DNA of 63,863 bases, counting the filler. It is 6 parts of 6 records of this genome, joined end to end, with 100 filler letters (N's around TTAATTAATTAA, not from the genome) between each part and the next. Parts side by side here need not be neighbours in the genome. Positions count along the whole stretch, not along the records: positions 53,368 to 58,761 come from DRR378314_1561; 5 more parts are not named here. One strand, written 5' to 3'. Below are positions 1-63,863 of the stretch, piece after piece. Each line of letters begins with the position of its first letter. Position 1 is the first letter of the stretch. The notes beneath the pieces are model-generated. The model was not told the DNA's origin, made no database searches, and saw only the letters and a program-made list of their open reading frames with translations. A program made the translations under genes and the position numbers.

Positions 1-1185
1 CGGGTTCAGGAAGCGCTCGAACAGCAGGTCGTATTCCAGAGGGTCAAGATCGGTAATCAACTGGGCGTAGGCCACCAGGGAGCCCGCACCGGAACCCCGG
101 CCAGGACCCACCGGCACGCCGTTGTTCTTGGCCCACTTGATGAAGTCCATAACGATCAGGAAGTACCCCGGGAACCCCATCTGGATAATGATATCCAGCT
201 CGAAATTCAGGCGCTTGTAGTAGGCCTCACGCTTGGCGTCGTACTCTGGATCGTCCTTGCTGAGGGTTTTCGCCAGCCGCTCTTCCAGGCCCTCTTCCGA
301 CACCTTGCGGAAGTAGTCATCCATGGTCATGCCGTCAGGGATGGGGTAGTTGGGCAGGAAGTACTCTCCCATACGCACCTGGACCGAGCAGCGCCGGGCG
401 ATTTCCACCGTATTCTCGACCGCCTCGGGGATATCGGAAAACAGCTCGATCATTTCGTCGGCGCTGCGCAGGTACTGCTGGTCGCTGAAGCGGCGATCCC
501 GCCTGGGGTCATCCAGAGTTCGGCTCTCGCCAATACAGACCCTGGCCTCATGGGCCTCGAAGTCCTCGGCATGGAGGAAGTGGACGTCGTTTGTCGCCAC
601 GACCGGGCAGCCCAGAGCCTCCGCCAACTCCACATTCAGGTGCAGACAATCTTCATCCCCAGGGCGGCCCGTGCGTTGCAGCTCCAGGTAGAACGATCCT
701 GGATAGAGGTCCATCCAGTATTCGGCACGCTGTCGAGCGAGCTCCAGCTTGCCCGACATCAGCGCCTTGCCCACATCCCCAAATCGCGCGCCCGACAGGG
801 CAATCAGCCCCTCCGTACGGCATTCAAGCCATTTGCGCTGAATAATCGGCTTACCGAAACGCTGCCCCTCCGTATAGCCCAGCGAGACCACTTCGGTCAG
901 GTTCAGATAACCATCATTGTTACGAGCCAGCAAAGTGATGCGAAACGGATTGTCGGGCTCGTCCGGGTTTTCGATCCACAGGTCGGCGCCGATAATCGGC
1001 TTTACCCCAGCGCCCATGGCAGCTTTGTAGAAGCGCACCAGGGAACACATGTTGGACTGTTCCGTCAGCCCCACAGCCGGCATTCCCAGCTCCGCAACGC
1101 GACCAATCAGGGGTTTGACCCTGACCAGTCCATCGACCATGGAGTACTCGGAATGCACGCGGAGGTGAACAAAGGTCTGTGACAT
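1..1185 (-). CDS. dnaE: DNA polymerase III alpha subunit (3' truncated by the window edge)
   Basis: The minus strand from ATG 1185 reads [21 protein letters not shown] (PHP domain). Later motifs include [39 protein letters not shown] and [15 protein letters not shown]. It is absent from the ORF track because it has no stop in the window. Confidence 0.97.
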
Positions 1186-1229
1186 AGCGTCGGGGTATTC
1201 CTGCATGTTGATGACGGTTCGGGGTCAGG

Positions 1230-1721
1230 TCAGCGACCAATCAGCTCTTTGATGTCTTCTTCGGTTTGCGGGCCAAAGCGTGTCTCAACCAGGTCTCCAT
1301 CGGGGTCCACGACGAACGTCGCAGGCAAGCCCACGGGCGTCTTCCATCCAAATTCGCCCCCCGGGTCTTCCGCCAGCAGGGTGTATTCAATGCCCATTTC
1401 CTTGCCCAGGTCGATCAATTCCTGGCCACGAACGTCATCGAAATTCACACCCAGGACCACAATGGCGCCGGCCCGGTCCAGACTGTTCAGCTCCGGGATC
1501 TCCTCCAGGCAGGGCTTGCACCACTCCGCCCAGTAGTTGACCAACACCCAGTGGCCGCGCAGGCTTTCCCACTGCAGCACCGTTCCGTCCGGCTTTTCAA
1601 ACTCCTGATTCTGGCAACCGGCCAGCGACAACAGGACCAATATTATACCGATCCTGCGCAACCTGGTGGAATAACGCACCAGTGCAAGGTACTTTGCAGG
1701 GTATCGCGCAGGGTATTGCAC
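1230..1721 (-). CDS. TlpA-family thiol-disulfide oxidoreductase, lipoprotein
   Basis: Thioredoxin motif VNYWAEWCKPC, GLPATFVVD and lipobox LAGC. GTG 1721 is preceded by AGGAGG; GTG 1679 is an alternative start. Confidence 0.88.
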   Translation of the reverse strand: MQYPARYPAKYLALVRYSTRLRRIGIILVLLSLAGCQNQEFEKPDGTVLQWESLRGHWVLVNYWAEWCKPCLEEIPELNSLDRAGAIVVLGVNFDDVRGQELIDLGKEMGIEYTLLAEDPGGEFGWKTPVGLPATFVVDPDGDLVETRFGPQTEEDIKELIGR

Positions 1722-1793
1722 AGGGTGTCCTCCTGTTAGACTACGGCGCTCAGACAAACTTGCGGTTAACCTGACCTGGGAAGAGGGAGAACC

Positions 1794-2763
<970 letters not shown>

Positions 2764-2796
2764 CCCCGGCGCCAGTCAACAACAACGGATCATCGA

Positions 2797-3165
2797 ATGC
2801 TTCACAACCCCAAAGCCCGAATTACCGCCCGGCTGACCATTCTGCTTTACCTGGCCACCCTGGCGGCGTTGCTTGTCAGCACCTTCTACCCCGTGCAGGT
2901 GGAGGGCGTCTCCGTCACACTGATGCTCAGCGTAAAGCTGGTCCCGCTTCTGGCCTTTGCAGTACCGGTATTCAGGGGACACAATCGCGGTTATATCTGG
3001 CTCAGTTTCGTCGTGATTTTCTATTTTACCCAATACGTTGTGTCGGCGTGGCTCAGTGAGGGTGCCATTACCCCCCTGCTCATCGCCGTGCTGACTTTCC
3101 TGCTGTTTACCGTGGCCATGGTCCACCTTAAGGTGAACCGCCCGCAGCCCGTTACCGAAACCTGA
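2797..3165 (+). CDS. DUF2069-like inner membrane protein
   Basis: 122 aa with about four hydrophobic segments and a YIWLSFVVIFYF motif, in the usual position after arsC-wrbA. Confidence 0.75.
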   Translation: MLHNPKARITARLTILLYLATLAALLVSTFYPVQVEGVSVTLMLSVKLVPLLAFAVPVFRGHNRGYIWLSFVVIFYFTQYVVSAWLSEGAITPLLIAVLTFLLFTVAMVHLKVNRPQPVTET

Positions 3166-3178
3166 CAGGAAACGCATC

Positions 3179-4981
3179 ATGGCTGACAGCACTCATCCAC
3201 CCGCACCACACAGAAGCACGTTGACTCTGAGGGATATCTGTACGGCGCTGGTCACCGGTGGAGAGATTACTCAGGAGGATGCCGAGCGGGTCCTCTCAGC
3301 CAACATTGGCATCCAGACAGGCAGCAGCGGGCCCGCCAGCCAGCGCCACCCACTGGAACTGGTGGCCAAGGCCGGGCTGGAAAGCCAGAAAACCGGGCGC
3401 ACGCTGGACCTGGACAGGCTGACCCAATGGCTGGCGGAGTGGGCGGAACAGCCCTATTACCACATTGATCCACTGAAAATAGACACACCAGCGATTGCCC
3501 GTGTGATGTCCTACGCCTTCGCCCAGCGACACGGCATTCTCGCGGTTGAAATAGGCCAGGATGAGGTCCTGATTGCCAGCACCGAACCCTTCAAGAGTGA
3601 CTGGGAGGGCAACCTGCGTCAGGCGGTCAGAAAAGACATCCGCCGCGTGGTCGCCAACCCTGAGGATATCCGCCGCTACACCGTTGAGTTCTACCAACTG
3701 GCGAGCTCCGTCAGCAAGGCCGGTGGTAACAACGCAGCCAACCCGGCAGGCACCCAGAACTTTGAGCAGTTGTTGGATCTGGGCGCCAGCGAACATCCTG
3801 ACGCCAACGACCAGCACGTGGTCAAGATCGTCGACTGGCTTTTGCAATACGCGTTTGACCAGCGCGCGTCGGATATCCACATTGAACCACGGCGTAATGT
3901 CACCCAGGTGCGCTTCCGAATCGACGGGGTACTGCACAACGTCTACGAATTTCCGGACCAGGTCGGTGTCGCCGTCACCAGCCGCCTGAAAATCCTCGGC
4001 AGGCTGAACGTGGCGGAAAAGCGCCGTCCCCAGGATGGTCGCATCAAAACCCGAAAACCGGACAACAGCGAAGTGGAACTGCGCCTGGCGACCATGCCCA
4101 CCGCCTTCGGCGAAAAAATGGTGTTGCGGATTTTTGACCCGGAAGTGTTGCTGAAGTCCTATGAGCAACTGGGCTTTTCCAAGGAAGACCGGGAGCGCTG
4201 GCAGGCGATTACCGATCACCCTCATGGCATTGTCCTGGTCACCGGGCCCACCGGGTCTGGCAAAACCACCACCCTGTACTCAACCCTCAAGCAACTGGCC
4301 ACCCCCGAGGTGAACATCTGCACCATCGAGGACCCGATCGAGATGGTGGAGCCGGCCTTCAACCAGATGCAGGTACAGACCAATATCGAGCTGACGTTTG
4401 CCTCTGGAGTCCGAGCCCTGTTGCGACAGGACCCGGATATCATCATGATCGGCGAAATCCGTGACCTTGAGACTGCCGAGATGGCCGTGCAGGCAGCACT
4501 GACCGGGCATCTGGTACTGTCGACCCTGCACACTAACGACGCACCCAGTGCCATTACCCGATTGATGGAACTGGGCATTCCTCCTTACCTGATTCGCGCC
4601 ACAGTGCTGGGCGTGATGGCGCAACGGCTAACAAGAACCCTATGCCCCCATTGCAAGGCGCCGGGGCCAGTAGACGCGCAGGCCTGGCAGAGCCTGACCC
4701 GTCCCTGGAAGGCCACCATGCCGAAACAGGTCTATCATCCGGTTGGCTGTCTGGAGTGCCGGAACACCGGTTACTATGGACGGGCGGGCGTGTACGAAAT
4801 CATGCAGCTGTCCGGCAACCTGATCCGGCAGATTACCGAGCAGTGCGAGCTGGACCGGCTAAGGGTGGATGCCTATAAGGATGGCATGAAATCGCTGCGA
4901 CTCAGTGGCGCGCAGAAGGTGTCCGCCGGCTCCACCACGGTCGAGGAAATCCTGCGAGTGACTCCCGAGAGCCAGCGGTGA
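3179..4981 (+). CDS. GspE/PulE/PilB-family secretion ATPase
   Basis: ASDIHIEP, Walker A GPTGSGKTT, TIEDPIE, LRQDPDIIMIGEIRD, TGHLVLSTLHTND, and Zn-binding CPHC...CLEC. Confidence 0.93.
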   Translation: MADSTHPPAPHRSTLTLRDICTALVTGGEITQEDAERVLSANIGIQTGSSGPASQRHPLELVAKAGLESQKTGRTLDLDRLTQWLAEWAEQPYYHIDPLKIDTPAIARVMSYAFAQRHGILAVEIGQDEVLIASTEPFKSDWEGNLRQAVRKDIRRVVANPEDIRRYTVEFYQLASSVSKAGGNNAANPAGTQNFEQLLDLGASEHPDANDQHVVKIVDWLLQYAFDQRASDIHIEPRRNVTQVRFRIDGVLHNVYEFPDQVGVAVTSRLKILGRLNVAEKRRPQDGRIKTRKPDNSEVELRLATMPTAFGEKMVLRIFDPEVLLKSYEQLGFSKEDRERWQAITDHPHGIVLVTGPTGSGKTTTLYSTLKQLATPEVNICTIEDPIEMVEPAFNQMQVQTNIELTFASGVRALLRQDPDIIMIGEIRDLETAEMAVQAALTGHLVLSTLHTNDAPSAITRLMELGIPPYLIRATVLGVMAQRLTRTLCPHCKAPGPVDAQAWQSLTRPWKATMPKQVYHPVGCLECRNTGYYGRAGVYEIMQLSGNLIRQITEQCELDRLRVDAYKDGMKSLRLSGAQKVSAGSTTVEEILRVTPESQR

Positions 4982-5017
4982 TCCGCTCCCTGACGTCGTG
5001 TTCTCGATAGCAGAACG

Positions 5018-6061
5018 TTACCGGTCAGACACACCACACTGACTGAGCAACTGCCGCCAGCGCTCATTGTGGGCGGTTGTGGCTCGCTCCAACTGGCCCC
5101 AGACACTGTCGGTATTGCCGGTATCCAGATAACGCCGGTACCACTCACGAAAAGCTGACGGCATGATCTCCGACTGTTGGGCCGCCAGCGTATCCAGCGG
5201 CTCTATCAGCGCTTCTCTTGCCTGCTCCACACTGCCGAGATAACCCTCAATGCCGCCGAAGTCGTTGGTGTAGGTTTCCACAAACCCAGCCGGCGGTTCT
5301 TCAGGCTCTGCCCCCGAACAAGGTGGCCCTTCTTCCAGCTTCTCAACCAACAGCGCCGTTGCGTCGTTAAGCCGCGTTGTCATCAGTCGTGCGCTGTTCA
5401 GGAGCTGACCGGCACGATGCTCCGACTGCCAGAGCTGATGCACACTCCCCACGTACTCCAGCGGCTCATCCGTGTTACCCGCCAACAGGCCACTAACCGT
5501 CTGGTTGACCCGCCTTACGCCGGAAGCCAGCTCCGCCAGAGGCTTGTCATCGCCATCGCCAGGATAATACCCCTGAGACAAGGTAAACAGGCGCTCAACT
5601 TCCTCTACGCCCCACGTCGCGTTCCACACCGCAATGGGGAGCGTTTCAGCTTTATGGCTAATGGCCTTTTCCAGCTCTTCCTGCATGCCTTCACGATCAG
5701 TCTCTGGAATACAGGCCTCAGCGGCACGGATAAACCGCGTCTCATAACGTAATCGATTCAAGGGTTGCATCACCCGCCCCATGATCGAATTCCGTTCCCC
5801 GACCACGTACTGCAACTCGCACCCGTAGAGCGACAGAAAATCGAGCATCCCCATATCCAGCTCCGGCATCTCGAGAACCCGTTCACGCCGTCGAGGTATC
5901 TGAGACACAGGCTCGATATCGGAAAGCTCGGGGCGCAGCTCCAAGACATCGGCCACGCTTATCACGTACCCATCCATCATTTCCGGAACACCGGAATCCG
6001 GGGCGCAGGCAGCAAGGGACAGGCAAGTCAAAGGTGCTAATAGATATCGAACGTCAGGCAA
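5018..6061 (-). CDS. DUF3080-like lipoprotein
   Basis: Lipobox-like LAAC; LYGCELQYVVGERNSIMGRV motif recalled for DUF3080. Confidence 0.7.
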   Translation of the reverse strand: MPDVRYLLAPLTCLSLAACAPDSGVPEMMDGYVISVADVLELRPELSDIEPVSQIPRRRERVLEMPELDMGMLDFLSLYGCELQYVVGERNSIMGRVMQPLNRLRYETRFIRAAEACIPETDREGMQEELEKAISHKAETLPIAVWNATWGVEEVERLFTLSQGYYPGDGDDKPLAELASGVRRVNQTVSGLLAGNTDEPLEYVGSVHQLWQSEHRAGQLLNSARLMTTRLNDATALLVEKLEEGPPCSGAEPEEPPAGFVETYTNDFGGIEGYLGSVEQAREALIEPLDTLAAQQSEIMPSAFREWYRRYLDTGNTDSVWGQLERATTAHNERWRQLLSQCGVSDR

Positions 6062-6109
6062 TGGGCCTCCTGCTCACAGGTGGTCAGAGAGGAAGGCACC
6101 CATGGCGGG

Positions 6110-6802
6110 TCAACCCTGCTGCAGAAACCTGTCGACCCCTGCAAAATCCGTGGTCACCGCACGCTCCGTTTCCGGCAACTCTCCCTCACGTACAAGCCAG
6201 ACAGTGCGCATGCCCGCTTCCTCAGCCGCCTTCAGTTCGGCCTCAACGTCGGAGAGGAACAACACCGTCCGGGGCTCAACACCCAGCTCATTGACGATGT
6301 TGCTATAGGAAGCCGGCTCCTTCTTACCGCCGATACGGGTATCGAAGTAGCCGGAAAAGAACGGCGTTAGATCGCCAGCTTCGCTGAAACCGAAAATCAG
6401 CTTCTGTGCCTTCACAGAACCGGAAGAATATACGAAAAGACGCAATCCCCGATCATGCCATCGCTGCAGATACTCGGCAGCATCGTCGTAAATGTGTCCC
6501 CGGAAAGCACCCTGTTGATAGCCTTGCTCCCAAAGCATTCCTTGCAGGGCCTTCAGGGGTGTTTCCTTACGGTCTTCTCGAATCCAGGTGTCCAGCACCT
6601 CGATAAGCCCGTCGATATCCTCCCGGGCAACACCAGAGGTTTCCGCAACAGCATCCAGCTGCTCACGGATCTCAATGCTGTCCGCCGCCCCATCCCGCAC
6701 AAACCCGGCCATATGCTGCGCGGAATACGGAAACAGGACCTCGTGTACGAAGGAAATCGAACTGGTGGTCCCCTCGATATCCGTCAGGATCACGCGGATC
6801 AT
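6110..6802 (-). CDS. mtnC: Enolase-phosphatase E1 (acireductone synthase)
   Basis: HAD motif LTDIEGTTSSISFVHEVLFPY, plus YSSGSV and LFLSD; overlaps the mtnD stop. Confidence 0.95.
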   Translation of the reverse strand: MIRVILTDIEGTTSSISFVHEVLFPYSAQHMAGFVRDGAADSIEIREQLDAVAETSGVAREDIDGLIEVLDTWIREDRKETPLKALQGMLWEQGYQQGAFRGHIYDDAAEYLQRWHDRGLRLFVYSSGSVKAQKLIFGFSEAGDLTPFFSGYFDTRIGGKKEPASYSNIVNELGVEPRTVLFLSDVEAELKAAEEAGMRTVWLVREGELPETERAVTTDFAGVDRFLQQG

Positions 6803-7359
6803 CCAGTTGCTCCTGCCAGGCGCTCGTATCGTGGCAACCGGCTGGCGATGTCCTCACCGGTGAAGTCCGCAACCCAGCCCTCCGGGTTGGTGAACAGACG
6901 GATACAGGTGAACGCGGGCTCCGGCCCCATATCAAACCAGTGGCGTGTGCCATCCGGCACGCTGATCAGGTCATTTTTCTGGCACATGACAGCGTAAACC
7001 TGATCACCAAAATGCAGGTAAAACAGTCCCTGCCCCCGCACAAAGAAGCGCACCTCGTCTTCGCTATGCACATGTTCGTCGAGAAACTTCTGACGGAAAG
7101 CGCCTTTCTGGGGATTGTCCGGGTTGAGACTGATCACATCCGCCGCCTGGAAGCCGCACTCCTCTTTGAGCGCCCGGATCTCGTCGCCATAGGCCTCGAG
7201 AATGGCGTCGGATGACGCATCTGCGGGCAGATCCCGGGTGGGCCATTGTTCGAACCGCACACCGTGCTCGGCGAGCAGGTTGGCAATTTTGCCGGCGTCT
7301 TCGGTCACAACGCGCGGGGATTCGGGCGCACTCTGGTCAAAAATGCTCAAGGTTGTCAT
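6799..7359 (-). CDS. mtnD: Acireductone dioxygenase (cupin)
   Basis: EHVHSEDEVRFF, HWFDMG and IRLF motifs. Confidence 0.95.
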   Translation of the reverse strand: MTTLSIFDQSAPESPRVVTEDAGKIANLLAEHGVRFEQWPTRDLPADASSDAILEAYGDEIRALKEECGFQAADVISLNPDNPQKGAFRQKFLDEHVHSEDEVRFFVRGQGLFYLHFGDQVYAVMCQKNDLISVPDGTRHWFDMGPEPAFTCIRLFTNPEGWVADFTGEDIASRLPRYERLAGATG

Positions 7360-7982
7360 CGGCGGACCCTCATGGTTTCAAGCTCACATTCGAAAAGGAA
7401 TTCAAAGGCTTCGACGTGGCGCAGGCAGTCTGACATGGTCCTGCCCCAGGTATAAAGACCGTGCCCACGAATCAAATAGCCGGGTTGTTCAGGGTGCTGG
7501 CGAAACCAGTCCCCGGTTTGTGCCGCCAGCGCCGGGATATCCTGAGTGTTGTCGAACACCGGCACAGTCAGCTCCGACTCATGGGTTTCAACCCCCGAAA
7601 ACGCCTTCTGTAACTCGTAGCCCTGCAACACCAGCGGTTCTCCGGCGGGCAACAGCCGGCTGAGTACCGTTGCCTTCACCGAGTGGGTATGCAAAACCGC
7701 GCCAACGTCCGGAAAGGTCTGATACAAAACCGTGTGCAACCGCGTCTCCGCGGACGAGCGGGCGTTGCTCTGGACGGGGTTGCCGGCGAGGTCCACCACC
7801 ATGACGTCGCCCGCCACCAATTGCCCTTTGTGGCGGCCGGAGACTGTAACGGCAATATGCTCGTCATCGATTCGTGCCGAATAGTTACTACTGGTGGCCG
7901 GCGACCAACCTTGGTCGTAGAGAAACCGGCCGGCATCAACGATGGACTGCGCGGCGATAGCGTAGCGGGTTACGTCAAACAA
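7356..7982 (-). CDS. mtnB: Methylthioribulose-1-phosphate dehydratase
   Basis: GWSPATSSNYS, SAETRLH, HTHS and GHGLYTWG (class II aldolase fold). Likely TTG start at 7982 after GAGGT. Confidence 0.93.
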   Translation of the reverse strand: MFDVTRYAIAAQSIVDAGRFLYDQGWSPATSSNYSARIDDEHIAVTVSGRHKGQLVAGDVMVVDLAGNPVQSNARSSAETRLHTVLYQTFPDVGAVLHTHSVKATVLSRLLPAGEPLVLQGYELQKAFSGVETHESELTVPVFDNTQDIPALAAQTGDWFRQHPEQPGYLIRGHGLYTWGRTMSDCLRHVEAFEFLFECELETMRVRR

Positions 7983-8028
7983 AAGGCACCTCGGAAATAA
8001 CACGCCGGATCAGCGTTCGATGTTTACT

Positions 8029-8056
8029 ATTATAAGGATGGGCGTGCCACCCGCAA
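8029..8056 (-). promoter_or_regulatory. Putative sigma70 promoter for mtnBDC
   Basis: The minus strand reads TTGCGG-16 nt-TATAAT about 50 nt upstream of mtnB. Confidence 0.5.
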
Positions 8057-8108
8057 AGGCCAAGGAACGCCCCCTTTAGACTTCAAAAGAGACTTAAAAA
8101 GCCACGAG

Positions 8109-10313
8109 CTATGCCGTGGCCTTCAGGGGAAGGCTACGCTGACGCTCGCCAGTCAGGGCAAACAGCGCGTTGCCCAGGGCCGGGATCACCGGCGGCACCC
8201 CAGGCTCGCCCACGCCGGTGGGTGGCTGGTCGCTATCGATAATGTCTACCACGACCTCGGGGCGCTGATCATGCCGCATCAATGGGTAATCATGGAAATT
8301 GCTCTGCCGGACCTGTCCGTCCTCAAACGTAATGTTGCCGCAGAGCGCTGCCGTCAGGCCAAAGATGACTCCACCCTCAATCTGGTCGCGGACAATGTCC
8401 GGGTTAACCACCTGGCCGCAATCCACAGCGCAGGTCACCTTGTGCACCCGAATTTCCCCGGCCTCGACGCTGGCCTCTACCACCTGGGCCACGTAGGTGC
8501 CAAAACTGCGAAACAGGGCAACTCCCCGGGCGCGCCCTTCTGGCGCAGGGCTGTCCCATCCGGCCAACCGCGCAGCACTATCCAGCACGCCCAGATGTCG
8601 TGGTTCATGATCAATCAATGAGCGCCGGAATCGATACGGGTCCTGCCCCAGATCATGGGCCAGTTCGTCCATAAAGGTTTCAACGGCAAAGCCGTTGTGG
8701 GAGAAGCCCACGGAGCGCCACCAGGACACAGGCACCCCCGGGTCTGTATGCGTATGCCGAATATCAAGATTCGGCACCCGGTAGGGATACTCTATGGCGC
8801 CCTCAATGGCGGAATGATCTTTCGGAGTTGCGATGCCCTCCGCCATCAGGCCTACCCGCCCAAGGGTGTCGTACATGAATTTGGGCGCCCAGGGGTACTG
8901 GGCTGGCGCAGCATTGCGAACATACCAGTCCAGTATCTGCGGGCCGACAATCTGATGGTGCCAACCAGTAACCTGATCGCCGCTGACACTGGCCCTCATC
9001 CGGTGCAGCATGGCCGGGCGGTAGACATCGTGACGGGTATCCTCCTCCCGTGACCAGATCAGCTTGACCGGCTTGCCCAAACGGTAGGCAACAGACGCCG
9101 CTTCCTCAATGTAGTCGTTCGTCAGCCGGCGCCCGAAGCCGCCGCCCAGGAAGGTGGTATGGATGGTTACCTCATCCGGAGACAGGTCGGTCACCCTGGC
9201 AGCGGCGATCCGGCCAAGATCCGGTGCCTGGGTTGGCGCCCAGACTTCAATGCCGTTGCCTCGATACCAGGCTGTTGCGTTCATCGGTTCCAGAGTCGCA
9301 TGGGCGAGGTAAGGCTGCTCGTAACTGGCCTCCACCACGCGCTCCGCGCCTTGCAGTGCCCCGTCAAAATCGCCTTCACTGCGCTCGCGCGCTCCTGGAT
9401 CTTCGGCGGCCGCACTATGATAGGCAGAGAACACCTGATCCGAGGACACATCCAACGCGCCGTCGTTATCCCATTCAATCATCAGCGCATCCTGGGCCTT
9501 GCGAGCTCGCCAGTATTTATCCGCCACGACCGCGACGCCACGCTCAATTTCAAACACATCCAGCACGCCCGGCAAACGGCGAGCGGCGCTATCGTCGTAA
9601 GACTTTACTCTTGCGCCATAGCGGGGAGGCCGGGAAACCACGGCGTAAACCATGTCTTCCATCTCGACATCGATGCCGTAGATAGGCGCACCAGTGGACT
9701 TGGCCTCGGCATCCAGGCGACCCCGCCCTTTGCCAATGTAGGTCCAGTCGGCACGGGGTTTCAGAGGCGGATCCTCGGGCACGGACTGCTTTGCCGCCAG
9801 TTCCACCAAGCGACCGTATGCCAGGCTGTCACTGCCATTCGGGTGAATCACCCTGCCGTTCGCAACCTGGCACTCGTTCGGACTGACGTCCCAGACACTG
9901 GCTGCAGCCGCAACCAACATTATGCGTGCAGAGGCCCCCGCCACCCGCAACAGCTGCCAACTGGTCGCCAGACTGGTGCTGCCACCCGTCAATTGCAGGT
10001 TATAGAGAGGGTTGCGGTATTCCGGGGCGGCCGGGGCAAATCGCGGCTGGATGGATTCGGGAGCCAGCTCCAGCTCTTCCGCGATGAGTGTTGTCAGGCC
10101 GGTATAGGTTCCCTGCCCCATTTCAACACGCGCCAGGGTGAAATAGACCTGATCATCCGTGGTCAACTCCAGCCAGGCATCCGGTTTCCAGCTACCGCCC
10201 TGCTCATTATAACCGGTCTGGATGCCAGCACAGCCGGGAAGCGCCAGGGAAAGCACCAACCCACCAGAGGACCCTGCCGTTACCTTGAGAAAATCGCGTC
10301 GATTCATGGCCAT
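8109..10313 (-). CDS. Xanthine dehydrogenase-family molybdopterin-binding subunit (IorB-like), Tat signal
   Basis: MAMNRRDFLK twin-arginine leader; EMGQG, TGGSTS, GGGFGRR and GVGEPGVPP motifs. Confidence 0.92.
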   Translation of the reverse strand: MAMNRRDFLKVTAGSSGGLVLSLALPGCAGIQTGYNEQGGSWKPDAWLELTTDDQVYFTLARVEMGQGTYTGLTTLIAEELELAPESIQPRFAPAAPEYRNPLYNLQLTGGSTSLATSWQLLRVAGASARIMLVAAAASVWDVSPNECQVANGRVIHPNGSDSLAYGRLVELAAKQSVPEDPPLKPRADWTYIGKGRGRLDAEAKSTGAPIYGIDVEMEDMVYAVVSRPPRYGARVKSYDDSAARRLPGVLDVFEIERGVAVVADKYWRARKAQDALMIEWDNDGALDVSSDQVFSAYHSAAAEDPGARERSEGDFDGALQGAERVVEASYEQPYLAHATLEPMNATAWYRGNGIEVWAPTQAPDLGRIAAARVTDLSPDEVTIHTTFLGGGFGRRLTNDYIEEAASVAYRLGKPVKLIWSREEDTRHDVYRPAMLHRMRASVSGDQVTGWHHQIVGPQILDWYVRNAAPAQYPWAPKFMYDTLGRVGLMAEGIATPKDHSAIEGAIEYPYRVPNLDIRHTHTDPGVPVSWWRSVGFSHNGFAVETFMDELAHDLGQDPYRFRRSLIDHEPRHLGVLDSAARLAGWDSPAPEGRARGVALFRSFGTYVAQVVEASVEAGEIRVHKVTCAVDCGQVVNPDIVRDQIEGGVIFGLTAALCGNITFEDGQVRQSNFHDYPLMRHDQRPEVVVDIIDSDQPPTGVGEPGVPPVIPALGNALFALTGERQRSLPLKATA

Positions 10314-10314
10314 A

Positions 10315-10797
10315 TTACGCCTCTCCCCGATTAGACTCGGCGACATCACCGGTTACGGATTCAACGGCTGCCACGATTCGGGAATAGGTACCGCAGCGAC
10401 AAAGATTTCCGCTCAGCGCTGCGACGATTTCATCACGAGAGGGCGCGTCATTATGCTGTAGCAGGTGCGCCGCGCTCATGATCTGCCCGGACTGGCAGTA
10501 GCCGCACTGGGGCACGCCATACTCGACCCATGCCTTCTGCAGCGGGTGCAGACGCCCATCCTGAGAGAGACCTTCGATGGTCATCACATCCCCACCGTCC
10601 GCCAGTTCAACCGGAGTAGAGCAGGAACGTACGGGATGTCCGTTTAGATGTACGGTGCAGGCGCCACAAAGCCCCATTCCGCAACCAAACTTGGTGCCCT
10701 TGAGTCCGAGTTCATCGCGAATCACCCAAAGCAGCGGGGTGTCGCTGTCGACATCGAGCGTCCGTTTCCCGCCATTGACAGTAAGGCTCACGGCCAT
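10315..10797 (-). CDS. 2Fe-2S subunit (IorA-like)
   Basis: GTKFGCGMGLCGACTV, QCGYCQSG and NLCRCGTY. Confidence 0.94.
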   Translation of the reverse strand: MAVSLTVNGGKRTLDVDSDTPLLWVIRDELGLKGTKFGCGMGLCGACTVHLNGHPVRSCSTPVELADGGDVMTIEGLSQDGRLHPLQKAWVEYGVPQCGYCQSGQIMSAAHLLQHNDAPSRDEIVAALSGNLCRCGTYSRIVAAVESVTGDVAESNRGEA

Positions 10798-10869
10798 GGT
10801 TGTTCTCTCCCATGTTGTCCGGAGCCCCTGCCCCGGCTGCATTGTTATTATCGTTTGGGCGGAGCGACG

Positions 10870-11061
10870 TTATTTGACGACGTCGTTACCGTCCTTGTCG
10901 GTCCAGATCTTCCGCTCACCGGTTTCCATCTTGCCCTGTGAGTCCCATATCTCGCGGTCCGTTGTTGCCTCTTCCACCTTGCCATTGTCGTTCCAGATGA
11001 CACGGTCTTTGCACCCGGCCAATGCCGCCGCCACGAACAGTACCAACATCAGTTGTTTCAC
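10870..11061 (-). CDS. Small 63-aa lipoprotein with three RxIW repeats
   Basis: GGAGG RBS, GTG start and signal KQLMLVLFVAAALAGC; mature part DRVIWNDNGK / DREIWDSQGK / ERKIWTDKDG. Confidence 0.75.
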   Translation of the reverse strand: MKQLMLVLFVAAALAGCKDRVIWNDNGKVEEATTDREIWDSQGKMETGERKIWTDKDGNDVVK

Positions 11062-11101
11062 ACTTACCTCCGGACCGATTTTATCGGCGTTGGGTGAATA
11101 T

Positions 11102-11680
11102 TCAGGCGCCGTGGATCTCACGGTTGCGTTGTTTGTCGCGATCGCCCTTGCGCACCATGACATAGACGGCCCCAGTGCCGCCATGGCGCTTCTGGGCGGA
11201 ATGAAATGCCAGCACATCGTCCAATTCCGGTAGCCATTTGGCCATGTAACTCTTGAGCTGAGCGATACCGTCGGGATTACGCTCTCCCTTGCCATGAAGA
11301 ATAATGACGGATCGAAGCCCATAGCGCACACAATCATTAATGAAGCCAAACACCTCGCGACGCGATTCTTCCACGGTCATCCGATGCAGATCCAGCCGCG
11401 CTTCGATTGGGTACTGGCCGAGGCGAAGCTTACGGAACACGCCGTGCTGAACACCTGGCCGTTGCCAGCAGAGGACATCGTGCGCAGTCAGGGGCTCGAC
11501 CATATCCGCCGTAAGCGGGTTTCGGTCCTTGAGCGGCTGATCCATGGCCGACCGCTGCCGCTCAAGATGCCCGGGCGTGAGATCCTTAGGGGCTTTAACA
11601 TCGGCTTTGTTGGGCTTCCGGATGCGGCGGACATCCTTCATCTCCTCCAGGAAGCTCAGGCGCTCGTCTTTGGTTGTCAT
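11102..11680 (-). CDS. smrA: Smr-domain endonuclease
   Basis: LDLHRMT, IILHGKG and HGGTGAVYV; likely start MTTKDER at 11680. Confidence 0.9.
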   Translation of the reverse strand: MTTKDERLSFLEEMKDVRRIRKPNKADVKAPKDLTPGHLERQRSAMDQPLKDRNPLTADMVEPLTAHDVLCWQRPGVQHGVFRKLRLGQYPIEARLDLHRMTVEESRREVFGFINDCVRYGLRSVIILHGKGERNPDGIAQLKSYMAKWLPELDDVLAFHSAQKRHGGTGAVYVMVRKGDRDKQRNREIHGA

Positions 11681-11868
11681 GGCGATATCATTTACGGTCG
11701 AAGTTGCATGGACTTTACCACCCGGGTCACACATCATAAAGACGGCGCCTCTAGCCAACTCATCGCAGGATGCCGGGGCCGGTCCGACCTCAGACAAACA
11801 TCGTAGGGCCCACAAACCAACAGTTGGTCTACACTTCAGGCTCATAATAACGATTACGGACCGCGATT

Positions 11869-13785
11869 ATGACTGCCGCACCGCAAGACAGTGCACGCCC
11901 CCAGAATACCCGCGCCATCATGGCATTTCTGCGTGAACATTCGCCTTTTTCAAACATGGACGATGCGCATCTGGCCCACTATGCCGAACACGCCTCGCTG
12001 AGGTTCTACGCAGATGGCGATGTGGTGCTGTCACCGGAAGATGGCCCGGTAAAGCGGTTCTACGTGGTCAAACAGGGCCGCATTCGCGGCGAACGGGCGC
12101 GGGACAAGGACGGAGAAACCGAAACCACGTTTGAAATCAGTCAGGGAGAATGCTTTCCATTAGCCGCGTTGATTGGCGAGCGCCCCACCCGCACCCTGCA
12201 TCGAGCCTCCGGAGATACGTTCTGCCTGAGCATTGAGCACGACACGTTTGTCATGCTGTTCTCGCAGAGTGACCCCTTTCGCGATTTCTGCCTTCGTGGC
12301 GTAAGCAGCCTGCTCGACCAGGTAAACCAGCGGATCCAGACCAGCGCCATGGCATCCATTGGTTCCAGTAATTCCCTGGATACCCCGCTGGAACGATACG
12401 CCATTCGTAATCCCATCGTATGCTCACCGGACCTTCCCGTACGCAAAGCCGTTGCGCGCATGCACGAAAACAGCGTCGGCAGCATCGTCATTACCGATGA
12501 CGAACGACATCCCACCGGTATATTCACCCTTCGGGACCTGCGCACCATGGTGGCTGAAGAAAAGGGCCCTCTGGATACGCCCATTGGCCAGGTTATGACC
12601 AAGAACCCCTGCTGCCTGACCGCCCACGCAGACGCCTTCGAGGCCGCCATGCTGATGGCAGAGCATCACTTCGCACACATCTGCGTGGTGGACGAAGAGC
12701 ACCGACTGATTGGTATGGTATCGGAGCGCGACCTGTTTTCCCTTCAGCGGGTCGATCTCGTCAACCTCGCCAGAACCATTGGCACGGCCAGCCATCTTCG
12801 CACCCTGGTCAGCCTCCGTAAGGATGTGTCCCGGCTGGTGGATGCCATGCTCGCCCACGGGGCCGATTCCGGCCAGGTGGTAAAAATCATCACCACGCTG
12901 AACGACGTCACGGTGCGGCGGGTACTGGAACTGAACATCAAGAAAAACGATCCGGGCATTCCCTTCACCTGGCTGACGTTTGGCAGCGAAGGCCGGCAGG
13001 AACAGACGCTTCTGACCGATCAGGATAACGGTATCCTTTTCCAGACACCGGAGGGAATGACCGAGGAACAAGTCAGGGAAAAACTGCTGCCCTTCGCGGA
13101 AACGGTCAATAACGAACTGGCGGAATGCGGTTTTACTCTCTGCAAGGGTAATATCATGGCCAGCAACCCCAAACTGTGCCTCAGCGGCAAGGAGTGGGAT
13201 GACTGGTTTGTCCGGTTCATCGACGCCTCTACCCCCCAGAACCTGGTTTACTCCTCGATCTTCCTTGACATGCGAGCGGTATTCGGGCCCATGGAACCGC
13301 TGGACGCATTACTGGACAAGGTTCTCACGCGGATACGCAAAAACGACCTGTTCCAGAAGATGCTTGCGGGCAACGCCATTACCCGAAAGCCCCCTCTGAC
13401 CATGTTCCGCAACTTCCGTTATGCCCCGGATGGTAAGAAGAACACACTGGACCTGAAGCGCCAGGGACTGGCTCCTTTCGTCGAGGCGGTCCGGGTGTTT
13501 GCCCTCGCCAACGGCGTCGGGGAAGCCAACACACTGGAGCGTATGCAGCAACTTGCCGGAAAAGGCGTCTTCGACACCAAGGATGCCAACGCCTGGCAGG
13601 AGGCCTACAGTCTGATCCAGGCGATCAGGATGAGGGCGCACCAGGAAATGCTGGACCGGGGCGAACCACTCACCAATTACATAAACCCGGACGACCTCAA
13701 CCCGTTGGACCGTCGAATTCTCCGCGAGTCTTTCCGCCAGGCACAGCGCCTGCAGCAGAAATTGGAAATCACCTACCAACTCTGA
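11869..13785 (+). CDS. cNMP-binding + CBS pair + DUF294 nucleotidyltransferase-like + DUF294_C protein
   Basis: N-terminal cNMP domain (FYVVKQG...GECF), two CBS repeats (GIFTLRDL, GMVSERDL), NTase motif FGSEGRQEQTLLTDQDNG, and C-terminal DLKRQG. Confidence 0.9.
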   Translation: MTAAPQDSARPQNTRAIMAFLREHSPFSNMDDAHLAHYAEHASLRFYADGDVVLSPEDGPVKRFYVVKQGRIRGERARDKDGETETTFEISQGECFPLAALIGERPTRTLHRASGDTFCLSIEHDTFVMLFSQSDPFRDFCLRGVSSLLDQVNQRIQTSAMASIGSSNSLDTPLERYAIRNPIVCSPDLPVRKAVARMHENSVGSIVITDDERHPTGIFTLRDLRTMVAEEKGPLDTPIGQVMTKNPCCLTAHADAFEAAMLMAEHHFAHICVVDEEHRLIGMVSERDLFSLQRVDLVNLARTIGTASHLRTLVSLRKDVSRLVDAMLAHGADSGQVVKIITTLNDVTVRRVLELNIKKNDPGIPFTWLTFGSEGRQEQTLLTDQDNGILFQTPEGMTEEQVREKLLPFAETVNNELAECGFTLCKGNIMASNPKLCLSGKEWDDWFVRFIDASTPQNLVYSSIFLDMRAVFGPMEPLDALLDKVLTRIRKNDLFQKMLAGNAITRKPPLTMFRNFRYAPDGKKNTLDLKRQGLAPFVEAVRVFALANGVGEANTLERMQQLAGKGVFDTKDANAWQEAYSLIQAIRMRAHQEMLDRGEPLTNYINPDDLNPLDRRILRESFRQAQRLQQKLEITYQL

Positions 13786-13802
13786 GAACCGGACCAACCG
13801 CT

Positions 13803-14513
13803 ATGCTGGATCAGATCAAAGATTGGCTCGAACGACGCAGGGCCGGCAGCACGGGCAGCCCCGACCGCGATCATCTGCCAACGCCGAAGACGGCTGGAGA
13901 CCAGCGCCTGTCGGACTGTCGCCTGATCGTACTGGATCTGGAAACCACAGGCCTCAATCCGGTAAAGGACAACGTCATTGCCATCGGCGCGGTGGCCATC
14001 AGGCAAAACGCCATAGACCTGGGCGACCAGTTTGATCTGATTCTACGGCGCCCAGAGCTGGACATCAGCGAGACAGTATTGATTCACGGCATCGGCCCGG
14101 AGGCTCTCACCCAGGGCCACGAGACCGAGGATGCGCTGCTCTACCTCCTGGAGTGGATGAATGGCGATCCCATCCTCGCCTATCATTCAGCGTTTGACCA
14201 AAAATTCCTTGAAAAGACCCTCAAACAGACATTGGGCTACACCCAACCCCACACGTGGCTTGATGTGGCCGAAATGCTGCCCGCCATTTTCCCCGACGCC
14301 AGAACCGGCGGAAAAGGACTCGACCACTGGGCAGACTTCTTCGGGTTGGAAGTCAGCGCCCGACACCACGCCGCCGCCGATGCCATGGTGACCGCCGAAC
14401 TGACTTTGGCTATCCTCAACAAGGCTCAAAAAAACGATTTGATGACACTGCGGGACTTCCATGGAAAGCTGAAATACTACCGGCAGCTGAAGAACATCCA
14501 CCGGCAGGGTTAG
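13803..14513 (+). CDS. DEDDh 3'-5' exonuclease (DnaQ/epsilon-like)
   Basis: VLDLETTG, YHSAFD and RHHAAADA motifs are intact. Confidence 0.92.
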   Translation: MLDQIKDWLERRRAGSTGSPDRDHLPTPKTAGDQRLSDCRLIVLDLETTGLNPVKDNVIAIGAVAIRQNAIDLGDQFDLILRRPELDISETVLIHGIGPEALTQGHETEDALLYLLEWMNGDPILAYHSAFDQKFLEKTLKQTLGYTQPHTWLDVAEMLPAIFPDARTGGKGLDHWADFFGLEVSARHHAAADAMVTAELTLAILNKAQKNDLMTLRDFHGKLKYYRQLKNIHRQG

Positions 14514-14721
14514 CGCCCCGGAACTGTGTCGCGTTTGTAGACGTTTTGGCCCTCAAATTACTGAGAATTAGACCTTTTGCCAATATCTATATATCGCTTG
14601 ACGGGTAAAGTCGATGAGGACAACACGTCGGAGAAGAACTATATGAATAATAATTTCTCTACAACCAACATTTCACAGAAAACCCACCCAACCTCCACAA
14701 CAACAAAACAGGAGTGATCCT

Positions 14722-14985
14722 ATGTCAGGTCATGACTACGATGCTGTGAACTACTGGAAGGCGAACCTACGCCTTATATTCGGGAGCCTGATTGTCTGGG
14801 CCCTCGTTTCCTATGGGTTTGCGATTCTGCTTCGCCCCATGCTCGCCGGAATCCCCATTGGCGGAACCGACCTCGGGTTCTGGTTCGCCCAACAGGGTTC
14901 GATCCTTACTTTCATCGCGCTGATTTTTCATTACGCCTGGCGTATGAACAAGCTCGATGAAAAATTCGGCGTGCATGAGGAGTAA
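14722..14985 (+). CDS. DUF4212 small membrane partner of solute:sodium symporter
   Basis: YWKANL...LGFWFAQQGS motif; AGGAG RBS; directly upstream of the symporter. Confidence 0.88.
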   Translation: MSGHDYDAVNYWKANLRLIFGSLIVWALVSYGFAILLRPMLAGIPIGGTDLGFWFAQQGSILTFIALIFHYAWRMNKLDEKFGVHEE

Positions 14986-14990
14986 ACTGA

Positions 14991-16757
14991 ATGAGTCAAT
15001 TTGCCATTAATTTACTGTTTGTGGGCGGTTCTTTCGCCCTCTATATCGGTATCGCAATCTGGGCTAGAGCCGGCAGTACAAGTGATTTTTACGTAGCCGG
15101 TGGCGGCGTTCACCCGATCACCAACGGTGCGGCGATCGGTGCTGACTGGATGTCTGCGGCATCCTTTATTTCCATGGCGGGCCTGATTGCCGCCGGTGGG
15201 TATGCAAACTCTACCTTCCTGATGGGCTGGACGGGCGGTTACGTCCTGCTGGCGATGCTTCTGGCACCTTACCTGCGCAAGTTCGGCAAGTTTACAGTGC
15301 CAGAGTTCATCGGTGATCGCTTCTACAGCAAGAATGCCCGCCTCGTGGCGGTTATCTGCCTGATCGTAGCGTCCGTAACCTACGTTATCGGTCAAATGGC
15401 CGGTGCCGGCGTTGCCTTTTCGCGCTTCCTGGAAGTTGATGCCACCACGGGCCTGATGATCGCTGCCGTCGTGGTCTTCGTATACGCTGTACTCGGTGGC
15501 ATGAAAGGCATTACCTACACACAGGTAGCTCAGTACTGCGTACTGATCATCGCATACACCATTCCTGCCGTGTTTATCTCTCTGCAGTTGACGGGCAATC
15601 CGCTGCCTCCGCTGGGTCTGTTTTCGACTCACGTGGATTCCGGCATGCCAATCCTGGACAAGCTGAATCAGGTCATCACGGATCTGGGCTTCAACGAGTA
15701 CACCGCTGATGTGGACAACAAACTGAACATGGTTCTGTTTACCCTGTCCCTGATGATCGGTACTGCGGGTCTGCCACACGTCATTATCCGGTTCTTCACA
15801 GTGCCGAAAGTGGCGGATGCACGCTGGTCCGCAGGCTGGGCCCTGGTTTTCATCGCCCTGCTCTACCTGACAGCTCCGGCCGTTGCGTCCATGGCTCGCT
15901 TGAACCTGATGACCACTATCTACCCTGAAGGTACCCAAGCGCAGCCCATCCAGTACGATGAGCGTCCGCAGTGGATCAAAGAATGGGAAGTTACTGGCCT
16001 GATTCAGTACGAGGACAAAAACGGAGACGGTCGTATCCAGCTGTACAACGACTCACCGGCGTTTGAAAGCACGGCTCAGTCTCGCGGCTGGGAAGGCAAC
16101 GAACTGGTCGTTAACCGGGATATCCTGGTACTGGCTAACCCGGAAATCGCCAACCTGCCAGGATGGGTCATCGGCCTGATTGCGGCCGGCGGTCTTGCTG
16201 CAGCATTGTCTACGGCGGCCGGTCTGTTGTTGGCGATATCGTCGGCAGTCAGTCACGACCTGATCAAGGGCTCGATCAATCCCAATATCACGGAAAAGGG
16301 TGAGTTGATGGCAGCCCGTATTTCCATGGCCGTTGCCATAGTGGTGGCCACCTATCTTGGCGCCAACCCTCCAGGGTTCGCGGCACAGGTGGTGGCATTG
16401 GCGTTCGGTATCGCAGCCGCTTCCCTGTTCCCTGCATTGATGATGGGTATCTTCTCCAAGCGGGTTAACAACGTCGGCGCAATCGCCGGTATGCTGACTG
16501 GTTTGGGCTTCACCCTCGCATACATCTTTGTGTACAAGGGCTGGCTGTTCATTCCTGGCACCAACAACCTGGCAGACACCCCGGAAAACTGGGTACTGGG
16601 TATTTCCCCGCTGTCTATCGGTGCGGTTGGTGCTGTCGTCAACTTTGCGGTAGCCTTCATTGTGTCCAACGCAACTGAAGAACCGCCCGTTGAGATTCAG
16701 GAACTGGTTGAAAGCGTCCGCTACCCACGTGGTGCGAGTCAGGCTCACGACCACTAA
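14991..16757 (+). CDS. Solute:sodium symporter, ActP/VC2705-like (probable acetate/monocarboxylate permease)
   Basis: ADWMSAASF, GGMKGITYTQVAQY, GTAGLPHVIIRFFTVP and AAALSTAAGLL. Confidence 0.92.
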   Translation: MSQFAINLLFVGGSFALYIGIAIWARAGSTSDFYVAGGGVHPITNGAAIGADWMSAASFISMAGLIAAGGYANSTFLMGWTGGYVLLAMLLAPYLRKFGKFTVPEFIGDRFYSKNARLVAVICLIVASVTYVIGQMAGAGVAFSRFLEVDATTGLMIAAVVVFVYAVLGGMKGITYTQVAQYCVLIIAYTIPAVFISLQLTGNPLPPLGLFSTHVDSGMPILDKLNQVITDLGFNEYTADVDNKLNMVLFTLSLMIGTAGLPHVIIRFFTVPKVADARWSAGWALVFIALLYLTAPAVASMARLNLMTTIYPEGTQAQPIQYDERPQWIKEWEVTGLIQYEDKNGDGRIQLYNDSPAFESTAQSRGWEGNELVVNRDILVLANPEIANLPGWVIGLIAAGGLAAALSTAAGLLLAISSAVSHDLIKGSINPNITEKGELMAARISMAVAIVVATYLGANPPGFAAQVVALAFGIAAASLFPALMMGIFSKRVNNVGAIAGMLTGLGFTLAYIFVYKGWLFIPGTNNLADTPENWVLGISPLSIGAVGAVVNFAVAFIVSNATEEPPVEIQELVESVRYPRGASQAHDH

Positions 16758-16803
16758 GCAACGAATCAGCCTGATTCATTCCATGAATTAGAAGGTTGAT
16801 ACC

Positions 16804-16840
16804 GAACGGGCTTCCTCACAGAGGGAGCCCGTTCTTTTTT
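16804..16840 (+). terminator. Rho-independent terminator
   Basis: 14-bp stem GAACGGGCTTCCTC / GAGGGAGCCCGTTC, 3-nt loop, then T6. Confidence 0.85.
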
Positions 16841-16855
16841 AAGGAAACCCGTTTT

Positions 16856-17362
16856 ATGTTCTGGACGTTTGTCGCTACCGTCGTTTGTGGCCTTGGTGCC
16901 GCCGGTGTTGCACTTGGGATTCGGGCTGTCACTCGAAACCTGGCACCGAAATGGATTATCCCTGTGTTTGCTGGCGCTGGCATGCTGGGGTATCTCATCT
17001 ATACCGAGTACACCTGGTTCGAACAGAAACAGTCCCTGATGCCCGAAGAGGCTGTGATCGTGGATACGGAAACCAATGGCATTATGTGGCGGCCATGGAC
17101 GTTCTTCTTTCCATACGTCAATGCGTTTTCCACCGTCGACACCAAAAGCATCAGCCAAGCGCCGTCGAACCCGGATGTTGTTCGATTCACTCTGTATCGC
17201 TTTGAGCAGAAAATGGTTGATGCAGTTTCCCATAGGGTTCATATACTCAATTGCAACGCCCGCGAACTCGTACCACTGGGTTCAGACGGCGTCCCGAGGC
17301 TTGATAACATGAAAAAGCTGGATCCGCAGGACAAACTATTGAAGACCGTTTGCGGCGAATGA
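16856..17362 (+). CDS. Hypothetical membrane-anchored protein
   Basis: ATG 16856; two N-terminal hydrophobic segments, then a soluble domain with a WRPWT motif. Confidence 0.75.
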   Translation: MFWTFVATVVCGLGAAGVALGIRAVTRNLAPKWIIPVFAGAGMLGYLIYTEYTWFEQKQSLMPEEAVIVDTETNGIMWRPWTFFFPYVNAFSTVDTKSISQAPSNPDVVRFTLYRFEQKMVDAVSHRVHILNCNARELVPLGSDGVPRLDNMKKLDPQDKLLKTVCGE

Positions 17363-17414
17363 CGATACCCACAACCGCCCCCGACAACCCCGGGTAGAAT
17401 GAAAAGAGCGAATT

Positions 17415-20400
17415 ATGATTAGTGCCTGGTTGCTGGTTTTAATATCCATCACCTACATTTCGATTCTTTTTATTATCGCCTGGGGCGGAGACAAGCATCC
17501 CGGGCTATACCGGCGGCGTTGGGCCAGAACCCATATTTACGCCCTATCCCTCGCCGTCTACTTTACGTCCTGGACCTTCTATGGCGCCGTAGGACGTGCA
17601 ACCCAAGAGGGCCTGGGCTACCTGCCGATCTACCTGGGTCCATTGCTGGTTTTCGTGTTCGGCGCGCCCCTGCTCCGCCGCATCATTTTTATCAGCAAAC
17701 GCAACAACAGCACCTCCATTGCCGACTTTATTGCCTCCCGCTATGGCAAGTCCCAGTCCCTTGCGGCCATGGTAGCGGCCTTCGCCCTTATCGGAAGCGT
17801 GCCCTACATCGCGCTCCAGCTCAAAGCCATCTCCATGGGTTTCAATGTGCTCTCCGATTCCGGTGCCTCGTACACCGAACTGAGCCCTGCTGCATGGAAC
17901 GATTCTGCCTGGTACATCACCTTGGTACTGGCTGTTTTCACGGTCCTGTTCGGTACCCGCCATCTCGAATCCACCGAGCATCACCGGGGTATGATCCAGG
18001 CAATTGCCTTTGAATCGCTCATAAAGATCGTCGCGTTCGTGGCGGTTGGGCTCTTTGTAGGCTGGGGACTTTACGGCGGATTCGGGGATCTATGGAGCAA
18101 CGTCCGCGACGCGGGGCTGGTTGGCACCCTGACCACCGACAGTATTGAGGCTCCGGCCTTTATTACCCAGACCCTGGTGGCCATGCTTGCCATTATCTGC
18201 CTACCCCGACAGTTCCATGTCATGGTGGTGGAAAACACCGACCACCGTGATTTCGAAACTGCCCGCTGGGCCATGCCCATCTACCTGATTATTGCCAGCG
18301 CCTTTGTGCTGCCGATAGCCGCCGCCGGCTTACTATCGCCGGAAGCCAGCGCGTCCGACCCGGACATCCTGATCCTGAACCTTCCAATCCTTGCCGGCGA
18401 GCAATGGCTCGCCATCCTGGCATTCCTGGGCGGTGGCTCCGCAGCGGCGGCGATGGTTATCGTCTGTTCCGTTGCCATAGCAACAATGGTCAGCAACGAG
18501 ATCATCATGCCGGCGCTGCTGAAATTCTTCAGACCACGCATGAACAAACGGTCGGACCTCAGCTACCTACTGCTCAGTATTCGGCGGGTCGCCATCTTCG
18601 TGGTGCTGCTCACTGCCTATGGGTTCTACCGCATGGCCGGTGCGGATTACAGTCTGACAGCCTTCGGGCTGCTATCATTCGCCGCCGCAGCCCAGTTCGG
18701 GCCGGCGCTGGTTGGAGGCATACTCTGGCGCAAGGGCAACCATACTGGTGCCGTGTGGGGCCTGGGTCTTGGCTTCCTGATGTGGTGCTATACCCTGCTG
18801 TTGCCCGCCCTGGCATCCACTGGCTGGTTGAGCGATACCTTCATCGACCACGGTGTCTGGGGCATCAACTGGACGAGGCCTACCGCGCTGTTCGGGTCCG
18901 AGCTCGACCAGACCAGCCACGGCATCATCTGGAGCCTGGGCATTAACACGATCACCTACATCGTGCTCTCCATGCTGACGCGGCAACGGGTGCGGGAAAA
19001 GATCCAGATCGCCTCCTTCTTCCACGATCCGCAACCAAGGGCTGAGACGCCACAGCAACAGAGCTGGCAGGGCGAGATCATGACGTCAGATCTGCAGGCC
19101 ATAGCGGACCGCTTCATGGGAGAAGAGCGGGCTGAAGCCATTTTCCGAAACTATGAACGGCGTAACGCCATTCGTCTGCACCCTCACAGACCGGCCTCCT
19201 CACACCTGATGAAGTTCATAGAGCGACAGCTGGCCTCTGTTATCGGCGCCTCCACCGCCCGTGTGGTCCTGGAATCCACGCTCACGGGGCGGGATATGCA
19301 GATCGAGGATGTCGTCAGCATCGTTGATGAAGCCTCGCAGGCCATGACGTTCAGCCGGGAGTTGCTGCAATCGGCGATTGAAAATATCAGCCTGGGTGTT
19401 TCCGTCGTCAATCACCAACAGCAGCTGGTGGTCTGGAACCACCGCTACCTGGAGCAATTCAGCTACCCGAAAGGCTTCGTCCGTGTCGGCCGGCCGGTGG
19501 AAGACCTGATGCGGTACAACCTGACCAGTGCCAACCTGCCAGCGAGGCGAATCGACGAGGTCATCGCCGATCGCTGTGCCAGCATGCGCGAAGGTCGGCC
19601 GATGTCCTATGAACGACAGCGCCCGGACGGCACCGTACTAAGAATTGATGGAAGCCCGATTCCGGGAGGTGGCTACGTAACCACCTTCCAGGACATAACA
19701 GCCATGCGGAGAACAGAACAGGCGCTGAAAGAAACCAATATTTACCTGGAGCAGCGCGTCAAAGAACGCACCCAGGAACTGCAGGTAATCAACGAGCAGA
19801 TGCTCAAGGCAAAATCTGTGGCTGAACAAGCCAATCAGAGTAAAACCCGTTTCCTGGCATCGGCCAGCCATGACCTCCTGCAACCGCTGAACGCCGCACG
19901 CCTGTTCACTTCGGCTCTGGCTGGCAAGGCGAGAGATCCAGAAATGACGGAGCTGGTGGATCACATTGACAGCTCCCTGGGCGCTGCCGAGGAAATCATC
20001 AGTACCCTGCTCGACATCTCCAAACTGGACGCCGGCGCGCTGGAACCGGACATCGGTGTATTTCCAGTCAATGAAATCATGCGACACCTGGCAACCGACT
20101 TCTCTGCCATCGCCAAGGATCAGGGGCTCGACCTTCATGTCGTGCCCAGCAGCGCCTGGGTTCGATCGGATTCGAAGCTCCTGCGTCGCGTTATCCAGAA
20201 CTTTCTTTCGAACGCCATTCGTTACACCCCAAGCGGGAAAATCCTCTTGGGGTGTCGACGGTTGAAGGGATACATCCGCATTGAAGTGTGGGACACCGGG
20301 CCCGGCATACCGGACGATCAACTCGCCCACATTTTCGAGGAATTCCGCCGCTTCCAGCAAGGCAGGGACAAAAAAGGCCTGGGTCTTGGACTGGCGATTG

Positions 20401-20933
20401 TCGACCGTATCTGCGGCATGCTGAATCACCCGGTCAATGTGCAGTCAGTACAAGGGCTGGGCAGCGTGTTCAGTATCACCGTACCGGTTGCGCCGGCAGA
20501 GCACAGCGAACTGAACGCTGCCAAGTCAGCACCCGCGTCGCGTCGCGTATCGAGTCTGGGCGGCCTTCACGTGCTCTGTATCGACAACGACCCTGCGATT
20601 CTCCACGGCATGAGTGCGCTTCTGGACAACTGGCAGTGTGACGTAACCACCGCCGAAAGTCTGGAGGATGCCCAGAACAAACTGAACGGCACGAAACCAG
20701 ACATCATACTGGCCGACTACCAGTTGGACGATAACCGAAACGGACTCGACGCCATGGATTCATTGAGGGAAGAGATCAGCAATGATATACCTGGCATACT
20801 CATTACCGGCTACATGGCCCCGGAGGTCAGGGAGGATGCGATCGGCAGGGGCTATCAGATCCTTTATAAACCAGTTAAGCCGGCTGCATTGCGAGCTCTG
20901 GTTAACAAGTTACTGAAACAGAAACGTTCATGA
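17415..20933 (+). CDS. Hybrid sensor kinase SLC5/SSS-STAC-PAS-HisKA-HATPase-REC (CrbS/MxtR/PrlS-like)
   Basis: SSS-like TM region (TSWTFYGAVG, PYIALQLKA, LPRQFH), PAS (LVVWN), H-box SHDLLQPL, DTGPGI, GLGLGL and a C-terminal REC (IDND...ADYQL...KP). Confidence 0.92.
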   Translation: MISAWLLVLISITYISILFIIAWGGDKHPGLYRRRWARTHIYALSLAVYFTSWTFYGAVGRATQEGLGYLPIYLGPLLVFVFGAPLLRRIIFISKRNNSTSIADFIASRYGKSQSLAAMVAAFALIGSVPYIALQLKAISMGFNVLSDSGASYTELSPAAWNDSAWYITLVLAVFTVLFGTRHLESTEHHRGMIQAIAFESLIKIVAFVAVGLFVGWGLYGGFGDLWSNVRDAGLVGTLTTDSIEAPAFITQTLVAMLAIICLPRQFHVMVVENTDHRDFETARWAMPIYLIIASAFVLPIAAAGLLSPEASASDPDILILNLPILAGEQWLAILAFLGGGSAAAAMVIVCSVAIATMVSNEIIMPALLKFFRPRMNKRSDLSYLLLSIRRVAIFVVLLTAYGFYRMAGADYSLTAFGLLSFAAAAQFGPALVGGILWRKGNHTGAVWGLGLGFLMWCYTLLLPALASTGWLSDTFIDHGVWGINWTRPTALFGSELDQTSHGIIWSLGINTITYIVLSMLTRQRVREKIQIASFFHDPQPRAETPQQQSWQGEIMTSDLQAIADRFMGEERAEAIFRNYERRNAIRLHPHRPASSHLMKFIERQLASVIGASTARVVLESTLTGRDMQIEDVVSIVDEASQAMTFSRELLQSAIENISLGVSVVNHQQQLVVWNHRYLEQFSYPKGFVRVGRPVEDLMRYNLTSANLPARRIDEVIADRCASMREGRPMSYERQRPDGTVLRIDGSPIPGGGYVTTFQDITAMRRTEQALKETNIYLEQRVKERTQELQVINEQMLKAKSVAEQANQSKTRFLASASHDLLQPLNAARLFTSALAGKARDPEMTELVDHIDSSLGAAEEIISTLLDISKLDAGALEPDIGVFPVNEIMRHLATDFSAIAKDQGLDLHVVPSSAWVRSDSKLLRRVIQNFLSNAIRYTPSGKILLGCRRLKGYIRIEVWDTGPGIPDDQLAHIFEEFRRFQQGRDKKGLGLGLAIVDRICGMLNHPVNVQSVQGLGSVFSITVPVAPAEHSELNAAKSAPASRRVSSLGGLHVLCIDNDPAILHGMSALLDNWQCDVTTAESLEDAQNKLNGTKPDIILADYQLDDNRNGLDAMDSLREEISNDIPGILITGYMAPEVREDAIGRGYQILYKPVKPAALRALVNKLLKQKRS

Positions 20934-22570
20934 CTGATTCCAATACGAACGCCGTAGGCTCCAGGTTTGCGAAACTCAGCTACCTGATTGTCGACGATTT
21001 CGAGAACTTTCGGCTTTCCATGCGACAAATCTTGCGGAACTGTGGTGCCGATAAGATCGAGTCGGTTGCCAACGCATCCGCTGCAATCCAGTACTGTGCC
21101 TATAACCACGTTGACGTGGTGCTCTGCGACTACAACCTTGGTGAGGGCAAGAATGGCCAACATATACTGGAGGAACTCCGGCACAAAAAACTGTTGAAAC
21201 GCTCTTCGCTTTTTCTGATGGTAACCGCCGAAACCTCCAAGGAAATGGTGATGGGCGCCCGGGAATACCAGCCCGACGGCTACCTCACCAAACCCATCAA
21301 CCGCGCCATGCTTGAAAAGCGACTGGGTGGCCTTATTGCGCAACGCAACGCACTGCTTCCCATCAACCGGGAAATCGATCGGGAGAATTTCCCCGAAGCC
21401 ATCTCTCTCTGCCTGCAGACGCTGCCGTCGCAGCCCCGCTATAAAACCTGGCTGATGAAAACACTCGCCGACCTCTACTACCAGGTTGGAGACTTCAGCC
21501 ATGCCCTTAAAATCCACGACGACGTGCTGAGTCAGCGCGATCTCTCCTGGGCAAGGCTTGGTCGTGGGAAAATCCTGATCGCCAACCAGAACTACGACGA
21601 GGCGGCGGCCACCCTGAAAGAGTTGGTATCCAAGCATCCGGATTACATGGAAGCGTACGACCTTCTTGCCGAAGCTCTCGAAAAGCAGGGCCGCCCCACC
21701 CAGGCCCAGCAGATTCTTGAGAAGGCGGCCGAGCACTCTCCCAACGCCCTGTTAAGGCACAAACACCTGGCCATTCTTGCATCGGCCAATCAGGACATGC
21801 CGACAGCGTCCAGAGCCTGGCGGCAGACCGTCAGTCTCGGTACCTATTCGATACACGATAATTCCGAACATTATCTTGCATTGAGTCACTCGTTGTCTGA
21901 CCTCAGTGAAGGGGATACCTCCAACGACGGGGCCGCCCATGCGGACGAAGCTCTGACCATCCTCAGGCGTATGGAAAAGCGGTTTGCCGGCCAGGAGGAC
22001 ATCAAGCTGCGCAGCCGAATCGTCCAGTCCCGGGTTCATGCCGGCCAGGGCCGACTGAAGGAAGCCCAGAACGCAATAGACAGCATTGCGGATGACCTCA
22101 ACCCTGAGCTGATGGCTCCCGAGGCCTGCCTTGACTACGCCAAAACGCTATTCCGCCTGGGCCGGGAAAACGATGCCAAGGGCATACTCAATGCCCTTGC
22201 AACACGTTGCAGCGACAACCCGCCACTCTTGCAGAAAATCGAGAGTTTACTCGATGAGCCTGTGGGCTTCCGACAGAAACTTCAAGCCCGTTCACTGAAT
22301 CGTGACGGTATCAAGGCCTTCGAGGCAGGCAATCTCGATGATGCAGTTGCGACGTTTAACCGGGCGCTGGATATTGTCCCCTCCCACGCGGCTCTCAATT
22401 TAAACCTCGTACAGGTGCTGATGAAGCAATACCAGGATACGTCAGCTGATCGCGAGCTTTTGAAGCGCTGTGAAAAATGCCTGGAACAACTCGCGGATCT
22501 GCCAGAACAACACCGCCAACATCGACGCCTGATCTCTTTGCGTAAAAAATTGGAAGGAATGATGTCATGA
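20930..22570 (+). CDS. Response regulator with REC and TPR repeats
   Basis: REC with IVDD, CDYNL, VT and KP, followed by helical TPR-like repeats; ATGA overlap with the upstream kinase. Confidence 0.88.
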   Translation: MTDSNTNAVGSRFAKLSYLIVDDFENFRLSMRQILRNCGADKIESVANASAAIQYCAYNHVDVVLCDYNLGEGKNGQHILEELRHKKLLKRSSLFLMVTAETSKEMVMGAREYQPDGYLTKPINRAMLEKRLGGLIAQRNALLPINREIDRENFPEAISLCLQTLPSQPRYKTWLMKTLADLYYQVGDFSHALKIHDDVLSQRDLSWARLGRGKILIANQNYDEAAATLKELVSKHPDYMEAYDLLAEALEKQGRPTQAQQILEKAAEHSPNALLRHKHLAILASANQDMPTASRAWRQTVSLGTYSIHDNSEHYLALSHSLSDLSEGDTSNDGAAHADEALTILRRMEKRFAGQEDIKLRSRIVQSRVHAGQGRLKEAQNAIDSIADDLNPELMAPEACLDYAKTLFRLGRENDAKGILNALATRCSDNPPLLQKIESLLDEPVGFRQKLQARSLNRDGIKAFEAGNLDDAVATFNRALDIVPSHAALNLNLVQVLMKQYQDTSADRELLKRCEKCLEQLADLPEQHRQHRRLISLRKKLEGMMS

Positions 22571-23283
22571 CCACCAACGATCATGATGAGTTGCCCTACT
22601 CACGGGGCGCACCCAACATCGATTTCTCAATGGTGCTGGCGTCTGCCGTGCATGATATGAAAAATTCCCTGGGCATGTTACTGAACTCACTGGACGAACT
22701 TCGCCAGGAGCAGGGAGACACCATTGGGGAGTCACCGCGCTTCAATACCCTGCAGTACGAAGCAGAACGTATGCACAATGATTTGGTGCAATTACTCGGC
22801 ATTTACAGGCTTGGCGAAAACAATCTGTCCGCCCACGTCGAGGAACGTTTCGTTCCGGATTTCTTGGCCCAGCAAATGGCCCGCCATACACCCCTTCTTG
22901 AGGGCATGGGTATCAAACTGGCCATTGAATCCGAAGAGATCAACGGCTTCTTCGATGAGGACCTGCTTACCGGTGTGCTCAATAACACCATCAACAACGC
23001 CATTCGATATACCAAGAGCATGATAAAGCTGACGGCGGCGATGCAGGATGGATTTCTGGTCATTGGCGTGGAAGATGACGGCGATGGGTACCCGGAAAAC
23101 ATGCAACACAACGGCACGCCCAGCTTCAAATCCCTTAATTTTAATAGCGGAAGCACCAGCCTGGGGTTGTTCTTCGCATCATCGGTTGCCCAACTTCATA
23201 ATAATGGTGACCGCCACGGATTTATCAAGCTGCACAACGACGGCCGCCTGCGCGGTGGCGTATTCGAGATCTGGCTGCCATGA
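22567..23283 (+). CDS. Small soluble histidine kinase with no sensor domain
   Basis: H-box SAVHDMKNSL, N-box NNAIRY, EDDGDG and SLGLFF; ATGA overlap. Confidence 0.85.
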   Translation: MTTNDHDELPYSRGAPNIDFSMVLASAVHDMKNSLGMLLNSLDELRQEQGDTIGESPRFNTLQYEAERMHNDLVQLLGIYRLGENNLSAHVEERFVPDFLAQQMARHTPLLEGMGIKLAIESEEINGFFDEDLLTGVLNNTINNAIRYTKSMIKLTAAMQDGFLVIGVEDDGDGYPENMQHNGTPSFKSLNFNSGSTSLGLFFASSVAQLHNNGDRHGFIKLHNDGRLRGGVFEIWLP

Positions 23284-23316
23284 TGGAACACAGCCAATAC
23301 TTCAGGAAGGGAACCA

Positions 23317-24060
23317 ATGGCCCGAGGTCACGCATTAATCGTCGATGACTCATCGACGGCACGCATCATCCTGGCCCGCCTACTGGAACGCGCCGACCTG
23401 ACGACAAAAGGCGTCGCCAGCGCTGAGGAGGGCCTCGCACAGCTACGTGACCAGGCCTTCGATATGATTTTCCTGGATCACCTCTTGCCCGGCATGAACG
23501 GCTTGGAAGCCCTGGACGTCATCAAGGCCGACCCGAAGCTGAGACACGTTCCGGTTTTCATGTACACATCCCAGAGCGCGGAGCGTTACCGACAGGAGGC
23601 CAAGGCCCGTGGTGCCGCCGGCGTGATTGGAAAACAGGTCGACCGGGAACAACTCCTCACCACTATCGAAGCCATCCTGACCGATGCCCCTAGCTTGCCC
23701 AGCCTGTCACCGATTGAAAATAACACTGGCGAACTCATTGAACAAAGCTACACAAGGCGGCTGACAGGACGGCTCGCCACTCTTGAGATCGCCTACGAAG
23801 AAACCCACGACGAACTCAGGCACCTGCGCAGAAGTGTTGCCCTATTAGAAGCGATGCACCAGGAGGGCCTTGATAGACAGCGCAATCGTTTGAAATGGTT
23901 GGCGCTGGGCGGTATTGCCGGCCTGTCAGCGATTGTTCTGCTCTTTGGCCTCGAGGTCAGGGATCTGTCGATGGTCCTTGAAAGCTTGAACGCGCAACTG
24001 GCCGTTATACAGGAGATTGTAGGCAGCCTTGTCGACCTTGAGGAAGTAGACAGGCAATAA
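23317..24060 (+). CDS. Response regulator REC + coiled coil + C-terminal TM helix
   Basis: IVDDS, FLDHLLP, MYTS and GK; hydrophobic WLALGGIAGLSAIVLLFGL. Confidence 0.83.
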   Translation: MARGHALIVDDSSTARIILARLLERADLTTKGVASAEEGLAQLRDQAFDMIFLDHLLPGMNGLEALDVIKADPKLRHVPVFMYTSQSAERYRQEAKARGAAGVIGKQVDREQLLTTIEAILTDAPSLPSLSPIENNTGELIEQSYTRRLTGRLATLEIAYEETHDELRHLRRSVALLEAMHQEGLDRQRNRLKWLALGGIAGLSAIVLLFGLEVRDLSMVLESLNAQLAVIQEIVGSLVDLEEVDRQ

Positions 24061-24080
24061 AAAACCCCCGCCGGCGAAGC

Positions 24081-24180
24081 NNNNNNNNNNNNNNNNNNNN
24101 NNNNNNNNNNNNNNNNNNNNNNNNTTAATTAATTAANNNNNNNNNNNNNNNNNNNNNNNNNNNNNNNNNNNNNNNNNNNN
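24081..24180. other. Artificial contig spacer
   Basis: N-run + TTAATTAATTAA (stops in all six frames) + N-run, 100 nt. Confidence 0.99.
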
Positions 24181-24369
24181 CCACGGTCTGGCTGTGAGCG
24201 CCAATTGCGGACCAGTCGCTTGCTCTCTCCGTACGACTGCGCTTTCGCACGGCGCTCTCTTCAACGTGCTCTTCTGCTCCTGTTTTGTACGAGACAACAC
24301 ATTTCTAATGAATTATAGTTTTTGTCGCGGCCGTGTTCCGTTTTCAACCATGTCTACCCTGTCCTGCAG

Positions 24370-26234
24370 AAATGTAAAAATGGGACACGGAGGAACTTTG
24401 GACCCGCTTGCAGATGGAGTCCTTGTGGTCGGCCTCAACCGCGGCTGCAAGAGGCTGCAGAGCTACCTCCACGGTACCAAGGTGCGCAGCAGCGAGCGAT
24501 GTATCTTCTTCCACTTCCACTGTGATTTTCTGTGCTTTGTCAGGGAGGTAATTGCAGTGCTCTTGTTATGTGACTCCTTTGGAAGAGGAATGACAATTGG
24601 TGTGCTTCTCTATGCCGCTGCGGTTGTAGACCTACGTGGGAACTGGTCTGCTGGGCCAGGAGACCCTCACGCAGGACGCTGAAGGAGAAGTTGTTGCCGA
24701 AAGCTCGTATTCAAATATTACTCAGGTATGAACTTCTCACGTTGCAAGCGCAATGCAAGGCACAAAGTTGCGCGCTTGCTTGTGCCGTGCCTCCCCGTGG
24801 CAGAAAAGTTCGCTTCGGGGTGGCGGCACCCTATACGCTGCGCTCCTGCGTCGCATCTGACGCAAGACTGTGAGCGCGTGCTCCTTCCTCTCTTCCTCTC
24901 GCGCTCTGTTAGACGGATATCGAGGGAATATTACCGGGTTTTGAAGGTGAAATCGAGCAGGTATGTGCCGGTGTTCCGCCCCTCCCCCGCCCGCGCCGCT
25001 CCTTGGCACAGTTCCGCGTGTGGAAAGCGAAGCAAACATTATCGCGCGTCGCGCAAGCAGCGTGCCTCTGTCCGCGAACCTCGAGCACTTTCGGCTTACT
25101 GAAGACATTGGCTGCTACAGGGGTGGCGCTTTCTTCACTGGAGATGTCAGAAATAGCCATTTGCTTACAGTCGGGTTCTCTGTTGCGCTGAGCGTCTCAA
25201 CGAGTTCCGCATTGCAGCCATGAGCAACGCGGCCTCATCCAATTCTCCTCGCCTCTTCTGTGCCTTGTCTGATGACGCGCAGATTGCTCCGGCATTTTCC
25301 GCGTTGAAACACCGAGGCCGCCGATTGTGCGACCTCGCTCGCGAAGGCAAGCCCACGCCCCTTAAGAAACGAATGGTCTACATCACTTCGATTCGTTGCA
25401 CGAGGTTCGAGCCGCCGGAATTCGACATAGGTATGGCGCATGCAGTGTCAGCTCTTGGTTGGCGTGCTACTGGACGCGTTCTACGCCAGGCTTCCAACAG
25501 ATCTGGTGCGCAAAAATGAGACGAAGGAAAATGCGCCGCCGCTCACTTTGCAGAGGGATGGAAAGATGCCACTGTTCGTATATAGGATTTTGCGCAAATT
25601 CCTATCGATAGCGGCCCCGCCCCCAAGGAAAATGGATATTTGTAAACACGTGTTGTTGGTGCATCCCGTTGCCATTTGCGCGCAGAGGTCGAATGCGGAG
25701 GCGGGACGTACATCCGGACGATCATCAACGATATTGGCCGCCAGTTGGGCACGCATGCGCACTTGACGTCTCTGACTAGGACAAGACATGGTCCTTTTAC
25801 ACTTGATCGAGCCCTAATGCCGGTGTGTTAAATTCTTCCTCATGTTGTGAAGTCGACCTGGGCCGCTGCGAGTGCGCTGGGCGCCGGATCGCTTGCGGCA
25901 GCGGGCGGACTTCGTTCATGCAGCTCGTAGCCGACCCGCTGCCCGCCGTGTCGCTCCCCTCGTTTCAAGCGCCTGCCCGCGTCTGACGGCTTGGGCCACC
26001 CTTTCCATGCGAAAACACAAGGACTGACCTGACGCTCCTTTGCTTCTTCTTTGGCCGTTATGATTGCAGGAAGACTGGTCCGCGACGAATATCATGCGTG
26101 AAATCATGCTGAGTGGAGATGTTCGCGAAATGGAGCACATCTTCACTCCAGAGGAGGCGCAGGTGTTGCAGTTTTCGCCCATGGATGAAAGCCGCCGTTT
26201 CTTTGTATCATCGGCGGCCCCATTCGGCGCTTAG
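24370..26234 (+). CDS. TruB-family tRNA pseudouridine synthase, spliced, 5' partial
   Basis: GT-AG exons at about 24370-24481, 24630-24725, 24913-24960, 25283-25430, 25686-25822 and 26070-26234 join in frame. They give [33 protein letters not shown] and CGGGTYIR. Confidence 0.9.
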
Positions 26235-27018
26235 CCTAGCGCGCCAATTGATGCTGTATTCAAACTACATGTATTGTGTTCAATTCCCGCGGTCCGCATC
26301 GGAGCGGTGACGCAAGTCGCGGCTCTTCGCCACAATGCACTTTTTTTTTAAAAAAAAATTGGCGCATGATCAGTTCTTCTTGTTATTATTCTTTTCAGTG
26401 CAAAAGGGCGCTTAGTGTTCCCGCGAGTCCGCATAGTGCTTGCGCGCGTGGCGTTACCATGAACACACAACCTGCTGTGTACGGGCGTGGCAGAGAGTGC
26501 GTGCACACTCACACGGAAAAAGGAACCAACACAATGGATCGCGGCGCAAATCATTCATGTACACAGTAGCAGGGAGAAGCCACACGCGCGGCGCACAGGC
26601 ACGGGAGAGCGCAGGGCGTCTCAGCATAGCTCGGCAGTTTTCGCACTTCACGTGCACCCACGCACAGGAAAACTTCGACGGAAACTCTGGAATTTTCTAT
26701 GCATCTTGCTCTGCATCACACAGAAGACCGGAAACCATAATCACAGGTATATGAGCGGGATTTTGACATGAAAGCAACATAATCCTAGCACTGAGCAACG
26801 AAACGCGACGTTGCCCACCAAGTGCATCAGCACTCCGTCGTTCGCGCAACGGCCGAGTCTGCTAGTTGAACACGAAGCACTTCGCCCTTTGCTATTTCGC
26901 TCAAGTCGCAAAGATTACCAAGAATCGCCGATAGAACCGCTAATCTATACGCGGTCAAGCAAACCAACGCATTGCAAGAGTCGCAGTGGCGGCGCGCCCC
27001 TTGGGAGCACGAGCGTAC

Positions 27019-29307
27019 CTTCCTCGATGCGCATCGCATGGACAGCTCCTTTCCCGGCACCAGGGCCGCCATACTTCCCCTCGGCAAGCCGTTTGAACAT
27101 TGGAGAATGCTTCAAGATATCTGGAATGATGACAAACTTGATGCTAGCTCCTCTAATAAACGCATGCTGGAGCGAAGAGACCTGCAGGAGCACAGAAGCG
27201 AAACTTGTAAGCCTACCCACGCAGCCATGTGCGCACGGCGCCGTCTGCAGCTGCGCAGGCGCTCCTTCTGACGCGCGGGCTTGCAAGCACTGAGCACGAG
27301 CGGGAATGCGCCGGTATCCATTCTGTTCTTTGTAGCAATGCAATATTCAGAAGAGTCACAGCTCGAGCAGGGAACGCAAAGATACGATTGTATCCCCGGC
27401 ATACCTTGCCATCTCGGCCATTCATGGTCACGTTGCGCATCTTCATGTTCATCGAGTCCTCGGAGACGATGAGCTCGCCACGGTAAATCTGCAGAACGAT
27501 AGCAAAGTTGAAATCAAGCGCCAACGGTACGTCAAGTTTCAGGAAAGTATCGGTCCAGTCCCTTCCCACGGCACCACTCAACACAAACGGCGGTGCAATA
27601 CAGGGATAGCGTATGGCAGTGAGAACGACAAGTGCGCAGGAGACGGCTCCCGTCTGCAACCCAACAGTGTTGCGGCACTATCATCTCTATCGGCGCAGCC
27701 CGGAGTTGGCTGGAGAACGCATGTCTGGACATCGCGTACTGCATTTGATCATGCCCCTTGCGGTTGCTTGGCAGCGAGTGGCGCGGAATTGTCAGCGAGG
27801 ACATAACCTCTCAGAGTGCGAGAGGGGGGGGTGCTTGCAAAGGCAGCCACAGCGCGCACTTCGAACCGCTCCCGCTGAGACTTTGCACGCGCGCCCACCC
27901 GGCGCTTCCGACACAAAAACACTAACCAGAACACCAACTCGCAATTCCAGGAGCTACCTTTCCCGCGCAATCGACGGCTCCTACCGCCGCCGACCAAGTT
28001 CCAGCAGAAGTTTCCCTGGAAAGGACTGAAACCAATATTCTACATCACCTCGTTTTCGTCGCTGTGCAGATTACCCAGCAGAGGGAAGCACGGGAAAGCG
28101 CTTTTTTTGTGCATAGCCGGAAGCGATAGGTAGAGAGCGGCGTTGGATCCGCTGGCACAACCGCTGGCAGCAGGAACAGTGTTCCTCTACTTCTCCTCCC
28201 CACAAATGAAACGAACAGCACTGGGAAAGCAATTAGCGAGTAGGAAACCCATCATAGTTCGTAATCACTATCCTTGCAGCAGACGACGCGGAGCTTCCAA
28301 CTCTAAGTCAACGCGTAGTATTCCAGAAAGGACCCCAGGTTGCGCCGCGTCACCTCAGCACGAAGCTGTGGTGAGAGTGCGCCTTCCCACAGCAGGGATG
28401 CGTCTGCCGCCAGAACTCGCCGCCAGTGCGGCACACTCTTGGGTAAAAAATCAACAACAAGCGACGCCCACTGTCCAATCACCCACACCACATCAACTGT
28501 CAACGCCATCGATGGGTCGCGGCCAAACAACGCGGGGTTGCAGGGAATTAGAAGGAGCAACTCACGCTTGCGTGATGGCAGCCGCGCCGCCCGTAGCGCA
28601 CTTGCAAAGGCTGTGGCGAAAGCGAGAGCACTCCCTTCACACGCGCTCGCCTGCTGAACGGGCGCTAAATTGCCACAAATCCGCCCTCTCACAGCTCCAC
28701 GCAGGCGTGTTACTAAGAATAATATCTTGTCGTGCAAGATCTATCGGCAAAATATCTGGGTAAGCGGATGATGCAGCCTACGAAGCTGACCACACGCAGC
28801 CAGCGGCCCCTTTACAAGCCGGCGGCGGTCGCTCATTCCAACATCAAAACAACAACAGCAACAACGCGGCAAACATAAGCAGTCGAACATTATGCTTGCC
28901 AAACGGCACGACCTCTGCGCTCCCATCCTTGCACGTTGCCTCCCACAGCACCCCGCGTGCGATACGAAATAATGTCGAAAATCAAATGGCGACGTGGCTA
29001 TCCGGAGAAAGCATTTTCTTCCCGTCACAGCGGCCACGCAAAAGGCAGCGCGCGGCGAAGAGCTCGGAGCGCGAGCAAGAGCAACGAGTGTGGACGCAGC
29101 GTGGTATGGCCCCCTGTGGCCAGCCTGGCGCGCCACATTGCACTGCAGCGCTAACCAAACGCAAAGCACAGCGCCGGATCCATTTCCCATGCGCACCCAG
29201 ATGTGGCCTAGCTTCTTACTCACCTCTCCAGTCTTGAGTTCTACCGTGACTGTTTGACCTTCAGCTTCATGCAGAAGCCGCACGGGTACGCCGATCGTCT
29301 TCGACAT
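27019..29307 (-). CDS. SNRPD3: Small nuclear ribonucleoprotein SmD3, spliced (last exon not resolved)
   Basis: Exons 29307-29224 (MSKTIGVPVRLLHEAEGQTVTVELKTGE), 27488-27405 (IYRGEL...EDSMN) and 27181-27019 (FIRGASIKFVIIPDILKHSPMF). Confidence 0.92.
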
Positions 29308-30114
29308 GGCGGAGTGTGTGTAGAACGCGGAGTGCAACAGCGCCAGGCTGTCCTGCTCGAGGCAGGCAGGCTTGCTAAAAACGCTGGTATGAAATAAGGG
29401 TCCTCGCGAAGCTTCGAAATATTTCCCGCTCAGGAGCTTGACCCAGGTGAAAGACGCACACGCCGGAGTCGGCCGTAGCGAAGGGCTGAGCTCCAAGCGC
29501 AAAGACACGTCACGCGTTTCCGCGTTGCCTATCATGATGCAGCGAAATAAACTGATTTCAATTGTGGATTTAGATGCGTAGGAGTGAGAGGGCAATAAAA
29601 TGCGTGGAATTCTCGTGGGTACACGAAGCTCCCTCGCTGTCTCCTCGCGCAAAAGCGCGGCTTGAAGGCGAAGATCCTGCTGGGACCGTGACAGAGAGGT
29701 CACCTCCAATTATTCTCTAACCCTATCAAAAATATATTACAGTACTGGCAACATGATGCCGCCCGTTTCTTATAACGATTCTGAGGTAAGCTTTCCTCGT
29801 GGGTGCAGATTGCTAGGGGGAGGATGCATGTGAACACATTTCACCCAGCTAACATCGAAGACATACCATTGCACTGATGGTCTATTCCACTGTCTGATAT
29901 TATTTCCTACTGCAGCCGTGCTCCGCCCCCCCTTCTGTTTGCAAACATGCACGCGCAATGGTGTGGGAGGCAATCGTGCCCTACCCCGCGGGCCACCGCC
30001 CGTGTCGCGCGTGTTTCGTGCTAGCGACTGCATCGAATCGCACGTGCTGCACCTTTTCTCACGCAGTGCATCCTGCGACTCAGTCCGCACGCGCTACTGC
30101 TTCAGTTGCGAACG

Positions 30115-33100
30115 ATGAAGTGTCTTGCTTCTCTTACCGTTCTTGCCCTCGTCGTGCTCAGCGCATCTGCTTCTCCAGTGGTATGTTTCCGACTGTGACG
30201 GCGGGCTTTTGCTCAGAATCGCCACTGTTGGCGTGAGGTTCCGTGCTTGTTTGTTCTTCCTATCCACATTGGCAGGTGTGGCGTTGCGGTGTTACTTCCT
30301 GTCGCTGACGTGGGCCTACTGTGCTCTGTCGCCACCATGCGAACAACGGCGTGACGTCGGTGTGCTGCTGCACATGTTTTGGAAACTCGCTCGCCACGAT
30401 TTGCTCGCGCTCTTCATTGCAGTGTATGGATCCATGTTCGTTGTAGAGCTAGACGATGGCGCGCCCGAGTACAGAGCAGCGGCAACGGCTGGCAGTTAGG
30501 AAGGGTGGTCTATGGGCATTCGCGCGTCAGCGCTGACGCGCGGCGCTCGTTGACGGATGTTTAGCAGACGCGCACCGAGCGCGACGTAGGGGCCCAGTAG
30601 TCCTGCTGGCCTGGTGCTACTGCCTGCCAGCCTCGCCTCCTGCGCTTTGTTCCCTATCTTATTCGTAGGCTGTCCTGCAGTAGTGGGATAATTAGCGGTG
30701 CTTTACGAATGAGGAATCGTGCCTCGACGTTGGGAGGGTGAGAGATCTACCTGGAGGCTCCCGCAGGACGAAGGACCCAAGCGCGCTCCTTGCCGTGCAA
30801 TGCACCTGCAGGCTGGAGCGGATGCGTCATTTTGCACAGGCTTTGTGCACCAATACGCTTGACGCGACGCGTGCACGCGCGGCTACAGCCGCCTGTCGCG
30901 CCAAGCATGCTGGGCGCGCTTTTCTGCGCGCGTCTTCGCGAATAGTTGTGCCATATAAGCGTATGAACCTTTTATGAGATGTACAAGATCGCGTTACATT
31001 TGTTTGCAGATTATAGATTGAATTTCCTTGAAGTGACGTCGCGATGAGACGTGGTAGAGCGGAACTAGCTTCTTCCGCAAAGTAGTAAAGAGGCACTGCA
31101 GCGCTGTGTGGAGCACTTCAGCACTTCGCTGACCCTTGTAGGTGCACAGCGCTGTGCGCTCTCACAGGCAGAGCTCCGCTGTCCTCTGCGGCCGGCCGCC
31201 TTGCTGATCTACTGGAATGCGTGGCGCTGCGTATTGGTTACCTTGGTAGTTTCTCCCTAGTTTCAGCATGTTCGCTTTCTGTGAAGAGCACCTTTGCGTC
31301 GCTGCTTCGTGCTGTGGTCTTGGCGGCCTTTTGTAGCAGAGAAAAGCAAGGGCAGCGGACGGTGCCGGGCGCTGACACGAGGAATCTGTATCTTCTGCTG
31401 TTCCTCCGTCACTCTCGTTGCCCTGCCGCCGCTATCTCTCTCTCCCTCTCTGTTTGCGCTGTGGTATATCGCAGGCTCTCGATCCCGATACTTTTTTTGA
31501 TCATGTAGGCAAAGACAAGGGCGTCTTGGTGGAGTTCTTCGCCCCGTGGTGCGGGCACTGCAAACGCCTTGAGCCTGACTACAATCGCCTTGGCGAGGCT
31601 TTCAAGGGCAACGACAAGGCAGCGATCGCCACGGTGGACGCCGACCAGCACAAGTCTCTCGCCGGAAAGTTCGGTGTGACCGGTTTCCCGACGCTCAAAT
31701 TTTTCCCGGCCGGCAAAACCGAGGCTGCTGACGCGATCGATTACAGTGGCGCCCGCACTGCGGAGGCGCTTGCGGATTTCGTGAACCAGCAGGCTGGTTC
31801 GTCGGTGTACTTGCCCCGCCCGAAGGAGCACGTCACCACGCTGACGTCTGCAAACTTTGATGACATTGCGGCAAAGTACGTTTGCCGGCTTTCATGGAGC
31901 TGGACATACATATCCTGTATAATGTACACGCTGATTAGCTACGGTGGTTCTGCGCCAGTGGATATGGTTAGCGTGAGCGCTGCCGCTTACTCCGCGCGCC
32001 GGCTGCGTTGCGCCGTCTTTTTTGAATGGTGCGTGCAGCGCTGACAAGGACGTTCTCGTCGAGTTCTACGCTCCGTGGTGTGGCCACTGCAAGGCACTCG
32101 AGCCGAAGTACAATGAGGTGGCGAAAATCTACGAGACCGAGAACAACATTGTCATTGCCAAGGTGGACGCCACGGCTGACTCCGCGTTGGCCTCGAAGTA
32201 TGGCGTTACCGGTTACCCCACCATCAAATGGTACGCCCGCTCGCCAGCGCTCTCTGAGGGAAGCAGAACAGCCGGCGAATTGTATACACGTGCAGCGCGG
32301 ATGGTTGGCACCAGCGCACATCCACTGTGCCAGCATCACGCTGTTCCTTACGGAGAATTGGCTTCCGTTCGGTTGTTGAATGCGTTGCTGTGTGCAGGTT
32401 CGGCAAAGGCAGCGCGGAGCCGTCGGACTACAACAAGGGCCGTGAAGTCAAGGACTTTGTTGAGTTCATCAACGAAAAGACGGGCGCACAGCGTGACGAA
32501 AAGGGCAACCTGAACGCCAAGGTGCGGCGCAGCAGTCTGGCTTTGCGCGCGACGCGATCACCAAGTGCGCAGCGGTCCGTGGCCTTCTCTGGTCCGCAGC
32601 ACGCAGATTCTGAAGTTGACGTGCGCTGTGTTTCTCCCGCGTTTCTTCGCCTTGCTCTCTTCCCCGCCACTTTACGTCGCGCATCGTCAGGCTGGCCGCA
32701 CAAGCGAGCTGGACGACCTTGCCGATGAGTTCATGTCCAAGGAAGCCAGCCGCGATTCCATCAAGAGCAAGGCGGAGGAAGCAGCGTCAAAGTCGGAAGG
32801 CCGCTATGCCAAAGGATACAAGTACTACGCCAAGGTCATGGGCAAGGTTCTTGCCAAGGTGCGCGCGTACCATGCGTGCGGCCAGCTGCCCGAACAGGGG
32901 GTGTGAAAATTCGTACACCGCATGGTGTGAATTCGCTACTGCCACTTACATTGCAAATGAAATTGGTTTCCCCTCATTGTTGTATATTCGAGACCAAGGG
33001 AATATTCCTAATAATCTCTGTTGTGCCTCGATTGCGCGGGTTATCGTGCTGCAGGGTAAAGATTTTGTGAAGAAGGAGACGGAGCGCCTCCAGCGCATGA

Positions 33101-33852
33101 TCGAGTCCGGCAGCGTGCGCAGCGACAAGGTTTGTGTATAGATAGCGAATGTGCGCGCTCACTCGCATGTTTAGGGAAGTATCCGAAAGGACAAGCTGGT
33201 GATCATGACGTCTCCTGCCGTAGAAGTGCCACGAGTCGACAACGGTTGATCCCTTTAGTATTGCAGACAGGTAGTGGCGCGTGCGCCAATGAATCCCTAG
33301 TGCTGCTTGTACGCGTAGGATGAAGAGAGAAAACGTAGACCTGGAGCAATTGCTTTTTTTTAAGATCAAGCGGGCGTGAAAGCGTGCTGGTAGGTCTGGG
33401 TGGTCGCCTGCGAAAGGGTGTGGTGCGCAGCGCTGTACGCGAGCCATTCCGTGTGCGGGACCTTCGTGCCACTGCCATGGCTCGTGCGCGTATGCAGCAC
33501 TGCCAAGTACTGGCTCGCAGTTTTTCTAGATTGTGTGATGCTCCGGATGAGGAACCTACTACTACCGAATTGTTGAAAGCCCCGCAAAGAAATTAACGCG
33601 TGCAATATGCGTCGGTTTATAAGGGTAATCGTTTCGCCTTTCTTTTTTACTGTTGTCCCCGATCGGTGCAAGTGATTTGGTCCGCAACTTTGAGATTCTA
33701 CGACGTGGCAATGCACTCTCTTTGATCTATTCTTACTGTTTTCGCAACTCGTTTCCCCCCTCTCGTGCGCCTGGCTATCCCTTTTCGTGCACTAGGTCGC
33801 AGACTTTCAGGTTCGCCTTAACGTTTTGTCGGCCTTTTCCGGCGATGAATAA
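30115..33852 (+). CDS. Protein disulfide isomerase, ERp38/PDI-D type (a-a'-ERp29c)
   Basis: Signal-peptide exon 30115-30180 ([22 protein letters not shown]), then exons 31475-31875, 32039-32230, 32398-32521, 32691-32858, 33055-33129 and 33796-33852. Two APWCGHCK sites; C-terminal [11 protein letters not shown]...RLNVLSAF. Confidence 0.92.
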
Positions 33853-34267
33853 GCTGCGTGCATACTGAAAAGCAGCTACGGCTTCACCAGACGGAACTGG
33901 TCGTCGCGGGCGGCGTGTGCGCCACCCGCTGGTGCTCAAAGTTTATGAATGCTCGATCGTCCGGCGTGACCGTACCCTCGTCCTCTTCTTTTTTCTTCTC
34001 CCGAAATCTCTGCTCCAAGACATCACAATTAGGTTGTGCTTAACACGTGTGCGCGACGGCACTTCGCCACCATGACTAAAGGAGCGCAGCATAGCGCTCT
34101 AAACATCCTGTGCCCGTCGCGCATTCTGGCCGAGGACACAAGGAGTCTTTCTTCGAATACTACACACTACACCTTTCGTTTATTCCGACAAACAAAGAAT
34201 ACCGTTGTTCGCATGCGAGCCAAGCGCGCACCGTGATAAGGAAGAGCCATAGAGGTGGGACACGGCC

Positions 34268-37200
34268 CTACTTGAGGCCCTCCGATTCCATAAGCTCCGT
34301 AGATGGTGCTGGAGGCTGGATCCGTGCAAGCCGTTCGCCTCGCGAGAGAGGCCGAGAAGGCCGGATAAAGTACTCTATCAGCAAGCGCATTTGTCGCATT
34401 CGAACGAACAAAAAACAAACAAACAAAGCGAAGCAGTAGATTCAGAAATGTGGAGACAAAAGAGATTTACATCATCAGACCAGTGGGAAAGGGAACCCCG
34501 GAGCACATTCGTGCACACACACACGAAATGTTCAAGTGTTGCACGGTACACGCGATCAGAGCACTCTTTCGCGGATACGGCAGGTGACAAGCAAAGTCCT
34601 TCCTCACAAATCGGTGCACAAGCACGCAAAATTATGCCAATTGCAGCTGCAGCTTACAGAAACGTACTCCATATGGCAATACATGCCAAGGCGGATAGCG
34701 AGAGGGTTGTCAGCAGCAGTTGCGCAGCACCGCCGATCGACGAAAGCAAGAAAAGAAGCCCAATCTCGCGCGTCCCGTCGCGAAAGCGTCTGCAGAAGCG
34801 GATTCCGCCAATGCCAGAGGAGAAATATACACGTGTTCAACGTCAATGCCTTGACCCACACGTGTATACAATCGGCGCCGCGGACAAAAATATAAACAAG
34901 TTCCGATTCCGCATACGCCCGTACTATCTTGCTGCCGTTGGAGGGGGCATACCTTTCCAGGAACCGCAGCGTGGAAGCTTGCAGCGTGACGCCCGGTAGG
35001 CCAGACGAAGTTGTGTCGACGGACATAGTTACAAAAGCCGTCCCGCTCGAAGCGCCCACCTGATGTGAAGAAAACACGCCCGCACCAAGAGAGGAGAATT
35101 AATTTCACTTTGAAGGCATGCGTCCGGCAGACGAAACTCAAATACGCCGAGCGGCCCGATTTCAACGTGCCAACCTTGGCAGCACGCTGCGAGATCGCCC
35201 TCTGCACGAGGCGCCGCGGGTACGAGGGTAGACCTACGTACGGGAACGCGCTGGCGCTCTCGGTCACGCTGCTGCCCGTCTCCCGGCATCCTCCTGAGCG
35301 TACCAGGTCAGAGCGGATGATGCGCGCGATTGTCACGATAGAATGATGCGCTCCCATTGATGCTGTTTCGGACGAATTTCGCTACAGTTGAGTGGCGCAT
35401 AAAAGAGACAGAAAACGGATGAAAAAAGAAACAGAACCGAAACGAGGCTCGTGTAAGGATATATCGCCCAGCTCACCCAGGCTCCCCGTGGGATACGTGG
35501 ACGCTGCATTTTACGGTGCAATAGCCGCAGAATATTCGCTTCCCCCAACGATAGGAAATACAAGGGCGAGAATAAAGACGATACACGGACAATCGCAGTA
35601 ATCAGCGCGATATGGGGAAAACACGTACCGAGAAAGTATACATAATCTCACTGTTTTCTTCCTGAACAGCTACAGCGCATTGAGCTCCCTGTCGGCAGTA
35701 CAACCTGCGGCCAGAGAGCATTCGCACAAATCCAAGGACGAAGAGCATCGAGGGCTTGTTAATCGCAATAGACGTAAGCAAATAAAAGTCGTGATACTGC
35801 ACCTGCCTTTCTCAGTGGTATACATACGGATGGCTAGAAGCTCGCACGGCAGTATGGGCAGCGGAGCTCCACGCACCGCACGCCGATATCGTCGTTTGGA
35901 TTTCCCTCGCGCACGAGTGCAGAAAGGACCGTCCCGGTAGTAAACCCCTGATCTGTATAGCACAGCGGTACGCGAATCTGAAAGAGATCTCCGATTGCGT
36001 GCGAGTCATTACATGTGAGCAAGCCGTCGACAGTAGTTTCCGAGGGAACACCTGCAGTAAACGGGAGCACATGCACGGCATGGAGCAGACGTTCCACAGC
36101 AGCGCGTAAACGTTTCGAAGTTTGGACAGCCGCGCCGTGGCCAGTGTACAGCGCGATGGAGAGGCTGATAAGTCACAGCGACCTGCCTCTGCTCGCCGAA
36201 ATACCTTGATTGTAAATTTCCGTCACGTTCAACGGCATGCCGGTTGTTTGATTCAGTAGCCGCGCGTCCACCCTGGGAGGGACATTCGTAGAGTTGAACT
36301 TGGTTGCGCAGTTCGTATCGGAATACTCCCAGCGGACTCGCTCCACTCCGCACACGTACACAGCAACCTCGTACACGCCAGCTACACGAGCACAATGAAG
36401 GCACGATGTACAACCGCAGTGAGAAACGTATTTGGACCATCGTGGTGCATACGAAGCTACCAAGCGGCAATGGAAAAGGTATCAGCTTAGTCGCATCGCA
36501 GGCAGCTGCGGTCGGACGCTACGCGCGCCGCTCTAGGCGCAGGTCGGTCGGCAAAAGAGCCGCAGCTGACCCTCAAAGAAAGGGGGTGGCATACGTCACG
36601 CACGCACCGATTTCTTCGTTCACCTGCTGGATGGAATTCGACTCGCGGATAGGCTGCTCGTACGTGGCATAAGAATGGATCTGCAAAGTGCGAGCGGCGC
36701 GCAGGGAGGGGGGCGGTAAGCGTCGGTAAAACATGCAAAGGGCGAGGGAGCGTGCGAGTGGGGTCGCGCCGGCTCCGTTGTGCTAACGTAGCAGCGACGA
36801 CGGAGCGTTCAACTCGGGCGCAGTGCGAGTGAGCAGGGGCGAAGGGCCAAGGTAAGTTGCCAGCAGGCGCTGCGCATGCGTCGTGCTATCGCAGGTTTTC
36901 GCCCCACGCGTGACTCTACAGGTATCAGCGACAAGCAGTGCTTAGGCTGACGAGAATTTAAAGGGCCAGAAAAAAAAAGAAGTGAACAGGCAACCGCCAG
37001 CAAGGAAGCGAGCGAGCGACGCATTCAGCGTTGGCTGGGCTGAGAGCAGGCAAGCGTTCCGCTATTCGTGCTCGGCAGGAGGAGCAGGGTGGCGCCGCCG
37101 GTGGGTCCTCCCCAGGGGAGAAAAAACGCGCTTTGCAGCAGCCTCGTCGCAGGCGAGCTCACCTGGATCGACGTGTACGTCACCAGAGCAACGAAGAAAA

Positions 37201-37327
37201 CCGAGAAGAGCACAACGTGCACGTGAAGTTCGTCAACGCTGGTGTTCTCTCGCTTCGGCTCCGAGAACGGATTGATGTATCGGTCAAATCGCACAAGAAG
37301 CCGGTGCTTTTGTGTGCCCTCCTTCAT
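34268..37327 (-). CDS. Uncharacterised two-TM protein with large Cys/N-glycan ectodomain, paralog A (about 10 exons)
   Basis: Exon 1 37327-37163 ends in TM1 VVLFSVFFVALVTYTSIQ. Later exons match paralog B at identical intron positions. TM2 is IGLLFLLSSIGGAAQLLLTTLSLSALACIAIW; the last exon YFIRPSRPLSRGERLARI ends at TAG 34268. Confidence 0.75.
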
Positions 37328-38427
37328 CGGTGCGTTGCGGCGGCGCTTCGCTTCGCGCGCCTCTGCCGCAGCGGCGGCGCCGGAACAGAGCCCGATGCGC
37401 GCGCACTGCCGGAGCGACGCTGCCCAAAAGTACTCCACCGTCAGCACCAAAAACCAAAGCCCTCCGCGACCTTTTATGTCACCTCTTGGCATGCAATAGT
37501 ACAGTCACAGCTCCCAAGAAGGCCTTACAGAAGCAGGCCACGGCACCACGCAAAACACGGCCAGCGGGCTCAGACCGCTGCGAAAAAGCTCGCGCTGCGC
37601 AACGCGCTCGCTGTGCCTGTGCGACCGCGGCCGCTAAGCACTTCGGCGAAGAGCAATGCGCGCGTGCAATCCGCTGCTCGAAGCCCAAGCCTGTTCAAAC
37701 GACCTGAGCACTTCCTCGGCGGGCAAGCAGGGCGAATTGTTTCGCAGCACCCTCGAACAGGCAACAGGAACATTCCTCGCGCCGCTCGTGGTGTGGCCGC
37801 CCAGCCAGAAACCTCGTCTGGTGAGGAGGAGCACGCTGTGGCAAAGAGCAGAACCATAACTACTGTTCGTCCTTTTCTTGCAGTAGGGCGGACACCAGGG
37901 AAGCGGCAACGGCAATATTCTTCTGACGCCAGTGCCCTCAGCGACTATCTCCTATCGAATCATACTTGCCTCTGCCCTTCCAAATTCAAATTTAATCAAA
38001 AAAATGCCGTAGTGCAAACTTTTTTGCGCAATGCAAAACTGCAGCAAAAACGGTAATACATGGGCAAAATCCGATCCCATGCACTTCCCTTGGAGCGAGG
38101 CAGCAGCAGCGAGCGTTTGGAAATACAAGGTCGGAGCGAGCACAAGCTGACTCCTTGGCCGCGCAAATGCTGCAGCACGATTGTGCAAGCGGCACGGCTC
38201 CGGGTTTCGAACGCAAAATATTTTTAGAAACGGATAACGCAGGCCAACATATACATGGTGAGGCTGTGTGGGCTACAACGCACGGACGGCGAAAAAGCCC
38301 GCCGATTCTCCGCGAGAAGACCTATCTCTGTCGCAGCGCGCCCGCTGATCTGTGAGGGGGTCATGGGTCAGACTTTAAGGGGACACCTACCCCGAACTCC
38401 AAACGCAGTGTGCGGCGCACTGTACAC

Positions 38428-40015
38428 TTATGTCGGCGTGTCCACCTGTACGGCACAAAGCTCGGTTTCACTGGCAACTTGAACGATGCGCGCGGATCTC
38501 TCCCGCCTGGAAAGTCCCCGACTAGGTCGAATGATATACCCTGCACGTCACGAGATGGCGGAGAGCGTCAGCTTGGTACTCTAAACGAATTACGAGCGGG
38601 CAAGCTAGCGACCCAGTAGCGAAAAACAACAACAACAATCATTTATAAGAATTGCGTCGCCTTAGGATAATAAAAAGACCCAGAGAGCAGCAGTATCAGG
38701 CGGTACGTAATCTCACAGTGGCCATGCAGGGAATGTGCATGCGTGAACGTACTCCAAACGGACATTGCCGCGAGAGCAGCGAACGAGAGCGTCGTAAGTA
38801 GAACTTGCGCAGCACCACCGATGGATGACACAAGGAACAGAAGACCAATTTCTCTCGACCCGTCACGGTACCGGCTGCTCCGGACAAGAAAACAGGTGTC
38901 CGCAGGAGAGAGCGTTAGAGATTCCAGATTGGCAGGTAGCCGAAGAGAGAAGACGCGGAGATTTACGCCGGTCTTACCTCTGCAAAAACCGGAGGGTTGA
39001 AGCTTGAAGTGTAACCCCTGGAAGACCAAGCGAAGTTGTGTCAGTAGATATCATTACGAAGGAAGTCCTATTGATCCCAGTCACCTGTAGGCGCGCAAGC
39101 AAACGAGAGAGAATACGTGAGCAGGCGGGTATGGTCAGTTCTGTCGGGCGAAAAGACGGCAACTGCTGACGGCGAGAATATCGGTATTTTCCGTGAACGT
39201 AGCGGTCGGTTCTTTACCCGGCTTTCCACTGTTTGAAATACGCCGCACCTCTGCGGCACTATGCCACGTACCGAGTCGGTGTCGATGATACGTGCAAGGG
39301 ACACAATCGCATGGTTGGCTCCATCCGTCGCTGTGTCCACGCCACGACGCTGTTGCGATCCATACACCAGTCGGTACGGGCACGGCATCGAAGGCAATGA
39401 ACGACCAAAATACGACGAAATCGCAATATTAAAGTCCAAGTCACACTCGTATATCTATGTCACATCAGACATTTGGCATCGATATGCATCTCCCGCAACG
39501 CACTGCGCTGCGCTTCAAGTTTGGCATCTCTTCGGGTCGCGTAAACGCGCTCGCGAGCAAAACCACGGAGGAATATGTCCATACCGAAAAAGTATACAAA
39601 ATCTCGGTTTTGTCCTCCTCCACTGCAATAGTACAGTTCACACCTTTCCTGCAATACAGACTGGGTGCGATAAAGGAAGGGAGAGGCGTCCAGATTTATG
39701 CCAGGTGTCAGACGCGCGAACATGGCTCGCCATAACCCCTCCAAAAGCATACATCATTACCCAAAGACAGACCCTGCTCACGCTGTGGCGGGCCAAGTTG
39801 CCGAGGAAAGCCCCAAAGTCCCTGTAGAGGATGAGCGTACCGCACACCCACATCGTCATTGGGATCTCCTTCTCGAGCAATGGTGCTTATCTTTGTATCG
39901 ACGGTAAACCCTTGATCGGTGTAGCACATCGGGGCTCGCACTTGGAAGAGCTCGGCGAGGGTCAGCGTGTCATTGCACAGAAGCTCGCCGTGAAGGACCG
40001 TGGAAGCGGGAATTC
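38428..40015 (-). CDS. Uncharacterised two-TM protein, paralog B (5' truncated by contig end)
   Basis: Six exons homologous to paralog A: APMCYTDQGF...EGDPNDDVGVR, LYCRKGVNCTIAV...YTFS, GANHAIVSLARII, GLPGVTLQASTLRFLQ, IGLLFLVSSIGGAAQ and YIIRPSRGLSRRERSARI. Confidence 0.75.
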
Positions 40016-40029
40016 CTAGACCGCGACAC

Positions 40030-40129
40030 NNNNNNNNNNNNNNNNNNNNNNNNNNNNNNNNNNNNNNNNNNNNTTAATTAATTAANNNNNNNNNNNNNNN
40101 NNNNNNNNNNNNNNNNNNNNNNNNNNNNN
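40030..40129. other. Artificial contig spacer
   Basis: N-run + TTAATTAATTAA + N-run. Confidence 0.99.
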
Positions 40130-43100
40130 TCGCAAACCCTCGGAACAGGTGAAGACGACCGTGCTCTGCAAAGCTTCCAGCGATCCGCAGAGCCACAGTT
40201 CCGCAATATCCCTCTCTGATAGCAGGTTGCTTTCGCTGTAGATTTTTTCGTGACATTTTTTTCTCAGTATTGACAATATATTCAACAGAATAGAATCATA
40301 CAAAGAGCTCTCGTTGTGGTCCATAAAATCACTGCGGGCTTGCTGCCACGTATGTGCGGAAATGAAAGTCCAGAGCCGTGTAGCACAGTTTCCAGCGTGA
40401 TCCTTCGCAGAGCACTTGTGGTTCTCCGAAACACTACCCACAACGCATAGCAACACGAGTTCACTGCGGCGTACCGCAAAAGGGAACAAAACCATAGGTA
40501 TGCTAGTTGTGCGCTCGTTCGAAAAGCCCCGCAAGTCGTTTCTTCCCTGATTCATGCATCGGAACATAAACACTCGCTGCACAGCATACTGCTCCTCCTG
40601 CACCTGGAATGCCCGACTGTGCGAGAAAACTGACCGTGAGACATCCCGTCGCACTGGTTCTGCGCAGGGATGCACGAACCTTGCGAAGCACAATCCAGGG
40701 CTCTGCTTGCAGGCATCCGACCACTTCCGAAGAAACGTAGACGTGGGTGTTAGGAAGAGGAAAGAAAGCGCTCGCCCGCAAGAGAAATGAAAACATCGGC
40801 GAGCATCATTTCGCATTCTATGCTTAGCACGCCAGATATCGCATGGTCTGGGAATACAGGGCAGTAGGAAGACACTGGCATTTCGTGGTCCTCACTCACG
40901 AGTGTTGTGCGTGGACCGGCACATGCGCGGCGTTTTGCAGTGCCTCGCCAGCGCTGCGGCTACTTCGTCGTGCTGCCCAGGCATCCCGCTCACTCGGCGT
41001 CGCACGTGCGAACAGGCATTCAATTCGCGAGCCCTCAACTGACTGTATTCCCTCACCATACATATACGGCAGGAATCAAGATTCTCTATATATTCCAATC
41101 GTCATTTGCATCGTAAAAGGAGGCGATTACGCACGTTTGCCCGAAAGCGCTACGAAATTCCGTGCGGCTTGTGTTGTGCAGCCTCCAAGCGTGCGCGAAG
41201 CCCCCCGGTCGTTTTCTTGTCTGCAAGCTCGCACCACCCCGACAACTGTTCGCTCCTCCCTTTGTTTATTCTTGCAGCACAGTAGCAAACCATATCAACG
41301 ACAGCGCCCGTAGATTTCATGAAGCACGTGATAAATATATGTTCTACTTTGAAACGGTTCGTCTCGTCCATGGAAAGAGAACCGCGGTTTCCGTGCAAGC
41401 AAGTGAAGTGAAAGCCTGGACGCGCACCAACTTGCCGCGCCACGTTCTACGCTTGTGCGACCTGCAGCGTGCCGTCTGTGGGGAGGCGGCACGTTCACAA
41501 ACGCCAGCTCGCAAGCGCGCACTACGCGCAGCATAAAAGACCTCCTAACCATTCATTACAGTCAAAGCGTATACAAATAGTTAGAATTGAGACTCTATTT
41601 CCTCGATCGAAAAGGAGAAAGAAAAGCATGGGAAAAGGCGGGTTAGCACTTTGCAGTAGCCACTGGAGTCACGCGAGCAGCAACGGAGGCAACGCAAGGC
41701 AGAGCGGGCCGAGCAAGCTCAGCGCGCACAGCCGGCGCTGCTGCTTGCACCTTGGGTTCCAGAGCTGGGAGAGACGAAGCTGACAGCGGGAGAGATTGCT
41801 GCACAGCAACCGGCGTCTAGCAATACCTTTGGCCATGTCAAGGCATGCGGCACTCTCCAACTGGTTTTCGCTACATAGAAAAGCTAGCCGCTACAAGAGA
41901 GAAGAAGTGCAAACAAAGAAGCGAAAAGAAAAAAAAACAAGGATGGAGCGCCCATTGAGCCTGGACGGGACGGTACTCAGTTAGCTCAAGTGCCTTGGTC
42001 GCTTCGAACCTGCCGTTGTTCCATGCACAAAGCGTGGCCTTGATAGCGTAGGGTACCTTCTTGCGGGTAGTTTTCCACACGCGCACATTGCCAAGCTCCT
42101 CCACTAACCAACGCTAATGGAATATATCACCTACCAACTTCATCACTAAGCACGTTCGCGCATTATTTCCTAGCGTCACGAGTACGAAACCGTTGTGAAA
42201 CCGGATATGCGCAGGGTTAGAAGTTAGGCAGCTCTAGTCTTGCCCACAAAGCCTTTGGTCTCGGACGCGAAGAAACATAATCTTACACAGGAACGGCAGC
42301 AAGGAGGAGCACAAGCGCTGCCCCCATTCGTAAACGACCTTGGAAAAATCCATGCACGGGATCCGGGAGAGTTTTCACTCAGACTCTTTCTTCTGCACGC
42401 CTCTCGCACACTTGCCACGGTGCACACGGCACTGCTTGCTTGCTGCATGCTGACTTTTCTTCGTGCATTGTGCGAGACATGTCTTTGAGCTCCGTCTTGT
42501 AGGTATGACGGTGTTCGAGAATCTCACACCTAGCTTGTAAGAATTCCCCCCAAAGAGCAGCATGCATCTTCCTGCCAGCTACGTGCGACCTGGAGGAATT
42601 GCCATGCCACTATATGCTCCATTCTACTTGCTGCCACATTGATTACAAACAGCGCTTCTCGCGATCCGGTTCGCACAAAGTAAGCAAGTTTGAATTGCTC
42701 AGGGGATTAATTTCGTACTTCGTTGCTAACCTGGCATCAGCAATGGTTTGCAAACTCAGTTCGCGCGTATATCTTCGAAGCCTGCATTCCTCGAGAAGGC
42801 TGAGTTGGAATTCGCAATGACACCGCTGCTGCTGTTTCGATTCTGGATGGAGGATACCACGCCGGCACCAAACAATTCAGTGCTCGTTTCTGTGGGCAAG
42901 CAAGCACAGACCCTCATCAACAGACTGCGGTCTCTATACTTCGAAATAAGCCAATCAACGGCTTTCTGAATTCGCTTAGCAACCTCGAGCGTTACATTGC
43001 ATATATGCACAAGGACGACATGTGGCTGCGCACCCTGCCAAGCGACGACACGGACTGCAGGTCCGCTACGTCAAGTCTTGGAGCATCATCGGTCGAAGAC

Positions 43101-45957
43101 AGCGAACACATCCATCCAAAAAGAAGTCATCTCCATATATATCGACTCCAGACTCGGTTCGTTCACAATTATGCAGAACAAGACCCCGAGACCGTTGTTG
43201 TGACCCGGCGGAGTGCGATCCCGCTTGCTTTGCCAATCGAACTTCGCTGCCACTGCTTACGAGAATGTTCTCCCACGTCGGCTGACAGCATGTCGCGTCT
43301 TCCGGATAACTCTGTTCCGAGGTTGGAACTCAAAAACTGAGGGTTAGAACACGGAAGTACACAATACACTGTGACAGGTAGTGCTGAATATACAAGGACG
43401 TTCATCTTACAGCGGAGGAGCATCCTGTGTTTAGCCCGGAGGCAGTGGTCGCCTAGCATTATTGCGCACGCAGTCACGGAACGGCATAGCCCACAGCTTC
43501 GCGCGAAAAGTCCTCCAAGGCCAAGCGTTCTCGGCAGCACCCTGTCAACGAAAAATGCATTCGTTCAGTGAGCCCGGCAAATGCCTTCAGCAATGACATA
43601 TGTTCGATTTGTATATAGGTGCCGCCGATAGGGGAGAACGCAGGTACGGGTTCCGATCTCTATGGGACGGTGACAGGAGAGAGCAGGCGCGCGGGCGCCT
43701 TTCCGTGTTTCGCGCGCGTCTGCCAACGCCTCCCCGAAACCCTGCGGTGCCTGGTTTTCGCGCAAGGCAGGCGCCGGGCAAACCTTTTAATTACACAGCT
43801 CTCAGCAATGCCAAGCACTTCACCTCTCAGTATTGACTACCTGTAAATTATTAGACCAGGACACGTCGCACGTTGTGCTTCTGCGCATAGGTGGCCTTTC
43901 TCACTCGATCGTGCTCACAGCGTGTCGCGGTACCAAAGGCACTTGGCGTCTCTTCAGATATCTGATCTTCTTGCACGGAAAGACTCCAACTGGTTTCACA
44001 TGCGTGACTTTTTGTGCTTTGGGATTCGACGAGTGCGCTCGTGCGCGTTGTGGATTCACTTGCTGCTCTCGCCCAAACATTCGCGAAAGCACTCAAACTG
44101 TGCCCCATCTCACACCATTGGTCAGGCAGCTGCCCAACAGCGTGAAAAGCAACAACGGTCGGCACGTCAGCCAGCATAGAATCGAGTTTCCTTCCGTTGT
44201 TGAGCGTGGTACGGAAAAAATAAGCGCGAGTTTGATGTCAAGGCCGCAGACTCGCACTGCACCAAGCAATGATCAGCGTTGGCTACACCACGCACACTTG
44301 GGGCGCAACCCCTGCGTTGCAAGGCCACGGAGCCCGCTTCTTTCTTGTACGTGCTCTGCCCTACACATTCACTGCTGATCGATATCGGACAAAGGCTCGA
44401 CGTCCACTCTGCGCAAGGTTTGTCGCAGACGTCTTTTCCAATCGATTTCCTTCGGCTTTGATACAGCTCCCCTTCCTCCCACACTGCAGCTTACAGCTGG
44501 TTATCTTTTATTCTGCTGTGCTATGGGAGAGAAGGAGAAGGTGGAGGAAACCCTCGCCAAGAAGCCAAAGGCGCGGAGCAGAGCAAACGTAATCCGCGAC
44601 GCAGTCTACTGTGGGTGTCACGGGCTACCTCGCTGTCGCAGTGGGTGTCGCAGTATCAGGTTGAGAAATCTGCGTTTTGACTTTTCTTTTGCAAACTGCC
44701 CAAGGGGAGCGGCTATGTCAGTCCAAACCGAAGGAGGGCACCTCGCCGCTTTTGGTATCATTTCGAACAAACAAATTTACATCGGTTTCTTTTTTGATTC
44801 GCATGCGCAACGGTTAGACGCACAGCTCGCCAAGTCAGAACCGGTCTGGCGTACGCTCCACCGCGCACGGCGCAATCGAGGTCTTTTGCCAGTTGCTTCG
44901 CGTGAGTGCTCTTGGTCGACGTTCCTCGACCACGCTTAGGCACCAAGGTATGCGTCGATACCGATTATCTCAAAGGCTCGCACTCGCTCTTCTTTTGTGA
45001 GGAGCCAGATGGGCACTTCTGTGGCCGACTGTTTCCTCCACTTTTTTTCCGTAGCTTGTGCAAAACTGTTTCGCGTGAAGGCGCCGCAGCGTCCGGGCCC
45101 ATGCAATCATCATAGAGCGTGCTCTGTGGTACAGCCACTCCAAATCGTCCATTTGAAATGAGATGTGCCCCATACATCAGCGGCTCTCCAGATAAAGAAA
45201 AGCGTGGAAATGTATCTTTCCGCACAGGAAAGCCAGGAAGGATCTGTCCTCCGAAAGGAGGCCAGCGCTCACTGCAAAGCGTGCACGGTCCAGCAAGCAG
45301 GGGCATACGGTGCGTCGCTCCTTGTTTGCAAACGCTGCGGTGTCTGCCGAAAGCGCTTTGTACACGCGGCACTACGCACGCAAGCCGCATTTCCAAAAGG
45401 CCAGAACAACTTTGAAGCAGTATCTGGAAGCGAGTTTGATGCAGAGCAAGAGAATGGTGTGTGTTGGGAGGGGAAACGGAATGCAGCAGCTGTTAGGGTG
45501 TGAGAAGCGCAGCCCAGCGCAAAGGCAGCCGACCACGCCGCGTCCGCGCGGCCAGCTGCGCTCGTGCGTGAGCCACGCTGCGTGAAGCACGTGCCTTTCC
45601 CGGCAGCGCTGGTACCACGCCAAGACGCCTCCATGATCGTTCTGCGCCTGCAGGGTATAATATATGTAAGATATATCCGCATAACTAACCCTAAGTTTTC
45701 GTATGAGCTAGCATTCAGCGCATCGGACCTGTTTTCAGAGCCCTGAAAACGCTCGCTACGCAGTGTGCTCGCGTCAGTGCTGCAGCCGGGTATTGCTGCC
45801 TTGCGTAACAAGAATGTAAGCGACGCTGCACACGCGTTCCTCGCGCGCGCACCACGTTTGGTGCAAAGTACTCCATTTCAAGTACGTGCGTATATTGTGG
45901 GCTGATTGCGCGTCGACGCGTGCTTTTCTTCTTGATTCTCCGCCGCGTTCTACCAGC

Positions 45958-46368
45958 ATGGGAAGTGCTGGGAGCAAGGCAGAGGCGCAGCTGCGCGAGG
46001 AGCTCGCAACCAGCGGCGAAACAGTGCGTCGCATTACCAGTGGCAAAGTGACCGGCGGTTGTCAGTCGTACGGCCTCGCTTCCCTTGGCGCTCGTCAGTG
46101 GAAAGGTAATGGCGTTCTTGCGCTGACCGACCGACGGCTCATCTTCCGATCGTTCACGAAAGCCAAGAGCTTCGAGTGCGCAACGCAGGACCTTCAAGGC
46201 GTGGAGCTTTCCAAGAGGCACCCATCCGGCGTCTCAATGGTGTCGATGCTCAAAGTCACGTTTGCGCCGCCTGATGGACCGTCTGATGAGGTTTTCCTCT
46301 TACCAACAGTGAAAACGCAAGAGGAATGGGTGAGAGAAATCCAAGCCGCAATACCGCAGCGCGCTTGA
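45958..46368 (+). CDS. Intronless 136-aa PH/GRAM-like domain protein with N-myristoylation motif
   Basis: MGSAGS start, KGNGVLALTDRRLIF, beta-strand pattern and a C-terminal helix EEWVREIQAAI typical of PH folds. Confidence 0.72.
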   Translation: MGSAGSKAEAQLREELATSGETVRRITSGKVTGGCQSYGLASLGARQWKGNGVLALTDRRLIFRSFTKAKSFECATQDLQGVELSKRHPSGVSMVSMLKVTFAPPDGPSDEVFLLPTVKTQEEWVREIQAAIPQRA

Positions 46369-46706
46369 TGCGTGGTGCGCGTCAGTGTCCTTGCCCCCGT
46401 TCGCACTCCTTTCCGCCGCCGTGCAGCTGACCGGAACGATGCACTGGCGAACAGAAACATCATCAACAACAGTCGTAACTAATACATGCATGCTACAGAT
46501 TGCACAAGAGGGTCACTGGTGTTGTCATGAGCGCGTTGGGCGTGCCCAAGCGTCGCCAACTTGCCAATCGCCCTGCGGCATCTATGTGTGCAGGAGAGAA
46601 TGCTTCCGGGCAGAGGCGAGTCTGCCTGGGTGTGACGTTGGCGCGGTTAGCAGCGTGCGCGCTTCACGTACTTCTTCGAGTTTTACGATGCTGGATGGGT
46701 ATGGAG

Positions 46707-46806
46707 NNNNNNNNNNNNNNNNNNNNNNNNNNNNNNNNNNNNNNNNNNNNTTAATTAATTAANNNNNNNNNNNNNNNNNNNNNNNNNNNNNNNNNNNNNN
46801 NNNNNN
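46707..46806. other. Artificial contig spacer
   Basis: N-run + TTAATTAATTAA + N-run. Confidence 0.99.
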
Positions 46807-46808
46807 GT

Positions 46809-48292
<1,484 letters not shown>

Positions 48293-48772
48293 GCAGCCCT
48301 CTCTCGCTTGTCGCAGCAGGGCGAGTCGCCGCGGGAGCCCCGTTCCTGCCGCTGCTCCACCTGCCGCGCAACCACGAGAGAGGGCTCGCAGTGCCGCGCG
48401 CGACGTGATGTTCAGGGTATCAACGCAGCGGCGGGGAGATGTGCGATTTTCGCTTGCCCCTCCTCCCTCACGCCACTGCAGTGCGAGGCCCGTATTGCTC
48501 ACCGGTGAGTTGCATCTGTGAGCGGTGCGGCAGCGTTCTCGTCGCCGCGAGTCCCGGGCCGTCGACGCGCCCGGTGCTCGATACGCGGCGGCGTCGGCGC
48601 TTTCGCGCGATGCCCCACACGCTGCGCGGCTCTGCGTCCCGCGCAATCTAGCGATCACAGGATCGTGCTCCGGGAGAAGCACACCCCTCACTCGTCGCCA
48701 TTCTGTGACGGAAGTGAAAGAGAGGGGAGTGTAGACTGCTCGAATCCAGTCGTTCCTCTGTTTGCTCTGATC

Positions 48773-48838
48773 CTGCGTCTGTTGATGGTGTTCATCGCAA
48801 GTGCAAACCGCACGGTGATCGCCGGAGGAAGCCGGTAG
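48773..48838 (+). promoter_or_regulatory. Candidate form-2 SECIS element in the TrxR 3' UTR
   Basis: UGAU core, helix GGUGUUCAUCG/CGGUGAUCGCC, unpaired AA, ministem UGC-AAACC-GCA and 3' GGAG core. Confidence 0.7.
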
Positions 48839-49214
48839 ATTTCGCGTATGCACACGCTGTGCTCCTTGAACCAATGCGAGTGCGACGAAAGTCACAATTT
48901 CGTATGGAATTTTTCCGTCGGTATCCCCGCGTGCCGCCTGAAGGATGCGCAACGCGGCTTGCGCGTGCGTCCTGCAGCTTTGCGCGCAGTGGGGCCCGTC
49001 TGGTGCTTCAGCGTGAATACAAAGTACTGTCCTCGGCGCGGTTGCCGCAGCCGCGCGTCCTGTTGCTGCACCCACAGCACGTCGAGCGCTATCCCACGGA
49101 CCTGTTCCAGGGACTGGCGCGCCGCACCGTTCTAGCGAAAGGGAGTATTTTCGGGCATGTATTTGCATCACTGCCGTGGTTTTCGGCGGCCTCGCCGCCA
49201 GCACAGCGCGGTGC

Positions 49215-51810
49215 TCAAGCGGCGTTCGAGTGGCGCTCGCAGAAGCTGCGAATGCGGTCGAGCGCAATTTCCAGCTGAGGAAGCGGCGGGCAGAAGACAA
49301 TGCGGAAGAAGCTAGCCATGCCAAAGCACTGACCCGGAAGAACGAAAACAGATTCCTCCGAGAATAACTTTTCGGAAAAGTCACGATCATCGCGTATGTC
49401 GTGGAGGATCGACACATCGACGTAGGTCATGATGTACATTGCTCCTTGCGGGCGGATCGGCTTCAGGCCGCGGATCCGCCCGAGCCGCTCATAGCAAAAC
49501 TCTGCATTCTCACGCAGTGTGGCCATAGTTTTGTCGTAGTACTCTTGCGGTGTGTCCGCCAGTACACGGGGGAGGGCGGCCTGTGCGATCGAGTTGGCGC
49601 CCAGAACGAGGGTGGAGAGCGCAAGAAGCGCGCCGCGGATTCCCTCGAGCTTCCCGTCGCGGTCGTGGACAAGGACCCAGCCAACTCGCCAGCCGGGAAC
49701 CATGAAGCGCTTAGCGAGTCCACCGACGGCAAGGACGGGGACATTCTTCGACAAAGAGGCAATCGGCACAAAATCTACTCCACCGAACGTCTGTATCCAT
49801 ATACACGCACGAGCCATACGCGCATGCGCAAGGAAAGAGCACGAGTGAAACAGAGCACCAGCGCGTTGGCCCGATGTGAGACAATGCGCTGCGAGTGTAC
49901 GCACTCGCTCGACTCTTGCATCTCGCGCGCGACAATGCCTACCGACGAAAGAACACGTGCTTTATAGAGAATCAATACATTACATAAAAGTACACATGCA
50001 TAATAAAATAATGCAAACGTGAATGGAAAATGTGAGAGGAGAAGGAGAAATCTTGCCGCAGGGAATGCAACACTCTCCGAGCGCCGCCAGGATCGACGCG
50101 CGCTGGTAACACCCCAGGGAGGGGTTTGCAAGCACCGAGGATCGCAGTGCACCGGCGGTGTATCTCAGCAGAGAAACCACACTGCCAGTCTTCTGAGCGC
50201 ACTTCCACACGTCAAGTACTTGCGCAAGCAGTTGACTTGCAACGGGCGAAACTAGGCTCGCAGAGCTTCGGGAAGCGAGTAGGCAGCGCACGAACCATTT
50301 CCGCATAGATCTCGTCGCTAATGATCGGGAGTTGGTGACGCTCGCACAGCGCAATAATGGCCTTGAGGTGGTCAGAAGTGTACACAGATCCGCATGGATT
50401 CGATGGGTTGTTGATCAGCACAGCGCGCGTTCGATCATCGATCAGCGACTCCATGTGCGACAAGTCCGCTTCCCAGTCACGATCCGCCTGTCCATGCCGC
50501 CGCAATGTACGAAACGCGGGAAACGCAGACAATGTTCCTCAGTCACACTGCGGGCTATACGCCGTCGCATTTCCAAATACGGGACAGTGATCACTTCTTA
50601 AACAGATAACCACACAGTATGTTTCACTACAACTTGATCTGCACTGAGAGATGTGATGGCGCTCTCGCAAAGTTCGTCGCAGGGCAGTGCCAAAGGCAAA
50701 GCGCTGGTGGCGACTGTACGTCTTCGCTGAACGCCAACGTGCAGTGCTCTCCAGCAACCTCAAAGAACGAGAGTGGGAAGGAAATACGACGAAAGTTCCA
50801 ACGTACCAAAAGGGTGTACGGGCGAGGAACAATACCATGGCTATCGCAGATTGTCTTGTAGAGCGAGAAGCCAGGGTTGGGAATGAGAATATTGTCGCCT
50901 TCGTTGGCCAAGGCAGGAATGGCGAGCTCGAGTGCGCCGGAGCAGCCGGAGGCGATGATCACGTCTTCAGCGGTAAGCACAGCATTCTCGCGGCTACAGT
51001 ACTTTGCGACAGCATCACGGCTCTGTATCACCACATTACATCGTCCAGATGATCATACACGTCGTGCACATCGCATAGTATGAGAATGAAGAGGGAATCG
51101 ATGTACAATCTCTGCAGCGTCTGGTAGGCGGAAGAGACGCCCTCTCACCGCAGTTCGGAGCACGTGATCCGAACTCTGCGCGCCAGCTACTGCACGTAGC
51201 GCCTCGCGCGTGCGGACGACGGAGGTGAATCCCGACTCTCGCGTTGTCTATTTCATGTTGTATCATCACACTGTGCAACGGCCGAGAGACTCTGAATCTT
51301 GCCCAAACACGCATGCACAGGCGTGTGCGCGAGAGTGCACGCCGCTCCGAGCGAGCGCGGAGCGCGCGGATACACCTGCTAGTCCTCGCAGAGCTCCCCT
51401 AGCGCCTCCGGTTGCATACCTCGGCGTACCCACACGAATGAGGGTACCCGTTGAACCGTCCCGATCTAAGAGCGTCCGTGACAGCTTCTTCCATAACGGG
51501 GCTTGGTGGCAGGTTGCCAAATACGGTTGGATCGCCTGGTTGAAAAAAAAAAAGGTAAAGTTCACCAAAGCGACAAGGAGCGCAGGAACGGGGGGCGCCC
51601 GGACTGTGAGCAAGAAAGAGAGCGGCGGGCGCGCACCGGTGCAACGCAAAACGCCGCAGCGCAATACGCACCAATGGAGAGCTTGATAACCTCCTTGTCA
51701 GGATTTGGTGCAATCTTCATCTGATCGACAATTGCACGAATCGGGTTGGATGTCCTGTTAGCCGCGAGGGACGGCTCGATGCTCCATTTCGGCGCCGAGC
51801 TGCTGGCCAT
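49215..51810 (-). CDS. TAT: Tyrosine aminotransferase, spliced (5 exons)
   Basis: Exons at about 51810-51672, 51535-51419, 51022-50807, 50488-50297 and 49790-49215. Motifs [39 protein letters not shown] and [15 protein letters not shown]. Confidence 0.93.
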
Positions 51811-53267
51811 CTTTTTCTGCACGAGTCGCCCTGTGCGCACGTGCACGCAGTGGGCCCGATGCAGGCAGCAGCGAGCGCGTGGGCGCTGCCCGTTAGTGGG
51901 AAGAAAGAGCCGTGCGCGCCGTGGCAAATGCGTTGTACAGCTCACTGGCGCACCCCTGAGACGAAGATGTTCTGTCGAGAACGGGCACGTAATGGGGCTC
52001 GCGGGGACGCCGCACGCGGCGCTCGACACAAAAACGAACTCTCTGTTCCAGCAGCGACCGCAGCGACGAGAGCGAAGCACGTGCCACGAACGCGAAATGC
52101 GTACAGAACCACGCCACAAATAGCCAGCCAGCAAACAAACACCGCCAGCCACTCGGCCTCACGGTGCACAAGTGTAACTACTACGTTGCAAACATGGTAC
52201 CAAAATCCATAACTAGACGTTACGATGGCAGCACAAAGGACTCATGCAGGGCAGTATCGGCGACGTCCGGACAAGCACACACGCTGCAGCTGCGCGCTCC
52301 ACGTGTGAGCGTCGCTCGAACCCATCGCTGGAGTCGAGTGGGAGGTCGGACAGCACAAGCCTTCCAGCATAGGAGTGCAGCCTTGCCCAGAATAGTACGG
52401 AAAACCAAAGTCATGGCATGTGCATACACATATATCGTGGAGGAAGACAGACGAGCGTACCCAAAAAACTGGCGAGGCGGAGAGACCGGAAGAGCAACGC
52501 GCGGTTCCACAAAACAGGAATGCTGGTCACAGATCCGCTACGCAGAGCGCACTGCAAAGACGCACGAGCAATCGACACTGACACACGAGGAGGGCATTTG
52601 TCAGACGTCTATCATTTTCAATATACTTGAATTTCTTACCGATAGGGTTAAAGGAAGAAAGCAGAGGAACCCCTAGACTTTGCGAAGCGAAACGCAGCGT
52701 TGCTTTGGGGTCTAGGCCTATTGCTGCTCTCTATCCTCGGCGTGGCGTAGCAGGTCGGAGCATTCTTCGTGTGCGCATTGTCAATGCACGGCCGATTGGC
52801 AATCAAGATCATCCACGCAAGCGCAACAAAAAAAAAACAACGGTTGTATGCCAAAAAATAGAATCCAAGTTCATCATTCTGTCTCCTTTTCGGCTTTCCT
52901 GGTCCTCTTTTGTAAGCAATTCGCGCAAGTCTCTAGTGCTCAAGCGTAATTTTTCTTGCGACGGCCCGGTAACGTTGGGAGTGGAGCGACAACTGTTCCG
53001 TAGCTCGGCGTGTCGCACTACCTCTTGACGGGAGACAGTGAGACATCATCGCGCAGCGAAACGACCGAGATACAAATCATACCGTATTTCTGGTAGGGAA
53101 ATCACAAAAACATGCCTGGTGGAAGTGATACATCTTCTCTTCCACAAGCAACTGATGACGACCGTGACGGCCGAGCGGATCGGGCACCTCCGCGCCAAGG
53201 TGCGTGGATGCTCCGCACGGCGCGTTAATGGCCCCGGCCTTTTCCCTCTCACGATGGACGCCATCTA

Positions 53268-53367
53268 NNNNNNNNNNNNNNNNNNNNNNNNNNNNNNNNN
53301 NNNNNNNNNNNTTAATTAATTAANNNNNNNNNNNNNNNNNNNNNNNNNNNNNNNNNNNNNNNNNNNN
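53268..53367. other. Artificial contig spacer
   Basis: N-run + TTAATTAATTAA + N-run. Confidence 0.99.
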
Positions 53368-53795
53368 AACGCATCCGCTTGCGGGAAGCACAAAGTCTCG
53401 TACCATGTTCCGTCTGTCACGACACAGACGATTACGTAGCGGGTATTAGTAGCACCGCGTCATCAGTAATACTATCAGGAGAAGACAAATGGGTCATCAT
53501 AGAACGCGCGGGGTACAGGAAAGACAGTATCGGGAGCACTGTGTACGGCTGCTGCCCAAGTACCGCGCACAATTCCTCCGCGGCGGCGATCAGCTTGCAT
53601 GTGCAGAGACCGAGTACTCCGTACATCACCCATCGATCCACCACCAACTATACGACGGACGTATTCATTTACGACAATGTAACACTACGGTAGCGCTGCG
53701 GCGCATGAAGAACAGGTGTATGAGTCTTGATGAGTAGAAAAAAAAGTGTCGGAAGGGACGCTGGGGTGCAGCGCGATGCGCGCGGCTCGTCGTAC

Positions 53796-56700
53796 CGTTC
53801 GCGCGTACACGTCCGTGCGCCCCCGGTCCAACACCAACATACGCGCCGCCAGACCAAACGTGGAGATTATGACGCGATTCGTGACCAGGCGTAGCGAAGT
53901 TGGATACTTCATAATGCGATAATCCCGCAGCGGTCAGTGCTTCGATTGTGTCGAGATACATCCCGGCGAGATCGTTTTCTGTGGCGAGGAAGAAGACAAC
54001 AACACTGAGTACTTTGTGACAATCTCGTTGATCACCATTCTTATAGTTGCACTGCATTTTTCGCGGAACAAGTGCGGGGTTGGCAAGAGAGACGCGCAAG
54101 AGAGCTATCACAGTGCAGTTACGCCAGGGAAAGGGACAAGGGAGCAAGTCATCGGTTCCTCGCTCGTTCAAGCTCTGGATTCATCACTGTTTCCCTCGGC
54201 CGTTCCAAAGCGAATAAAAGACGGCTTTCTGGCGCGGCATACCTGGGGATATAGGCAGCGTATTTCGCTTCGCTTGGCGCCAAAGTGGTGTTCCGGGCTT
54301 GACGGTGAGCTGGTACAGCGACACGTGCCCAGCAGCGAACGCCAGGGCGGAAGCTTGCTCGAGCTCCGCTTTCCTACAGATGCAGCACATGCCCACGTGG
54401 CCATTTTGATGCGCAAAAAGGGTAATATGAATAATGCAAGATTGGATAGACAGTGATGGTCAAGCACGATGGGAGCAAGGCCGTGTGCTAAAGGAAGACA
54501 ATTTCTCGGTAAGCATTGCGGCAATGCGCATTGGGACACTTTCCGATCATAAGCTGAAATGATGTTACAGAAATAGAGAGGTACTTTCTAATACAGCCTT
54601 CTTGTGAATACGTTCTTTCGGAAGTGGGCCATGAAAAAGACGTGTCTGCATTTCGAAGAGGAGCAGATAGAAGCTGTGCGCTGCCAGCAGTGAGCCGTGT
54701 GTGCAAGGCCACCATCACACACCCGGAATTCCTGCCGTTCAGCGCGCGCAACGCACCATTCCGCTCGCGTCTGCGAAGGAAGTCCAAACATTAAGTCAAA
54801 GGATACTCGCGGAAAGGTATTTAGAGCGGTGCGGATCGCTCGCTCCGCGTCTGTAGCTGAGTGTTCCCGTCCGAGCTGCTTTAGATGTCGTGACACGAAC
54901 GACTGGGCTCCAATGCTCACCCGACTGACACCAAACGCTCGCCACTGCCGCGCGAAAGGCAGTGATAGAGCACGCAGGATGATGATGAGTAGCTTGAACG
55001 TACAAGAGTGCACGTTGCTGTGTACTGACGAGGTGCTCATGCGTGGAGATAACGGGAGTAATACGCCGTTAAGTCAACGGACGGGACATCTGCCCTCCTA
55101 TCCAGGAACACTACCAATGCTCTCACTCCCGTATTCAAAACAGCTCTACTTTGGGTGACAATATGATGTCAGCGACAAAAGAACACCGAATCCTGCAATG
55201 TGCGATCCTATATTTTGATGAATAGGAGATTTTGGCCATGACACTGTCCCGGAAATCACGCGTGTTGGGCATATGAGAAGCAATGCAGCGTACTGGACTC
55301 ACCTCCCGCATTCGCTCCGTTTCAGCGGAGGAGGGATTGCATTCGAGAGTTACTTCGCAATCGCTGTATTGCCATTGGCATCAGCGTACGTACAAAGTGA
55401 ATCAAAACCAGACACACAAGTACACATTCATTGATCAGGAAAGCATGTACGCACGGAAAGAGAGACAGAGAGCGTTATTCCATAGTTTCGCGTTCACCTA
55501 TTTCGTTATCGCGAATGCCCCATTGATTTCACGCTCTTCCCCACCAGGTTCTTCTTATTTTCCTCTACCAAACTCGCAATGGGGCACACAGGGCAAAATC
55601 GATTCACCCGGCGGAAAAGTGCAAAGCACACTGCAATGGTTCAGGCGCTTGCTTATACTTGGAGGGTGTTTCATCTCCTTAGTCTCCGTTCTGGTATGTG
55701 TGTCGCGCGCTCTGCTTCTGGTTCGCTTACCGGCTGATCGGCCACATCGCCGCCACGTGGTCGAGCACGCGCGCGAGGAACGACGGCGCAGCAAGCGATG
55801 GCGTTCCTCCGCCGAAGTACACCGAAGTAACCGGGACCTTCCCGGTAACATCGGCAGCGCGCGAGAGAGCGCGATGGTACACACGCAGCCATTCTTCTGC
55901 TCGATCGTGACTCACGGGAGCCCTTGGGTGCGACGCGCTGTACTTGGTGAAGTTGCAGTACGCGCAGAGCTTCGAGCAGAACGGGTAGTGAATGTAGACG
56001 CCGAGCTCTTCCGTGCTCGTCACGGAGCTTGCTGACGCTCCCAGAGCACGCTTTCTGGCCGGCGTATTTCGAAGAGACGGAGTAGTAGCTGTGTGGATCG
56101 GGGCACGCTGGACACGCGCGAGCGTCCTCTCCAGCGCCTGCCGATATCGAAGCGGGTGCGCGCGCAGATGGCCGACGTGTGGCGAGTGCGGCAGGGCGAG
56201 TCGCTCCGCTTTGAACCCGACCGCCGCGTCTTGCTCATCGACAAAGTGCTCGACCATGTGATCTGGAATGAGCTCATCATCCGGGCCGTAGATAAATAGG
56301 CGTGTTTGTGGCGCGTGCGATCGGAGGGAGGCGTGAGCGGTGTTGATCAGAGCGCGTCGTTCACGATCGCGGAGCACGCGCGCGAAGAACCGCTCCAGCG
56401 GCGGAGTCCACACCGGGTGCTCGTACAGCGCGTCTGCCCCGACGACCGGCTCGATACCAAGGCTTTTCTCCACACGCATACGCAGCCCGATTGCAGCGCC
56501 GGACATGGCAGACAAGTACCCTCGTGCGCATATTTCAGCGGTGATGAGCGAAGGCGCGGAATCGATCACCGCAGCTGACGTGGCCTGGTACGCAGAATTC
56601 CAGAGACCGTCTGCACCAGGGAGTAACGCGCACAAAGAAGCCACACAGGGAACGAGAAGATTGTGAGGGCAACACCTACTGCGCCAGTTTCCTTTGCACC

Positions 56701-57483
56701 CCTACTTTTGCACATTGCACGTATGTGCTATCCTTGAAAGAAGAAAGATGTCGGTTGCGTGATTGACAAGACGCAGTGGCAAGACAAAGGTGCTCGGGAG
56801 CTGCGCTGCTCTATGCGCGGAGCGCTGGCAGGTACGCAGCGAAGGCGAGCAAACGCGTGCCGCAGAGGAAGTACGCAACAACGGGACATTGTTTCCAGTC
56901 GTAGAGCAATCACAAACCAATACATACGACTGGCATACGCGTACCACGGTTCCTCTGTGAGAGCAAGTGGCCGAAGAAGTAGGCGCCGTTGTTGCTCATT
57001 GCGTGCACAACGAGGGGACGCTGGTTGACTCCGGCAGCCGACAACGCGTCGCTCAGCGCCTCCACGTGTCCATCAAGCGTGCGAGGACGGAAAAGAAAAG
57101 ACATGGGCGGTGTAAAGGCTACCACATCTGCTCCCAGCGAGTGGTACACTTCGATGTACTTGCACACATGCCGAGGCTGCGCACCCAGCCATCCCAAAAG
57201 GCAAACAAGCTCACCTGCAGCCGGGCGGCCGTCGAGAACAGCGAGCGCACATGGAGCACCGTGAGAGTCGCGGAAGAAGAAAACGGAGTAGCGCACACGC
57301 CGAAGGCAGCACAAAGGCATCACCGCTTCCAACGCAACGACAACAAGGAAATATGCACCGACTAGCGGTGCCCAAACCCCACGGAAAGCGTGCCATTACG
57401 AACGATACCCCCTTGATCCAAAGGCAGGACATACCTCTGGAGCGCGTGGTGGCGCGGAACAGGCGCGGCGTTGCAAGTGACAT
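53796..57483 (-). CDS. Fusion: DUF829/TMEM53-like alpha/beta hydrolase + HemW/RSAD1 radical SAM protein, spliced, 3' partial
   Basis: Exons at about 57483-57435, 57214-56945, 56610-55731, 55363-55303, 54944-54757, 54373-54243 and 53978-53796. DUF829 motifs: LLGWLGA, HAMSNNG, IDSAP, DELIP, SPHVGH. HemW motifs: YIHYPFCSKLCAYCNF, GGGTPS, TLECNP, RVSIGAQSF, DLMFGLP, SLYQLT, YEVSNF. Confidence 0.85.
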
Positions 57484-58025
57484 CCGAGAAGGCCCGCCCG
57501 CAGGTCCCGAACGCAGGGCGAAGTATCGGAACACAATGCACACAGATGCAGCGTCACAATTACGAAGAAGCCATGCGGCGAAGATAACAGCAACAACGAG
57601 ATGGACCAAGCGTGGCCGAGGAGCGCAGGGACCTGGCGACGGCGCGCAAGCGACCCCTTCGCCGCGCTCGCTCGGCGCCTGTGCAGCGCTTGCTGCTGCG
57701 GCGGCGAGAAATCGAGGATTCTCGAGCAGTCGTATTTCGAAGGTACGCGAAGCTCCGGGACGACCGAAGCGACGACGCCGTCGCTGGTGGCTGCGCGCTG
57801 CGCCTCGGCACGAGCTCCTTTTCTGCTGGCGGCGCCGCACACTTGCAGGCCGATAAGCGTTATCCGGGTTTCCGGTTCTCTTCGTCACATCTACGCGTTT
57901 TTATCAGACCTACTCTTGCTTCGCGAGAGTGGCTTTGTACAACGGTGCTGTTTCGTTCGCTTCCAACCCGTGCGCGCGTGCTCACGTCCTCGCTCACCGC
58001 TGCTGCTCGCGTGCTCGCTGCTCCC

Positions 58026-58697
58026 ATGACGACCCGCCACGTCCAACCCCTCGACCCCGTCCCGCGGGACATTGATATCGCCCAAGCAGCGACACCGGTG
58101 CCCATTGCCGAGATCGCAAAGGCGGCCGGTATCCTGGATGAAGAACTGGAGTTGTACGGAAAGTACAAGGCCAAAGTGACGCTTGACGTGCGGAAACGGC
58201 TCGCCGATGTCCAGGACGCGCACTACGTTGTGGTCGCAGGGATCACGCCTACGCCGCTGGGCGAGGGCAAGTCCACGACGACAATCGGCCTTGCGCAGGC
58301 GCTCGGCGCGCATCTCAACCAAAAATGTTTTGCATGCATTCGCCAGCCCTCCCAAGGACCTACTTTTGGAATCAAGGGCGGCGCGGCTGGCGGTGGATAC
58401 AGCCAGTGCATTCCGATGGAAGAGTTCAACTTGCACCTCACCGGTACGCGCACGTGCTCCGTCTGCTGTGCTCGCGTGAGCGTGTCCAGTGCTGGCTTGG
58501 TCTACTCACAATTCGCTGCAGCTAACCGCTTTACTTTTGTGGTTTGATTAATATGTGTTTCTAGGAGATATCCATGCGGTAACAGCCGCGAACAATCTTC
58601 TGGCGGCCGCAATCGATACGCGCATGTTCCACGAGTCGACGCAGAGCGACGAGGCGCTGTTCAACCGCATCTGCCCAGCGGCGCAGGACGGCTCGCG
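58026..58697 (+). CDS. Formate-tetrahydrofolate ligase (stand-alone FTHFS), spliced, 3' partial
   Basis: Exons 58026-58443 and 58565-58697; [35 protein letters not shown] and [17 protein letters not shown]. Confidence 0.95.
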
Positions 58698-58761
58698 GTG
58701 CGCTCTCATCCGCTCTCCAACCGCCACGCGCTCCACGAGCGCCCGTTTCCTTGCACCGCAC

Positions 58762-58861
58762 NNNNNNNNNNNNNNNNNNNNNNNNNNNNNNNNNNNNNNN
58801 NNNNNTTAATTAATTAANNNNNNNNNNNNNNNNNNNNNNNNNNNNNNNNNNNNNNNNNNNN
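58762..58861. other. Artificial contig spacer
   Basis: N-run + TTAATTAATTAA + N-run. Confidence 0.99.
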
Positions 58862-58901
58862 AAACTGCACGCCAACCATAAGCCCGCGCGGGCGGCGAAG
58901 C

Positions 58902-61793
58902 TTACGCGCCGAGCTTCTCCGCTGCGAAAGCAGCGGCAGTAGCGCGTGCCTCGTCAACCTTGCTCGCGTCGGGGCCCTGGCCCTGCGCGCTCGCGGGCTT
59001 TCCGCCGCCCTTGCCTCCGACGACGGCAAGGGCAACGCGAAGCCATTCGGATGCCGTCAGACCCGCGTCAATATGTGCCTGGACACTCGAGGCGTAAGCG
59101 AACGCCTTGCTACCGGCCTTGTCGGTGGCAAGAAGCAGCGCGCTGACGGACGGCACCTTTTTCGAAGCAGCGGTGACAGCGCTCTTGAGGACTTTGATGT
59201 CCCAGCCGGCCTGCACAACTTCGACGAGCGTCTTTGCGCCGCGTTCTTCGGCTGCTTGGAACATCTGCAAGATATGCGCCTCTGCCTCCTTCTTGACGAG
59301 CGCCTCTGCATCTTTCTTCAACTTGAGCGCCTTCTCCTTGAGCTCGTCGATCTGCTTGCGAATGCGCTGCCTGTGAGAGGCGGGCATCACGATTCCTTCA
59401 AGCTCGTTCCGGAAATCCGTCACAGCAGCCTCGATGACTTCATGATCGCTGGAAGTGCATCCACGCACGCGCGCCTCGAACACCGTCGCGTTTTCAATGG
59501 CCTGCAGCGCAGGATCTCCCGTCACACACACGACGCGGCGCACTCCCTTGGCGATGCCTTCTTCCGACACAATCGCAAACGCCTTGGCACTCCGCGTGTT
59601 GCTGATGTGAGTGCCTCCGCAGAGCTCCACAGAAACCTCGTGCCACTTCTCATTCGCGGGATCGGCGAGAATATCCGATACGCGGGCGCCAATGCAAACT
59701 ACACGCACGGGATCGGGATACACTTCTCCGAAAACGGCGCGCAACGACGAAATCTGCTTGGCGTCCGCAAGCGGAACAACTGCACTGTCGATACCGAGCT
59801 CACGCTCGATATCGCCCTGCACAATCTCCTCGGCCTGGGCGAGCTGCTCGCCCGTCATCGGCTTGTTATGGTTGAAATCAAAGCGGAACCGATCTTCCTG
59901 CACATGCGAACCCTTTTGATCTTCCTGAGGACCGAGAACTTTGCGAAGGGCAAAGTTCAGCGAATGCGTCATCGTGTGATTCGGAGCCACGAGCTCGCGC
60001 CGGCGATAGTCCACATCTGCTGTCACAGACGACCCTCTTGCGAGCGAGCCGCTGTCGAGTGTGCCGATGTGGCACACATATCCAGCGTACACCTGCGTAT
60101 CTGACACGGTGAACGCGACCGCACCGTCTTCAGCAGTGAGACGGCCCGAGTCGCCCACTTGGCCACCTTGCTCGGCATAGAAGGGTGTCTTGTCCAACAC
60201 AATCGACACCATGTCCTCGCCCGCAGGCAGCTTGTCGACAAACCCATTCTCCGTGTAGATCGCGCAGATCTTCGCATCGACGCTCTGATACCACGTGAAC
60301 TTCGGCTCGTCGTCGGTGGGCGCCAGCGCGAGAGTCTCGCGCAGGTGAACAGTCTGCTCCGCTTCCATGACCAGCCCCTTGGAGTGGGCTTTGGACGCGG
60401 CTGCACGCGAGCGCTCCTTTGACGCCTCCATCTCCTTGTAGTATCCGACGGAATCAACGGACATGCCGCTTTCCTCCGCCATGATTTCCGTGAGGTCAAC
60501 AGGGAAGCCAAACGTGTCGTACAAGCGGAAAGCATCTTTCCCCGTCACAACCGTTTCCCCAGCGGCAGTTGCGGCGGCGGCGATCTTGCGGAACTCCGCC
60601 AAGCCCTTGTCAAGCGTGCGCGCAAACGACTCTTCTTCGTCGAGCAGGACAGCGTGGACGTGGTTGCGTTTCGTGCGGATTTCGGGGAACGCGTCGCCCA
60701 ACGTCGTGCACACGACATCCACCAGCTTTGCGAAGAATCCCAGCTCCGCGTTGAGGAACTGGCGCCCGTAGCGAACAGCGCGGCGGAGAATACGGCGCAA
60801 AACATAGCCGCGGCCTTCGCTGCTCGGCACAAGACCGTCGGCGATGGCAACGCTCAAGTTGCGGATATGGTCGGCAATGACGCGGTACGCCATGTCCACG
60901 CCATCTGCGTCGTCCGCGCCCACTTTTCCCGTATACGCACGCGCGCCCGTAACGCGCTGGATTTCGGCAAAGATGGGCGTGAAAATATCCGTGTCGTAAT
61001 TACTGCGCTTGTCCTGCAGAATCGACGTAATGCGCTCGAATCCCATGCCGGTATCAATGTTCTTGGCCGGCAGCGGCCGAAGCGAGCGATCCGGCTCGCG
61101 ACTCATTTGCATGAACACCAGGTTCCAGATTTCGAGCACGTCCGGGTCGTCCATATTTACCAGGCTCGCTGCATTCCGCCCGCCAATGCGATCATAGTGG
61201 ATCTCAGAGCACGGCCCGCACGGCCCTACCTCGCCCATCTCCCAGAAGTTGTCCTTCGCGCTGCCGGGGAGAATGTGGTCGTCCGGCAGGTACTTCTGCC
61301 AGAGCGCCTTGGCCTCCAAATCCGGCTCCAGGCCTTGCTGCTCGTCGCCGCCAAAGTACGTCGCGTAGAGACGGTCCTTCTCGATTCCGTACACTTCCGT
61401 CAGAAGTTCCCATGCCCACGAAATTGCCTCCTGCTTGAAGTAGTCGCCAAACGACCAGTTGCCAAGCATCTCGAAGAACGTGTGGTGGTACACGTCCTTG
61501 CCAACATCGTCAAGGTCGTTGTGCTTTCCACCTGCGCGGATGCACTTCTGGCTGTTCGCCGCACGCTTCAGACGACCAAACTCGCTATTCGGATCGACTT
61601 GGCCAAGGAAGATCGGCTTGAACTGGCACATGCCGGAATTGATGAACAACAGTGTTGGATCCTCATAGGGCACAACTTTGCTCGACGGCACCGCCGTGTG
61701 GCCACGCGCGGTAAAGAAGTCGACAAAAGCCTGCCGCACACGTGCGCCCGACCACGCAAGCTGCGCGCCCTGCTCCTGCTGTTCGTCGCTCAT
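58902..61793 (-). CDS. AARS: Alanyl-tRNA synthetase, eukaryotic cytosolic type
   Basis: DPTLLFINSGM, NSQKCIRAGGKHNDLDDVGKDVYHHTFFEMLGNWSFGDYFK, editing motifs NHTMTH and ELCGGTH, and C-terminal GGKGGG. ATG 61793 (MSDEQQ). Confidence 0.97.
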   Translation of the reverse strand: MSDEQQEQGAQLAWSGARVRQAFVDFFTARGHTAVPSSKVVPYEDPTLLFINSGMCQFKPIFLGQVDPNSEFGRLKRAANSQKCIRAGGKHNDLDDVGKDVYHHTFFEMLGNWSFGDYFKQEAISWAWELLTEVYGIEKDRLYATYFGGDEQQGLEPDLEAKALWQKYLPDDHILPGSAKDNFWEMGEVGPCGPCSEIHYDRIGGRNAASLVNMDDPDVLEIWNLVFMQMSREPDRSLRPLPAKNIDTGMGFERITSILQDKRSNYDTDIFTPIFAEIQRVTGARAYTGKVGADDADGVDMAYRVIADHIRNLSVAIADGLVPSSEGRGYVLRRILRRAVRYGRQFLNAELGFFAKLVDVVCTTLGDAFPEIRTKRNHVHAVLLDEEESFARTLDKGLAEFRKIAAAATAAGETVVTGKDAFRLYDTFGFPVDLTEIMAEESGMSVDSVGYYKEMEASKERSRAAASKAHSKGLVMEAEQTVHLRETLALAPTDDEPKFTWYQSVDAKICAIYTENGFVDKLPAGEDMVSIVLDKTPFYAEQGGQVGDSGRLTAEDGAVAFTVSDTQVYAGYVCHIGTLDSGSLARGSSVTADVDYRRRELVAPNHTMTHSLNFALRKVLGPQEDQKGSHVQEDRFRFDFNHNKPMTGEQLAQAEEIVQGDIERELGIDSAVVPLADAKQISSLRAVFGEVYPDPVRVVCIGARVSDILADPANEKWHEVSVELCGGTHISNTRSAKAFAIVSEEGIAKGVRRVVCVTGDPALQAIENATVFEARVRGCTSSDHEVIEAAVTDFRNELEGIVMPASHRQRIRKQIDELKEKALKLKKDAEALVKKEAEAHILQMFQAAEERGAKTLVEVVQAGWDIKVLKSAVTAASKKVPSVSALLLATDKAGSKAFAYASSVQAHIDAGLTASEWLRVALAVVGGKGGGKPASAQGQGPDASKVDEARATAAAFAAEKLGA

Positions 61794-63863
61794 GTCGCGG
61801 ATACTCTCAACTTCGCTTGCTTCGACCACAAGATGGTGAAAGCAGACAACCAAAAGAAAGTCTACAAAAAAAACGAAATTTACAATGCAAATCATACGTA
61901 ATTTCCATACAGGACCATCGCGTCAGGCGCGCGGTATAAGCGACTGAAAGCAGCCCGTTTGCCACCGAGCTCGCTCTCTGCCGCACCGCAAGGTCCGACA
62001 CACTCACGCACGTGTGCGGGCAAGAGGCGACGGGAAGTAGAGCAGAACAAAAGAAACCAGGAAAAACACGGGGACCGGCCTGCGGGCACCACCAGGCGCC
62101 GAAGTCGGCTCGCGTCGTGGCAAAAGCTGTGCGCGCCCGCCCTGCCGCGATACCACGAAAAGTACTTCTCCCGTTGACAAGAAACCACATTATTCACATC
62201 TGCTTCTATGTGCGTGACGAAGGAAGCAGGGGCCAAGGGGTCGCTTCCGCTTTCGTACCTGGCGAGGCTTTCCTGCGCAGTGGAGACGAGTCGCAAATGA
62301 ATCGCGCGTACGCCGCACGGTTTTCACTCTGTGCGGCTCGGCGTGCAGCCGGCGCCCGCGATGCCAGACGCTGGCAGCAGGCGGACTGCGAGAATGCGGC
62401 TTCGCTAGGGCTTAGGGCATGTGAACCTTCCAACCGTCCTTGCGTGACATCGGCTTACAGTGGCGAGCGGGCGAGGAAAAGCCGTTCCGTGGCCCTACGC
62501 GCAACCATTGGTGATGACCAGTTCCCAGCGGACGCATTCCGTTCGCCAAAGCACGTATTGAACCACTGCTGGATCGAGCTCTTATATTGGATAGTACATC
62601 GAATACAAATCCCCGCCTGGATGCCCTTCCTATTCGCACAAGTCAACTGTGCAGCGCTGTCCTCGTACTGCTGCCGCCTTTCCAGTATCCGTGCACACTG
62701 CGCTGCGCCCGGTGTTCGGCCCGCGGAGCCAAGCGCTGCGCGGCTCTGCGCCCGACTCTCTCCGCCCGCGTCTCGCAGTGCCGCTAGACGCGCTGGGTTC
62801 TGCCTCCACCAAGGTACGCGCAGTTTCACGTTTTTTTTCCCAATCCCGCTGACCGCTTCGCTGCGCGATAAGCCGCTAGCCATGATGACCGCATTCGATA
62901 GAGTGTTGTGAATTCATCTGGGGGGCTGCGGATCCGTGTGTATCGCAGGCGTGAGCAACAGGAGGGAAAGTGTGCGTTTCTGCGAGCGCACTGCGAGTGC
63001 TTTAGTTCTGGCCGCGTGCTGCATTCCACAGCGCAGTCGCAGCGCCGGTAAACGTGCAGGATGCACAGATGTCCTCGCGTTTGATTTCCTCTACTGCACA
63101 TAGTGGTGACAAAGGTAGAAAAGGAGTGCGATGGATCTCTGGAGGAAAGAATGTGCTTGCGATTTCGGTGCGTAGGAATGCGCGCTGTTGTAACCGCCTG
63201 CTTGGCGCCCAGGCGGTGTTTTGCATGCTGCCAGCAGGCGCAGCATAGGACAGTCACCAGGAGCGACGCGGGCGCGCCCGAAGACAACAAGAGCATTATC
63301 GTCGCACTTAAATACGACATCTTTGCCCCGATACTTTGGGGAATGAGATGTTCATGAAATGTAGAACAGTGGTTTTTTTTCCTTGTACGGTCTTTGTATT
63401 GAAACAAGACGGGAAGATGGGGTCGATTCGTTTCGTGTGCCCTTGCAAGGACGACGCGCCTGAGCCGCAACTGTGCGAACGCGGCGCTCGCGCCTTTGCG
63501 TCGGGACCACCTGTTCTGCTTGTGCGAAAGGGTGGTGCTTGCGGGCGCCGCAGGATTGCACCTGTAACCTTATCCAAAGGCTACATGGCACCCAAGACAT
63601 GCATACTACAGATGTGGTATTCTACAAGGGGCATTGTCAACTTGCGATTCGTTTACTACGTTGTTAATTTGCGGGAGTGTATGAGCGTCAGCCGAATGGC
63701 CGGCGCCGCGCCACGTCCATGGGACGTGCAGTCGTGGCAGCCGGCGCCCAGGCTCTCTGGCGGTAGCTCGGGCCTGCGTACGAATGAACAGCAGACGTCT
63801 GCGCCATGGCAGAAGCGCGGAAAAGCTCTCGAATGATTCATCATCATGCAAGAAATCGCCTAA

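What the first reader, a model, noticed from the sequence alone, without database searches (positions are those of the whole stretch)
53796..57483. DUF829/TMEM53 hydrolase fused in frame to HemW/RSAD1 radical SAM heme chaperone
Seen: one 880-nt exon (56610-55731) runs from the DUF829 C-terminus through the linker ARVQRAPIHTATTPSLRNTPARKRALGASASSVTSTEE into YIHYPFCxxxCxxC, with no stop and no Met between them. The putative Ser-Asp-His triad (HAMSNNG, DELIP, SPHVGH) and the radical SAM cysteines are intact. Exon 1 (MSLATPRLFRATTRSRG) looks like a mitochondrial presequence. Known: both families are normally stand-alone, and DUF829 biochemistry is unclear. Inference: either a Rosetta-stone link between DUF829 and mitochondrial heme handling, or a polyprotein cleaved at the Arg-rich, presequence-like linker. 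I know of no described case of this fusion.
Basis: partly seen in the sequence, partly recalled or inferred. Interest (0 to 1): 0.75.

Follow-up and report, generated by a model that had tools for sequence, protein, structure and literature searches.

The report
DUF829 hydrolase–RSAD1 mitochondrial tandem gene

Summary
The fusion is in the DNA. Minus-strand exon 3 (56610-55731, 880 nt) reads from the DUF829 C-terminus through a 40-residue linker into a HemW/RSAD1 domain, with no stop, no Met and no consensus splice donor in the linker. An eight-exon GT-AG model gives 602 stop-free residues; the last ~110 are off the contig. Contigs of one probable RNA run confirm introns 1 and 2 and cover linker-to-radical-SAM, but leave 56080-56193 unbridged and read through intron 3. 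No second DUF829-RSAD1 fusion was found (0 of 12 eukaryote-type RSAD1 loci, 0 of 49 long homologues), but these searches were weak at the expected length, so the Rosetta-stone reading has no support. Best reading (0.45): a composite mitochondrial precursor like Arg5,6 or Rsm22-Cox11, in which RSAD1's old presequence became the linker and is cut by MPP. The linker and N-terminus are the two presequence-like peaks of the protein, but translated non-coding DNA of this organism often scores as high, so this is weak evidence. Rivals: uncleaved fusion (0.25), separately started or spliced RSAD1 (0.2), sequence error (0.1). The scan had not noted this on other DNA.

The parts
57484..57557 (-). 5' untranslated stretch carried by the spliced contig
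   Evidence: X1 record 5 runs from 57557; 57483 is the first in-frame ATG
57435..57483 (-). Exon 1: 16 residues, 4 Arg, no acidic residue; candidate short mitochondrial presequence
   Evidence: splice confirmed; targeting inferred, weak
57215..57434 (-). Intron 1 (220 nt, GT-AG)
   Evidence: predicted; skip of 220 in X1
56945..57214 (-). Exon 2: DUF829 N-terminal half; putative nucleophile S90 at 56996-56994 (HAMSNNG)
   Evidence: Pfam PF05705 2-100, E 1.4e-19; motif
56611..56944 (-). Intron 2 (334 nt, GT-AG)
   Evidence: predicted; skip of 334 in X1
55731..56610 (-). Exon 3 (880 nt): DUF829 C-terminal half, linker and start of the radical SAM domain in one frame
56123..56610 (-). DUF829 lid region and C-terminal half; putative D218 (56278-56276) and H251 (56179-56177); no strongly hydrophobic segment (best 19-residue Kyte-Doolittle mean 1.08)
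   Evidence: Pfam 170-241
56003..56122 (-). Linker, residues 270-309; residues 268-306 hold 6 R, 1 K, 19 S/T/A and no D/E; candidate MPP site R294-A295/L296 near 56047
   Evidence: the cleavage motif is recalled knowledge, not a tool result
56080..56193 (.). Stretch not covered by any RNA-like contig; holds the putative catalytic His and the first third of the linker
55955..55978 (-). CxxxCxxC (C318, C322, C325), followed by the eukaryote-type YCNFxKY context
55799..55813 (-). GGGTP SAM-binding loop
   Evidence: motif defined in PMC13495026
55364..55730 (-). Intron 3 (367 nt); read through unspliced in X1; retention puts a TAA right after the donor and ends the protein at 400 residues
   Evidence: X1 records 3 and 2
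55303..55363 (-). Exon 4 (61 nt)
   Evidence: GT-AG and frame; continuous match to a HemW profile; no RNA cover
54757..54944 (-). Exon 5 (188 nt)
   Evidence: Pfam Radical_SAM 94-159; X1 record 1 stops at the predicted donor with 7 unaligned letters
54243..54373 (-). Exon 6 (131 nt)
   Evidence: NCBIfam PRK06582 181-216
53796..53978 (-). Exon 7 (183 nt); HNxxVW at 53871-53854
   Evidence: NCBIfam hemN_rel 206-269
53368..53413 (-). Start of exon 8, cut by the contig end; the rest of RSAD1 (about 110 residues with the HemN_C domain) is missing
   Evidence: inferred from homologue tails and frame; spacer at 53268-53367

Best explanation
One nuclear gene makes one precursor of about 700-730 residues: short presequence, soluble DUF829 alpha/beta-hydrolase, linker, RSAD1 (HemW-type haem-binding radical SAM protein). 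It arose when a DUF829 gene became joined in frame to the downstream RSAD1 gene, so that RSAD1's old presequence became the linker. The N-terminal signal takes the chain into the mitochondrial matrix, where MPP removes it and also cuts at the linker (best candidate R294-A295/L296), releasing two independent proteins. The fusion then shares targeting and expression; it does not imply a shared pathway. Shown: the frame, both domains, introns 1-2, eukaryote-type RSAD1. Inferred: one transcript across the join, import, cleavage, origin.
For: No stop, ATG or consensus donor in the linker. Exons 3-8 give a continuous 374-bit match to a HemW profile, so the RSAD1 half is intact and needs a start, and the only ATG that gives a sensible protein is in exon 1. 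The linker is exon-like: GC 0.62 against 0.48-0.58 in introns; 8 of 1468 intron windows reach its codon score, while 59 of 221 windows of the gene's own domains score at or below it. The RSAD1 half falls in the eukaryotic group (80/95), sister to a Monosiga protein named 'mitochondrial' (95/89). The 45 residues from the DUF829 end to HxPxC sit where homologues have their N-terminal extension (8-89 residues in 34 sequences). The two highest presequence-like peaks are the linker (5.0) and the N-terminus (4.2), reached by 2 and 10 of 6838 mature-domain windows. X1 record 4 joins linker and radical SAM with no differences. Composite precursors cut by MPP at presequence-like junctions are known in fungi and plants (PMC8734313).
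Against: No contig bridges 56080-56193, and X1 reads through intron 3. The composition score does not separate a presequence from translated non-coding DNA: 59 of 819 intron windows, 61 of 355 exon-3 off-frame windows and 356 of 1077 AlaRS off-frame windows reach 5.0. The linker's -1 frame scores about as well on codon use (-0.07 against -0.06), and the intron background was trained on the same introns. The N-terminal signal is only 16-17 residues with a moderate hydrophobic moment (0.30-0.38), while internal MPP cleavage needs a strong N-terminal presequence (PMC8734313). Human TMEM53 is listed as a nuclear-envelope protein (PMC11878206 Table S1), and the Arabidopsis HemW-like protein gave mainly chloroplast signal (PMC11834973). 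No relative with the fusion was found.
Confidence: 0.45

Rival explanations
1. Stable two-domain protein. The fused mRNA is real but the chain stays whole; the linker is a flexible tether made from RSAD1's old N-terminus or from former non-coding DNA. The domains may be mere passengers, or (less likely) the hydrolase may act in haem or lipid handling beside RSAD1.
For: The same frame evidence as the best explanation. The linker's composition is what GC-rich read-through DNA gives by chance. RSAD1 tolerates N-terminal extensions of up to 89 residues.
Against: A basic, acid-free 39-residue stretch with R-2-type sites would be exposed to MPP during import (inference from PMC8734313). No recurrence supports a functional coupling.
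Confidence: 0.25
2. Two products from overlapping transcripts. DUF829 is made from a transcript that retains intron 3 (400 residues with a radical SAM stub), and RSAD1 from a second transcript: either exon 1 spliced to a same-phase AG in the linker (56088 or 56031), as rice RPS14 shares a presequence exon (recalled), or a start site in the linker with a non-AUG codon (CTG 56134, ACG 56125, ATC 56098).
For: The contig gap at 56080-56193 and the unspliced cover of intron 3 fit this pattern. Exon 1 ends in phase 1, and 56088 and 56031 are phase-1 YAG sites. Near-cognate codons precede 25-residue windows scoring 3.1-4.7. The neighbouring FTHFS gene has a transcribed, ATG-free, in-frame extension that could use such a start.
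Against: No contig shows an exon 1-to-linker joint; record 4 begins at 56079, not at an acceptor. The candidate acceptors have T fractions of 0.11-0.14 against 0.20-0.37 for the 7 modelled ones. At depths of 3-6, gaps are expected, and exons 4, 6 and 7 are also uncovered. The intron cover may be pre-mRNA or DNA, since X1's RNA nature is a guess. The FTHFS signal is itself within the non-coding null (48 of 629 windows).
Confidence: 0.2
3. Sequence error or a strain-level accident: a stop or start hidden by a wrong base in the one unverified stretch makes two tandem genes look fused.
For: One assembly only, a 5.4-kb contig in a concatenation of mixed contigs; 56080-56193 has no independent cover.
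Against: Two errors would be needed (a DUF829 stop and an RSAD1 ATG) within the ~45 nt between the DUF829 end (56123) and record 4 (56079), leaving no room for UTRs or a promoter. X1 differs at 4 listed places in exons 1-3, all substitutions, with no indel listed.
Confidence: 0.1

Closest known systems
Mitochondrial composite (tandem) precursors: Arg5,6 and Atp25 of S. cerevisiae; Rsm22-Cox11, Etp1 and SPAC22A12.08c of S. pombe; RPS14 of rice (PMC8734313, passages and Discussion read; PMC8847149, passages)
   Same: One frame with an N-terminal presequence-like stretch, two normally separate proteins, and a basic presequence-like junction.
   Different: A new pairing, in a protist rather than a fungus or plant; cleavage not shown; no conservation shown; the N-terminal signal is short.
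RSAD1 / HemW haem-binding radical SAM proteins (TIGR00539 hemN_rel; closest named row Monosiga XP_001747920.1)
   Same: CxxxCxxC, GGGTP, HNxx(Y/V)W; 42-48% identity to the best homologues; inside the eukaryotic group of the tree.
   Different: Preceded by a whole DUF829 domain instead of a start Met; Val for Tyr in the HemW motif; C-terminal haem-binding domain not on the contig.
DUF829 / TMEM53 (PF05705; MEROPS S09.A57; PMC11878206, passages and Table S1 row)
   Same: Both ends of the Pfam model match; Ser, Asp and His occur in the family's order.
   Different: No strongly hydrophobic segment, a basic N-terminus, and a C-terminal fusion; human TMEM53 is a nuclear-envelope protein.

Membership tests
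DUF829/TMEM53 (PF05705) | Pfam score above the curated cut-off (25 bits) | tested here: met
   71.3 bits (exon 2 frame) and 42.3 bits (exon 3 frame)
DUF829/TMEM53 (PF05705) | Ser-Asp-His catalytic residues | tested here: inconclusive
   The family is listed as S, D, H; S90, D218, H251 are present in order, but their assignment rests on recalled motifs and no usable model was obtained
DUF829/TMEM53 (PF05705) | Hydrophobic two-helix lid or membrane anchor as in human TMEM53 | tested here: not met
   Best 19-residue Kyte-Doolittle mean 1.08; a feature of the human member, not of the Pfam definition
HemW/RSAD1 | CX3CX2C and GGGTP, without the extra CX2C of HemN | tested here: met
   criteria from PMC13495026
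HemW/RSAD1 | (CX)HNX2YW motif | tested here: inconclusive
   Reads SRHNLHVW. Of 36 full-length homologues 28 have Y, 4 have T/C/H/I, 4 lack the motif, none has V; Ser two before HN is the commonest state (19 of 32)
HemW/RSAD1 | Placement with HemW/RSAD1 rather than HemN, HemZ or HutW | tested here: met
   hemN_rel or PRK06582 is best for 4 of 4 matching exon frames; 374 bits on a local profile; eukaryotic group 80/95, bootstrap not settled
HemW/RSAD1 | C-terminal auxiliary (HemN_C) haem-binding domain | not testable with these tools
   Off the contig end at 53368; no genome is held
HemW/RSAD1 | Haem binding and [4Fe-4S] cluster | not testable with these tools
   needs protein
MPP-processed composite precursor | One mRNA and one frame for both proteins | tested here: inconclusive
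   Frame met in DNA; RNA-like contigs leave 114 nt unbridged
MPP-processed composite precursor | Strong N-terminal presequence | tested here: inconclusive
   Composition score 4.2, above mature domains but reached by 136 of 819 intron windows; TargetP and MitoFates were not available
MPP-processed composite precursor | Internal presequence-like stretch with an R-2 site at the junction | tested here: inconclusive
   Highest peak of the protein lies at 268-292, but the score is not specific; the R-2 site is read by eye
MPP-processed composite precursor | Cleavage into two mature proteins in the matrix | not testable with these tools
   needs import assay or N-terminomics

The most novel reading that the evidence does not exclude
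The fusion is conserved across an under-sampled flagellate lineage and reflects a real functional link: a soluble, matrix-targeted TMEM53-family hydrolase made one-to-one with RSAD1 and working with it in mitochondrial haem or membrane-lipid handling. That would give the first biochemical handle on DUF829 and the first partner for RSAD1.
Probability: 0.08. Interest if true: 0.72.

Novelty: new member of a known kind. Interest (0 to 1): 0.4.

Why it matters
If the precursor is imported and cut, it extends MPP-tailored composite precursors, so far described from fungi and plants in the papers I read, to a protist lineage. It would also place a soluble member of the TMEM53/DUF829 family in mitochondria, giving a convenient enzyme for testing a family whose activity is only predicted. 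If the halves are functionally linked it would point to a partner for RSAD1, whose role in the cell is unsettled. As a single-genome case without recurrence it says little yet about function.

Tried and rejected
No whole genome is held, so I could not look for stand-alone DUF829 or RSAD1 copies. No holder on record as RNA was listed; X1 is an RNA guess. Uncovered parts (exons 4, 6, 7 and 56080-56193) are no evidence of silence. X2 (share 0.05) gave only short pieces and was not used. The 21-G loose end at 56194 is not a poly(A) tail; an mRNA ending there would lack a stop and the His, so I take it for a library artefact (inference). Exon-3 protein against 512-2000 aa proteins: 3 hits among 8000 candidates, none DUF829. 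Exon 2 against 157-2000 aa proteins: 0 of 246 candidates, not even stand-alone DUF829, so that search was blind. RSAD1 profile against 857-2445 aa proteins missed the expected ~720 aa. phmmer on representatives: the 150 best of 7406 hits all matched by the radical SAM part, which crowded out DUF829. DUF829 C-terminus plus linker in metagenome contigs: 0 of 577 pattern hits confirmed. Atlas: no usable hit for exon 3; DUF829 leads at 0.81-0.82 for exon 2. Single-sequence fold of exon 3: mean pLDDT 42, not used. PDB sequence search: only HemN 1olt and NocN 9p2u for exon 3, nothing for exon 2. The exon 7 donor at 53808 was dropped for 53795, which restores the homologue pattern. Donor-like GTATGC at 56481 is in phase with acceptor 56088, but record 5 reads through it. 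The composition score as proof of targeting was rejected after the non-coding control. The spliced full-length protein was examined only on the script machine, so it is not folded and not searched in the large collections.

Full report
Setting. The window is a chain of contigs joined by five 100-nt N spacers. The first 24 kb look bacterial (long intron-free frames; labels recalled) and the rest eukaryotic. The gene lies on a 5.4-kb contig, 53368-58761. No whole genome is held. Other notes on this data set speak of a flagellated protist with bacterial companions; I did not test that.

Gene anatomy. On the minus strand eight exons joined at GT-AG sites give 602 residues without a stop: 57483-57435, 57214-56945, 56610-55731, 55363-55303, 54944-54757, 54373-54243, 53978-53796, and 53413 to the contig end. 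Introns are 220-383 nt and all 8 of 8 donors examined (7 here, 1 in FTHFS) read GT[AG]NG. Pfam finds DUF829 positions 2-100 in exon 2 and 170-241 in exon 3, then Radical_SAM 1-61 in the same exon-3 frame. The radical SAM half matches a profile built from 36 full-length homologues without a break from position 6 to 291 of 397 (374 bits), so about 110 residues are missing and the whole would be about 700-730. NCBIfam ranks hemN_rel or PRK06582 first for 4 of 4 matching exon frames among 7 tested. In a 58-row tree the domain sits in a 15-row group holding the eukaryote-type sequences (80/95), sister to a Monosiga RSAD1 (95/89, a long branch; bootstrap not settled). CxxxCxxC and GGGTP are intact; the HemW motif has Val for Tyr, a position that also varies in 4 of 32 homologues with the motif. 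PMC13495026 (passages) places haem binding in the C-terminal domain, which is off the contig.

The junction. Between the DUF829 end (56123) and the radical SAM start (56002) lie 40 codons with no stop, no ATG in any frame and no consensus donor. An open 120-nt frame is common by itself (395 of 1468 intron windows; 32 of 1468 also lack ATG). The real point is that DUF829 has no stop before intron 3 and the intact RSAD1 has no ATG of its own. The linker has exon-like GC (0.62) and codon score (8 of 1468 intron windows reach it), but its -1 frame scores alike.

RNA evidence. One run, X1, guessed to be RNA, holds a third of the words. Its contigs splice introns 1 and 2 exactly as modelled and run from 57557 to 56194. 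A second contig covers 56079-55822, from inside the linker into the radical SAM domain, with no differences. Two more read through the intron 3 donor to 55444, and one covers exon 5 and stops at its donor with 7 unaligned letters, as a splice would give. Nothing covers 56080-56193, which holds the putative catalytic His. Depths are 3-6, so the gap proves nothing, but a single transcript is not shown either. Retaining intron 3 would end the protein at 400 residues. Four coding differences from the window are listed, two silent, plus L74V and C34R.

Recurrence. All 12 of 12 eukaryote-type RSAD1 loci found by pattern in metagenome contigs have an in-frame stop 22-65 codons before HxPxC, and 11 of 12 have an in-frame Met there. 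None of 61 upstream same-strand frames of 60 or more residues matches DUF829; only 7 of the 12 loci held 1 kb or more upstream, 2 gave no upstream frame, and some are near relatives. Among long homologues, 0 of 49 (857-2445 aa) list PF05705 (0 of 10 on rescan), 0 of 3 at 512-2000 aa, and 0 of 29 picked proteins (those 3 plus 26 of the 150 best representatives). RSAD1 does appear joined to other partners (MYCBPAP in birds, an RFWD3-like protein, Uso1), probably merged gene models (inference). These searches covered the expected length badly and could not find even stand-alone DUF829, so absence is weak.

Literature. Of 16 papers holding two or more of TMEM53, DUF829, RSAD1 and HemW, one mouse expression paper holds a term from each half, once each (listing only). 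Ten papers mention DUF829 (listing; one read in passages). Searches listed nothing on such a fusion. The library lacks most subscription papers and preprint supplements were closed, so 'not described' holds only for these searches. PMC11878206 (passages and Table S1 row) treats DUF829 as an S-D-H alpha/beta-hydrolase family, with TMEM53 at the nuclear envelope. PMC10114718 (passages) describes HemW and RSAD1 as haem-binding, chaperone-like proteins. PMC11834973 (passages) found the Arabidopsis homologue mainly in chloroplasts. PMC8734313 (passages and Discussion), PMC8847149 and PMC5063612 (passages) describe composite precursors cut by MPP at presequence-like junctions, which also need a strong N-terminal presequence.

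Targeting signals. A composition score trained on the N-termini of 20 RSAD1 homologues peaks at the linker (5.0) and the N-terminus (4.2); 2 and 10 of 6838 mature-domain windows reach these values. The control undercuts it: 59 of 819 intron windows, 61 of 355 exon-3 off-frame windows and 356 of 1077 AlaRS off-frame windows reach 5.0. The score thus shows that the linker is not folded-domain sequence, not that it is a signal. The better argument is position: the linker occupies the place and length (45 residues; homologues 8-89) of RSAD1's N-terminal extension. The DUF829 half lacks a strongly hydrophobic segment, which is compatible with matrix import.

Mechanism. Most likely a DUF829 gene and the RSAD1 gene behind it were joined in frame, the old RSAD1 presequence became the linker, and the precursor is imported and cut by MPP into two proteins (0.45). 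It may stay whole (0.25). RSAD1 may be made from its own transcript by a splice from exon 1 to a same-phase AG in the linker or by a non-AUG start (0.2); the RNA gap and intron 3 cover fit this, but no joint shows it and the candidate acceptors are T-poor. An error in the unverified 114 nt needs two changes and leaves no intergenic room (0.1).

Verdict. It is an undescribed pairing, seen in one genome, that most resembles known mitochondrial composite precursors; membership of that kind is not proven. There is no evidence for a functional link between DUF829 and haem handling. Interest 0.40.

Noticed in passing
window 57815-58025 (+): The FTHFS contig of X1 starts at 57815; from there to the first ATG (58026) the frame is open and has no ATG in any frame. 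ACG 57942, GTG 57945 and CTG 57948 precede an acid-free Arg/Ala/Ser/Thr/Leu stretch (score 5.4-5.8), which could be a non-AUG mitochondrial isoform; 48 of 629 nearby non-coding windows score as high.
   Followed up: partly
window 57483-58026: The fused gene and FTHFS are head to head, with ATGs 543 nt apart and contig 5' ends about 260 nt apart (57557 and 57815): a probable bidirectional promoter.
   Followed up: no
window 55364-55730: Intron 3 is the only intron of the gene covered by X1 contigs; retention or intronic polyadenylation would give DUF829 with a stub carrying CxxxCxxC.
   Followed up: partly
window 58905-61793 (-): An intron-free 963-codon frame that looks like alanyl-tRNA synthetase (label recalled) in an otherwise intron-rich genome.
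   Followed up: no
window 24081-24180, 40030-40129, 46707-46806, 53268-53367, 58762-58861: Five 100-nt spacers join unrelated contigs; 1-24080 looks bacterial, so neighbours across spacers are not synteny.
   Followed up: partly
P0032, P0065, P0089, P0103: HemW joined to a Ham1-family domain in four representatives, in line with the bacterial rdgB-hemW gene pair (recalled).
   Followed up: no
L005 and L012: Both loci have a protein kinase gene upstream of RSAD1 on the same strand.
   Followed up: no
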